A stretch of 64,000 nt of DNA, taken from contig OZ116698.1 in assembly GCA_964199315.1 (NCBI GenBank), positions 11,222,001 to 11,286,000 on the forward strand, given 5' to 3'. Both the position numbers and the translations under genes were made by a program. This document shows, piece after piece, positions 1 to 64,000 of this stretch. The notes under the pieces are model-generated. The model had not been told where the DNA came from. It did no database searches and worked only from the letters and a program-made list of their open reading frames with translations. The stretch's first letter is position 1, and each line of letters begins with the position of its first letter. This DNA is from Orbicella franksi (Eukaryota).

Positions 1-571
1 CAAACCAGAATGTATCTTTGGACACTTTGACATTTGAAAATATATTGTTTGGAGTGTTCAACAACAACGAAGACTTTATTATCCTGAATCACTTGATACT
101 GCTAGGAAAGTTTTTTATTTATAAATGTAAATTAAATAAAATTAAACCAACATTAACAATATTTTTAGCAAAGACAAAAACCGTTTATTACATTGAAAAA
201 AAAATAGCTACCAAAAATAACCAACTTTATAAACATTACAAAAAGTGGGAAAAACTAATGCCATCTCTTAATAATAGTTGAGCTTAATTTGTAATTTCTC
301 CTTCTCAGCATGTCACTAACTTACTTTCTTTTTTTTTTTTTTTTCTCTGTATTTGGGTAGCTGCACTATTGTAAACAACACATTGTATATTCTTTAGGTA
401 TAATTAGGCTACGATTAGTAATTATAATTTGTTGTATGTAATCTATTGTAGTTATGACGTATTGTAAGTATTGTAACTAGTGTTATGTCTTGTGTTGTAT
501 TGTATGTATTATAACCCAAAATGTTGAAAAAAAAATAAAAATTACAAAAAAAAAAAAAAAAAAAAAAAAAA
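1..571 (+). mobile_element. 3' end of an L1/Tx1-clade non-LTR retrotransposon (ORF2 C-terminal remnant 18-281, 3' UTR, poly-A tail)
   Basis: ORF 18-281 (ENILFGV...LNHLILLGKFFIYKCK...EKKIATKNNQLYKHYKKWEKL) resembles the post-RT C-terminus of L1/Tx1 ORF2. It is followed by a T/TGT-rich UTR, AATAAA at 534-539 and a 26-nt A run at 546-571. The family call is from recalled similarity. Confidence 0.8.
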
Positions 572-782
572 GCGAAATAAAGGAGAGAAAGAGGCTTAGT
601 GCGAGGAGAGAACGAACGCCAGGGGCAAACTTAACAAGTCGTGGTATACCCTCCGATTGGTCAATTTTGACAGGTTTTTTCAACGCTCGAGGGCTATTGA
701 CATAGATCAGAGATGAGATATGGAAGCGGTTAAAGCACGGTCACACAAGTATTCAAATCTGTGAACAACGCGCTTGCAGATC

Positions 783-905
783 TACCCTGGTCCCAGAGGT
801 TTTACTTGATTTTTCTTTTCGCGACTCGTGTTTTCACTGCTTTGCGGCTCTCTAGCAGCTCTCTCATGCGGAGAAAAATTAAGCAAAACCTCTGGGACCA
901 GGGTA
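783..905. mobile_element. 123-bp MITE with 17-bp TIRs and 9-bp TSD (Mutator-like TSD length)
   Basis: TIRs TACCCTGGTCCCAGAGG / CCTCTGGGACCAGGGTA. Direct repeat TTGCAGATC at 774-782 and 906-914. Confidence 0.8.
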
Positions 906-1009
906 TTGCAGATCTGTCGCCTGGCGAGTCCTCTTTACATACAGTAGCACTCAGGTCACGCAAAAGTAGAAATATAAGGATTTGTATGGGAAAACGTTTA
1001 TATTCTTAA

Positions 1010-1229
1010 GGGCCCATTAATCCCGATAAGGTAATTTGCCTGGGAGCCTTTACATTTTTTCTGTATTAGTCACATGACCATGGGCGTGGCCTGATGAAGT
1101 CATCACTAGTGTTACTGATCATGAAAAAGTTAAAACACATGAAATAAATCTGAACTAACTAAAAATAATGAGGTTATATGAGAATAAATTTTCCTTAGCA
1201 ACGGCTCAAAAAGATCGGTTAATGGGCCC
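1010..1229. mobile_element. MITE with TTAA target duplication (Kolobok- or Harbinger-like)
   Basis: Termini GGGCCCATTAATCCCGAT / ATCGGTTAATGGGCCC, flanked by TTAA at 1006-1009 and 1230-1233. Confidence 0.7.
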
Positions 1230-1631
1230 TTAAGCCTTAAAGATACGAAGTAATATACGATGGTATTTCAAACAGGAAATTTAAGACAAGGTGTACAAGG
1301 AGGAATCTTCCTATCTTTACCGACAACAACGGCTACACCAGCTCTCTCCAAACCTCTGGCAATATCCTTCAGTGATAACTACAAAAAACAGGTTAATTGT
1401 CATTTTGATGACTGTCGTATTGTACTAAGTTATTTATAAATAATTTGTGTTGGCTACGAAACTAGTGCAAATGGAAATTTTTAGGCTTCAAACACTGAAA
1501 CATTTGGAGATTGAAAGCAATATTGTGTTAAAATGGAAATGTACAAAGTGTAATTTTGATAGGTAACCATCATTTAGACAAGATTTGACCAGGTTTCCAT
1601 TTTCTGGTATCAAAATATTTTGCGATCAATG

Positions 1632-2309
1632 TCATTGTAGAGTGTATGGTTTCCAATCAAAAGTTTCCATCACCTCAACCCCTTTGTCTCGCATGCACTG
1701 CACTGCTTTTTCAACAGGCGAAATCATTTCAACATCAGCACCACCACAAGCGCAATGCGGATTGCGTGACGGTTCAACATCACCAAAATCCATGTACAAC
1801 TGTAGACAACTGGGGCACCTTGGAACGTAATTACGTTTTCTAGCTCCACACAAACTTAGATCCACTATAACTTGCAGACCTTTACTAGCAAAAGCCGTCT
1901 GAGTTCGCATAGCACTGACTCGCACACAGCTTGTAGTTGTGCAGCCACCCATCACTAAAGTATTGGTTCCCTGTTTGAGCAATTCCTGCTCAACCCATTC
2001 TCTGAAACCCTTGGCGTCCATGGCAGATGTGTTGGGTTTAATAACATATCGCTGATTTTTATCGACTACAGAAGCTACACTGTCCTGAAGTTCAAAGTCG
2101 CTGCCTCCAAATGGGCAACGAGTCATCAGCGTTGGCACATTGTTTAATCCAGAGCGTAGAAGCTTCGCACAATTTTGAAAACTGCTCTTGATCGGTTCAA
2201 CCTCTTCGTCTGGTAAATAAGCCCGCCATATTCCGTCCACAAACGCTCGTTGTAGGTCAATAAGCAGTAATCCAACTGGTCTTGGCACAGAGGCCGCATG
2301 GAAGGCCAT
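1632..2309 (-). CDS. Isochorismatase-like (cysteine hydrolase superfamily) protein, 225 aa, intronless
   Basis: Uninterrupted ORF with the Asp-Lys-Cys triad context: LLLIDLQ (Asp), YVIKPNTSAM (Lys), LVMGGCTTTSCVRVS (Cys), then VIVDLSLCG. A C-terminal Cys-rich insert reads CPSC...PHCAC. Confidence 0.85.
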   Translation of the reverse strand: MAFHAASVPRPVGLLLIDLQRAFVDGIWRAYLPDEEVEPIKSSFQNCAKLLRSGLNNVPTLMTRCPFGGSDFELQDSVASVVDKNQRYVIKPNTSAMDAKGFREWVEQELLKQGTNTLVMGGCTTTSCVRVSAMRTQTAFASKGLQVIVDLSLCGARKRNYVPRCPSCLQLYMDFGDVEPSRNPHCACGGADVEMISPVEKAVQCMRDKGVEVMETFDWKPYTLQ

Positions 2310-2349
2310 TGACTCTCGACTTTAGTTACAACAGACTGTAAACGACCAC

Positions 2350-2390
2350 TCCGTTTTTCCGGAATCTCTTCATCATGTCGCCATCTTGGA
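2350..2390 (-). promoter_or_regulatory. Putative core promoter of the hydrolase gene (YY1-like AAGATGGCG, ETS-like TTCCGG)
   Basis: CGCCATCTT at 2379-2387 (AAGATGGCG on minus) and TTCCGGAA near 2357-2364, 45-80 bp upstream of the ATG. These are motif matches only. Confidence 0.35.
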
Positions 2391-2589
2391 TTCAGGATAT
2401 CTTAGTACCAGATCCCGCCCGTTGAGAGCCCACCGTCGGCACGGTCCCCTCGGGGAATCTGGAACTGGGTGGAGGCTGGTGACTTGCAATCAACGTCAAG
2501 ACAATCACAATAAACATGTGTTTGAATAACTTTATCAGGCGCCCCTTCCTATTTAGGCTTCTTACCTATCGTCTCCTTTTCCAAAACGA

Positions 2590-2796
2590 AGTTAAACTAC
2601 GTGTGTCTTATTATTTTGGGTGGCCGTTAAATAGGGGTAAGGACAATAAGGGAACTTGCCCTCATCGGGACGACCAAAATGTCGCTGCTGCTGCTTTATA
2701 GAGGTGGTCGGCTAATAGGGGTTTCGTCTGCAGTATTTCACTGACAATGATTTCGGGACTTCGAGAACTGGCCGCTTAATAGAAGTTCGACTGTAA
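2590..2796. mobile_element. One-ended remnant of a Tc1/mariner (pogo-like) MITE
   Basis: Ends in GGCCGCTTAATAGAAGTTCGACTG-TA, resembling the right TIR of the complete element at 59919-60358. No matching left end is seen. Confidence 0.5.
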
Positions 2797-2994
2797 AAGA
2801 GTTTGCTGTACTATTTCAGCTATTTAGGCATCCGAGGTTGCTGGAGCAATTTCGGATGCAAGAAGTGCAAAACTTCGTGATTTCACTTAGCCAGGAATAA
2901 AAAGAAAAAGAAATTACCCGATTCATTGTCTGCTTTCCTTTTGTCTTTAAGTTTCGTTTAAATGCATTTTCAAATACCCAACATTCATCATATC

Positions 2995-3456
2995 ATATAC
3001 AGGCAAAAACTAACGATAGATAAATCCGACGTTTCGGCGACATCTTGGCGCCATTGTCAAGGGAAACTAATTAAATATGCGATTTCAAGAGTAACTAAGA
3101 GTTCAGAGTTTCTAATTTGCATAAGTTAGACAAAGACTTTAGCGCGAACTGAGTCTGATTGTACATTTAAACACGGTCGTAATTGAAAAAATGCCACAAC
3201 AAGTTTGATTGTCTCATTAATGAGATGTTACACATTAAACAATTACGACCGTGTTTAAATGTACAATCAGACTCAGTTCGCGCTAAAGTCTTTGTCTAAC
3301 TTATGCAAATTAGAAACTCTGAACTCTTAGTTACTCTTGAAATCGCATATTTAATTAGTTTCCCTTGACAATGGCGCCAAGATGTCGCCGAAACGTCGGA
3401 TTTATCTATCGTTAGTTTTTGCCTGTATATGTTTATCTAAATCATTGTTGATTAGA
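2995..3456 (+). mobile_element. 5'-truncated Penelope-like retroelement with inverted terminal duplication (perfect 192-bp hairpin) and 12-bp TSD
   Basis: Arms 2994-3185 and 3240-3431 are exact reverse complements around a 54-nt spacer. Positions 3186-3299 translate to KKCHNKFDCLINEMLHIKQLRPCLNVQSDSVRAKVFV*, typical of the C-terminus of Penelope GIY-YIG endonucleases. Direct repeat ATTCATCATATC at 2983-2994 and 3457-3468. Confidence 0.85.
3362..3399 (+). ncRNA. Minimal type-I hammerhead-ribozyme-like motif, U3-A8 core variant (mirror copy on minus at 3026-3063)
   Basis: CC-UUGACAA-U-GGCG(ccaagaugu)CGCC-GAAA-CGUC-GG: core variant UUGAnAA, stem II GGCG/CGCC, GAAA, palindromic ACGU stem III and a GUC cleavage triplet. 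It sits in a Penelope-type terminal repeat, where minimal hammerheads are known to occur. Confidence 0.55.
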
Positions 3457-3642
3457 ATTCATCATATCGTTTTGTAAAACGTCTTCAAACAACTTTCCAA
3501 ATCACAAGGAATCTTTGTCAACTTCATGTGATAGGGAAGCTTAAACTGATTTACAATTGTTGTTGTTATAGTTTGCTATTGTTGTTATAGTTTGTTATAG
3601 TATGCTTTCGGGTTATCTAAGTAACAACAGCAATTGCTGCAA

Positions 3643-3960
3643 CCTGTGCGGCCAGTAAGTTTTTTTCGCCCGAAATAAGAGGCCTCGCCCACCATTAAGA
3701 AGGACGAATTTTTGGAATGTACATTAATAATATATGGAATTTTAGAATGTTAAATTTTAATTAATATAACATTATAATTAAGGCGTTTCTCAGGACAACA
3801 TATACTCTTTTTATTTCCTTTTGCCAATATTTCAATTTTAATTTTTTACGAGAATCTTATAATACTATTAATGAAAATTTTTAGGCAGAGTTAATGCAGT
3901 GTCCCCAATTAGCCCACACGGGCTAAATACATTGACACTTAAATAGAGTTCTTACTTTCT
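3643..3960 (+). repeat. Retroposon 3'-end fragment, copy 1 (second copy inverted at ~62595-62925)
   Basis: About 320 bp alignable by eye to the reverse complement of 62595-62925. It ends in GTGTCCCCAATTAGCCCACACGGGCTAAATACATTGACACTTAAATA(G/A)AG plus a TTCTTAC tail, i.e. stem-loop, poly-A-signal-like motif and short tandem tail. Confidence 0.75.
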
Positions 3961-6110
3961 TGCTAATCGAGCGATCTGACAGTGTTATAAAGACTTTATG
4001 AGGAAAGTTAGCCTTTTCGTTCCCCGAGGGGGGGGGGGGGACTATCATAATGTGCCACTGGACAGGATACGTTTTTTGGCTGCCCTGAACAGGCCATTTA
4101 TGCTGTTCTAAATTGCATATGGTTGTACCATTGCTACCGTTACTGGTTTATGCAGTACTCGGCAATCCGAGATGGAATACGTTTTCCGGTCTTTAGCAGG
4201 TCATCAGTCGACAGCAAAACCTCCACACCCAAGCATGGGTCTTGACACACCCGGACCTCGTTTACGCTTATGCGGTTATCACAAGATAAGCTACAATCTT
4301 TAATTGAGTACTCCTAAAACAGTTTGAGCATAATCATGAGGAAATTCGAGACTGAACTAGAGTGAGATAAGGGCAAGCCCAATAAAAGTTAGTTTTTCCT
4401 TTTCTTGTTCTCATTTCACCAGCGTGAACAGCTTAAAATTAACAGAAGCAAAATGATCCTCCGAAGCTATCGTCACCAGATCTCTTCCAAAGCTACTAAG
4501 CATGTTTCGCTATCGGAAAGTTAAGTTTATTTTTTGCCCAAAGTAAAGCAAAGCAAACATCGCTCTGCTACATTGATCTTTAAATCTTTGACAAGTTACC
4601 CTTAAAACAGTGTAAATAACTAAACCAGGAGAATCGCGCAAATCGCGTTAATAAATTCTGTCACTGCTAAGAAAAAGGGTTTTGGCTACGCCATATGGTA
4701 CAATTTAGCTTCATACCAAGCGCATGCGTCATGAGATACTCTGGGATGAGGCACTCTCCTCCCCAGTGCTACTCGTCTTCGCCGGCCACGTGACCAAAAG
4801 ACGGAGGCTCTGTGGACCAGAAAAGGGTGACCGTGTGAAAATTCGACTTTCCCCTCGACGATACACTCCTGTTTTCACGCAAAACCTTCCTTTTTCCTTC
4901 TCCGGTTTCTCATTTGCAGGTCCATGCTGGAGCAGAGATACCTCGAGCCATCAGCCCTTACGACTTTCAGTACATTGTCTATTACAAAATTCATGTCCAA
5001 ACTTACAAACACGTAAATATATATTTTAATTGCAAAAATATATTATTCATAAATAAACTTATTTGTTATTGATAAAACTACGCTAATCATCGAGATCAAA
5101 TGAATCAGATAGTTTTCTTCAAAAACATCAAGGCAACATTAAACCAAAGGTTTCAATTCAAGAAAAGGTAAGAGTAATGCCTTTCGAAATGTACAAACGC
5201 ATTTACTGATACTTTAAAAAGTACGATCTCTTAAAATGGCAAATTCTTAGAATTAGCAGATCAAACCCCGGAGGAGAAACATGAAATCCAGTTTTTATGG
5301 TGAATGGGATTTGTGCAAATTTTCCACCTGAATACCAACATTAAACCACAAAAAAATCTAAAACATTTGGCGCAAACACGTTTCACGTTTCACTACTGTT
5401 AACATGTCTAGGAAATCTACAAAAAAAAGACCATAGCTCCTCTAGGATTTGATCTACAAAATGTTTCAAAATGTACCTTAGAGTAGTCCAATAAGAACGC
5501 CACAGAAAAGGCTCAATAAGCCCAGAGAACAAGTTCCCCGTTTGGAAGAATCATTGACGTAGTCATAGACAGCCGAAGGGCTGACGATGCTGATTGACCA
5601 GTCAGAAAGCAGGCTGAGTAATTACATGCACTATAAAAATATTCATGTTAAGGGCATATGTCAAGATATAAGCTATATTGTGGCCACTGACCATTACAGT
5701 AAAAGCAACAATCTCTATGGAAAATGGCCCTTTCTTCATTATGGAATCATAGCAAGATTCTGCTAGTGATTTAAAACATAAGCCTCATGAAAAAAGTATG
5801 GTCTAGAGGACATAAAGTTTAGGCCAATACCTTTTGAGACAATGATCAGAGCTAAAATGGAGTCTCACATAATTCAGCCTCTCCTATAATTTATTACTGA
5901 TCAGTCACGTATTAGCAAAATGCAGATTGCAGATATCAATGCATTTGCCCAAGGTGACAGCTTTGATACAGCTACTTAACAATTAATAATAAGGATGACT
6001 CTAGGCATCCAGGTAGAATTAAACCACTCAACTGGGCTGTCAATCAAGAATGTGATATCTCATTACTGCTTAATCTTCAAATACATGTAAATTGCCCTTT
6101 GTAGGCCTAA

Positions 6111-6349
6111 GGCCTAGTTCACACCTGCAACATAACAACATAATGACAGAAACATAACGACATAGGAAGGACATTATGTCATTATGTTTGCAGTGTGAAT
6201 ATCTTGACATAATAGCAAAATAACAGTATCAACGTGACATAAGGAAAACACTGATTGTTCCCTGATGTCTTTATGTTGATCTTCACATTACCTACATAAG
6301 TGATTATGTTGTTATTTCATGTTGTTTTGTCGCTAGTGTGACCTAGACC
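6111..6349. mobile_element. PIF/Harbinger (Tourist-like) MITE
   Basis: Termini GGCCTAGTTCACAC / GTGTGACCTAGACC, with TAA at 6108-6110 and 6350-6352. The interior carries ACATAA/TTATGT sub-repeats. Confidence 0.7.
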
Positions 6350-6453
6350 TAAGATATCACCATTTACTAACAAGGAGTCAACAATGGTAATTCATTGCAG
6401 TTATTACAATTATAGAACAAATATTCTTTAAGTACAATGGAATGTTCAATAAA

Positions 6454-6615
6454 AATTTTAAACATAACAGAACTTGTGAAGGAATATCAACACGCTAATT
6501 CTGAGTACAAATATATTCCTTCCTAAGCATATTGGAACTGCTTAATTTTAAACATAACAGAACTTGTCAAGGAATATTAACACTCTAAATTATTCTGAAT
6601 ACACATATATTCCTA
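6454..6615. repeat. Local tandem duplication, ~90-bp period
   Basis: AATTTTAAACATAACAGAACTTGT(G/C)AAGGAATAT(C/T)AACAC...TTCTGA(G/A)TACA(A/C)ATATATTCCT occurs twice. Confidence 0.8.
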
Positions 6616-8626
6616 ACCATTCGTCACCTTTTTGTTATCTTTTCTTAGAATACAACAGAATGTGTATGATCATTTTCACATAACATTTTACCTTAATACA
6701 AAAACACAAGCACAATCTTCATGTGCATTTGACACGAAAAAGACAATTTCTTTAACTGTAGCATGCCTACAGGTTCAATTAGAAGCAACTCATAAAAATT
6801 AAGCCCTTCATAAAGCTGCAGATCACAATTTAAACAGTTTAATAAATATTCTAGAAGAGTAACTCACTTAAATCTCAAAGCAAGAACGTTATTTATAGTT
6901 GTTGAGGCAGGGAGGGGGCAGGGGCCATGCAGAAAAAAAAGCCTTGGGAGGGCTATGGAAGGTTTGAGGGGAAAAGCCAGGAAATGAGAATTCTAAGGAG
7001 GCACAGAGGCCCAATGTGCGGACACACATGATGAGGATTGATGATGACAATGATGACTATGATGAGAGGAGTACAAAAAAAATGTCTCCACTAGTGAGAC
7101 TTCAGTCATAAAATTAGTTCCAAGTTATTTATATTGAAACCCTGAAGTTTGGAGGGTGGGGTATTTGAAGTGGGAGAGAGGGGAGTACAACAAACAGGGG
7201 CTGCTGGACCCTGTCATTTAATATCTATCTTAATTTGGTAGATTTGATAATTTTTCAATCATAGGTCTGAGAAGGCATTAAATGAATACCTTCCACATAT
7301 ATATTATCTTAACCCTTTCAATCATGCCAAGGAGTGAGCAATCTCTAACAAACTTTTGTAGGGATGACAGGATAATTACAAACCTGATAACCTTGGGAAG
7401 TAATATCTGGACTAAAAACAAGACTATCCCCAAGACAAAATTTGCAAAATATACCAAAAGGTTATGGATAGAATTCCTAGAGTTGTGCCACAAAGCTGAC
7501 ATAAAAGCTTGAATTTAAAGACGTTTATGAATATAACCTGAACAATGCTGTGGTTATTTTCCCTTATACTATAAACAAGACTATGTATAGCTTAAGGGTA
7601 TAAAGTAATGATAAAAATATGAAGGGGATTCCCTTATGAAGAACTCAGCCTCATCCTGCCAGATGTAACAACAGGAAAGGACACAGAAATGCCAGTGGGT
7701 TCCCTGTGACAAATATTCTTAGACAGTTATATTTTAACTAACCAGCAATGAACAGCCAATCTTTGGATTTCAATTTGTAAGAGCCTTAGAAGAAATACAT
7801 GTATATGGGGTTTTCAGTGACCCAATTCCTCATTAATGCTTCCTTCATAAGCCAACCCTACCTGATCCACAGACAATGAAATATATTGACCCTAAAAATT
7901 GCCCAAAGATGTTTCAAGGGATACTAAAAGCAAACTTCAAACCCCTGAAAGAGTAAAACAACACACCAAAATAATGCAATAGGCATTATTCTTGTAAAAA
8001 AAACCTGAACATGTGATCACAAGCTTGTCACATTATTAAAAGGTAATCATGTCTAACAGTATTTTTGCTGCAAAAAGCATTTTATGAGGACTAACATTAA
8101 GTTCTCTCTAGTTCAACAAAAGAGATCATTTGTACCAGTTCCAAGTACACCATTTAAAACTATTCCTGGTTGAGGACTATGAAAGCTTCTTAGTAAACTG
8201 CTCAAAAGATGGGGTAAACCCCACGTGGTAGTTTACAAATATAATAATGTAACTTCCTTATTTGCAACTCTCCACTCTCAAAAAGGCCTGGTAACATTTT
8301 GGGCTTCAGCCACAAAATACTGTCACTTACAAGACAGACAGTTTACTGGCCACTAAAGAAATATTAAGTGACATTACAATAGTTTAAATGGTTTGAAATA
8401 TTATGCAAGAAGATATCAGCCTTCCCAATGAAAAAATTTAAAGAACTGGTAAGATACTCATTATCCACCACCATACCAGGGTCACATAACAACAAAAAAA
8501 ACAACTGTGGGAAGCCAGGTACTGGAAGTGAATTATTGGCAGTTTTTTGTTCTTTTCTCAGCTCCCCAAAATATGCACACAAAAATGGCAAGTTAGATTT
8601 TGGGGATAAAGATGATAATAAACAAT

Positions 8627-8980
8627 AATTATTGGATGAGGTTTTTGTGATATCCAGAATAATAAAGGTCGAGGTAGGGGTTATCAGCTGACGCTGAAGG
8701 CTGAGGCTGATAACCCTTACAGAGACCTTGATTATTCTGGATATCACAAAAACCGAATCTAATAATGAAAATAAAAAAATGGAGGTCACGTTTTTTTTTG
8801 CTTCTTCACTGATGGCAAGCAACACAAAGTGCACAAACTTGACATGATTACCCGTGACCTAGAGCGTCCTTGACATAATTATTGTATAATCTGCAGAGAT
8901 GACGTGACAGGCACTGATTTCAAAAATTCACTGTACGCTTTTGGCCAATCAGAAAAGAGATAGTGAGTTCGATGTATAAT
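8627..8980. mobile_element. Palindromic (foldback) interspersed repeat
   Basis: Near-perfect ~50-bp arms GTTTTTGTGATATCCAGAATAATAAAGGTC...GGGTTATCAGC / GCTGATAACCC...GACCTTGATTATTCTGGATATCACAAAAAC (8641-8753), plus a non-palindromic tail. Confidence 0.7.
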
Positions 8981-9561
8981 AAGTTAGATTATTGGTAACT
9001 TGATTCAAGCTTGGTATCAAATGACAAAAGCAATATGAATCTGGGTAAAAAGACAACAAACAGGCTGACACAGGCATTTGGAATAAGTGGGAAAATGAAA
9101 ATGAGTAACTAGAGAAAAAAGCCAGCACTTAAACATGTAGTAGACAAAGGCAAATCCTGGATACAGGCTGTAAGCCCTAACATGTAGTTAACTTAAGATC
9201 ATCACCCTTAAGCTTAACAAACTTGTCATTTGATTGGTAAAATACATATACACCTATAGGCAATATGCATCAGGAATGATTGACTGTGTATACAGTCTTA
9301 ATCTAGCACATCACTTATTTTACAACATTTTTGTCTCATTTCCTTCACATCAATCAAGAGTTCAGATGAAAAGAACACAAGCTTGCTTGCACTATAAAAC
9401 AAACAGACCCTTGTTGAATATGGTTAGTGTATGACCCTCATCCTATCTGATAATACTGTAGATACCTCAGGTTTGTAGTCTAATTAGAATTAACAACTGA
9501 TCATTACCTTTTCAGTGGTAACTACATGAGAGATGAAGCTGTGCAAAGGCTTCAAAGTCTT

Positions 9562-10995
9562 TCACCAATTACCTGAGTGAGTGACAGGGGGTGGACCATA
9601 AGCTCGAAGCTCATCTATTAACTGAAGCACCTTAAGTGCAGGGCCAACCTTCATGAAATGTAACAGTGTGTCTCTGTTTAATAACATCAGTGCCCTGCCG
9701 TCAATCTCCTGCTCTTGAAAGAATCCTGCATACTCAGCACAGTCACTGTTGTAAAAAAACTGAACCACATCTGCTGTGCTCCACAAGGACACACTAGGCC
9801 TTGGCTGGGAATTCCATTGTTCCATACTTTTGGTTCTGTCAGGACTGACGATAGGCTTGTCTCTGCCGTTGGACCATGACAGGACTGTTGTGCCTCCTGG
9901 TGGACTCAAAGAGGATGAACCTTGTACTCCATCCTGTCTCCATGAATGAACATCACTTTCTTCAGAGTGATTCCAAGTTGGAGCATTCTTGTTTTCCATA
10001 ACTGAGTGATTTAGAGGAGACAGTCTAATATGTGAAAAAGTGGAGGCTACTGTAGCCATACCATTTTCCATAGACACGGGTTTTTGCATTCCAGCTGCCT
10101 GGTTTGATGTTCCTGAAGTTCCTTGGTATGGCCTAAAGGCAGAGGTACTTGCACTAATAGAAGCATCAGTGTTATTGGGAAAATTATCAGGAGAAGTTTG
10201 AAAATCAGAAACAGCATTTTGATGAACTGTTGTGTTTTGTCTTGAAACAATTGGCGCAGGGGGTAGCTCTGATCTGCTTGTAGAAGGTACACCTTGAAAG
10301 GAGTGAGAATCATGGGAGGCTTTCGATTCCAAAGACTTGAGGGAAGAATCTTTGCGAAATCGAGGTGCGAGCGCTCGGTTTTCATTAACCTTCTTAGGGG
10401 GTGATGATTTGACAGAAGTGCCATTAAATAACATAACATCACTATTATGCAGTCTGCCATCCTTGAGACGACAGTCAGATGAGCTCATGACATAAGTTAC
10501 TCTTTGACTCCCTTCTTTTTTGTTTTCATTGCTCTTCTTGCTGCCTTCCTCTGATGATTTATCACCATCATGATGTTTCACGTTTGGAGAAGGACGTCTT
10601 CTAATCCTTTCTGACATATAAGCAGGCCTCACTGCCAAGATGCTTCCATTGAGCGTGTAGCCATTAAACTGTGACAGTGCAGTGTGGGCTTCTTTAGACG
10701 ATGCAAACTTAACAAATGCATAAGCTAATGAATGAGAGTCCACATGACTAGTACGACGTGGTCTTGACTCCATAAGTTTACATACGGCAACCTTACCAAC
10801 AACAGAGAACGTTCTGTTCAGCTCCTTCTCTGAGATGTCTTCTGGAAGATTACTCACATGCACACCATACAAACCGTACATGTCTCTTGGAATGACTGAA
10901 CAATTATCGTCGACGTCTTCTGCTTTCTGGCTTAAAGGTTTAAACGAGTTGCCTGATTTGTCCTCATACTGAAAAAGTTCTTCTGAGCTACTCAT
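9562..10995 (-). CDS. RRM + low-complexity linker + Ph/Scm-class SAM domain protein, 477 aa, single coding exon
   Basis: RNP2 VHVSNL and RNP1 AYAFVKF mark the RRM (~10870-10630). The C-terminal WSTADVVQFF...FQEQEIDGRALMLL...MKVGPALKV is a SAM domain (~9800-9600). A splice acceptor (tttcag|G) lies immediately before the ATG at 10995, so the first 14 aa of the ORF-track call are intronic and an upstream non-coding exon is implied. Confidence 0.85.
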   Translation of the reverse strand: MSSSEELFQYEDKSGNSFKPLSQKAEDVDDNCSVIPRDMYGLYGVHVSNLPEDISEKELNRTFSVVGKVAVCKLMESRPRRTSHVDSHSLAYAFVKFASSKEAHTALSQFNGYTLNGSILAVRPAYMSERIRRRPSPNVKHHDGDKSSEEGSKKSNENKKEGSQRVTYVMSSSDCRLKDGRLHNSDVMLFNGTSVKSSPPKKVNENRALAPRFRKDSSLKSLESKASHDSHSFQGVPSTSRSELPPAPIVSRQNTTVHQNAVSDFQTSPDNFPNNTDASISASTSAFRPYQGTSGTSNQAAGMQKPVSMENGMATVASTFSHIRLSPLNHSVMENKNAPTWNHSEESDVHSWRQDGVQGSSSLSPPGGTTVLSWSNGRDKPIVSPDRTKSMEQWNSQPRPSVSLWSTADVVQFFYNSDCAEYAGFFQEQEIDGRALMLLNRDTLLHFMKVGPALKVLQLIDELRAYGPPPVTHSGNW

Positions 10996-11417
10996 CCTGA
11001 AAGGTATATAACGAAAGATAATATAATTTAATTTCACATCAAAGACTTTTTGAGCGGAAAAATGACAGCTAAACAGTCGGTTGATTTTTTTCCGAATAAT
11101 TTACTATTTGCTACTGTTGCTGTCAACAAATTACACTAATACTGTGTTAAGACAATTCTAGCTCCGGAAAAATCTCCAGGAATCACAAACCTGCGTTCTT
11201 CACACAAAATCTATCAACAGCCTACAATGCATCAAGCGTCGATTCAACACAAAACTTCACGTGGTGAACGGATCAATGACAAGACCTGGTTACTAAGCGC
11301 TCCATGCTCAACTTTCTCTCCCCTGGCACGAGTGTTGCCCATGGCAACGGGAAAGGAGTAGAACTTTTTCAAAAGTACTTTGGGAAGTCTTAAATACTGC
11401 GGTGCCTACAATAGATC

Positions 11418-11548
11418 GGCAGACGTTCTTATGGCTCGTCACGCAATCTTTCCTCTCCAACGAGTGGCCAAACCATGTACCAGAGCCAAACAAACGTTTG
11501 TTGGGGAGGAAAGATTGCGTGACGAGCGCTAGGCATAACGACGTCTGC
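11418..11548. mobile_element. Short palindromic MITE-like element
   Basis: Arms GCAGACGT...GCTCGTCACGCAATCTTTCCTC / GAGGAAAGATTGCGTGACGAGC...ACGTCTGC. Confidence 0.65.
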
Positions 11549-14149
11549 GTACTCGGTCACTTTTACATGGGAGCCTCGTTCATCGAGCCTCAGCTATTGT
11601 CGGGAGAAAGGCTGTAGCTATTTTCTGCGGCCATAAAACTATTTCGCACAAGTTCTACAGGCTTGTTAATTTTGTAGTTGAGAGTTCATGAAGGTGACTT
11701 CACTTTCATGTAAGTTCAATAAGCCTTTTGCAACAGTTGGTCACGAGACCGATCATTTCTCAACTTTTAGCCAAATGAATTTTAGACCTGGAAAATGCAT
11801 GTTTTAAATGGCGAGAACAACAATTTCCAAACCAATTCTATGTAAGCTTGAGGTTTAATGACGATTTGAATATTGCAAAAATTGGAAGGTTTTGTATAGA
11901 AGCGAGGAGGCTTTGCCCTCCACAAACCTTTTCGTTTATTAATCCCTAAAAGAGGAAGCTGCTGGCATTTAACCATTGGAGAGAGAAAGAGGGGTAAAAC
12001 ATTAGGACGAATGGAAAATTCTAAGCTCTTAAACCCAAAGGCAGCTTGAAAACTTGCAAAATGACAAGGGTTCGCATTGAACACCACTGGAGCGTAACTG
12101 AAGGGCAAAGCGTCTTCTTCGTATACAAATCCCTTCTAAGTTCTAACGTCCATAAAAATGTCCTGTTAAAGGATATAAACCTGAAAATTTACATGTAAGA
12201 TAATTTAAATATTCTTTCTATTTCGGATAACATTTTGCCTTGCCAACGATTAAATCAGTGTGTTCTTGAAAAGGACGTCACGCGGCCAACTGTTGCAAAA
12301 GGTCTATTTTGAACGCAATTCACTTCAACTATAAGCACAGGCGACTATATTTATTCATCCGCAGGCTATTGAGAAGATTGTTTTTATTGCTTTTAGCATT
12401 CTATTCACAAAATCTCTTTGTCCGTTTTGCTTTCCAGATTTCATCGTTGAATGAAGTCTTCTTCTGGGCTTAAATATTTTTAACAGTTGAACTATTTTTA
12501 TTACTTTTATTATATAATTACATCTCTAGTAGTTAACACAATAAAACAGATCTTCGAGTTAAAAAGATAGCCTTGATGTGGGAACAATTTTCTTTTAACT
12601 CAAGAGCTTTTTCGACAATGACAACATCTCTATCTACCTCACGCACTTTCTTATAATTAAAAAGTCTTCTTTAAATAAAAATTTACTTCCTAATAAATAT
12701 ATTGATACTTTGGAATTTAAAGCAGCTATAACGCGCCACATATTTCAAAACAATTAACGGCGATGGTCGGGAGGGGGGTGGCATGGCAACTACCTTACAG
12801 CTGATCTTACAGCTTCTTCTAGTTTCCATGACGCCAAAGGACTTGCCGCGAGTCTCCCCTCCCCTCCACCTGTGGATGGGGCACGTATCTACAGTACCTC
12901 CTAATTGAAGGGAATTTGACGTACCTCACAATAATAGATAGCTTCGATACAAAAACACCGCAAGGGCGATAATAAAGCTTCCCAATGGAAACAAGAACAA
13001 AAACGGAAAGATTGATGATTACGGGCGACGCGCTTGAAAAGTTCAGTCTAAAGTTTTCAAGAAGTACTCGATAAGTGCTGTTGCTCCTTTACAACAAAGA
13101 ATATGTACAAATGATAATGTGTAATAAAATAGTAGCAGTAGTTATTGCTCTCGTTGTTCCCGTTGCTGCTTTTTTGGGTTGTTTTTAATTACAATGAACA
13201 CTTATCAACTCACATGGGTAAACTGACTAGAGCATTGCCAGCATGATTAGAGCCTGTGCGCTTACCCAGCTGATAACGAGCGATTTTGGGGAATCTGTCG
13301 GTTGTAAAACCTAAAAATAAAGATTTGACTCCCACATCCAATCACTGCCCGGCACATTTAGCGTAATCAGCTAATCGCAAGTAGCATTAGAAGCATTTAA
13401 CCAGTGGCAACTACGGCAAAAATCGCGATGTCCAAGCATGATTGCTTTAGGTTTGGTATAAGATTGAATGAAAAGATATCTTCATTTTCATTAGTCAGTG
13501 TATCAGGTCATTGCAAAAGAAAATAAGAGTTTTAGCTTAACTTAAACGGTTGAGAATCAGACCTCTAAATGACCGTGGTTTTCCCAAACAACCCTTAACC
13601 ACTTGCGTCATCAGAATTAACACGACTGAAAATTCTTCAGTCTTTTAAATTGATCAACTACGTAATCTCTTCCCTCTGACAAGAGGAAAGTCACATCTGA
13701 AATCTGGAAGCCCTTAATACCTCATTATGGACTTTAAATTAGTACCTACAATTTGTTACTTCGGAACGAGAAGCAAATGTGTCTGTGATAATCGTGGACA
13801 TAAAATTAAGACTTGTTTGGCCTAATGCGATCATTGTCCAGCAATTTTCAAAATCTAAACTTCAGCGGCAAGCCATAATCCATTCACGGCTATCAATAAA
13901 ATACGTCATCTTTAGTTTGTCATTGGCTTTTGGAATTTGGTGTAACAAATTGTGTGGTTAGGTCTCAAAGCAGTCTTGTGTTTACGTGATGGAGGAGTTG
14001 TCAGAGATGTTTGGGAAGAGAGGGGAGGGGGAGGAGGAGTGGGAGAAGAGGAGAGGGTAAGGTATAATTAGGGGGCAATACAAGTTAACTTTGACCTCTA
14101 CATAACTTCCTAGTTGCCTAAAAGCTTCTATGATGAACTGAAGTCGTTC

Positions 14150-17100
14150 TCACACCGTTGTCCATGTTCCATTACTTGAGTATTTGACAGCACCCCGCGG
14201 GTCGACGGGTTCCGAGACATTTCTTGACTGCGGGCATGAATTTGTTCTACTCGCGGGTTCTTTAGCAGGAATATCCCTGTCCGTGAAAGTGTCCTGTGAT
14301 TCGAGGGAAGAATCGCTTAGTTGCCTAGTGACGCTTAATTCCTCGCCACTTGAGTCCAGAGCAGTATTTGATACCGCGTGGACCGCATCGTCATGAGTTT
14401 TGCCCGCGAGCGGAGGGTCGAGAAATTGTCCCATCAGAGAAATTGTCGATATTTTGTAGAGAGACGTTTTTTCTTGTACGGCGGTGGGAGACGGTGGTTG
14501 AACGCTACCAGTCGTATAAGCTGATGGGTTCGATGACTTGGGTGGCGACGCGCTGAAGTAAATATCCGCCTGACAAACAAAACAAACAGTAATCGAAATT
14601 ATCTTAAGCAGTGATCAATCCTAGAAGAAAGATGCTATGGACTTAGTGTGTAAGGTTCAGAGCTCCTTGCAGAAAGCATGTTCCTACATACTACCAAAAA
14701 GAAATTCTTGGCTGTGCATTTGACAACGTAAGCTACAATGTAATTCATTGTAGTAGGAAGGAAGAAAACAACTCTAACGAAGTAGGTTTCTGACTAAAAT
14801 GGAAAAGCATACGTGTGGACATATGTATTTATACCATGCCATAGAAAATACAGCCAGTCAGAATACAGGAAAACCGTTGTATACTTGACAATCTTCGCAT
14901 CGTGCGCTGCATTGACTGTGTTGGCCGCTGTATTTTCTACGTCTCGTGTGCATACCGTCAAAATACGTGACTCGTCGTGGGATATTGCATGGTATTGCGT
15001 GGTAAAACACTCGAAAGCGTTGCAAAACTAGCATAAATAAAACTGTAGGTCAATAATATTATTTTTCAGCGTACCTTAGCTGATATGAGGCAGACCTTGG
15101 GTAATACCAGCGTATGAACCAAGTTTGCGTTCACGACAAGACGTATCTCTATCGTGTTAGTGGTGAAGGCCAGCAGATAAGGGAATGCACAAACTGTAAT
15201 AGAGTTCGTATAAAAATACATACATCAGACTATAGGTAAAACTACTCTATTTTATATATCTTACATGTAGTGTTATCAAGGAAAAGTGTGTAAAGAGAGT
15301 TTCTCTAATTTTGAATATTCATTGTGGAAAGTTCACACATTGCTCCAGAAGGCCTCCCATTTCCTTTCCACTGTTACACAAACCTACCAGGCGGTAAATA
15401 ACATGCATTGATCCATTTATAAAGAATGATTCACTGAAAGCTCGATGTTATCATATTTTAAAATAATTCAGTAACAAAGAATCAAAATTTGTACAAACCG
15501 ACTGAGTTCGGTGCCGAGTTCCACTGAAACGAAAAGTTGGACGACTGTTCTCCTGTTAACCTCTTGAACATTGATTGATCTGCCGGGCAAAGAAGTGAAA
15601 TTGTCAATAGTGCGGCGAGTTTTCTAGATCATCAGGTACAAAAGCTGTATTTGCTATTGGTGAATCGTGGGGGCTAACCATTTAAAGAGATTGATTCTTA
15701 TATTTTTCTTACATAACGAAGCCTGCTAATAAAAGCCAGCACACGCGAGCGGCCGGATGAAAAAGTCTGCACTGCCCCTTTAGCCAGTCAAATTTGCTTC
15801 CTCAGATATTTGCACCGCGCGGGGCAGAGAAATGAAATAAGGAGACGTAACTGATAAAACCCAGGTGATTTAATAAACTGCCTGATATCATATTCATCTC
15901 CTACGGGGCAATGACGTATGGTCGGAAATGACACGAGGACCGCGAGGGAATGAGGCTAAAGAAAAGTAACATAAGCTTACTGATGTCCACTTTAAACAGA
16001 TTTAGCCAAGTGCTAAAGTGACTCACGATTGAACGAAATAAGCAGTTCAGATTCTTCTTCTTCGTATACGTCAACTGCAGAGACAAGAGTGGCCTTCTGT
16101 AAAGAAAACAAAACAATTCAGGAACTCCTGCCATCCTGTACTTGTCGCTTTTATTTCGTGTATCATGGCGTTCAGCGTACACGCCTACAGCCTAACAAGT
16201 CTAAAACGCAGCTACTTGAGACGCTATCTCAAATATTAGTAAGGTTCTAATTTGTAACCGAAGTTAACAGATGTCTCGGTTCTTCACGCACTCTTCGGGA
16301 ATTGTCGAAAAGTCCCCGGGTCAGTTTTGGAATCTTCGACTGTCGTCTTACCATCTTCGAGAATCCTTTTTGCCTTGGACGAACAAAAGCTTATGAAAAA
16401 TGCATTCCATCTTAATCAATCACAATTCAGTTATTTTGCCCTCTATATTATTATCTGAGCATTTTTTTTGAACAATTTTCGACGAAAACTTTGGATATAC
16501 CTTTTGCTTGTCAATAACGTGTATTCTCGACACGTTCCCTGACTCGCTGATGAGTTCAAACTGATGTTTGTAACCCACGCAAACAAGACTCTCGTGAGCA
16601 CTTGTGAATACCAACGTCATGAGAAGAGGCGCTTCCCCAACAGTAACTTCCTGTATAAAAGATAGCAAACATGCATTAGACAATAAAAGATTTCACATTA
16701 GTTCTTTCGTGAGGCAAGGCTATACGCCACGCGAGACCGATTAGTGTCCAGTGAACCTAAAAACGACGCAACGGAACAACGAAAATGAAGCCTATCTCCA
16801 AGGAATTAGTGACTGTGTAGGACAAATTTTTTCGACTGAATATTATTTTGAAATCTTCTAACTGTTTTAAGGCCATTGCAAGGTAATTTCACTTGAAAGA
16901 CGCAGAGAGGTGGGGGAATTCGAAAGGGGGAAGTCTTTCTTTATTTTCCTTTCCTTTCTTGGGGCTGACAATGATCTGCAACCATGGACAAATTGTGTTG
17001 GAAAATGCACAAACATGAAATCATAACTATAGTACCTACAGAATAAGTGTCAGTACCCCCATTCCCCCTTTCAATGTTGGAAAATGGTAAAATGCAAACT

Positions 17101-20100
17101 TGTGTTAGATCAAAGTGTTTTGTCAATTATGCACGGGGGTGGGGAGGGGCAAAATGCGTAGAGAATGAACTATTCTAATCCTGGTCACTAAGATTGTAGC
17201 TATATCGAGATCTATGGTGGTGCAGTTTAGAGCGCAAGTTTTGACATTGTACCTTGATTGTTTCAAATCCATCCGCCACATCTTTATTGCTTCCTACTGA
17301 CCATGTGCTCCATACTACGGGATGCTTCCAACGTAACAGTGTCACTTTTTTCCCAACAGCTACTGCAAGCTTCAGTTCACCATCACCCGACTGGCTTACA
17401 GCAAACAAATGGCATCCTACAAATGGTATAAAGTATTTAACAAATTGAAAGCTTGAACGTCCTTGAGTGTGTTCATGTATATTAGAGGATTGTTCCTAAA
17501 GAAGTAGTTTAGCTACATTGTCAGTTGTCCGGCATGGAAAACAACACTTGAAGTTCAGTTAAAAATACAGAGAGTCGCATACAGCCGTTTGCAATTAGAT
17601 ACCTCCTGATTGTAAGTTTAATACATTATCCGCGGCCCAAATGTAATTTTTGAATTGTCGTTTGCGCTACGAGGTAGAACCGCATATTACCATCAGCCAA
17701 TCCGGCTACAAGTAGGCATCCGAGCGGCGAGGCTTTAATTGGTATCAGGGCAAGCTAGTACCTTTCTAGAAAAGCTCAACGATGTAAGCAAGAAACAGTA
17801 AGTGAGGGGCCAGGCCCCCTTTCCTTTTCATTATTTTGGGTACTGAAGACGGAAAAGTGAACTCCCTCAACTGAGCAAGAAAAGACCCACGTCTACGCCC
17901 TGTCCCCAGCCCTCTTATTTTAAGCAAAAGAAAGCCCATATGTACGCCCCCTGTCCCCGCACCCACCACCTATTTGGACACACTTTGGATCCGTCAATCC
18001 AGATTACAGGGAACAATCAAGGTCGCGAAAGGGCTGTGAGATTACTGCACAAAGATGCGATTTCGCGGTTACGAACTACAACTATTCCGTTTGATACTCT
18101 CCCAGTTCGATCGTGTTTACCTTAATTCTCTGTCATAGTACCTTTGCTTTTGTCTACTCTGTGATTTTTGCAAAACTGCCTAGTCTTCGGTTCTTCGTCT
18201 TCCTCTTCGAAGTCCGTCAATCTGAACACGTACAACTTGGACGAGTGGAACTCTTTACCTTTGTCCACACGGAACAGAAGAAGCCCAAAAGCTTCCACAA
18301 CACTCATTTGTTTCGCGACCACAGACTTGTCAAATATATAGCGATGTTTCTCTCCTAAAATAGGGAAAAAGCAGTTTGTTGTGAAAGAGGAAAACGAAAG
18401 ATACGGCAAGAAAAACTTTTTCAAAGCAATCCCAGTCCCAGCATTGTGCTTGCTTTCCTCTAGATGCCTAGTTAATCTTATTGTATTAATATTGTGGGAA
18501 TCGATGTTCAAGCAAGACTGCGATTGGCAAATTCCTTCAAACCCCTTTCGTGCCTTGATGGAAGGGTACTTGGTTGACAGACGTTTATCGTTTTGCTACG
18601 AGTTATTTTCTTCGAGCGCGCGAGCCACCCCCCTTGCGCTCGCGCTTCTTCAAGTCCCTTACGGTTAAAACTTTTCTTGCGATCTCGAAGAACTCAAGAC
18701 AAAAGAGAGGGTCTGTAGACAAACTAAAGGAAGGGGGGAGTAGAAGTTCCAATAAAAAGGCAGAAAGAAAGTAAAAATTCTTAGTACCTTGAAGCATTTG
18801 GATGCCATCCTCTGTTCCCAGTACTAGACTATCACCTGCAAATAAATGTCAAAACATATTCCTTATGTTAGAAAATTTCTTTGAATTTATTTTTGGGGAA
18901 AAATGAAAAACTACTTTACCCCTGAACTCCCTTTCATCTTCATCACGACTAGAAGGATAATAGTACACTGTTGACTTAAGCTGCTTTAGGCTTCAGTCAG
19001 CCATAGTTAATAGAGGGGACTGGTTTTGAAGCCCGGTAAACATCAAAGGAGGAAACAAAGATGCCAAGATTTATGTTGGAAGGTCCACGACCGTGCTCAA
19101 TCTTTTGTTCTGTCATATATTATACATGAATTACGAAACCAACACGTTTCTATTGGTTAGTTCCTCAGTACGGAGTAAACAACTATTGTGTTTTGTGCAC
19201 GGTCAAGGCCAAAAAGAGAGCAAAAACATAAAAAAACTTTGAAGAGTTTCATAAGCATTCCCCTCTATTGCCTATGAGTAAGCTGGGTTGGTTGGATAGA
19301 CCTTTCACGTGGGATTTTTGGCCAAATTTGACGATCCATATCAGTATATCGCGATCCCAGCCCTTCCCTACTTCGATTGTTAGGCCTTTCATTAAGTCTA
19401 AATCTGGAAATTTCACGATATCCCCCATTTTCTAATTTTTTTAAAGAACTGACAATATCCGCCCAACTCAGTGGAACATTATCACCCTGAGCAAGCAGTA
19501 AGCGAGAAAAAGCCGGTCAGCAAACAAATCGCCTCACCCCAAGAATCACCGCAATATATTTTGGTAGGAAAATCCTCTAAAATGCACTGGGGCTTCCATG
19601 GCTGTAAATGGAACAAAACAAAGAAAACATTACACCATAAGATACTTATGACAACACTTATTACAACATAAGACACAACTTTCATAAGTATATTAGGAAA
19701 AAAAATTGTTCCAACCTCAACTTTTGCGTTTCCAGAGGTACTCGCCAGACTGGTCGGTGCATCGCCTTTCACAATTGTCTTTAGCTTCAAGGACTGGAAA
19801 ATAATCGAAAAAGTTCATTTTGCTTTCAAAGCTAGACTGAGAGTAACAAAACTCGTCCCCACTCACGAATCGTTCTTCAACAAATGTACAAATGAACTAA
19901 TAATCACAACACTTTGTACGAAACCAGTTTTGGGACTGAATTATGTAAAAAGACTTGACTTGTCTCTGTTATAATGTAAATGATTCACACAAATTTTAAG
20001 TCAACGTTGCACGTCTACCAACGTTTTATCGAACAGATAAGAATTGATCAACTACCTTTATGTTTTCGTTCCTTGGTCTTTTTTTGTTTTAGTAATAGAA

Positions 20101-23100
20101 ATTGGAAATTAACTTAATTGCAGTGGGAAGGTGTTCGTCGAATTTCCCGATTACAGCCAGTGGTGTAACTAGCCTTTAAACCATTAAGCACGGGCTTAAC
20201 AAGAATTTCTGTAAATTATTTTTTCAGTAGCCGAAAGGCCACAGTTTCTTTCTCTTATTGTTGAATAGCGAATCACCGCTATATCAACATTTTATTTTGA
20301 AAAACAAAATAATGACTTTCAATCTTATACATGAAAAAATGCTGAAAGGTTATTACCAAAGCAGAACTTTGAAATAGTTTTGCGCACGAAAATTTAGTTG
20401 ACTGTTTTTTGTTTTTTTTTGGACGTTGGCAAAATTTGATAGACGACTTACGCTGTACAATTTGGGCTTAAATGGAAAAAATGGCTGGCTACGCCCCTGA
20501 CAGCGAGTAGTGAAGACGCCCAAAAAGTAACTTTAACAGGAAACAAAATAGTAGTGAAATGAATTGAGATAGTACACATAGCAACCTGTCTACCTGTCCT
20601 AGCTGCAGGAAGGCCTGTTCCCTTTCCAGTCCCTTCCGGCTATTGCCTCGAGACGAATCCGTGATGACGTCGTTCCAGGATTTACGAGCGCCAAGTTTCT
20701 ATGGTGAAGAAAGAACAGATTTTGACGGTCAATAGTAATAGAAAAAATTGCGGTCGTATTCCTATACCCATTATTCCTATTACCCTAACTTGTTTTAGAG
20801 TTGCCTTGTGACTAAAGGAACTTCATCTTAAATTTATATTAGGACTAATATTAGGACTAGAAGTGGGTCGACGCTCATCCATACCCAGTACTTACCTCAT
20901 GCATGTGATCTTGAAGGAGCCTGGTTATGAGACTGTCTAGAGTACGCTGACGTCTGTTACTGAACGTGGGCGATCCATATGCAGCTTTCTCGCCATTCAT
21001 TACTGAAAAGAAAAAAAAAAACAAGCATAAACATTAAAAAAGAGAATAACTGAAGTAAAATACGAGAATACGAAACAATAGTAAGCTTTTAAAGGAAAAG
21101 TACCTGACACTTCAACAACTGAAGATACGTAGGCCATAAGGTATGATAAATCAGTCAGTTACTTAAAATACACTTACACTTCACGAGAAGAAAATCTCTA
21201 AATTCCTGGTGATCCTTAAAAACCGGTGGGCAAGGAAGCGGTGGACCGAAAATTGGCACATTCTTTTCGGAAAATACAGTCAACCTGCGGGAAGACGTCA
21301 TTGTTTTGTTGGTAAGTTTCGCGCGTGTTTCATGTACAATTCACAATAGTTTGAGGTCAAATAAGAAGCCTGACGTCTTACCGATAACTGTCGTCCGATT
21401 TGCTGTAGGATACAAGAGCATATATGTCTTGGAAAGCAGTTAAGAATTGCAACAATAAAATAGCGTCACCAACAAAACTAGCGACGTTCAATATAGCATT
21501 TACGTTTCTTGTGTTAAATATGACTTATCTAGAAATATGGAAATTGTAACATGATTCTATCAGTTACCCACTGTCGCGTTTGCAACAGGCTAAGTAAACA
21601 TTCACACGAAAACGGACAAACGTATTCATCTTGCCTAAGTGAATAAGCCATCTCCGAGTTACCTTGTGCCTCTGTTTCGTACAAAACCTTTCATATGGAA
21701 ATGAGTTTGTTTTGCATGAAAATGAACCTGTAGGCAGAACACATTACGATATGATTGACTTCGTACGAAGACTCGTTTTGGCACAGAGGCAAAAGGCAAC
21801 TCAGAAATGGTCCATTAAATTTACATTAGAATCAGTAAAAGATACGGACAAATTTCGACTTGATTGTTGGAGGACTGAACGAAGACGATTTCTCGTCCCA
21901 GTCTTGAAAAACAATAATGACGATGTCGTTTCCAATGTGGCGTTTGCGCTCCACCTGATAAGGAAAATATAACCATATTATTACACGTGCCAACCACGCC
22001 CAGTAGCAGAAAAAAAGGAAAATCAAAGGATTGGTATTTACACCGCTAGTTAATAGAGAAATATTAAAAATCTATTACAGACTGAATTATGAAAAGTCTC
22101 ATTTGAGTCACTACCCAACACTGCCGGAGCTTATCTCGGTTTTCGCGGGGCGGAGCGTTACGCGACTAGCAGTCTTGCTACTTCCCTTTGAAGGGATGTT
22201 AGTCCATCACAAGTTAGCCTACAGCATTCCGTTTGGTTGCCCCCAACATTTCGCCGGAACCTATCCGTACCCCTGGGTGGAGACAGGCGCTATGAGAGCA
22301 AAGTGTCTTGCCCAAGAACACAAAGCAATGTCCCTAGCCAGGGCTCGAACCCGAGCCCCTTCATCGGAGTATTAAAAGTAAGCCTGCACGCAAAGTTTGC
22401 GACGATTTTACATTTAGTGCAAGACAGAGTTGAACACACGTCACCTGCTGTGGGTTGTCTGGAGTGAAAGGCAACATGGTAGAGACGTGAAACATGATTT
22501 CGTGTCCTTCATAAATTGTATAAAGCGAATGCGAGCCAGTCATATTGTCTGAAACAAAGAAAAACGACACAAAGTAAACTAGACTGAAACGTTGACCTCC
22601 GTTCAGATACATTTTGCTCACTAACCTTATCTTACCTAAAAGTATACAGTTACTTCATGCTGCCATGGACCTGTGATGCCACACCAACAAAAAAATATAT
22701 CTATGCATGCTGGGCTATTAAATGTCATTTATACAGGTTGGTCAAGCACAGTTCAAGTGTGCTGTCTAGGTGACGCAGAGATATTAGCCAAGTTTTTTTT
22801 TTTTTTGCGAATTTCCGCACCGGGACGTAGTCGCGGCCATATAATCGTACAATCCACACACACATCCAAATGAGGCCAATACCCGATCTTGGTAAATACG
22901 TATCGATCATTTGGCATAACAGAACAGCATTTTTCATTAGAGACAGTGTGTAATCTTGAACGTGCAAGATAGCCCCATGTTGTCCACTCAGGTTACCGTT
23001 TATGTTTATCATTATTTAATAGACATAGAGGTACTAAATGCTAGGCTCGGGAGAACTTAATCTTACTTTTAACGTCCAGTCCTCCTCGATACTTCTGCCA

Positions 23101-26100
23101 ACCCTTGAGTTCTATTTTGTCGCCCATCAACTCTAAGAAGTGCTCGAATTCTTCAGAGACGTTAACTGTAAAAAAGTTTAAAACATTAGTATGTGAGGGG
23201 TCTGAAGGGGTAAAATGGGAACTGGGAAATTGACTGTATTTTTACAGACAAAATGGTTCACTTGGAGTGGGAATCACAAACAAACAAAAAGGGAATGGGA
23301 AAAATGGGAAGTGTCCGCTGAATCCCGGCTCACACTACGACTACATATGAACTATCCGACTAAGATTGAGGTCCAGGTATGACTCAGGTTCCGTTGTTTT
23401 ATGAATTTTACTACACTGTCCTTACCATTACTGAACACTTCGTCGTCAGTAGTCTGTCCTTGTTTGGCGTAGAGGATTCCAAACTTGAAGTTAACAGATC
23501 CCTGCCAGGAGAAAACAACAACAAAACGTCACTCGCCAGAAACATGCGTTTAGTCGTCCAATATCGTTGAAATGCAACAGCATAATGCGCATTTTTATTA
23601 CCTCTTGTTCTTCCAACACAAGCAATTCCTGTAGGGAAAGAAACATAAAGTTATTATTATTATCAACATAGCAGTTAAAGCATCGTCAACTTCTGAATAA
23701 AATACATAAGCGGGTCATTGGACGCATGCATAGGGTACTGGATCCTAGCCATTTTCCCGCCTCTACGACCCGCTACCACTGGACGTGACTGGTCATCGAT
23801 GGGTACTTCACAGAAAATGTACAAGTTGACAGTCGTCGACACTTGACAGGTGAGTAAGCTAAGCTTAAATGTTTTGTGTAGATCTGTGTATCTGTCTAAC
23901 GGAAAACGTGTAAGTTGTATTAAAATAATCGAGCCGAATAAAGTTTAGCACACAATTTGCAACTCTCGTGTCGAATTTCAACCATCTGTATTTCTTTCCA
24001 GTTTTAGTTTCCTTGCGCAAGCTTCAATCGTACCTTTTGTATTTCTGGATTCAGCACTTCCCTGGGACCTTTATCAACCTTGTTTACACCATAGGCTCTA
24101 ACAATGACAAAACACATCAATAACATCATGGATAGGACACTTTAGAGACATATCATTTTCTAGAAAAGAACTGAAAGATTATTGTTACCTCGCTTGATTG
24201 ACAAAACACTCAAATTCTTACAATGCAAGATTTTGAGAGAGAAAAACTTTGAGAGAAAAAAATATCACAAAAATAATCACCAACTGTGATCCATATAAAC
24301 TTATAAGTTTAAGTATACTAAGTTTATCTGTTTGTTGTACGAATTAACTAACTGATGTCAGTTTTTCATCATGCGTCTGTCCTTTTGATCATGAATTTTG
24401 TCATAACATCTTCAAAGTAGCCGTGGATCCAGAAGACGATAGCCTTGTGGATCCACAGACTTTTCTCACCATAACAAAAAGGCAGAAGGGACAAAATTCA
24501 TGTGTCTGTCTGTTTATTGACAATGAAAATTAACCAGTGAGCGTGCAAGAATTTCTGAAGTTATTGTAAAAAATATGATAGTACTTACTGTAGCACTGAC
24601 TTTGGAGTAATAGGCTTGTTAGGTAGATATGGAATGCATAACTTTTGACCACCCTGAAATTTACAGAATTGCGTATTGTTTTCAAAACGTTCTGCACCCT
24701 TTTGCTATTGATGCAAGCTTTACAAAAATTACAGTGTAATCATATGCTAACTGCTCTTAACATACAAAGGCATATTAGATTATGGGGAAGTAGGGATGTA
24801 ATGGTGGGTGGTGAGAAGCACTGTGTGCAAATTTGGAAAGCTAATGTTTCAAGCATAAGCTCCTTGTTGAAGGACTAATCAGGACTGTGCTCTAGAAGCA
24901 CCCAGGTGCCAGAGGCAACTAACTTTTGCCTTTGGCTGACTGGAAAAACTAAGTTCTTCCACATAAGCTTAAGTGCTGGTTACCCAAGATTTCATGGTTC
25001 TAAAGAAACCTTTGGGCTCCTTGTAATGTTTTCTTAGACAAGAGGCTTGCTGATGCTCAAATGCCACGTGTCCAAATTTGTTGTAGTAAATTTTAACTTC
25101 AAGTTTGTATTAAGACTTGCATACCAATGCAGCACAACAGCTTTTTAGAAACTTGTCACTTCACTGATTATTAACCTACAAACAGAAAACAACTTACTGT
25201 TTTCCTCCAAAGAATGGCCCGATATTGTGGAACACCATAGTTTTCAGCATCCGTCAGACAAACAGATAGAACAAAAGGACTCTTGCTTCCATCAATACCA
25301 ACAAAATTTTGATGTACTGTGAGAGATTTAAGACCAAGGAGTCAACAAGTTGATCAAGATTACAAAAAATTTCAAAAATATTTCATTAATTTTGAAAGTC
25401 TTTAACTTGGTTTTCTGAAGTCCTGAGTGGGACATGAACTTCCTAACTGCAGAAAATCTTTCTAACTGCTTATTGTAAAGATACAATTACACATTGTGTA
25501 GACACACAGCTGGGCCTGGTGTTAATTTGTGGATTAATGTTAGGGTCAGGGTTAATAATCAACATACTCTTTTCACCTCAAAAGTATTCCATGGTTATTA
25601 GAACAAAAATTAAACAAAAAGGAGAACAGATTAAAACAGAATAGAGCAAAATGGTCACCTTTTCCAAGAAAATACTTGAAGTACCATCTAGTTTGGAACT
25701 CAGGATTTTCAAGATGAACTCCACTGCCTTGCCTCGTAACCATTCCATTCTAAACATGACAAAATGGAATAAAATAATCAGTTGAGAAAACTTTGCACCC
25801 ATACATAACCTATTGCCAAAGATCAGTGGTAAGGTAACTAAGCGATGTACAACTTATACCTAATTGTACCTTTTTGGTACACTTTGGCCGCATATCAGGC
25901 AAGTTTGGTCAAGCCATGGTTATTATTTACTATTCAGAACACAGTCCTAAGAAGATATGCGCACTGATTGGTTAAAAATGGTGTTTCTGTAACTCAATGG
26001 AAACACAGAACTAGCACGAGCTGTTGACATAATGATGGTGCGAGCAAAGAGAACTTACATTTTGATGATTAAAGTAAACAAGCTATTTTTCTTTTTCTCG

Positions 26101-26526
26101 TCATGGTGTTTTCTAAAAGAAATAGAAAACATGTTCTCCGTGTTTCTATTGAGTTTTAGTATAAATCTACTAGCGTTCTATCATGAATGGCATTCTCTGA
26201 TTGCCTACGCTACTCACTATCTGTTCTCTGATAGATAGTGGGTAGCGTAGCAGTGTGCTCTTGTTAACGAAATGACGGCTGCTTCTTGGCGTTTTTGAAG
26301 TGTCTGTGAAGAAGATTTAGATAAAGTGTTGAACGACTAGTAGATTTATACTAAAACAATTAGATTATTCACTCTTGATTTCTATGCATGATAGTTGACT
26401 TGAGCTGCGCCCTCGTCAACTACCACGCGATAGAAATCTCGAGCTCATAATCTAATTGTTTAATAGAAACACTCGTGAAAGTTTGGGATAACTCGAAAAA
26501 GCTGTGGAAACACTTGCCTGCGGCTC

Positions 26527-26557
<31 letters not shown>

Positions 26558-29500
26558 CTTCCGATCAGGTTTCTATAACTCGATAGAAACACAGCACATG
26601 TTTTCTATTTGTTAAATGGTTGCAACAAACTATCCACGGTGAGACCACACAAGCCTGATAATTGCCACAGAATCATACCATAAAAGGTACAATTAAGTAT
26701 TTACCATCGACAAATTTGGCCATGTCTCAATGATATGATAGCCAGTTTATCAGGTCACAGGATATCAGGACAATACACTTGGATTATGATTGGTTAATTA
26801 TGAATTAGGATGCATGCATCACATCAAATTTGTGAGAAGTTTTTATACATAGTTCCATCATCCCAGGTATAACAAGCATTATGGCATCAGCATAGGTCTT
26901 CTTCTGAATAATAAGCTTTGCTTTATGACATAATCGCCCAATTTTAGTCCCTCTACCTGCAGCATTGATGGTTGCACCCCAATTTCACCACTCTCCATCC
27001 TGAACCGCCCTGCATTTTCACCCAGCTCACTTCCAGTGTAATGTAAGCTGTTCAACTGCAAAAAAACAAAAACAAAACATTTGGTTTTGTCAATGATGAC
27101 AGGGTCTGGATACAGAAATTTGTATTTAATTTGTTTTATAAATAATCAAGATGAGACATGTAATGCAAAATATTCTGCTAAATCATAATTTTATAAATTG
27201 TTGGACGTGGTGGCTGTAACATGGAGGTTTTGGCCAAAGAGTAAAACCTCTAGCACAGTGACAAGATGTTAACCTTGCCAGAAAGAGGATTAAAATCTTT
27301 AATCAACTGATCAAAGAAAGTATTTTCCATGGAATATTTACTGGTAAATTAAATTCTTAAACATCCAGCTGACTAATCAGTTAAACATTTTATACAACAT
27401 TATATATGTTACATGGACCTGTTAAATGATTGAACATTGTCAATAAGAGATTTAAAGGAGCTCAGTCACGGTATTTTGAGTTATTTTGGCCCCATACAAA
27501 ATTACCTTTAAATGGTCGGAAACCTGAAAATAACAGTTTAATAAGATAGAAAAACACCAACGAGATAATGAAAAACCATAAGGAAACAAGGATGGCTAAG
27601 GATGGAGAAAATTAACTCGGACAAACGACGAATTTAAAAAATTGAGGCTAAACTTTTCAATATGTGCAAACCGTGACGTAGCTCCTTTAAACTGCCAATG
27701 CCGAGGCATTGGGAATTAACCCACAAATTATTTTTGTGTCCTTATACTTACAGCCTCAAGAGAGCCATAATAGTGTTTTCGGCTCAAGCCTGATCTTCGA
27801 CCAATATCAGGAGAAGGAGCACTGTAAAGAAGAGAGTAAGTTGTACTTGGTCAGTTGGTAATTCAGCTTTGGTCTTGGGTGTTCTTGAAGTTACCATACA
27901 TTACTTTCTAAATAAGTTGTGAGTATTGTTTTACTCTTGCAACCCACTAATTTGCTAGACAGACTGTATTCACATTGTAAGGAAAACTATAATTACAATA
28001 CAATAGCTTTATTAAGGACTCCTGATAGGTTATTTATTTACAAATTATACTCCATAAATCAAAACATTAGAAAATTGCTGACAAACTCTCTAACAGCTTA
28101 CATAATAATATTGTCTATTGATTAATGTGTAAGCCCTGGCGACATTCCTGTCCCTAATATAACATGTAGTTGATCAATCAATCAATCAATCTATCAGTTG
28201 GTTGGTCAGTCAATTGGTCAGTCGATCAGTCAGTTAGGCCGTCAGCCAGTTAAACCTGCCATAGATGCACAAAATGCCTCTGAAAATATACCTCACAATT
28301 TATAAGAAGGCTATGGTTTGATATTCCAAACATTCATATGTTACATTACTTGCAAAAAATTTTGACATAAAAATTTCAGACATTTAATCTTCAGACAGTT
28401 TTAATTAATCTCATGGAGGACAAATTTCAGACAACAATTTGAGACACTTTGCTGAAACATAACTCAAGAAAATTTATGCCTACAAAACTCAAATTAGACT
28501 GAAACAACATCAAAAGATGGTAGTTTCACTGAGCCCTCAAGATTTTAAGAATACACTGACGAGAAAAAAATACAAATTTTATCATGCCAAGCAGTGTCTC
28601 AACAAGAGTTTGCTCCATAAATGCCAGAATAAAGGAAACTAAGAGCTTTGGAGCTACTTCAAAGTTTTATACTGTGCTGTATATATTTCAGATGTTTTGC
28701 AAGTATGTATGCCCTGTGGTAAGCTGATATAGAAGAATTTGCAATAATTTATTGAGAAATTGGTGAATGCAGGAGGTTGTTTGGTTGCATGCTTTTATTG
28801 TTCAGGGGTTATTAGAAATCCTTATCAAAAATAAAGCACAAAGTTGCAGTAATGTGCTTAGTAAAAGGCTTACTGCAGTGAAAGTCTATTTAAAAAGATT
28901 ATCTCTTTCAGTTCTGCCATAGTTAATAGAGAGGAATGGTTATGAAGCCTGATAAACATCAAAAGAGCAAACAAAGATGCCAAGATTTATGTTGGAAGGT
29001 CTATGTCTGTGCACAATCTTGTTTTTTTGCGCTCATACACTATGCATGAATTACGTAATAAACATGTTTCTATTGGTTAGTTCCTCGGTCAGTAGTAAAC
29101 AACTATTGTGTTTTGTGCATGGTCAAGGCCAAAAAAGAGAACAAAGACATAAGAGAAATTTGACCGGTTTCATAACCAGTTCCCCTCTATTAACTATGGT
29201 TCTGCTCTACTAGTAAACTTTGAGGTTAAGATTGTAACAAGGTTAAAGAAATAAATTATTTTATTTGAAATATAAAATTTGTATACTATACGAAGAAAAC
29301 CAGAGCAATGACTTAAATATTTAAATAGTTTCCTTAATACACATTGAAAAATATTCATGCAGCACTATTTTGTCATTGATACATACCAGTAACAATTTAC
29401 ATTAGTTAAAACAGATCATTTTCCAACTCACAACATTCTACGGGTGCTTCTATTTGTGTCATCAAACACTGAACTGGCAAATTTATCACATACAAACTTT

Positions 29501-30945
29501 TTCTGGTTACAAAATCAGTTATAATATCAATACTTTGATGTGCATCATACAATCTTAGACTTTATTAAAAGCAGCCTTATTAATAATTAAAAGCTGCCTT
29601 TTATGGCTCAGTGATCCAATATCCTTATCTCTCTTTTAAGGCAAGTTGTTTTGTATTGTGCCTTCTAAACCTAAATCATCCAGACCAGACTTTATCTTTT
29701 TACAATAATTTTGATCTTTAAAATGTTTTTTTTTTATCTGTACAACAAATTTGCATCTAAGTTGATGACAAATCTCAGATTACAGAACATTCCACTAGAA
29801 ATTGACAGCATGTATGAACAAATATAAATACTTTGTTCCTGTTCAAAAAAGATTGAGTTTAATACTTCTTGTTTTATTCAAATTCCTTTGTTTAACGTGC
29901 TGCATAGCAAGTTGATGATGGGAACTTGGGTGCTACAATATTGTTTAAAAGTCGAAATGCAGCAATGAAGGGGTTTCTGCAAAACATCAATATAATTCCT
30001 TAATGTATTGACAGCCAGTTTCAACCAATTTCATGGTTCTTAAACACTTGACACTGATACCCTCAAAACAGCAGTGATAACGTCAGGAGAATAGTCGCAC
30101 TACTTTCAGCAAGAAAAAGAATCCCACCACAGCTTTACGTTAGCCTCAATAGATACCGCATATAACTTGCAAAACTCTGCAGGTTTTATAAATATTCTCA
30201 AACTGCACCTGTTCTTTAACATATAAATTGGTTACTTAAAAGGTGACATGCAAATTCTGCGAACAATTTTGTCCGCTATTTTCTTGATGTTTTGAGGTTT
30301 TAAAAAAACCGTTTCTATGTAAAGTAAATACTTCATGTTACTGCGCCTTTATTTATTCTACATGAGATCTTTACCTTAAAAGGCTTAAAAGAAACCTTCA
30401 ATTTAACACTTTAGGCACTGACGTATTCGCGCTAAAATGTGGTGAGGTAACTCGTAACGAAATTTATTCTTTTCACTGATGGCGAGTGTGTTTTCGCATA
30501 TTTATTTTATATTCCGAAGAAAATTGCAAATTGAATTAGAAGCGAAGAAAATGTAGCAAATATCGAATAAACCACTACAAATCATCCAAATAAGATGTAA
30601 GCCTTGAATAAAATGATTAAAACTCTAATCTTTTATATAAACTGACGCGTAAAATAATCACAAATGTTAAAATTTTGTGAATATTAACAACGAATCTAAA
30701 ATCTAACGCTTTGCAAACTCGGCTAATAAAAACAGCATGTTAGTTTGTTTTGATCGCTTGAAGCTGCGTGGGCTAAACATTTTCTTAGAGAAACGGCCAA
30801 AAAATAAATTTTGGGGGATAAAAGAAATATAAATGATTAGACGGCAGAAACTGAAACCTGCCGCAGGAAACAAAACAAAATATAAATGGTATTCAGCACT
30901 TATTTACCTGTAGGTGAAAGTAGAAGCCCTTATCCTCGTGACCAT
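14150..30945 (-). CDS. GARNL3: GTPase-activating Rap/Ran-GAP domain-like protein 3 (RapGAP + CNH), 26 coding exons, 910 aa
   Basis: Exons on minus: 30945-30908, 27821-27752, 27055-26957, 25749-25659, 25316-25198, 24653-24589, 24097-24034, 23628-23602, 23501-23426, 23165-23067, 22548-22445, 21954-21846, 21427-21382, 21284-21178, 21002-20896, 20698-20594, 19793-19716, 19601-19538, 18835-18788, 18354-18142, 17416-17253, 16650-16501, 16096-16027, 15579-15499, 15193-15075, 14569-14150. All introns are GT-AG and phase-compatible; total 2733 nt. Diagnostic peptides: [64 protein letters not shown] (catalytic Asn), [37 protein letters not shown]. Confidence 0.92.
19001..19277. mobile_element. ~280-bp MITE, copy 1 (GARNL3 intron)
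   Basis: TIR CCATAGTTAATAGAGGGGA / TTCCCCTCTATTGCCTATG. Flanks GTCAG / GTAAG look like a decayed 5-bp TSD. Homologous along its length to 28917-29199. Confidence 0.75.
21642..21815. mobile_element. MITE (AATAGGCCATTTCCGAGTT-type TIR)
   Basis: Ends AATAAGCCATCTCCGAGTT...GCCTCTGT / ACAGAGGC...AACTCAGAAATGGTCCATT are inverted repeats. Confidence 0.6.
22092..22360 (-). mobile_element. tRNA-derived SINE, 5'-truncated copy
   Basis: The reverse complement contains GGGTTCGAGCCC (B box) and TTGTGTTCTTGGGCAAGACACTT...CTCCACCCAGG, shared with the copy at 50206-50495. Confidence 0.75.
24350..24570. mobile_element. Palindromic interspersed repeat (degenerate)
   Basis: Arms ATGAATTTTGTC / GACAAAATTCAT and GTGGATCC / GGATCCAC around the apex AGAAGACGATAGCCTT. 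Confidence 0.55.
26120..26611. mobile_element. Nested palindromic repeats: an inner element (~26155-26462) inserted in the left arm of an outer palindrome
   Basis: Outer arms AATAGAAAACATGT...GTTTCTATTGAGTT / AACTCGATAGAAAC...ACATGTTTTCTATT. The inner element has a 20-bp inverted pair TTTTAGTATAAATCTACTAG / CTAGTAGATTTATACTAAAA and hairpin AACAATTAGATTAT...ATAATCTAATTGTT. Confidence 0.7.
27456..27686. mobile_element. Kolobok-like non-autonomous DNA transposon (TTAA TSD, AG...CT termini)
   Basis: TTAA|AGGAGCTCAGTCACGG ... CCGTGACGTAGCTCCT|TTAA. Confidence 0.75.
28170..28235. repeat. (ATCA)n / (GTCA)n simple repeat
   Basis: ATCAATCAATCAATCAATCTATCAGTTGGTTGGTCAGTCAATTGGTCAGTCGATCAGTCAG. Confidence 0.7.
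28917..29199. mobile_element. ~280-bp MITE, copy 2, with 5-bp TSD (GARNL3 intron 1)
   Basis: TIR CCATAGTTAATAGAGAGGAATGGTTATGAA / TTCATAACCAGTTCCCCTCTATTAACTATGG. TTCTG at 28912-28916 and 29200-29204. Confidence 0.8.
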
Positions 30946-33504
30946 ATTAAACTGAAGAGATTAGTCCACTAAGGTTCAATACCACACATCAAAACAGGAA
31001 GGGGTGACATCAGGCGAAGGATTCTTTAATTTGACGGTGTAGGACGAACGAAGTGAGCCCCTAACGCATTGGACACGTCGCTTCTGCAATGGTTGGAAGA
31101 AACACTGCCTCACCACAGAAATCCTTTTATGCCCTTATTCGCGCGGATTTCAAAACGTTCACTTAAAAACGTTCCCTTTTTTTCGCGAAACGTATTGGAC
31201 CGGATCCGTGTACGCGATTATCGCGTTATTAGAAGCATTGTCCCGTACCTAGATTGAAACTGTTTAGTAGAACCTGTACCGAATATGAGTTCAAAGTTCT
31301 TGCATGTAGCTGTTACTGTAGGTTGCTGTAATGTGATGCGTTCAGGTGACAAACCTGGCACTTCACGTAGCGCCGGTGACGAATATTAGACAAGTACTGC
31401 TGTAGTCTGATGATATTAAATGGCGGAAGTATAAGACGGCTCGAAATGGTCTTACGTAGCTAGCTTTACGAACTGCACATCAGTAAACAGAAAGCTAGTT
31501 CTAACAGCTTTCTTGATCCAGATACGTAGACAAACAGACTTTTCGCGTAATATTGTTACCGAATGACGCGAGTGGTTATCACGCCAGACCAGCAACGTTA
31601 CTAATTTTGGATAGGCTTTCCGTGACTTTATATACTGACGCACAAATTGTCAACAATCAGCCGAAAAAGGCAGTTATTAGATTTAATGAAATTCAGCTCG
31701 GTCTCTTTCAAAGTTTCCGTATCGTGAATAACACTGTTATATGCCGGGAAAACGCTTTCGTTATATACTGATTCAACGCATGGTGAGCAAAGTATCGAAA
31801 AGTAAGTTCTTCATAAACTGCAAAAGGCAGAGCGGAGGCAGTTCAATTCAATTAACAAAGACCAACACCGCACTTGAAGATGAGCACAAATCTCGTATAA
31901 GTTTAGGTCAGCAATGCTTCTTCCAAGACGCACTGAATGTAAACAAATCTTTCCACCATAGAAAAATGCCTCGGCCTGAGCGAATTGTTAACGCGAAAAG
32001 CTGAGATCTTTCACTGATTCAGGTTTGACGCACGCAAAGATGAATAGCAAATGACATGCGGTCTCCGTTCGTTTAAATAGCTGTATTACAAATGATGGAA
32101 TTGCTTGGTGACACGGCAGTGATAGAAAGGGTTTTGTTACTGCAATTAATTTCTGTATACTTAATGACACACAAAACGCTGTTTCGTGATGTCTGTTTCT
32201 CGACTAATATCCATAAGCAAGAGAGAGGGTGTTTAACAGGGCATTTACAATGCCTTGTCATTCCTATTAGGTGATTTTTTTTTTTCTGTGACATCAACTT
32301 TTTTTTTCTATTCCGTCAGTTGTTTAGTTTGTAAATCGAATAGACCTTCCTTAACAGCTTCTCAGCAATTCCACACGAGAGTAAAGTCTATTGTTGACGA
32401 AACAATAAAACGTAAACAAAGCATTCAATGACGTCCGCTCCGGTAAATGATCTTTACTTGCGAAAGGATGAATACCTTTTGTGAGTTCTGTTTATGTTTT
32501 GTGTTGATACTGCCCGGTAATAATCAAGTCCTCGTCATTTCTGTTTATCGTCAAATCGCTCGCATATTGCATTAGATTGCTAAATTGTTTGTTTCTTTTC
32601 TTTGACAAGTTTTTTCAACTCAACTCAACTTCTCTATTGCTCAGCGTTTAAGCTGGTTTAAAGCAGTTTGCGCGGGTTTCTGTTGAAACAAAACAAGAGA
32701 AACCATCCAAACAGAAACAGCTTTCCATCTCTCTGAAGGCAAACTCAATTTCTAGTATAGCTTCATAATTATTCATCACTTAACAAATAATCATGATAAT
32801 ACGGAATTCGAAAGTGACACACTGTGGCTGTCTTACAACGTGAGAGCAAGAGCTGGCGTCTGTTGGCAATATCATAGAAAAATGTTACCAAAAAATTACC
32901 TGCCATAAAAGTACGCAAAAGACCGTAGTGTGATTAATAATGCGGTTAGGAATAAAATTAGCGTGTGGTTACAAAATCAAAGATAAGAAATTGAGCTCAT
33001 TTCATAAGCAGACGATGATTCAGCAATAAACTGACTTTGACGTGCAAGATAGCACGGTTCTTTACAAAGTACACTATTATCGTGACGCAGAAATTATCAT
33101 AAAAGGCAAACGTGCACCAGAACAAATGTAAGGAAGAGAAAAAAAAATCAGCATTATCAACCGTCCTTGCTTATGCCGTGGAACACGTAAGACAGAAAAA
33201 AAGTTAAACTAAAAAAATGTAATTAAGGCTATAGCTATGTTCACAGTTGCCCGTCGTAGTCAATCCCTGTTAAAAGACTCTTAAAATTGTGAAGGTGTTT
33301 AATTTTAAAATTACGCTCGATACTTAATAAATATACAATTTTGTATTTTCCTATGACGAGGCTCTTCTTTTCCAGATCAAAACGAGGGTGAAGAAATTGA
33401 AAACAGTCGCACGTTTCTCACAAGTTAAGTTTGGTCCTAATCGAAAGTTACTCTTTCGTAAGTTGTTCTCCATCATGTCCATATTCAAATTTCACTAACG
33501 AGCA

Positions 33505-33670
33505 GTTATATATAGAAGATATTACACGGCAGCACGCAAAGATATGAATTTTATTTTCGAGTTGTAAAAACAGCAATTTACGAACGAGCCCAGCGAGTGA
33601 GTAAAAAATAGTTTTCAACTCGAGAAAATGAATTTCATACCATCAAACCACCGTGTAATTTCCTATTTAT
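33505..33670. mobile_element. Palindromic interspersed repeat
   Basis: Arms ATTACACGG / CCGTGTAAT and TTTTATTTTCGAGTTG / CAACTCGAGAAAATGAA around the apex ACGAACGAGCCCAGCGAGTGAGT. Confidence 0.6.
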
Positions 33671-35542
33671 TCATTATGTAGACTTGTCTTCGCTGACTGT
33701 TTGCACAAGCGAGAAATGGAAAACCTCGTTCCCAAGTCTATATTACTCATTAAATGTCAATGTCAGTGGTTAGAAGCTGTTTCTTTGCTAGCTGTTACTC
33801 CTCGTGATGTCTAGGCAGGTTAACTAACTGTTCCATTTCATTTTTCTCAGTCTAGGTTCCAGACCCGCTAATATTTACGATATAAATGGTTCAAAAATTT
33901 GCAATTATCACTTTTGAAAATTTATGTTGACTAGCATACGAAAACTTAAGTTCTCTACTAAAATGTGTTGAAATACATAACAATGTTTATCACCGCTGTT
34001 GTGTAAGAACAGATTTGTGTCCAATAGAATCGCCTTTAATTCATATTTCTAAGCTTTCATCCCATATTGAGATATATTCCAAGTTTACTTCCGTTTAGAA
34101 GACTACAACTAATCAGACATTTGTACTTGTATATCAACTTGCGGTTTAAAACTGACATCATGTGACTCAGGGCTTGCCGCTTGCGTGACTTTCTAAAGCG
34201 GCCTAATAAGAACTTCCGGTTGTACTCAGGAGAACAAGATTGAAAAGAAGTCCACAAAGACCGGTCAACGTTTCATTCCATTTTTTTTCTCTTTAATATT
34301 GCGAATTTTACTGACGGAACGGGAGCTCGTCAATAAGCTGTGTATTTGTTTGAAACAAATACTGAAGTACGATATCACAGATCACATCCTTGATCATGTT
34401 GATCGAGAATGATCGGCGAACGTGCGTGGAGTTTTAACGTGATATCTTTTGCGGACGAAATAATCATTTGAATTACAATAAACCGTTCAGAGGTTCAAAT
34501 GTAGACGTTAATTCGATTTCGATCAATTTTGATTCGTTGATCTTGAGGTCGTTTGATTTTATCTCTAGGATGGTATGAATTTCACACTGTTAATAGAGAA
34601 TATGAAATTTTTAATTGCACGATCGCCGCCCTGAAAACTACGTAGTTTTCTGTCGAGTTGTCCGATTAGGTTGACAGGTCACATACATTAGCTCTCAAAA
34701 ATCGACGTAGATTTTGTCATTTATCTACCAGCTAGTAAATGACAGATATGGTTGAGACTTGCGTGGTTTACTAGACCAACAAAATACCAGTAATTCGCGA
34801 CGTGAAAAATTTTCGGGCGGAGACAAGAGGTACTTGACGACAACGTAAATTTCAAGATGTAAATTTCACTTCGTGGTTAAAATATTACGATTTGTGTTTA
34901 TCGTTGTCAATAGATTTTTGTTTCGACTCTGAAAATTATGCGTACAATAGGCATCCATGTTTGGTTTCTATCAAACAAAGCCAGTGAACTTCTTTTGATA
35001 GAAACGAAGCTAATGGTTGCATTGTTCGATTTGATTATTATTTACATATTACCAGCAGACGGAAAAATTGCTCAATTTCTGCTAAATCACAGCCAAGACC
35101 AAAATGATCCGAACGTATTATTTCAGGAACTTGATAACACAAACATTTCTCAAATGGTCGTTCTCGTTACGAAGTAAATCACCTCAAAACGTCAACAAGC
35201 CGTCATTCTTGACTCTTACCTAACCACATAATGATAACAACAATATGATTGTGCGAGGCGACAACAAACGAAAGACGATTGTTCTCGACACAAATGTAAA
35301 TTGTTGAATCTGACGAACACCAAACTAACAGGCAAACAATATCCAACAGTCTCAACGTACTAAATACCCAACATAATAGATTAAACTTGTATCAGTGTAC
35401 GTTACTGCAACCGATAATACATGCAAATCTTAATATTGCTGGGAAAAAAACAGAAGACTACAGACGCTCAATATAGAATAGAACCGGACTTCATGATGGT
35501 TAATTAAACTACAATTGCTAAATCTATGTTTTGGCGACTCAC

Positions 35543-35727
35543 CGGTTAGGTGTTTGGTTGAGTTGATCAGTTCCCTCAGATAACTGCAGGGTTCCCGGTG
35601 GACTCGAGTATCGTTTAAACTGAAGCGTTGGTCGAGCAAGATACCTCCCTGGAGTTCTAGACTCTCCTACAACAAGACTACTCGGTCTTTCAGGAGCGAA
35701 CGTTTGTCGCTTTTTTGATCGATCCAT
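35543..35727 (-). CDS. GARNL3: Candidate alternative first coding exon of GARNL3 (61 codons + 2 nt)
   Basis: ATG at 35727 opens MDRSKKRQTFAPERPSSLVVGESRTPGRYLARPTLQFKRYSSPPGTLQLSEGTDQLNQTPN and ends at a consensus donor CG|GTGAGT in phase 2, matching the phase-2 acceptor of exon 27821-27752. Confidence 0.55.
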
Positions 35728-37005
35728 GTTTGTGTTCTTGTTTCCGCTCGGAAGGCAAGCCGACTGTCGTCCGAATACTTTTGTCAAGGGCCGCTCATGT
35801 CGACGACAAACCAAAATATTGCTCGAGAGTATCTACTCGCACAAATTAGTTAAAATAACTTCGAGCCTCGAACAATTGATGCGTGGAATAACGAGTCTTG
35901 AATCAAGTTAAGAATTCATGTTGAGGCACTAATAGCAGGATAAACTCCAATCTTGCAAGTGACCGTGTTTCTAAACGTTACATATTTCACCTGCGTCCAG
36001 CGAAGATTGTCTTAAAGATAAAAATAAAATGTCTTGTAGGTAATTTACATCCTTTGGTCTAACATCTGTACGACGTACGAACGCAGCCACTGTTACAATC
36101 TAAGGATAATGAAACGCAGATAACTATAAACCGTAACTCGCCATCTGTCGTGCCCCAGGGCAGCCTCCACCATGAATATAATTAGGTTTCTTTAGAAACT
36201 GCGAAAACCACTTATATTTGCCGTGTTCTAGTGACCAACCGGAAATGCATTCCTATTGGATGCTCGGTTACAAACTTGTCAACAGCAATTTTATAGTGCA
36301 GGAGCTCTGCGAGGTTTAGAGAAGGAATCGAAAGGCCACACAGAAAGCGTTTGGCTTTTTTTTCTTTACTGCCGTTGTAAATTGTGATTAGAAAGAGGAA
36401 TAAACAATGCCTCGTTTTTTAATAACTAAACTAATAATAAATAAATAACTAAACTTTAATTCTAGAAAACTAGTCCTTACGGCAAGAAAATCAGATATTT
36501 AACCTTGGAATAACAAACAGTAAAATCAATTTGCCTGATATTCTGGCAAAACAAATCTCCTTTGCGGGGCTATATAAGAAGTTTTCATTCATTATGTTTC
36601 GATTTTTAAAAACGTTCGTTTGCGACGAACTCAAAATTGCCACAACAAATCTGACTGATACATGGTTTCTTATACAGATCAAGTAGGCTTGTATCAATAT
36701 CGTATCATTTCTCTCCCCTCCCCTACGAATTCCTTAGCTCACTCCACCATAGTCGGCAAGTTGGACCCCGCTAATTCGAATTCCCGTTATTTTGAACTTT
36801 CCGGCCGTTATTTCAAATTAAAAACCAGGCTTTTAAACCGAGCTGTTTTCTACTGAAACGGTAACCTGTGTCACAACCGCCCTCCCCCGCCTCCACTCCG
36901 AAACAGTCCCCACCCTCTGTGAGGTTCCACTAGTCAGGCGCCGGGTTATAAACCTCCCGTCTACATCGACGGGCTTATGAGAAGGATTCAACCAGACGGA
37001 AATTT

Positions 37006-37051
37006 CGATCTGGAGTCGAGCGCACTAACCATGAGGCCACCGCGCCTCCAC
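37006..37051 (-). mobile_element. tRNA-like head fragment of the SINE family
   Basis: Reverse complement GTGGAGGCGCGGTGGCCTCATGGTTAGTGCGCTCGACTCCAGATCGA matches the head of 50206-50495. It is truncated before the B box, so it is not a tRNA gene. Confidence 0.7.
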
Positions 37052-37684
37052 ACTACTTTCTACATAACCTTACTAACAATCCGCAATAGGAAGCATCATG
37101 AATCGGGGTAATTTCATTTACTGCGTACAGCTGTTGATTAAGAAACAATATGCCTCCTTTGATCGGTCTAGGGCTAGTGGGGTGGGATAAAAAGGAAGAG
37201 ATTCTAGTGTTGTAGGCACTGCTTGGTAAACCTTGGTGGTATTTATTTAGTAGTATTTATTTACTTCGAGGTTTCTCGATAGACCCTAGTTCAACTCCTC
37301 GGTCGTGCTTGTAAATAGCCACCTGGTCTGCCTCCCGCCAGTTGGGATTTTTAAGCCTCTTATGCTTAGTTGATATATTAATTTGTTTCTTTCAGTGTTT
37401 TAAAAGTGGCATGCCTGTGAACTAGCTACTAGGTGAAGCTAAGCCAGTTGACCACTATAAACAACACATTTGAAAACTTTTTTTTTTGAATGTTGAGACA
37501 CTAGGGCTTGGTCAAGATACTGGCGGATACACACAGGGCAAAAATCATACATTCGTTTTATTTTGAAGCTTAAGCTGTTTCTTTACATACAAAGTAATTA
37601 TGTACAAATCTAATATACAAGTAAAGCATTATTAAGTATACACATGGTCGTCTCGGTTTACGTTCCTTTCACACACAGTCCCAA

Positions 37685-37830
37685 TATCGTTCCCAGAGCT
37701 TGCTTGCTTTTCTTTTGACCAGCGAAAAGAACGCACACTCTGGCCAACTTTCAAATCGGACTTGGACAGAGTCCGAGTTCTTACCGCGCACCGCTGACAA
37801 AACGAAAAGAGGGCTCTGAGGACGAAAATG
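37685..37830. mobile_element. Short MITE (CGTTCCCAGAG / CTCTGAGGACG termini)
   Basis: ATATCGTTCCCAGAGC ... GGCTCTGAGGACGAAAAT form an imperfect inverted pair. It lies in the presumed laminin 3' UTR. Confidence 0.5.
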
Positions 37831-38861
37831 GAAACATCTATTATATAATCATGTTTTAAACTGTAGCATCAGATAAGCGCTTCTCACGAATCTCACCGTC
37901 CATGATCTAAAAAAAAAAATGATTGAAATCACAAGCAATAATTTAATAATCTAAATATAATTTTTGAAGATAACGCGTCAAAAATACTCAATAAATAGTT
38001 TATAAAAAGGCGTATCAAAGCTGTCTTCATAGTTCCGATAGGGACCAAAATAATTGTTTTTTGTTAAAACAACAACAAACAAACAAGTCAAACATTTAGA
38101 TTGCTTTCCGAGGATTGCTATTTTGAGGATTCCATAAATTTTAGTATATTTTTTTTGTTTTCACTTCATTGAACTAATCATGTTCAGTTGACCAGAACGT
38201 AATATTACCTCTATGGGAATCTGAACACACACATAAGTTTGTCTTCATTACCCGGCAACGGTGAGCAAACTGCCACTAGATCTCGATCGTAAATCGCCTT
38301 TACTATTTATATAATTCTCCTAATAGTTAACAAAGTTTCAAGTTCGATATACTTAATTTTTGTCACTGAGGACATTAATTTTTAGACTAAAACTTTTTGA
38401 AGCTGAGTGTCAATTCTGAAGCGAGTCGATCAAGGTTTTTCTGATAACAGTTTGATACCTATCATTAGGCACGCACAGAGATAGGCCCATGCGAGAATAT
38501 GATGAATAACTGTACAAAGAGAGTGATGAGTTGTGACATCCCGTTGCCGGTTTTACGTATAATTAAAACTGTAACAATTTTGATAATTTTAAGCCAAGGT
38601 AAAATTTGACGTTCGAGTGAATTCATTCAGTGTTCCTTTCCTAGTATATCTATTTGGCATCAGTTTGTCCAGCATCCCGGATACCAAAGTCCTTGAAGAC
38701 CAGCGTGCAGATTACCCTGCCTAATGAAAATCAAAACGGGAGATTCCCTATCCCCAGTCCTAACTGTCAGTCGTACAAATCGTCTGTTCATAGCCTTCAG
38801 GATAGGCTGTCGCCGCACGCTGCATTTCCATTTTGTTAATTTACACTGTCTTCGTAGACTA

Positions 38862-41800
38862 TCATGATGAATGGTCACACGTTACTGACGACAGTGATGC
38901 GTGAAGTTGTTTAAGTTCAGCGATTTCCATTCGCCTTTGCCTGACTTTTTCTCGATATTCCATTACAAACTGCTGTTGCTGCTCTTTGGCATTTTTCAGT
39001 TCTGTAATGATGTCCGCAAGATTTTTTTGTGTAAACTCCGTACGTAACCTCTGTATCTCGCTCTGTAGTTCACTCAGCCTCGTGACGTTCACCTGCTGTA
39101 GCCTACCAGCTTCTAACACTACGCGATCAACGCGCGCTTTCAAGTTCTTTGCAGCAACATCAGCTTTGTCTGCCTCACTCTTCGCAGAATGAGCATCTCG
39201 CAGAGCGTTGGAAGCCAACTTGGAATAGTTTCCTTTACACACGTCAATCTGTCCCTGAGAAGAGGAGTTCATGGCGGTGACGTTCTGTTCGACTTGCCTG
39301 AAATAGCTTGCTGTGAACTTGGATTGGCCTGCGTCACGAGAAAGTGCCCTTGCGTCTTCATGAATAATGGACACAGCCTAAGGAAACCAACAAGACGGTT
39401 CAGTTGGAATATGAATGAGAAAAGACGTCTTCGTTTAGACAGGTTCACGTTTACTAAAGCAACTAACCAGTACCCCGTGAAACACCCTGATAAAACGGTC
39501 CTAATTTGTACAACAGGTTGAATGATAAATATTGAATGAAATATTAAAACCGAGTCGTGCTTGAAAATGAAAGAGTTGCATACTTGACCCGTACAAGTTC
39601 TCCTTTAACGAACGACTGCGAGATAGATATCAAGTCAAAAGCCGTCGGTAAAATGTTGCTTCACTTACCTGATTCTCGTCAAGTGAAATATTCCTTGCTT
39701 GCTGTGCTAGGTCCAGGCCTCGTTTAGCAGTTGCTAGCGTTGCTTGAAGGGAAGCGTTGATTCCCTGGGCAAACTGAATGGCATTCAAGCTTGTGGTGTT
39801 AGCTTCCTTGGCTCGCTGAAGCGACAGGTCAGCAAACTCTTGCGCCTCCTGTGCCTTGGACTCGAAATTCTGCAGTATCTGTAACATTTCTTCAGCGTCT
39901 TCAAGAGCCTTGGTGGCAAGTTGTACAGCGTCCATGGCTTCTTGTCTAGCCCTACGTGATTCCTTTAGGATTTCTTGCCCGGTTGAGTCGGCGTTTTCCA
40001 CACGAAGCATCAAAGCTTGCACCTCTTCGACAGCTAACCCAACTTGTGCAGTTAAATTGGAGTATGTCTGGGTCAGATTCTTGGCTCTTGAGATTACTTC
40101 TTGTGCCTGCCTGCTCGCCTGCATCGCCGCTCTTTCAATCTGACTGACCGTGACTGTATTGTTGGGATCCAGCAACATTACCTGTGATGTGGTCTCATTG
40201 GCTTGTAACAAGACAGTCGACGCGTTAACAAACAGCTCATAAGCTGTGGAATTCATGGCTTCACCATAGACTTGTATCACATCAACGCGCATTTTCAGTT
40301 CATCAAGGGAACTTTCAAGATCGCTTTGCTCATTTACTGCATTTTCAGCCACCGTATTAGCTTCTGCAATCACGGAGTCAGCGTTATTCACTTTACCTTG
40401 GATGTTGTAGGCCGTTTCATTTTGACGTGTTGCTGCCGCCGTGAAATTGTCCGCCAGCCCACTGAACCTTGGTACCAGATTGCTGAGATAATCGCTTACA
40501 GTTTCAACCTCGAGGACAGCAGGATCGATCGACATGTTGAGAAGATTATTGCTGTAACGCACTTCATCACGAATCTGCGCAATGAGCTGTCTTATTCTTT
40601 CCTTATCCTGTTCCACAGTAGTCAAGTTACTAGACAGTTCGTTCACACCAGGTGTGACCTCTTGCATCAAGACTTCTTCCAGTCGATTCAGAGTCTCATT
40701 GAGTTGCTTAATCTGCTCCGTTACATTCTTCTCTATTTCTTGCGACTCTTCTGCATCAGAGACCAAACTACTAACGGTGTCATTAGAATTGGCAAGTCTT
40801 TGGGCGAATGAGGCGTCCCCGATATGTCCATTTCGTAGACGATCTATTGTGTTGGCTAGGGCAGCTGAGCTTACTCGAAGCTTTTTCACCTCCACGTAGA
40901 TAAGGCGGTAACACTCAGGACAGTCTAAGAAATGGAATGGAAACATGTTAATAAAATTTAATGTTGTGCAAGTGTCGTCCTTTGTGCATCACTGGATTTT
41001 ACTGGCATTGCTTTTTCATTTGTTCAAACTGCAAATAGCTAGAATGTTTTCAAATAGTCCCTTTGGGCTGCAAATTGTTTTGGACCAAAATAAATTTAAA
41101 AGGGTACATTTTGGAAACACCGGGCAAATTGCCACTTGACAATCTTCGGAATGCTCGTGCAATTTTTTTTTTTTTTTGATATGAGAATCATGATCATCAT
41201 CTGTTCTCTTGATCTATGCATGCGACGCATACATGTAAGGCGTCTTAGATGGAGAAAAACATCGTAAACTCTTTGGATGCATAGGCAAGAATTTTTTAAA
41301 CAAGGACGAATCTGGATGTAACCTCCTCCGCACTTACCAACACACCCTCTGCTGGTATTGTATGCGTTCTCGTGGCATCGGTCACACTGCCTACCACCAA
41401 TTCTTGGTTTACAGGTGCACTGGCCGGTGGTCTCGTTACAAACGGTACTGTTACCGTACAGCGTGTTGGGAAGGACACATTCACAGTCTAAAGCACAAGA
41501 AGACGAAAAAAAAAAAAAAAACGAAAGAAACATGAGTTAGGAGACGAATTGCTGGACATCAACGCAAGTAAAACAATGTGATGTTAGGCTAATCATTGTT
41601 GATGATGGCAATTTCACCGTAAGTGATTTACGAACAAGTAACCTAAACAAGCAAGAACTAAGGATTTACAATAGTTACTGTATCAACGCACGCCCTGTAA
41701 TGAGACACTGAAATGCAGTAAAAATTCTCCAACATAAGAATATATAAGCATAAAAAATTTAACATCCACAAGACAAAATGTCTTGCCATTACTTTTGAAG

Positions 41801-44800
41801 AACGATCTTTTGAACTGGCTTCGTTAGGAATGAAGCAGCCCAATATTGTGTAATTGAAGTTTTAACTTAAAGTACAAGCGACTATTATTTGTATGCTATT
41901 TCGTCAGGATGAAAGGCTTTTCCCAACTATAAACCATAATGCAAATATATTATTACCTCGGCAGCCACCAGATGAAGGATTTAACCCAAAGAATCCTGGT
42001 ATACACCGTCTACAATCAGTTGTGTTGTCCACACCAGGTTGACACCTCTCACAGTGTTCACCCTCAGATCCCATACGACAGTTGTAGCATGTACCATTCT
42101 CAGGAAAGCACTCTTGTGAACGACCAGTGCATGAGCACAGTACACATGAGCTGAGAACATTGGGAGTGTTGTTGAGGTTGGGGGACTGGCGAGTGTATCC
42201 TACAAGGGGAAGTATGTTAGGAACATGGTAATTTGCACGTTGTAAAATTGTAAAACTACATGCACAGTAATGTGTAGTGTACATTCAGTAGCCTGCGTAG
42301 CAGGCGTATAAAGGGGATGGGGTGGGGAGGAGGAAGAGAATTTGGGGAAAAAAACGGAGGAGTGGGGGGAGGGGAGGGCAAAGGACTTGCGCGTAAACAG
42401 CTTCATTTGAATCATGTGGTGCCAGAACGACCAAAGGAAAATAGATTTTCAAATGAAAGTTTGAAGTAAAGAAGTAAACTTTACTCCATAAAATCTGCAG
42501 CTGCTGTTTTTTTGAATGTCTATCTTTGGTTTTCTTTCTCTTTCACAAACCTTTGTGGGAGTTGCTGACATTACACGGCTTGAAAATTTTCTCACAATGC
42601 TTGCAGCTATGAATATTTTTTCATGCCTTCCCGCGTAAAGTCAGTCATGTAGAAAAACGTGCGCCTTATTCTCATTGGCCATTGAACTGACAGCTCTGTT
42701 AATCCGATTACCGTAAAACAGTAGGCGGAGATGCAAAAAGAAGCGGCTTTTGTAGCAGGCGTTCCCTTCCCCGAATTCTCTTCCTCCTCCCCCACTCCCT
42801 CCCCTTTATACGCCTGCTATGCAGGCTATACATTAAGATGAAAAGGGGATAGCAGTCAAAGAAAGGCATTGACTAATAATTTGCTTAACTATGCGTCTTG
42901 GCTGCTGAGAAAACATAAACTTGAACCAACTCTGTGATGGCTTAAATAGTTTTTTGTGCATCCTTTTGTTTGAAGTCACATCAAAACTGCTGCCTTACTC
43001 TCCATGACAGGACATGGTAATAAACTTTTTTTCCTGAGAATTGGTCACTATTAGAGTACTACTAGTATAACAAAGGCAACAGCTCCTTGTTGCTTAATAA
43101 GTAAACTACTGTGAACACTCTGCAAGATGGACACACTTGGAAGTTCTACCTGTCTGCTTAGAGAGGTGTCCAGCTTAAAGAGTGTTCAGTTAAAGAGAAA
43201 CAAGTGAAAATTCAGTCGGAACCAGTGAGACACCCATGTCTGACTTAAGGACATGTCTGTCCTACAGTGGTGCCTATTTTAAGAGGGTTGACTGAATAAT
43301 TAAGCATATGAAAAAAAAAAAATTAATTTCCACACAATGGACCAAGAGATCCAAAACTACATGTATGCCATTAATCTGGTGTCTGTCCGCCCTACCTGAA
43401 TTGCAAAATCCACATGACAGCTCTGTGTAGTTGTTTGGACATGTGCAATTTTCAACAAATCCCACTTCTTCACCAACACCTTTGGTGGCAGACACCAGTT
43501 GAACTTTTATTGTGACATAGCCATTGGCCTTAAAACTTCCATGTATTTCAACATTCGCAATGTCCACCAGAATACTCTGGAGTTTGTAGGCTGTTAAGTT
43601 GTTGAGGGCGTAATGTTCATGCAGTCTAGCACGATATTGCTTGTTTGACAAGGATGGTTGAGGTACTATGTTAAAATATGCTGTTTCCCCTTTGGTGTTT
43701 GTCAGGGTGACATTCCAAGTTGCATTCAAACTGTCCACATCAGCATAAGTCATGTTCATCTCTAACAACTGACCATAAGAATGGAGTTGGTTACCTTCAA
43801 AGTTTTCTATTAAAGTCAACTTGATAAAACTGTTGGGTGGAAATGTGATTTCAACAGTGTCACCATCATTCAAACTCTTCATTGTAGTATTTTCAGACTT
43901 GTCAACCTTATAAATGATCTCTGGTGAGAAATCAGCTGTTATGTAGGATTTAACAAAGCCTTGAGCTGAAGAGCAAACATCAGATCGACCAAAACAGAAG
44001 CATGGGGAGCACCCATCTGGATTGTTTGGGTCACTATTGTACGTTCCATTCTTGCACATCCCACACTTATTTCCTTCAGCGTTGGACTTGCATGTACAGA
44101 TCCCTGTGTTTAGATGACATTGCAGTGAACTAGAGCCTCCCTCATGGCAGTTACATGGCCTAGAAAGCACATAAAAGGATGACTTATCAATACAAAGACT
44201 GATTCTGATCTGTCTTCGTTTTATTGTTTAGAAGCAACCATTTGAAATGAGAGCGTTGTTTTAACAAAGAAGAAGCACCTAAGTGAGGAGTGATGTTCAT
44301 TTTCATCGTCAATACTTACTGGCATCCCTCTGATGTAAAATTGAAGAAGTTTTCACGACACATGTCACATTTAGTACCAGTGGTGCTGTTTTTACAAGGA
44401 CAGACTCCATTCCTGTCACATTGAAGATCTGCAGAGCCACTTGCATTGCAGTTGCACTCAACGCATCCCTGTCCTGTGTGAAAACCATAGTAGTTTGCAT
44501 CACATCTGCTGCAGGTTCTTGTCACAACACCAGACCTACATGGGCACTGTCCAGTCACAGGATCACAAACCAGATCTGAGGATCCCAGCTCACTGCAGTT
44601 ACAAGCTGAAAAGAGGAAAACCCACACAGATGTTATTGACAGTAGATAGATATATTGATTCAACTGAGGCCTCAAGCTCAAGGCCTCAATGAATCAATAT
44701 ATCTTTCTCAATCCAAAATGCTACTGAAAGACAACTTTAAATGTCATTGACAGTGTTTCGACAAGTTCATCCATGCAAATATATGGTGACTTTTTGAGGG

Positions 44801-47800
44801 TGAGGGTAGGTTAAGCCATCTTTTACACATGTGGTCATGTAACCTTTCTTCTATCCTGCAACCCAGCTATTACTCTGGGGTACAGTGCAAATGGTGGTCA
44901 CTCATATTTGTACACAGATGTGAACAAGGATAACCATTGTTAAATAAATTCATCCATACCCACACACTGAAATGGGGTGCCTTGAAGTCCCTAATGACAG
45001 CAGTTAAAGAACCATTTAACTACACATAAAGTACCTGTACATCCACTATCAGTGAAGTTGAAGAAGCCTGGTAGGCAACGATCACATGACTGTCCTGTTA
45101 CTCCTGGCTTGCAATGACACTGACCTCCAAGCTGTTGACAAGTTGTGCCATTCTCAGTTCCTGTACTGTTACATGAACAAGCTGCAAGAATTAAATGTAG
45201 CAACATAAAATACTTGTATGTGTACATGAGTTTTATTTACCCTTTCATTAGAATTTTGAATAGAAATAATACTTACCAATAGCTCCATCAAATACTTCAG
45301 CCATGGTGGAGAAAGTGACATTTCTGCAGATGTCAGAGCTATTTTGTGATCCAGCAATGGTGGTAGAATTGCTCCAGCAATCGTCGATCTGCTGTAAAGT
45401 CATACCATGAACAGAGCTATTATAAATCCTGACTTCTCTCACATTTGGAAGCAAGCCTAATGAATCTATTTGTATCGTTGAGTTTGGGTACATTCCACTG
45501 ACATATGTCAAGTTCAAATGGTACTCTTGGCTGCTAAGAAATGAAACAGCTTCTTGGGATATCCAGGCTAACCCAGCTCCGTGGGGTAATTGAGAAATTG
45601 TAAAGTTATTTGTTTTGTGACACGCTGATGCATTGCATGAACTTATGGAGAGCCTCAGTGTTATGTTGGCGTCTTTGATGCTGGTGTAACGAATGACTAC
45701 ATAGTAGTCACTGAAGCTTGTGGATAGGTTAACAGTGAAAGAAATGAACTGACTGAATCCAATCTTTCCATATCCTCTGCCAGTAAATACTTGGTCTACT
45801 CCAGTGAAGTAAGAAGTTGCTTCATAACTTCCCATGGCATCTTCAGCTTCATATTTCAGATGATAAAAAGAGGCAACATAGAACCCCTTACTAACTTCGG
45901 TACAACGCTTTCCTTGAATATGACTTCGACACAAGCAAGTTCCTAAACAAGAGAAAGTAGTGTTCAGTCCACAAACAGTTGCAGAGTTAGCCACTGCTCT
46001 TTAACATCGTTTGCCATTACAATTTTATAAATGAAAACTATACTATGTTTAGCATAATTTCCAAGTTCTTTTTACTTGTGAGCTTTAAACAAAATTAGTA
46101 GTCTCAAAAGTGATCAGCTAATAGTAGTGGATAGTGGAACAAAGAGCATTTTGTAATATATTAAACACATATGTGTTGTTTTATTTGGCCAAAAAATGGC
46201 AAGTAATACACACATACATGTACATTTCTACCATATATATCCAACAAAATTGATCTGTATATAAAACTAGGACTGTAATATTTTTACATCTCTAAACTAC
46301 CCATATCACAGCTACAGCCTACTTAATATTGAAGGAAGTGTTCAAGAAGGACCAGTTATATAATTTTAACAAGACAAAAATTTTTGAAACAAACCATTTA
46401 TTTTTTCACAGATATCCTCAATGCTTCCTCCATAATCACAGTCACACTGAAGACAATCCACTTCAACAGATTTAGGAAATGAGTAGAAACCATCTTTGCA
46501 CTCAGAGCAAGTATGTTGATGAATATTTTCCTTGCAAGGGCATTGGCCTAAATCTTGATTACAGCTTAAACTTCCATTTTTAGTGCCATTTCCATTGCAC
46601 TTGCATTCTGGAGTAAAATTTTCAAAATCACATGTCAAAACTACAGAACTAGATGCTGACGTCAACCAGCAAACAGTTAGGAAATAATTATAAGAAAATA
46701 CTTTTGAAAGAATTGTTACACTAGTGGGGGGTGGGGGACAGGGGGGCGGGAGCCCGGGAGAATAGGGGGCGGGAGGGCTACGGGAGGCAGAAGAGGAAAG
46801 GGCGGGAAGTGGGAGTTCTAAGAGGGCGGGAAGCGGGAGAGAAATGCGAAATGCTAATTTTTTTAATTCAACAATGCGTTAGAATACTTTCAAAACAAGA
46901 ACTCAAAATATATTTGACTTGCATTTAATGTCTTCTCAGTCACTTCTGAGACTTCTGAGCAAACAAGCAAATGAAAATTTGCGCTTGGGCTGAAAAATAG
47001 GCTTACTTCCGGTCAAATAGTAAACCCGTTTACAGTGGTTACGTCATAGGTCATGAAATGTCAAGCGGCATTAGTGCACGTGTGTTGCGTAAGCTGTTAA
47101 ATATTGCAAAAAGGTGAGACGAGCAGGCGATCTCAAATCAATGTCGTCCAAGACAATTTTATTAGGTCTCAGTATTTTTCGGTGCAGCAGTGAAAGGTCC
47201 GTGCATGGAAGACCTTCTTGGGAGCTTGCTCCTTACGCCCGTGAATCAGAACGGACCAAAGATTTCACCGCATGGCATAGAGATGCCTCAACTGAATGCT
47301 GCTTTAATGAGCACGCTGGAGAGTGTGTAGTGGTTTGTTTTACGTCTCAGTTTTTTGTTTTAGACAAGTTGAAATCGATTCCAATTAGACTAGGCGGACA
47401 AACAGCTTGGGAAGCAGTCAGGAACAACTTCATCGAAAACAAAGAAAAGATTGCTTCTAAAGATTATGAATTGCACGGTAGGTGTGCTACCCTGTTTTGT
47501 TAGCCATTGTTTAATAACTTACCACAGCAATCGTTAGACTTAACATATATTTTGAGTTTTTCCTTGTTTCCTCGCATTTGCTAACACTGTAGATACTGTA
47601 TCACACGATAACTCTCTAAAACACAACAGCACCAAATTTCTAAATTCTTAAAGATTTTGCATGTGTACATTGGCTAGAGGAAATTGCCAGTGAGTCCAGA
47701 TACGCATATCTGAAATCCGCCTGGGACGTTTGGCTGCAATTCCGTCAAATCCTACTTCCATGATTTAATTGTCTGATCCCAATAAACGCCGGACTGGTTA

Positions 47801-50800
47801 CTGGAAATCCGTATACTTTATCAGAACAAGATACAATTTAGAATTATCTTTTGAGACCGTCGTCACTGAAAACGGATTTCAGAAACAAATCTGAAGAGCC
47901 GATGAAAATGGACTGAAATGGTGAAACTCAAAGAAGATAAACAAGTAGGTCAAAAATTCATTGAATTGAAACATATGGCAGTGGTAATCTTGTTAAATTA
48001 TTTAAAAACAAAGGAAATGCTTGAGAATTGCGAAGCTAAATGACTAGAATGTGTTTTGACTCTGCCAATTTACAGGGGATGGGAGCAGCACTGAAAAGGG
48101 CGGGAGGCGGGAGATAAAGGTACGGGAAGCGGGAGAGCAGGGTACGGGAGGCGGGAGGTTCTGACCCCCCTGTCCCCCCCCCCCCCCCACACACTATCTA
48201 TAACCAGTTTTTTTCTTGCACATAGCAAGAGAAGAACGGCGATGGCTTCTATCACAAGCAACCTACATAATTTGTCATACATTTTGCTCTCTCCATAATT
48301 GTTTTTTAATACCAACTGTATTTTAAAGAAAGCCTTGCTGGTTACAGTTAAGATCACTTGATCAGGCTAGAAGCCGACTGCTGGCTATTTTCACCAACTG
48401 AAAGAGGGCTTATCATCAGCTGAAATTTCTGCAAAACCATAAACTTGGGCAATTCTGAAGGTAAAAAGGTCAGAAAAGCCTAAGCCTGGTAATGAGCTAG
48501 GTTAGTCTTTTCTTCGCTAGATCTGTGCTTGATAATTTCAGAGTCAGTCAAATGTGTAAGTACCAACATTCAACTGTTCTAAATATAAATAATACTTTAT
48601 TTATGTACTGAAAGTGTTACAATTGTTTAAATGATTTTTGTAGGGTAATGTTATCAGTTTTTGTTGAAACATTCTGTGTTGTAGTTTCACAAGTAGTGTA
48701 TTTTGTCATTAATTACTGTACCGAATCTCACAAATACGAACAAGCTATATGACAGGTTTCTTAAAATATTATGATTATTGTAATTATGCAAACACCCTCC
48801 GTCCAGAGTCACTTACCACGACAATCTCCAATAGGAGGTAATTGAAAGCCCCAGAAAGTGTCTTCACATCCATCACACTGCCGACCTGTCACATTTTGCT
48901 TGCATTCACACTGTCCTGTTGTTTGATTGCATGTACCATTGTTTGTGATTCCAAACATGAAGCAGTTACAGGCTGAAATGAACAATGGAATGTTAACAAG
49001 TCTGTAAATGTACCCACTCACCAGCAGTTATCCTTCAGATAAAATAAAAACCATAAGATGACGAAATGCCTGACTAGTAAAATTTACGATTCATTTTGGA
49101 AGAAAATGCCAACCTATATTGTTTTATGCTATAAAACCCTTAAAATCAATAATACTTTCATGGCCTGCTTACTTTTGGCTATGATTGGTAGGTTCAAACA
49201 AATTAATGTTTTAATGAAAACTTGATGTTACAGAGGAAAAGGTGGCTTATTCAATAAAAGAAAGATTGAACAAGCTGTATTTTTAAAGTATAAATATGAA
49301 AACAATGCTGCACTAAAAAGGTACTCACGTAGACACACTTCAGGATCATCAAGGGGCTTGCTCATGTTGCGATAGAACTTGACCACGCACTGCTCACAGA
49401 ACATCCCTGTGGTGTTGTGGTAACAGTTGTCACAGATACCATGGTCTAGACTCTTATTATAATGGCAGCTATCAGCGTGTTTGTAACATTGGCATGCTGA
49501 GAAATAAGGAAAAATAAATTAAACCATGCCAACTACAACACTAACAGTTATGACTCATAATCAGAGTGTAATTTGGTAACTAAATAAGCTTAATCATGCT
49601 AAAAGAAAGTCCCTTCTGTAGGATCTTAAGTTTAAAACTCTGCCAAAGATATATTAATCAAATCAAGGTGAAAAGAGTAAGTTATAAAAATCTCCAGTTT
49701 CTGTAACATGAAGCAACTAGGAGTGTTTCAACTCCCTCTGTCATAATCAACGTCCATTGTTCGCTGGTACCTACTGTCCACCCTATTGCCTTCAGCAGAG
49801 AGAGGGTCTGTGAGAGTGAGCACACAATGACCTGGCCCGGGCTTGTGCCTTGACCACTAGGTCTGGGCTGCAGCTCAGTAGTAACGACTAGGCCACCCCA
49901 CTTTCCACTGATGTTTCGGTACATTTGCCATTTCTCTGTTTTTTATCATACAGTCAAACCTCTCTACAACGGCCTCCTTGGGAAAAGACAAAAGCGGCTG
50001 CTATACAGAGGTGGCCGTTATGGGGAAGTAGGGGTGTGAACGTTCAACTGTATTTATATGAAAACACATAGTTTGCATCTAAAGTACATTTTTCAAATCG
50101 AAAAAAGTACCTATTTGAAAATCATGCATGTAGGATGAAAATGGGTCTCTAATGTATGGGTCTTATAATGGTGGCAGCAATTAATGTGCTCCCATAGGAA
50201 GGAATGTGGAGGCATGTGGCCTCATGGTTAGTGCGCTCGTCTCTGGATCAAGCAGTCCGGGTTCAAGCCCTCGCCAGGGACGTTGTGTTGTGTTCTTGGG
50301 GACGACACTACTCTCACAGTGCCTCTCTTCACCCAGGTGTACAAATGGGTACCAGCAAATTCAATGCTGGGGGTCACCCTGCGATAGACTATCCCATCCA
50401 AGGAGGAGTAAAAATATTCCTTGTCACTTAATGCTACAGAAACCAGGATATTAGCAACAGCTTGACGGGCCACTTGGCTTGTATGCAGACTTTACTCATA
50501 GGAAGGAAAAAGGCCCTAAAAAGGCAGTAGTGCCTAGATACAAGCATGCAAGCAGACGAGTGCCATTCTTATTAATAAAATTTAGCTCAGCGTACAAATC
50601 TTTGACATATTTACATAAAGAAAATATCGCTGACATGTGTATTTTTACATTTCATAATGAAACGTGTCTCAATTTTCCAACCAGCAGCTATTTCTTCACT
50701 TTTTCAAGAACTGAAACCACAAATGACCTTGTGAGCCACTTTGCTGTATCTGCTTGTGTACAATAAACAGTATAACGGTAATTGATATCCGAATTCCATT

Positions 50801-52534
50801 ATCGTCAGGGTTAAAATTCTTCTGCGTTGACTTGTGACACGTACAATGTCGTACTTCAAAGCATTCAGATAAGTTGCAATCCAAACCCAACCGCACGCAA
50901 ATTAAAATAAACATCGTACTGCGAGAAAACCCTAAGAATTTTATTTCATCTTTCTCCACAAATGATAAGTTAACGGCTAAATATTGTAAAACTCAAAAGG
51001 AACGCGTAATCTCTACGATGCAAAGCTGCAGACAATAGAACTTAAACTCAATCCAAATTTGCACATCGCACGAGGTTTAGGAAGATTGAAAACATTTCGA
51101 ACATTTTCACGAAACGATTTCCTTACGATTTATTGCCAAGCAGCTCTCAGACATTGGTGCATTACCCCAGAAGAAACTGAATTCTTTACGAAACGAAATC
51201 TTTTGCTAGAGTGCCAATCCCCCATGGGTTTTCGACAACAGAGCCTTCGGCATCAAACTGCGTTATTCAAACGATTCAAAGAAAACAAAGCTCATTGAAT
51301 AAACTAAGCAGCTGATAACAGATTTTTTCTGCGAAAATTGCCAAGAAGCCATCCTTAATGTGAATTTTACCAACTACTGGTTGGCGCCACAACATCGATG
51401 TTTAGTAATATACAGAATCAATACGATAACGAGGCGGCATTTGTGCCACTCGAACGTCCATATATCCCTTGCGGATCAAAACACCGCCTAATAAATATGT
51501 AGCTGTTCTAGAGTATCAGAATATGTAGAATCCAATATTCATATGACTTGTGTTATTGCTAAGTACATACCTTCACACGGATTAGGTTCACTGTCAGAAG
51601 TGGCTGGCATCCAAGTCTTGTTGTTATACAGTGGTTGACACCTTTCACAATCTTCACCTTCGGTGTTGTGGCAACAATCGCAGTCCTTGCCGACGAAATT
51701 TGGGGAATCGCAATACTCTCCGTGCCCGTGGCACTGACAGCGAGCATTCACTCGCAAGTCTGAGATACCGTAGAAGTATTGATTAAAAATGTTCTCGACT
51801 TTATTGTCCACGTTTTCCAGCCCGTCTGTACCGGGATATAACATCTGTAACCGAAGATCAGTGGCAGTGAAATACTCTTGAAGCGTCCTGTTCCAAAAGT
51901 CATCCTTGGTATAACGCCGTAAGGTATCGAAAAACACAAAGCCATTTTCTTGAGGAGTCGTTTCGCTGTATTCCTCTACGCAGTGGAGACTAAAGTCACC
52001 GTCCGTTATGCTTTCCACTGGCGTGCTCGGTATGCCGAATCGATCATTACAGTCGTCTGCATAGTATTGCAAAGGCGACCATGTCATGCCCTTATCCATG
52101 GACCTTTCGAGAATCATTTTATAGGGCCGAGGAGACTTGAAAGTGACACGAATTTCTCCAGTGAGTGCATAGCTCTTGTTGAAGGAAATCGTCACGTTTA
52201 CCTTCAAAGGCTCGTCCGTGAAGTTGTTGTTAATGTACCATTCCCACCATGTCACGGACTGCCAACTCGTTCCAAGATTACCATCAGTCATTTTCTCCAC
52301 CGTGTGTGTGGTTCTGTTGCACATAAAACACTGGTTGAGAGGTTTAAGACGGCAATACTCAGCCGGTGGATCGCCACACGTACTCGTAGCATTCACCGTG
52401 TGGTCCACTAAACGCGCTGCATTCACGGGTCCGGGCATACATACTCCAGCTGATGAACATTCGCAAGACACCTCCGTGATAAACGCCGCTACGATTGAAC
52501 ATATGATCGTGATGATCTGTTTCCTTGGGGCCAT
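38862..52534 (-). CDS. Laminin chain A, beta/gamma-hybrid architecture (signal peptide, LN, LE, LF/IVB, LE, L4/IVA, LE, coiled coil), 12 exons, 1842 aa
   Basis: Exons: 52534-51571, 49496-49329, 48972-48817, 46607-46395, 45942-45277, 45181-45035, 44605-44320, 44159-43396, 42199-41957, 41487-41338, 40924-39669, 39377-38862. Introns are GT-AG and phase-compatible; total 5529 nt. LN motifs [51 protein letters not shown] are gamma/netrin-like. LF motif HLKYEAED...FTGRGY...VVIRY is beta-like. L4 motif [13 protein letters not shown]. About 590-aa heptad-rich tail. AATAAA on minus at 37562-37557. Confidence 0.9.
42289..42828. mobile_element. 540-bp non-autonomous DNA transposon with TAG...CTA termini
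   Basis: 29-bp TIR TAGCCTGCGTAGCAGGCGTATAAAGGGGA / TCCCCTTTATACGCCTGCTATGCAGGCTA, with purine-rich and pyrimidine-rich subterminal arms. No clean TSD seen; superfamily uncertain. Confidence 0.75.
46724..48190. mobile_element. 1467-bp non-autonomous DNA transposon with poly-G TIRs and 6-bp TSD
   Basis: GTGGGGGGTGGGGGACAGGGGGG ... CCCCCCTGTCCCCCCCCCCCCCCCAC. ACACTA at 46718-46723 and 48191-48196. (CGGGAG/CGGGAA)n arrays at both ends. Confidence 0.75.
49690..49910 (-). mobile_element. Degenerate copy of the tRNA-derived SINE
   Basis: The reverse complement shows TGGCCTAGTCGTTA (A-box-like), a CAAGCCCGGGCCAGG head and CTCTCTCTGC...GGTACCAGCGAA...GCTTCATGTTACAGAAACTGGAGA, parallel to 50206-50495. 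Confidence 0.55.
49951..50040. mobile_element. Left-end fragment of the pogo-like MITE
   Basis: TA|CAGTCAAACCTCTCTACAACGGCC...TTGGG is nearly identical to the left end at 59919. Confidence 0.7.
50206..50495 (+). mobile_element. tRNA-derived SINE, near full length (CORE-like central region)
   Basis: A box TGGCCTCATGG, B box GGTTCAAGCCC, central GTGTTCTTGGGGACGACACT...CTCTTCACCCAGGTGTACAAATGGGTACC, and a 3' tail ending GCAGACTTTAC. Confidence 0.8.
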
Positions 52535-54392
52535 GATCTCTCCTTCGATACCGCAATGATCCGATCGCTCTGGTTACTTGCCTCTAATGTGACTCAGTTA
52601 GCTTGTTTTTGATAAGATCTAACTCGATTACAACAACTCACCAACTAACACCACATGTAAAAGTTTTGAAGTCCGTTGTTTAAGCTTTAAAGCATAAAGG
52701 AACGTAGATTCCGGTTGGTTTCCTTTGTTACAAATGGTTGCTATGGTTACATGATGCACATAATTGCATGACCTCATTTCAAACAGCCATAACATTGACA
52801 TAGGATTTAGAAGGCAAGGAAATACTTCTTTCGTTTAGTAGACTTCGCTAAAAACATAGATCAACGTACTTTAAGATCAAGTAAATCGGGTTATTAAACA
52901 GACTGTTGTTCTGTGCCGTTTGGAAAAAGTAAAAAAAAAAAAACATTGTTTACACGACTACGGTTGGGGACGTATTGAGCGTCTCCCCAAAGTGTTTTGT
53001 AAGAGATGCCAAAAGGGAGAAGTCGTGAGTCAGTGAGTCAGACGTTGAAAATAGTAAGACATATCTACTTTCCAAGTTGCAAACGCCAGAAATAATGAAT
53101 ATACAGCGTAGAGTTCCGAAATCAAAGTAACGATCCCATTACTTTTGAATTTTCGTAATTTTTTTTACTTAGGCATTCGCTACTGTAACATTAACGTGTC
53201 CCGAAACATCACGGCAAATTAGGTGTAAGCATAAAGTAAACACCGGCCCTATCCCCCACTCGGAGGCAAGGAACTAAGCATAAAGTAAAGAAAGTATTTC
53301 TGGTTTACAGCCAAACTACGGTAATTTGGAGAGGAAAAGAATATTGCATACTGAAAACGTGAAAACGTGTGCGAACGTGTCATGATCGGTTTTGATTTAT
53401 TTTCGAGTGGATAAGAAAGATTCTTTAAACCAGTCTCTAAGGTCACTAAAGTCATAAAGAAACAAAACAAAAAACTTAAAAAACAGCAAAGAATAATTAC
53501 TGGTACATTTTTCAGTGCTTTTTATTCACTGTACATTTTAGCAGCAAACTTACAAAGTCTTAGAGGTAAAAATCCACTTTAATAGATTACATAAACTTAA
53601 TAATAATGACAATTAAGAAACAACAACAAAAAGAACCAGATGAAACTATGACAATGCAAAATAAATTACTCGTTCTTAAACTTCAGTAGAACTTTTTTAA
53701 GTCAATCACTGCTCCAGCTTTGCTCGAACCATCAAAAGAAAGCCCACAGGCTTGAAATTCGAAATTTATGTAAATAGCTAATTAGGCAAGCAGTGTTGCG
53801 AACAAACCTCACAAGAAAAATCAGAAACACCAGTATTGCCAAGCAGGAGTAAATCAGTTACTCCAATTACTACCTTGATTAGGTACAATTTATTGCAGTC
53901 TACTTTTTCTGCTTACATGGTTACGAATACGTTAGTTTCCGAAGCCACTTGAGCTCAAAAAAATCACAAATCTGTAGTATTCTAGTAACTATAACTCTAA
54001 CTCTAACTTTCCTGTACTAAACTCTGCCCTGGAACACTCTTCAATCTTTAAACGGATTGATAATTTTCCTTACAGCTACAATTTTTGGTTACAATATTGG
54101 TTACCTCCTTTAAATGGTAATTTGTTTTCTTTAGAGCTGCAAAATTCCCGTTGGTGTAATAATGGGTAATATTTTTAAATTACAGTAGTTTTGTTTTCTT
54201 TATAGTTGCAAAACCCCAAGCCGTGCTCTGTTTAGCAATGGCGTTAGATTCCTAGTTAGATCATATATGTTGCGTTAAAGTTAATAGCCTTTGAATTTCA
54301 ATCCTATTATACATATCATTCTTCCAACAGAATGCCAAACGTTTAAAATCTTATACCCATACACGGCGAGTATTTCAGCAATTTCTAGGCTC

Positions 54393-57300
54393 TTAGCAAG
54401 GCGATACTGAAGGTATCGACCTCAGCAAGTCCCTATATTTCGAAATATCAGACCGAAGCTGGCGAATCCGCTCTTTATACAATGCCACCTTCATCTTCTG
54501 CAGATGAAGCTCTCCTCGTAACTCCACTAGCTGCGGCTCCAGCTGCAGTCCGTCAAATTGTTGTCTTGCTGAACTCACCTCTCCCCTGAGAGTGGGCAGA
54601 CTGTCCACATTGACTCGTGGCAAATCAGAACTTTCGTTCATCAGGCGCCTGGTCAAAGTAATCAGCCGCTGGACAGTGTTGTTTGCATGGGCGGCTCTCC
54701 CAAGAAGTGCTTCGCTGCTGTTCGACATATTAGAAGCCATGGTGGAGAGATTTTGGCAGAGCTTCTGCACTGGTTCTATTTCTCTGGCCATGAAGTTTTC
54801 CATAGTATTGTTTCCCACCATGGTATTCGCAGCAGTCTCGTTCCTCAAGTCGTGGGCACGACGGAGGGCCTTCTCCACGACCTTTGTAAGCCATAAAGTA
54901 AACATTGGTAGACATAGATCCAGGAAAAAAAAGTAAGGTTCCAAGAAGCATATAATCAGTGAGTGGGCTAGCTAAACAACATCTTTAGGATTGGTTGAGA
55001 AGAGAAAACCGAAGTATTCTACGGCTAAATTTAAAGAATAAATTGTTTACTGATTCTTTGCAGTTTTACCCAACTAACAAGGTCTGAATCAAAATTCGTA
55101 AAGCACCAAATCAGTGAGAAACCGAGTCAGTTTATGGTTTTGTGTCAAAACCTATCACACGAAAAGCCTTTTTATTAAAACAATTTTTTCTCGCATTTTT
55201 CCTCCAAGTCACGTGAAAAAGAGGCAAAAGGCAACCATCGGGGTCTTTAGAATGTCATACCAAGAAGTGCACCGACGAATAATCCAACCTGATCGCCTGG
55301 GCAGGGCCTCCGCGTAAAGACAAAGAGTCTTCTGTGGAATGTCAGCTCGAATCAACGAATAAAGAAGGTACGACTCCCGTCCTTACCACTTCAGATGGCT
55401 TCAACGCAAGACCTCAAGGAACATGCGGTAACAAAGCAGTCACCAGAATACCGTATGCTATCATCAATTCATCCGAAAACAAATTATACCCCCTGGGTCT
55501 CTTATACAGGTGGGTCTCTTCTGTTTAGGCAAAATTGGCCACGCAATTACAAATAAACACATTTACAGGATCCATACCTGCTTCTCGGAGACGGAAAGAT
55601 TTTTCACCATGATTCCAAGACGCAAAGCCTCCATAACCAAGGACAGCGAGTGTGCTGATGATTCATTTACTGCCGAAACATTCGTTATAATCCGATGCGC
55701 GTTGTTCCGAGCAGACGCCACGGTCCGCAGAGAATTGTTTGCAGAAGTCTGGGCCCGATGAGATTCTGTTTCAAAATTGCTTGCAGCCTCCAGCATTTTT
55801 TGCGCATCTCCGTGCACGCGGCTTGCTCTTTCCACAGCCATCTGGGCAGTGGTTAGTGTAGTTTGGGATTCCTGCAGTTGTTGTGTACCGTTGGAGACAA
55901 CATCATGTACCGCCTCACCCAAATGAACCGATCGTTCAATGGCCGTGTTGACCTGAACTATCACAGACGCGCTGGATTGATACAAGTCACTGGTTTGATT
56001 GAGGTAATGTGCTGCCAGAGTCTTTGCATCAGTTGATTTCCTTGTCAAGTCTTCTAACACCTTTGTTTATATAATAATAGTATATTCATGTCAATCTCAG
56101 CTCCAGGGTTGTCCCTAACGTTGAAGCCCAAAATGGCGCCTTCTCAGGCGTTAGTCTTTGCTATCTTAAATATAGAAACCAGAAGCTGCTAGGATCGAGC
56201 TTGAAGGCTAAATATTCGAACCCTGTGCCGTTCAATTGTAAAACTGCGGGGGTTTGTATTGTTATGTTCACTTGGTGCCCAGGCAAGTCTGAACACTACT
56301 TTGTGCCAGTGCCCAGGCACTAGTGCTCGGTCACCAAGTGTGAACATAGCCTTAATCTACCTTGATAAGCAATACAGTACTGACTACACTTACACTGCTC
56401 CTGTCAGGGTTTGGCTGACTGGCCTCCTCCAACATCGCTAAGCTGTCATTGTACGCTCTGCTTGCACTCGATAGTTGGCCAAGCACCAATGCGACCGTTT
56501 GTTCTCCAAGCATATTTACCCTTGAAGCGTTTTCATACAGCGGCTCCAACAGAGTAGCAACTTGATCCTGTGTGTCGTTGGCTTCTCGCGCCTTTTCAGC
56601 GGCATTTTCCGCTGTCTCCACCGCGTACTCAACAAGTGCATGTATGGTCTCATTAGCTGCAAGAGTGCGATTTTCATGGTGTATCACACTGTCCGTAAGA
56701 TTTACCAACTGCTCTGCTACACGCGACAGGGATTTGGACAGCACTTCGTCTTGCTCTAGTTCCAGTCTCATAGGAGTGTCCAGTAAGCGGAATGCCTCCC
56801 TGATGACGTCACGAATCTGCGTCACGATCCTTTCGATTGCTTTCTTGTTGGCGTCTACAATGGATGTGTAATGAAGTGTCTCATTCACTGCAGTTGTTTC
56901 CGTGTCGTTTAGCCCTGTATTCAGATCGAGGAAAGCTGCATCAATTCGCAGCCACTGAGATGTTGAATTGCTTTCTACTTCCATGGCCATGGTGATCTGA
57001 GGGTCGAGTGCGCTGAACTCTGTAACAAGCTGACGCAGGCGTTCGACAAAGGTGTGATTGTGAAGCATGGCGGGATGGTTCATAAGGGCCATGAGAAGAA
57101 CCTGTACGCTTGAGATCTGGGCGCGAAGTAAATCCATATCCTCTTGGATGGAGGAGTAGCAGGAAGAGCACTCTACAGTGAATAATGCCAAAATGAAGTC
57201 AACATGATGTGCAAGTAGCTCATTGTCAATTATTTGACTCCTTGATTGATAATCTATTTCCTTCTTAAATATCGATTTCCTAGAGGATCAGCTTCTACTT

Positions 57301-60300
57301 CTTCTTACTTACAGTTTAGTGTGCAGGTTATGAGAATAAAAACGAAACGATAACTAGAGAAAATCTATTCCCTCAAGTAGTACTAGGTAATACTAACTCG
57401 TCGACTCCTACTTAGGGCTATCGCTCGAAACGTCAGCTTTTTCAAAATTCGCTACGGTGGTTAAAATTTAATTTACCTTTATTAACAAGTTGATAATGTA
57501 ACTAAGTAAATTCTAAATTTAATTTGGTACTAAAATACATGATGACGCTAGGAAAGCTATGTAATTTGACAGGCAGTTTAATATATATAAGGTTTAAACG
57601 ACTTTATAAAACCAACTTATAGAAGAAGCGTCACATTTACCTGTACAACTGAACAGGCTAGCGGAAGTATTCCAGCTGTTTTCTGTGCACCTGTCGCAGC
57701 GCATGCCCCCAATTCTAGCTGTTGTGTTACACACACACTGGCCCGTCACTTGGTCACACATGGTAACATTACCAAGTGCGGTTCCCACTGGGTGACAGTC
57801 ACAAGCTAACAAAATAGATAACAACATAGCAGTTTAAAAATCTTCGTGACACAAAACAATAAATTCAGAAGGAAAGAATTGTCATTTTCTATAAAGTTGG
57901 CAGAAACCTAACTAATTCTTTCGCATTGCTAACCACCGTGTTAAACGAAAGATTAGGTTAGGTTTCCGGGAACGGCAAGGAAAACGACAAAACAAGAAAA
58001 ATTGCATGTGCGCAGTGCTGTTGCAACATGGCAGCTGGCATTCTTTTTTTGGGAGTAACAGCCCGTTGATTTCGAAAAATGACCACGTCTTTTGGCTGTT
58101 TTCACCACTTTTGGTAGCAAACATTCTTTTTTTCATCCTGTTTTCTGCAAATCTTAGGAATTCCAGAATTTTCGGTAGTTATCTACATAAGAAATGTGAT
58201 TTCTAGCTTTTATTTTGCTCCTTTAAGTCCTCTTTCCCGACCGTTGTTACTCCTGAATAAATTGTTTTAGAACTTGAATTACAATAAACATGAACTTGAG
58301 CAAGAATCTCCCAAAGTGGATTCTGTTACCTGTAAGCGGTGCTCGTAAACAAATTGCGACAATGGTTTTCCCCAGGACGGGTCAGGTTGCTAAGCAATTC
58401 CTTTGACGAAATCCGTCAACTTAGTCCGTTCTTAGAATGGAGGCGGGAGTCCTACCTTGAAAACAAGATAATAAATTGATGCCTCAATCCCGAGATGCAT
58501 TAAGGGGCATTACTCTTCACACCTACCTTGACAGCCATTCTCTGACAGCCCCCAGTAGCCAGGTTTACATCGAGTGCACTCAGGCCCCTGCACATTGTTT
58601 GTACACAGATGACAGCGATCCCCATAAGTACCCACTTGGCAGTTGGTACATGCACTAGTCTCTCCATCACACTCTGTACTTCTGTTGTTACAGGAACACA
58701 GAACACAGCGTCCAAATGGTCCACTGCCATTCACCTCGCGCGTGTATCCTGAAAAATCAGAACAGAAAACAGTTTTTAACACAACAATACATTAGGGCAG
58801 ACCCGTACCCAGTCGCCATTTATGCTTTTTGCGGGAGAGAAGATTGGAAACTAGGAGGGATTAAGGCGCGCAGGGTGTCATGGGAAGGTCGAAACAATAG
58901 CGACTGGGTACGAGTCTGGATTAGGGGCGTTGTAATTGGAATGATATCCAGAGCAAAGAACTATAGTGCAGTTTTAAGAAGCAAAGAAACAACCAAACAA
59001 ATGACAAATTGACCTTTACGGTGAGAAAACGAATACTGGACAAAAGTATAAATGAACCAAAAAGCAGGGAGTATGCTACGTTTTCCCTCTCGTATTTTAC
59101 TGGACTAAGTCTACACAGGTCGTCTTCACATAAGAACCGGCGGGTCTCACTGGTTTGTCAAAGTTGCTTACATGTATGCGGCAGACCCAAAATGTACAGT
59201 AAAAAATGTACAGTAAAGCATTGTCTGGGTCTCGACGGTTTGTGTAGATACAGTAAGAATACGTAATTTTTTTCAGTTGACCTCGCGCGCACATCCATAC
59301 CATCCCCTCCCACCATCAACTTAAACTATACATGTGGATCTTTGCTGTTGAAGATGGTAACCATCAACTTCGTCCCCCACGGCTTTAAAGGGAAGAACGC
59401 CCTTGGGACGAGGTTGGGTAACCATGAATAATGCTATATTAGATAAACACTAGGTATCAATGAGAATAAAAACTGGTGATTACCTTGCGCGCACAGTTCA
59501 CATGACAGCCCTGTGTAGTTCATGTGACACGTTGCGTTCTCTACAAACCGAACACTCTTTCCATCAGGTGCACCTTGCTCATCCACAGCTGTCTCTAGGT
59601 TGATCTCCTTAAATGTAACAGTCCCGGGTGCGTAGTACGTGGCACGTACCTTGAGTGATGTAAGATCGGCCAGAATGGACTGGAACTCCAGCGATGAAAC
59701 TGACTCACCAATCACCTGCGTTTCATCCAGTATCACGTGATATGACGTGACGTTGGGAGAAGGGGAGGGTATAAAGTTCAGCGCCACTTCACTGGCTCCA
59801 CTCACGAGGATGACATCACCATCAGCCGGAGATGGGTTTTGCACAGAATTCGGATCTCTTATATCCATCTGTAAGTAGCAAATTAAAAACAGCGCGTTTT
59901 AGTTTTCACATTCATATACAGTCAAACCTCTCTACAACGGCCACCTTGGGGACAGATGAAAGGTAGCCGTTATGGGGAGGAAGGGCTGTAATATAACACC
60001 TGTTTTTTCGGGGGTACAACATTTTTATATTTAAAAAGTGCTGACTGTAGCATAGAAATACCCAACACAATCAAAATATATCAATAAAACAGAAACCAAA
60101 CAGAGAGAGACCAACGACATGCGATGCGGCTCAAGTTTCGTGACCCTTACAATATAACACGGGGTTTGGTAAACACCATTCGTCAGTCCTTTATTATCTG
60201 GCCGTTGTGGAGAGATCATTTTGGTAGTTCAGGACGACGTGCTTTAGTGGTCGTTGCCGTTGTGGTTAAGTGGCCATTGTAGAGAGGTTAAAATAAAAGT

Positions 60301-63300
60301 GAATGTATGGACCGTCCCCCGGGACGAAAAAAAGTGGCCGTTAGTGGAGGTTCGACTGTATTACTGAACTATGGGATTTTTTCGAGTATTTGTTTCATGA
60401 ACCTTCCGTAGCGCATAAACCACCTAATCAGAACGGCGATACTGTGATTTGGCCAGTCAGGCGATAAACCGAAATAATCACGTGATTTGACTTACATTCT
60501 TTATCAGGGACGACAGGAAAAACAAGTCGTGATTTGATCCGGCTTCGCCACTGGTCACAGCTTTTTGCTTTATAACCTCTGATTGGTATATTAGGCTATT
60601 TGCTCCCGCAGCACTATACTAGGTATGACTGCATCTGTCTTAGTTCCCCAACAGCCATCGAGTTTGATAACCCTCAATTTCTACCCTTGATGCATTCTGC
60701 TGGGTATTCTCCATGCACTTACTTTGACATGAAGTCGCTGGCCGTAAGATCTAAATTGTGTGCCCAAGAACAATGGTGGCGCTGTGATGTACACTACCGT
60801 GACAGTTGAAGTGACAACCAGGCCATTATACGAGGAGTTGGCAAATGGAAAACCGTCACCTGCTCTGTCCACAACTATCCACTCAAACACTGTAACGACA
60901 AGAGCAGAGCAGCTTTTTTATTTAATTGTTTTTGTCATATTAGATATTAGGAAATGAATGTAGTTGTAGTTTTAGCTGACGAATTTTTAACTGTGTTGAA
61001 ATAAAGATTATGTATGTATGTATAGCTCACTTCTTTATATCAGGGCCGTGAAACCAAAACGAAAGTAATAATAGCTGCCAATCGCAGATAACGTAAACAA
61101 TATGACCAATGAAAACTCGAAAAAATGGTGGGAATTGGTTTTGATTTTGCATAGATTCGTCACATAAATAAAAAGCACAAATATAAGTACTTAAATTCAA
61201 AATTCAGTGTTTGTCATTCTGAGCAATATTCTCCTACAATCATTGCAACAGAAAGAGTCACATGCAATGTACAGCACACACCATTGTGATGTCGCCATAA
61301 TTGCTGCGATTGCCGTTTTATAAATTGTACAATGTGAGCTTCATTGTGAATGACCAATGATGTCTTTAGTTTTGGTTTTATGTTAGTTAATAGAAAGTAG
61401 AAAGCACTCTAAAAACGGTAATAAAACAAACTGTACCTTATCACAGTTAGAGAACTGCACAGGGGAAAGATACTAACCTGTTTTGTTGACAAAATGGCTT
61501 GTAATGGCTGATGCAACAAATCCTTCTGCGGATGTACAAGTGAGTGCTCGACCGTAGCCAAAACAGTGCAGACATCCTTGTTGATTGGCAGTGTCCAAAT
61601 TATATGTGCCATCTTTACAGCTGTCGCAGTTATGACCTTTAACGTTATCTTTACAGAAACATTCCCCTGTTGTTAAATGGCAAGCAGTATGCAAAGATCC
61701 AGCACTTGAACACTGACAAGCTGAAAGACATTTAGAATTTTGCAGTAAGTATGTCTGTTGTGTTCCAGTTTTATATATTGGCCTTGAATGGCGATATGCC
61801 AGGATGTAATAACAAAGTCACTGTGAAGTACAAAATACTAAAGGAAATCTTGGGCGTTGGCATTACAGTTTACTAATTAAAAGTAGAAAGAGAACAAACA
61901 AGAACAAGAAATGTTCACAATAAACTTCAGTATAACTTTTGAAAAGCTCAGGCCAAACTTTTTGCGTCATTTTGAATGCTTGTATATACATGTGGCACAA
62001 GTTAACTGCAACTGTAAAATTTATCTACTGTGTTAACTTAGCAAATAGCCTTACTCTCAGAGGAGAGCTAGGAACTAAGAGAGTTAACTTAGCAATCTTC
62101 TTACGTTGACACCCAGCAGAAGAGAATCCATAAAATCCATTATCACATGAGTCACATGTACGACCCACCACACCAGGCTGACAGTCACACTGGCCTCCAT
62201 AAGCTTCACATTGTGAACCTGTCACACTACCAGTGGGCTCACAACCACATGCTGTACAAACAAAAAAGAAATTGTATAGGATTATCTTAACAAAAATATG
62301 TACTATCGATTGCTATAAACCTACTTTTGAATACCACTAGGCTTCTTGCCTTTCAAGTCACTTTGAGGAAAGGCATAATAGAGAGAATGTCGTGAAACAA
62401 AGGGGAGGATTTAATTTTTAGCCAAATCAGCTAGAACCTATGCAAAAAGAATGCAGTATTTATTATTCTTTTAACATGCAGACTCTCTTCTCTACAAATG
62501 GAAGTAGCAAATAACAAAGTATATTTTCTCAGAAATCATACTGAGTCAACATTGTTGAAATGCAAACATCATCAAACTTTTAGAAAGGGTAAAAGTAAGT
62601 AAGAACTTTATTTAAGTGTCAATGTATTTAGCCCATGTGGGCTAATTGGGGACACCCTATTAACTCTACCTAAAAATTTTTATTAATAGTATTATAAGAT
62701 TCTCTTAAAAAAATAAAATTGAAATATCGGCAAACAATGGAAGGAAATAAAAGAGTATATGTTGTCCTAAGAAACACCTTAATTATAATGTTATATTAAT
62801 TAAAGTTTAATATTCTAAAATTCTATATTAATGTACAATTAAAATTCAAAAAATTTGTCCTTTCTTCTTAATGGATGGGTGAGGCCTCTTATTTCAGGCG
62901 AAAAAATTTACTAGCCGCACAGGTTTCCTTGGGTGGGTCAATAGAGCTTCTTTCACAAGACATACCCTAAATACATCAATAAAGAAATGAGAAGAGGTTC
63001 TCATAAGACATGCTGGTGTAGTGGATACTGCAATGCAAACTCCATATACACCAGTAGGTGTTTACAAGTGTCTAACTTTTTAGGGGGTAAAGGGGAATAG
63101 TAATTGGGTACTTACCCAAAGTACCATTGTATATCTCTGTACTAGCAGAAAACACCAGTTTATCACAATAAGCTGGCTCCTGTTCTGCAAGAGACAGAGC
63201 TGCCTGTTCACAGCTCTGCAGCTGATCTTGAATGTCTCTTCCTGACTCAGTGTACACCCTAGTTGCACTGACATCAGGAATCAAGACCACTGCATCAACA

Positions 63301-63784
63301 AGAATAGGACAGTAATCACCACCATCAGTGCTGTTGTAGATCAGTGAGATGTTGTACTTTTCACCTGACAGCAGTGCTACAGTTTGAGGTGACCTCCATG
63401 CCTGTCTTGAACCTTGTTGTAGCTCATCTGCAAAGACCTCAAATTCCACACTGTCATTTGAAATGGTGCTTCTGAGACTCAAAACAAGCTTTGCACCAAA
63501 ACCAAATGTGCAAGTCCTTGAAATGCTATAACGTATAATAACATGGAACTGATGGCTGGCAAAGACTTCAGCATCACTGATGTGAGCATACTGCCCTGGA
63601 TGGAGGGTGGCATAGCCATGGCCAGTGAAGTCTATTCCTTGGCCCTCAGAGGGAGTCAAGGTTGTGAAGGTGCCATCCATGTCTTCCACTTCAAACTTGA
63701 CAAAGTCCAATGCTGGATAAAAGTGCTCTCGCTGAGATCTTTCACACTGGCTCCCTTCAAGTCCAGGACGACAGAAACAAGTTC
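54393..63784 (-). CDS. Laminin chain B, tandem paralogue of chain A (5' part outside window): LF/IVB, LE, L4/IVA, LE, coiled coil
   Basis: Exons: 63784-63116, 62251-62105, 61720-61478, 60889-60723, 59868-59484, 58748-58527, 57805-57641, 57172-56394, 56060-55578, 54881-54393. Introns are GT-AG and phase-compatible. LF motif FYPALDFVKFEVED...FTGHGY...VIIRY; L4 motif YITAPPLFLGTQFRSYGQRL; 8-Cys LE modules; coiled coil ending PSVSPC*. AATAAA on minus at 53526-53521. Confidence 0.88.
57414..57495 (+). mobile_element. Truncated Penelope/retrozyme-type repeat with half a hammerhead motif
   Basis: AGGGCTATCGCTC-GAAA-CGTC-AG followed by CTACGGTGGT...ACCTTTATTAAC. The CUGAnGA half of the core is missing upstream. 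Confidence 0.5.
58798..58918. mobile_element. Short MITE with imperfect 8-bp TSD (hAT-like length)
   Basis: TIR CAGACCCGTACCCAGTCGC / GCGACTGGGTACGAGTCTG. Flanks CATTAGGG / GATTAGGG. Confidence 0.6.
59919..60358. mobile_element. Complete Tc1/mariner (pogo/Tigger-like) MITE, 440 bp, TA TSD
   Basis: TA|CAGTCAAACCTCTCTACAACGGCCAC ... GTGGCCGTTAGTGGAGGTTCGACTG|TA. Confidence 0.85.
62595..62925 (-). repeat. Retroposon 3'-end fragment, copy 2
   Basis: Reverse-complement homologue of 3643-3960. It ends ...GACACTTAAATAAAGTTCTTACTTACTT on minus. Confidence 0.75.
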
Positions 63785-64000
63785 CTAAAACAGGACAATA
63801 AAAAAAGCTCATTGTGCTATGTTTTCCAAGAGTGGTTAAAGTTTAAAAGGGTGATACAGACATTTTTCACCAAACTTCTGAACAGTTGTCTTCATAAACT
63901 GCCCTAATCTTTCCAATTAATTTCTAAATGCTTCTAGTTATTCAGAGTTCTGAAGATGTGAAGAAATCACATCACTTATGCAGTGACATTTGGGCAACAG

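Follow-up and report, generated by a model that had tools for sequence, protein, structure and literature searches.

Background

SAM polymers are a recurring route to large assemblies, such as Polycomb bodies and the silencing granules of Bicaudal-C, and the way in which RNA enters into Polycomb assemblies is a matter of continuing debate. In Smaug and Vts1, the SAM itself binds RNA hairpins. For Bicaudal-C, polymerization of Bicc1 is reported to regulate the localization and silencing of the bound mRNA (PMC4561730). SOP-2 of C. elegans is built of a SAM and an intrinsically disordered region (IDR), and its nuclear condensates are tuned by RNA and by SAM oligomerization (PMC7026206). The same paper cites Zhang et al. 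2004 for the binding of RNA by SOP-2 through non-RRM regions.

The gene described here lies on the minus strand of a 64,000-nucleotide stretch of Orbicella franksi DNA (the window; all positions count from its first letter), and its product joins an RRM to a Polycomb-class SAM. This layout resembles that of Bicaudal-C (BICC1), in which N-terminal modules of the ssRNA-binding type are joined through a long disordered linker to a SAM that stands at the C terminus and can polymerize head to tail. However, Bicaudal-C uses KH domains, none of which Pfam found in the coral protein, instead of an RRM. The BICC1 SAM also belongs to another subclass (E 0.22 against the coral SAM, where the Polycomb SAMs reach 1e-10), and Bicaudal-C is pan-metazoan, whereas the RRM-SAM family was seen in Hexacorallia only. 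SOP-2 is likewise lineage-restricted and unites an oligomerizing SAM with a long IDR and with RNA binding, features that are predicted for the coral protein, but it is nematode-specific and without an RRM, and it is likened by description, not by sequence.

Ph/PHC, Scm/SCML2/SCMH1, Sfmbt, L3MBTL and SAMD1 share with the coral protein the class of SAM, the residues of the mid-loop (ML) and end-helix (EH) surfaces, and the C-terminal position of the SAM after a disordered linker. Their MBT, SLED, FCS, HD1, winged helix and PHD domains are absent from the coral protein, which has an RRM instead, and they lack the 2-residue deletion between helix 4 and helix 5 of the coral family. Smaug and Vts1 are SAM-containing post-transcriptional regulators too, but the coral SAM was unmatched to theirs, and in the coral protein it is the RRM that would contact RNA. 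The nearest sequence and structural relatives of this RRM are those of ELAV/Hu, Sxl and PABP. These proteins contain two to four RRMs and lack a SAM, whereas the coral protein has a single RRM, which is set apart by a His at RNP2 position 2 and by a family-specific N-terminal extension.

Gene structure and transcription

The program-made list of open reading frames contains a minus-strand ORF of 491 codons (9562..11037). The gene structure is as follows.

10995->9565, minus strand: CDS, 477 aa from the first ATG (ORF list and translation)
9562-9564, minus strand: stop codon (translation)
10997..11190, minus strand: 5'-UTR intron, 194 nt, GT..AG (joint in the X2 contig and splice sites in the sequence)
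11191..11229, minus strand: non-coding first exon, of which at least this 3' part is covered (the X2 contig continues for 39 letters past the joint)
9121..9561, minus strand: 3' UTR, minimum extent (RNA contig X2, record 3)

The earlier note on this DNA had placed the gene at 9562-10995, and these limits were borne out; the strand, which it did not give, is minus, and the plus-strand frame over the same positions contains stops throughout. The proposal of a single coding exon also held, as the ORF is uninterrupted, RNA contigs run across the CDS, and the sole intron seen lies in the 5' UTR. One RNA contig (run X2, record 3) was continuous from 9121 to 10986, and another, from run X4, spanned 9333-11019. 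The RRM and the SAM thus lay together on unbroken contigs in two runs from different studies, which makes it unlikely that the two domains are never on one mRNA, a point that the earlier note had left to RNA data. The joint 10995->11190 in the X2 contig was read as 'CT..AC (cut +1)', and the intron acceptor tttcag is located one base ahead of the ATG. The stretch of the gene was present in 14 RNA runs, and its expression in the sampled adult-colony RNA was low. No Rfam family was matched in 8000-13600.

The gene is single copy in the genome. The ORF is far beyond chance, because full-length orthologues exist at 40-89% identity and dN/dS over the whole CDS was 0.35, as measured against an 87%-identical orthologue. 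The gene is under purifying selection, with dN/dS values of 0.25 in the SAM, 0.31 in the linker and 0.47 in the RRM, the last resting on small counts. An isochorismatase gene lies about 7 kb downstream, and this synteny is kept at a second coral locus; in Acropora, the isochorismatase homologue has a LOC number near that of the family gene. Some 219-aa 'members' of the Acropora cluster were considered as a truncated paralogue and rejected, as they are actually an unrelated neighbor gene of the isochorismatase family.

Distribution and naming of the family

The homologue search returned 34 full-length RRM+SAM proteins with identities of 29-100%. The CDS product is identical to Orbicella faveolata XP_020612298 at 476 of 477 residues. 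An exhaustive HMMER scan added Nematostella XP_032235569 and five further clusters, so that the members come from the coral genera Orbicella, Oculina, Stylophora and Acropora, from Nematostella, and from a few further sequences. Three of the members (P0039, P0041 and P0042) grouped with Nematostella in the SAM tree with support of 99/96, which suggests that they are sea anemone sequences. No bilaterian protein with the RRM+SAM architecture occurred among the matches of the homologue and HMMER searches, and the family has so far been found in stony corals and sea anemones (Hexacorallia).

RefSeq names the protein 'polycomb protein Scm-like' in Orbicella and Stylophora, 'polycomb protein Scm' in Nematostella, and 'uncharacterized protein' in Oculina and Acropora. 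The literature search gave nothing under the gene name or the accessions, and no paper joining RRM, sterile alpha motif, RNA-binding proteins and Nematostella. In line with the earlier note, no characterized protein that pairs an RRM with a Ph-class SAM was found in the literature or databases searched. The note's view of the gene as a candidate for an undescribed system stands for the literature but not for the databases, where RefSeq models already exist in Orbicella, Stylophora, Nematostella, Oculina and Acropora.

Domain architecture and linker

A Pfam scan of the 477-aa protein at E<=1 matched RRM and SAM models only, and the AlphaFold2 (AF2) model contained two confident domains, the RRM and the SAM, on either side of a disordered linker. 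The order of RRM, disordered linker and C-terminal SAM read earlier from the letters was thereby confirmed, and the motifs quoted for it were all found: VHVSNL at residues 45-50, AYAFVKF at 91-97, EIDGRALMLL at 430-439 and KVGPALK at 449-455.

10891..10995, minus strand: N-terminal tail, aa 1-35, disordered (AF2 pLDDT <50 for residues 1-31)
10615..10890, minus strand: RRM, aa 36-127 (Pfam, AF2 fold, PDB and Foldseek matches)
9799..10614, minus strand: linker, aa 128-399, disordered and Ser-rich (pLDDT <50 almost throughout; composition)
9592..9798, minus strand: SAM, aa 400-468, five helices (Pfam SAM_1/SAM_2, AF2 pLDDT 94-98, PDB and Foldseek matches)
9565..9591, minus strand: C-terminal tail, aa 469-477 (conserved end ...NGW/GNW; pLDDT <50)

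The linker had been described as about 280 aa long and rich in S, T, P and Q. It is indeed a long segment (271 aa, residues 128-398) with 18.5% Ser and 44% S+T+P+Q+N, but with 4.4% Q it is not Q-rich. Short conserved islands are embedded in it, namely SSDCRLKDG (~172-180), LAPRFRK (~209-215) and SAFRPYQG (~285-292). The protein ends in NGW in the five coral-type members outside Acropora and in a further member, P0034, and in NGQ in Acropora (alignment A1).

The RRM

Pfam RRM_1 matched residues 46-118 with an E of 3.3e-11 and 43.3 bits (cut-off 20.7). The AF2 model of this domain had pLDDT values >90 and the expected beta-alpha-beta-beta-alpha-beta topology. The closest PDB sequence matches were HuR RRM1 (domain E 5.8e-7, ~30% identity), PABP, HuD and Sxl, and Foldseek with the RRM model gave TM values of ~0.8 to HuR RRM1 and Fox1. 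The domain is introduced by a conserved IPRD..GLYG motif that starts at the end of the N-terminal tail and within which I35, D38 and G41 are invariant in a 30-sequence alignment (A2), and it ends in a conserved VRPAY.

The RNA-contact motifs were partly unusual. The consensus of RNP2 has an aromatic residue (Phe or Tyr) at position 2, where VHVSNL carries a His that is found in 29 of 30 family sequences. RNP1 reads LAYAFVKF and begins with L-A, where the consensus is K/R-G. F94 at position 5 of RNP1 is invariant in the family. At position 3, Y92 is retained in all coral-type sequences but one, which has a His, and the anemone-type members have an aliphatic Val or Ile.

The class of the SAM

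Pfam SAM_1 matched residues 404-464 (E 2e-6, 28.5 bits, cut-off 23). In a phmmer search of the PDB with the SAM, the best 13 matches all belonged to the Ph/Scm/Sfmbt/SAMD1/L3MBTL class, with E values from 3.6e-10 to 5.5e-7. Sfmbt was the best (3.6e-10), followed by Ph (9.4e-10) and then by SAMD1, PHC3, Scm and L3MBTL3. Other SAM classes had E values of 3.9e-3 or worse, with BicC1 at 0.22. Foldseek with the SAM model gave the same picture, ranks 1-25 being all Polycomb-class with rmsd values of 1.1-2.2 Å. Chains of Smaug and Vts1 appeared neither at E<=1 in the phmmer search nor among the Foldseek top 50. By sequence and fold the SAM is of the Polycomb (Ph/Scm/Sfmbt/SAMD1/L3MBTL) class, and the earlier assignment to the Ph/Scm/L3MBTL/SAMD1 class, distinct from Smaug/Vts1, agrees with these best 13 PDB and best 25 Foldseek matches. 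A word-indexed homologue search with the SAM alone found family members only and thus left named SAM proteins unranked, and an ESM Atlas feature search gave no usable match.

A phylogeny of SAM domains, which the earlier note had proposed as a check, was calculated from 35 sequences (13 RRM-SAM and 22 other SAMs) over 79 columns. It placed the RRM-SAM family weakly in the half that holds SCM and PHC (support 56/64), but the backbone was unresolved and we therefore claim no sister group for the family. Its monophyly was neither recovered nor rejected (p-AU 0.32). The SCM clade was supported at 96/95 without the RRM-SAM family inside it.

Contact surfaces and the loop deletion

In the Scm:Sfmbt structure, the ML contacts of Scm are E833, D835, A838, L841, L842, M846, K849 and Y850, and the EH stretch of Sfmbt that binds this surface comprises K1186, V1187, G1188, L1191 and K1192 (PMC4863741). 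The Sfmbt SAM is monomeric and does not polymerize, its own ML surface being disabled by R1170 (PMC4863741). Alignment to these contacts located both surfaces in the coral SAM.

9655..9708, minus strand: mid-loop (ML) segment, E430-F447 (alignment to the Scm:Sfmbt structure contacts)
9631..9651, minus strand: end-helix (EH) segment KVGPALK, K449-K455 (identity with the Sfmbt EH)

E430, D432, A435, L438, L439, T443, H446 and F447 align with the eight Scm contacts in the order given above, F447 thus taking the place of Y850. The blocking Arg R1170 of Sfmbt corresponds to A435, which, like L438, is invariant in 30 of 30 family members. Among E833, D835, A838, L841, L842, M846 and Y850, the sole changed residue is M846, whose position holds Thr or Ser in the family. 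The EH stretch MKVGPALK is shared unchanged with Sfmbt. No member departs from K449 or G451, and 29 of 30 members each have Leu at position 454 and keep K455. L438 and L454 are also the sites of Ph L->R crystallization mutants (1kw4 versus 1pk1; the 'ALLLL' mutant at L438). Overall, every position named as an ML or EH contact in the Scm:Sfmbt structure is either retained in the 30 members or changed conservatively. The two motifs EIDGRALMLL and KVGPALK, quoted earlier as polymerizing surfaces, indeed include the ML and EH contact residues of the Scm:Sfmbt and Ph structures, and judged by these residues both surfaces look intact.

A structural peculiarity of the family was a 2-residue deletion in the loop between helix 4 and helix 5, located after the ML aromatic F447 and ahead of the EH lysine K449. 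In the 35-sequence alignment it occurred in 13 of 13 RRM-SAM sequences and in 0 of 22 other SAMs. It was absent from the other SAM exons of the same genome and from every characterized polymerizing SAM compared. The deletion could alter the geometry of a polymer or affect which partner is chosen, and because it is unique to the family, polymerization by homology is uncertain. Class membership gives no guarantee of polymerization either, since the Sfmbt SAM, the best sequence match, is monomeric. A complex prediction for three copies of the SAM (aa 395-470) gave a median score of 0.25 (mark 0.32), which counts neither way.

Alternative explanations

A CDS without introns and a low expression level might imply a non-functional retrocopy or an annotation artefact. 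However, the 477-codon frame is intact at a dN/dS of 0.35, full-length orthologues across corals and in distant members are intronless too, splicing is seen in the 5' UTR, the CDS is spanned by RNA contigs, and synteny is conserved. This explanation is very improbable, and a dead retrocopy was rejected on the grounds of selection, transcripts and synteny; the gene is functional, weakly expressed and single-copy in an Orbicella-type stony coral. The RefSeq naming would make it the coral orthologue of the Polycomb protein Scm, consistent with a SAM that resembles the Scm SAM, has F447 at the Y850 position, and lies in the weakly supported tree half holding SCM and PHC. This is scarcely credible in view of the Pfam domain content, on which it was rejected: the MBT repeats (PF02820), SLED/DUF3588 (PF12140) and the FCS zinc finger are absent, with an RRM instead, whereas true Scm/SCML2/SCMH1 matches carry PF02820, PF12140 and PF00536. 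Moreover, a separate Scm-like SAM exon (L008) exists elsewhere in the genome, and the family falls outside the well-supported SCM clade. A C-terminal Polycomb-class SAM is common to Ph, Sfmbt, L3MBTL and SAMD1 and is therefore not defining for Scm. Scm(-like) is thus a misnomer for a protein that lacks MBT, SLED and FCS domains.

The remaining alternatives concern what the two domains do. The RRM might be degenerate or serve protein interaction, leaving a SAM-based scaffold with no RNA role. The His of RNP2 in place of Phe/Tyr, the missing basic-Gly start of RNP1 together with Val/Ile at its position 3 in anemone-type members, a conserved IPRD..GLYG extension that could lie across the sheet, and the highest dN/dS among the structured parts would fit this reading. 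We consider it quite unlikely, as the family never varies at F94, a single coral-type sequence departs from Y92 (with a His), a His side chain is able to stack on bases, and the nearest relatives in sequence and fold (HuR, HuD, Sxl and PABP) are bona fide ssRNA binders. A possible, though still unlikely, alternative for the SAM is that of a heterotypic adaptor, which would not form a homopolymer but dock through one surface onto Scm/Ph polymers in the manner of Sfmbt, and would carry the RNA-binding module to nuclear Polycomb bodies or cap their polymers. Sfmbt is the best PDB sequence match and has an identical EH (MKVGPALK), with which it binds the Scm ML surface; the loop deletion might leave one surface weaker; among the SAMs of the genome are Ph-like and Scm-like ones; and SAM-SAM hetero-pairs are common in the class (Ph:Scm, Scm:Sfmbt and SAMD1:L3MBTL3 in the PDB). 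In contrast, the position of R1170, which disables Sfmbt, is an invariant Ala in the RRM-SAM family, and L438, L439 and F447 are kept. With this Ala and the retained ML hydrophobics, both surfaces look usable.

Proposed mode of action

Our preferred reading, in which we have moderate confidence, is that the protein is a putative multivalent RNA-binding SAM scaffold belonging to a Hexacorallia gene family. RNA binding, oligomerization and the site of action in the cell are what we infer here. The RRM, probably of the classical ssRNA type, would bind RNA, and the SAM would make head-to-tail ML-EH contacts with itself or with Ph/Scm-type SAMs of the same genome, which contains at least nine other Polycomb-class SAM exons, among them a Ph-like (L005), a Scm-like (L008) and a SAMD1-like (L012) one. 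The flexible linker would let many RRMs hang off the SAM oligomer. Such a multivalent scaffold for RNA would be comparable with Bicaudal-C or C. elegans SOP-2.

A bolder form of this idea, which we regard as decidedly unlikely, is a Hexacorallia-specific bridge between RNA and Polycomb polymers. In this case, the SAM would co-polymerize with Ph/Scm, the loop deletion would tune partners or polymer length, and nascent or non-coding transcripts would be what the RRM reads. If this were true, RNA would act directly on PRC1-type condensates in an early-branching animal, by recruiting, seeding or dissolving them.

Significance

Correcting the RefSeq name matters in itself, as the Scm label taken at face value would distort inventories of cnidarian Polycomb proteins. 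The family has an RRM hard-wired to a Polycomb-class SAM in which both surfaces appear conserved, and selection has maintained it in stony corals and in sea anemones. Should the SAM polymerize or join Ph/Scm polymers, the family would provide a natural case of RNA-coupled SAM assembly, and a genetically tractable one, since the existence of a Nematostella orthologue makes genetics feasible. It would then also be a convergent counterpart of Bicaudal-C and SOP-2.

Gene model and transcription

The earlier note had placed an RRM joined to a SAM domain at 9562-10995. This interval is indeed part of an open frame, a 491-codon ORF in the ORF list, and the coding strand is minus; the plus-strand frame contains many stops. 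Translation from the first ATG gives a product of 477 aa, in which all the motifs quoted in that note were found. The features of the locus are as follows.

9562-9564, minus strand, stop codon
9562..11037, minus strand, 491-codon ORF
10995, minus strand, first ATG
10997-11190, minus strand, intron in the 5' part

This interval is single copy in the 497-Mb assembly, and 476 of the 477 residues are identical to the Orbicella faveolata RefSeq protein XP_020612298, which places the window in Orbicella or a close relative of it.

The interval was present in 14 RNA runs, with low depth in the adult-colony libraries sampled. Gap-free transcript contigs extend over 9121-10986 (run X2) and 9333-11019 (run X4), two runs from different studies. 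Because both contigs span the RRM and the SAM unbroken, the two domains lie on a single RNA. In one contig a joint excises 10997-11190, with GT..AG on the minus strand; the acceptor (tttcag), one base before the ATG, and the donor (cag/gtttgt), at 11190, both fit this joint. The coding sequence thus sits in one exon, preceded by a non-coding first exon. Run X21 is stranded, and its first mates over 9176-9963 were on the plus strand, consistent with minus-strand RNA. Selection on the coding sequence was evident from comparison with the 87%-identical coral orthologue at locus L018 (Nei-Gojobori), with dN/dS of 0.35 overall and, on counts that are small throughout, 0.25 for the SAM, 0.31 for the linker and 0.47 for the RRM.

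Genomic neighbourhood

About 7 kb downstream lies a single-exon isochorismatase-family gene (1644-2291, minus strand); it shares 72% identity with Acropora LOC141889065, a protein of 219 aa. A Pfam Isochorismatase gene is likewise the downstream neighbour of the orthologue in L018, and in Acropora the LOC numbers of the isochorismatase homologue and the RRM-SAM gene are close together; the synteny is therefore conserved. The 219-aa proteins listed as "members" of the RRM-SAM cluster are misleading, and really represent this neighbour.

Three other elements were noted near the gene. A 355-bp interspersed repeat (8628-8982), lying some 580 bp past the stop codon, had 988 candidate genome copies at first look, the scored ones being full-length and 83-90% identical. 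The first 139 nt of the repeat match these copies on the opposite strand as well, so that it looks MITE-like, with a long inverted or palindromic part. RNA contig depth of 800-3000 and loose ends at 8627/8628 and 8982 indicate that many transcripts contain the repeat. The segment 11343-11539, which lies upstream of the 5' exon, had elevated RNA depth with loose ends at 11419 and 11450, and three runs skip 53 nt there (11451 to 11505, ACA in between); its behaviour is that of another dispersed repeat, or of a variant copy located elsewhere, and not of part of the RRM-SAM gene. A neighbouring transcript at 12328-13500 is expressed far more strongly, its contig depth reaching about 280, and the runs differ from one another there at many variant positions and by small indels. 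Like those of the RRM-SAM gene, its first mates in X21 were on the plus strand.

Domain structure of the protein

An AlphaFold2 run on the family alignment (30 sequences) placed the RRM at residues ~36-127 and the SAM at ~400-468, both modelled confidently with pLDDT above 90, while pLDDT in residues 128-399 was below 50 almost throughout. Pfam RRM_1 matched residues 46-118 (E 3.3e-11, 43.3 bits vs a cut-off of 20.7). The closest RRMs by sequence were HuR RRM1, PABP, HuD and Sxl, and by fold the model reached a TM of about 0.8 against HuR RRM1 and Fox1; the domain resembles classical ssRNA-binding RRMs. The RNP motifs are canonical only in part. In RNP1 (LAYAFVKF), F94 is invariant in the family, and Y92 is present in all coral-type sequences but one (His), with Val/Ile in distant members. 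RNP2 (VHVSNL) carries His in 29 of 30 sequences, vs the consensus Phe/Tyr. Further family signatures flank the domain: IPRD..GLYG before it (I35, D38 and G41 invariant) and VRPAY after it.

The linker, described earlier as S/T/P/Q-rich, proved to be Ser-rich (18.5%; S+T+P+Q+N 44%) and not Q-rich, with a length of 271 aa. Small conserved islands (SSDCRLKDG, LAPRFRK, SAFRPYQG) occur within it.

SAM class and contact surfaces

SAM_1 matched residues 404-464 (E 2e-6, 28.5 bits vs a cut-off of 23), and SAM_2 likewise exceeded its cut-off. Modelled alone, the domain formed five helices with pLDDT 94-98. The best 13 distinct PDB sequences were all Polycomb-class (E 3.6e-10 to 5.5e-7), led by Sfmbt (3.6e-10) and Ph (9.4e-10) and followed by SAMD1, PHC3, Scm and L3MBTL3. 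The next class was ANKS4B (E 3.9e-3), with BICC1 at E 0.22, and no Smaug/Vts1 chain matched at E<=1 in the PDB sequence search. Foldseek ranks 1-25 were also exclusively Polycomb-class (rmsd 1.1-2.2 Å). These matches bear out the proposed assignment to the Ph/Scm/L3MBTL/SAMD1 class, apart from Smaug/Vts1. The suggested SAM phylogeny grouped clusters P0039, P0041 and P0042 with Nematostella (support 99/96), but with ~70 residues it lacked the resolution to give a sister group of the family, a limit also raised in PMC10638273.

Class membership alone does not establish polymerisation: the SAM of Sfmbt is Polycomb-class and yet monomeric (Frey et al. 2016, PMC4863741). In that study, Scm contacts through its mid-loop (ML) surface involve A838, L841, L842, M846 and Y850, plus E833, D835 and K849; Sfmbt contacts through its end-helix (EH) surface involve M1180, V1187, G1188 and L1191, plus D1177, K1186 and K1192; and the polymerisation failure of Sfmbt is ascribed to R1170 in place of the conserved ML Ala. 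We transferred these positions onto the RRM-SAM protein via sequence alignments.

Predicted contact residues of the RRM-SAM protein
ML surface (alignment to Scm contacts): E430, D432, A435, L438, L439, T443, H446, F447
EH surface (alignment to Sfmbt contacts): D442, L445, K449, V450, G451, L454, K455

Among the 30 family sequences, ML residues A435 and L438 are present in 30 and L439 and F447 in 28, with Thr/Ser replacing Met at position 443; on the EH side, K449 and G451 are present in 30, and L454 and K455 in 29. The EH string MKVGPALK is the same in Sfmbt. The Ph crystallisation mutants (1kw4 vs 1pk1) carry L-to-R changes in "ALLLL" and "GPALK", which correspond to L438 and L454 here. With the contacts conserved and these mutant sites kept, both surfaces appear intact at the sequence level, which sets this SAM apart from that of Sfmbt.

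A 2-residue deletion was seen in the helix4-helix5 loop (LLHFM--KVGPALK), its position being precisely that between the aromatic residue of ML and the lysine of EH. In a 35-sequence SAM alignment it occurred in all 13 family members and in none of the 22 other SAMs, and it was absent from the remaining SAM exons in the genome. The deletion could change polymer geometry or partner preference.

Relation to other SAM proteins and distribution

Scm was considered as an identity and rejected. Pfam found no MBT, SLED or FCS in the RRM-SAM protein, whereas Scm/SCML2/SCMH1 proper carry PF02820 and PF12140, and a separate Scm-like SAM exon (L008) exists elsewhere in the genome, as does a Ph-like one (L005). 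BicC was set aside since the protein has no KH and its SAM is of a different class; Smaug was likewise rejected. Counting these two, at least nine Polycomb-class SAM exons lie outside the RRM-SAM gene (L005, L007-L013, L015), among which L012 is SAMD1-like, L011 and L013 are L3MBTL-like, and L009 encodes a protein with a long IDR, a polyQ run and a SAM. An intron divides the SAM immediately before QEIDG in L007 and L010, a position at which the RRM-SAM gene has none.

Homology searches revealed a family with this architecture. A word-indexed search gave 34 full-length RRM+SAM proteins (29-100% identity), including members from Orbicella, Oculina, Stylophora and Acropora. Nematostella XP_032235569 (386 aa) and clusters P0034, P0039-P0042 and P0045 came in addition from an exhaustive HMMER scan of 1.84 billion representatives; their divergent SAMs were mostly missed by Pfam SAM models and scored 90-110 bits with the family profile. 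The CDSs of P0039 and P0040 lie on uninterrupted genomic DNA, and the L018 frame is also uninterrupted. Outside the family, no protein with both RRM and SAM was found among the top 150 representatives, and the hits of the family-alignment profile search were confined to Polycomb SAM proteins and generic RRM proteins. The family is thus seen in Hexacorallia only, a minimum estimate of its range.

Two sets of related database proteins were also observed. P0038 (Acropora-type, 279 aa) equals the Acropora RRM-SAM protein to about residue 205, then runs out of frame and is truncated. An assembly error, an allele or an RRM-only isoform could each account for it, and nothing comparable was seen in the window. 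P0068, P0152 and P0178 are short SAM-only proteins (99-173 aa) without the loop deletion. At 80-84 bits against the family SAM profile, they lie between the RRM-SAM family and classical Polycomb SAMs, and P0152 and P0178 fall with the SCM clade.

Putative function

The evidence for the gene and its architecture is strong, and the SAM class, the conserved interfaces, selection and transcription are likewise shown; the function is putative. The RRM, the SAM and the general design of an RNA binder with a polymerising SAM are already known. Our literature search found no paper on a protein that joins an RRM to a Polycomb-class SAM or on a hexacorallian family with the loop deletion, in agreement with the earlier note, to which no characterised animal protein of this kind was known. 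In databases the family is represented only by automatic models with a misleading name.

There are precedents for the scaffold logic. Bicc1 localises and silences its bound mRNA through SAM polymerisation (PMC4561730), and C. elegans SOP-2, a SAM plus an IDR, forms condensates modulated by RNA and SAM oligomerisation (PMC7026206). For Ph, both oligomerisation and phase separation are tuned by a disordered linker beside its SAM (PMC13449738; PMC10634872). The site of action of the RRM-SAM protein may be nuclear, alongside Polycomb proteins, or cytoplasmic, as for BicC. We infer that the SAM is likely to engage in head-to-tail ML-EH contacts, whether homotypic or with SAMs of the Ph/Scm type. 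Being long and flexible, the linker would then present many RRMs from the SAM assembly, and the outcome would be a multivalent RNA-binding scaffold.
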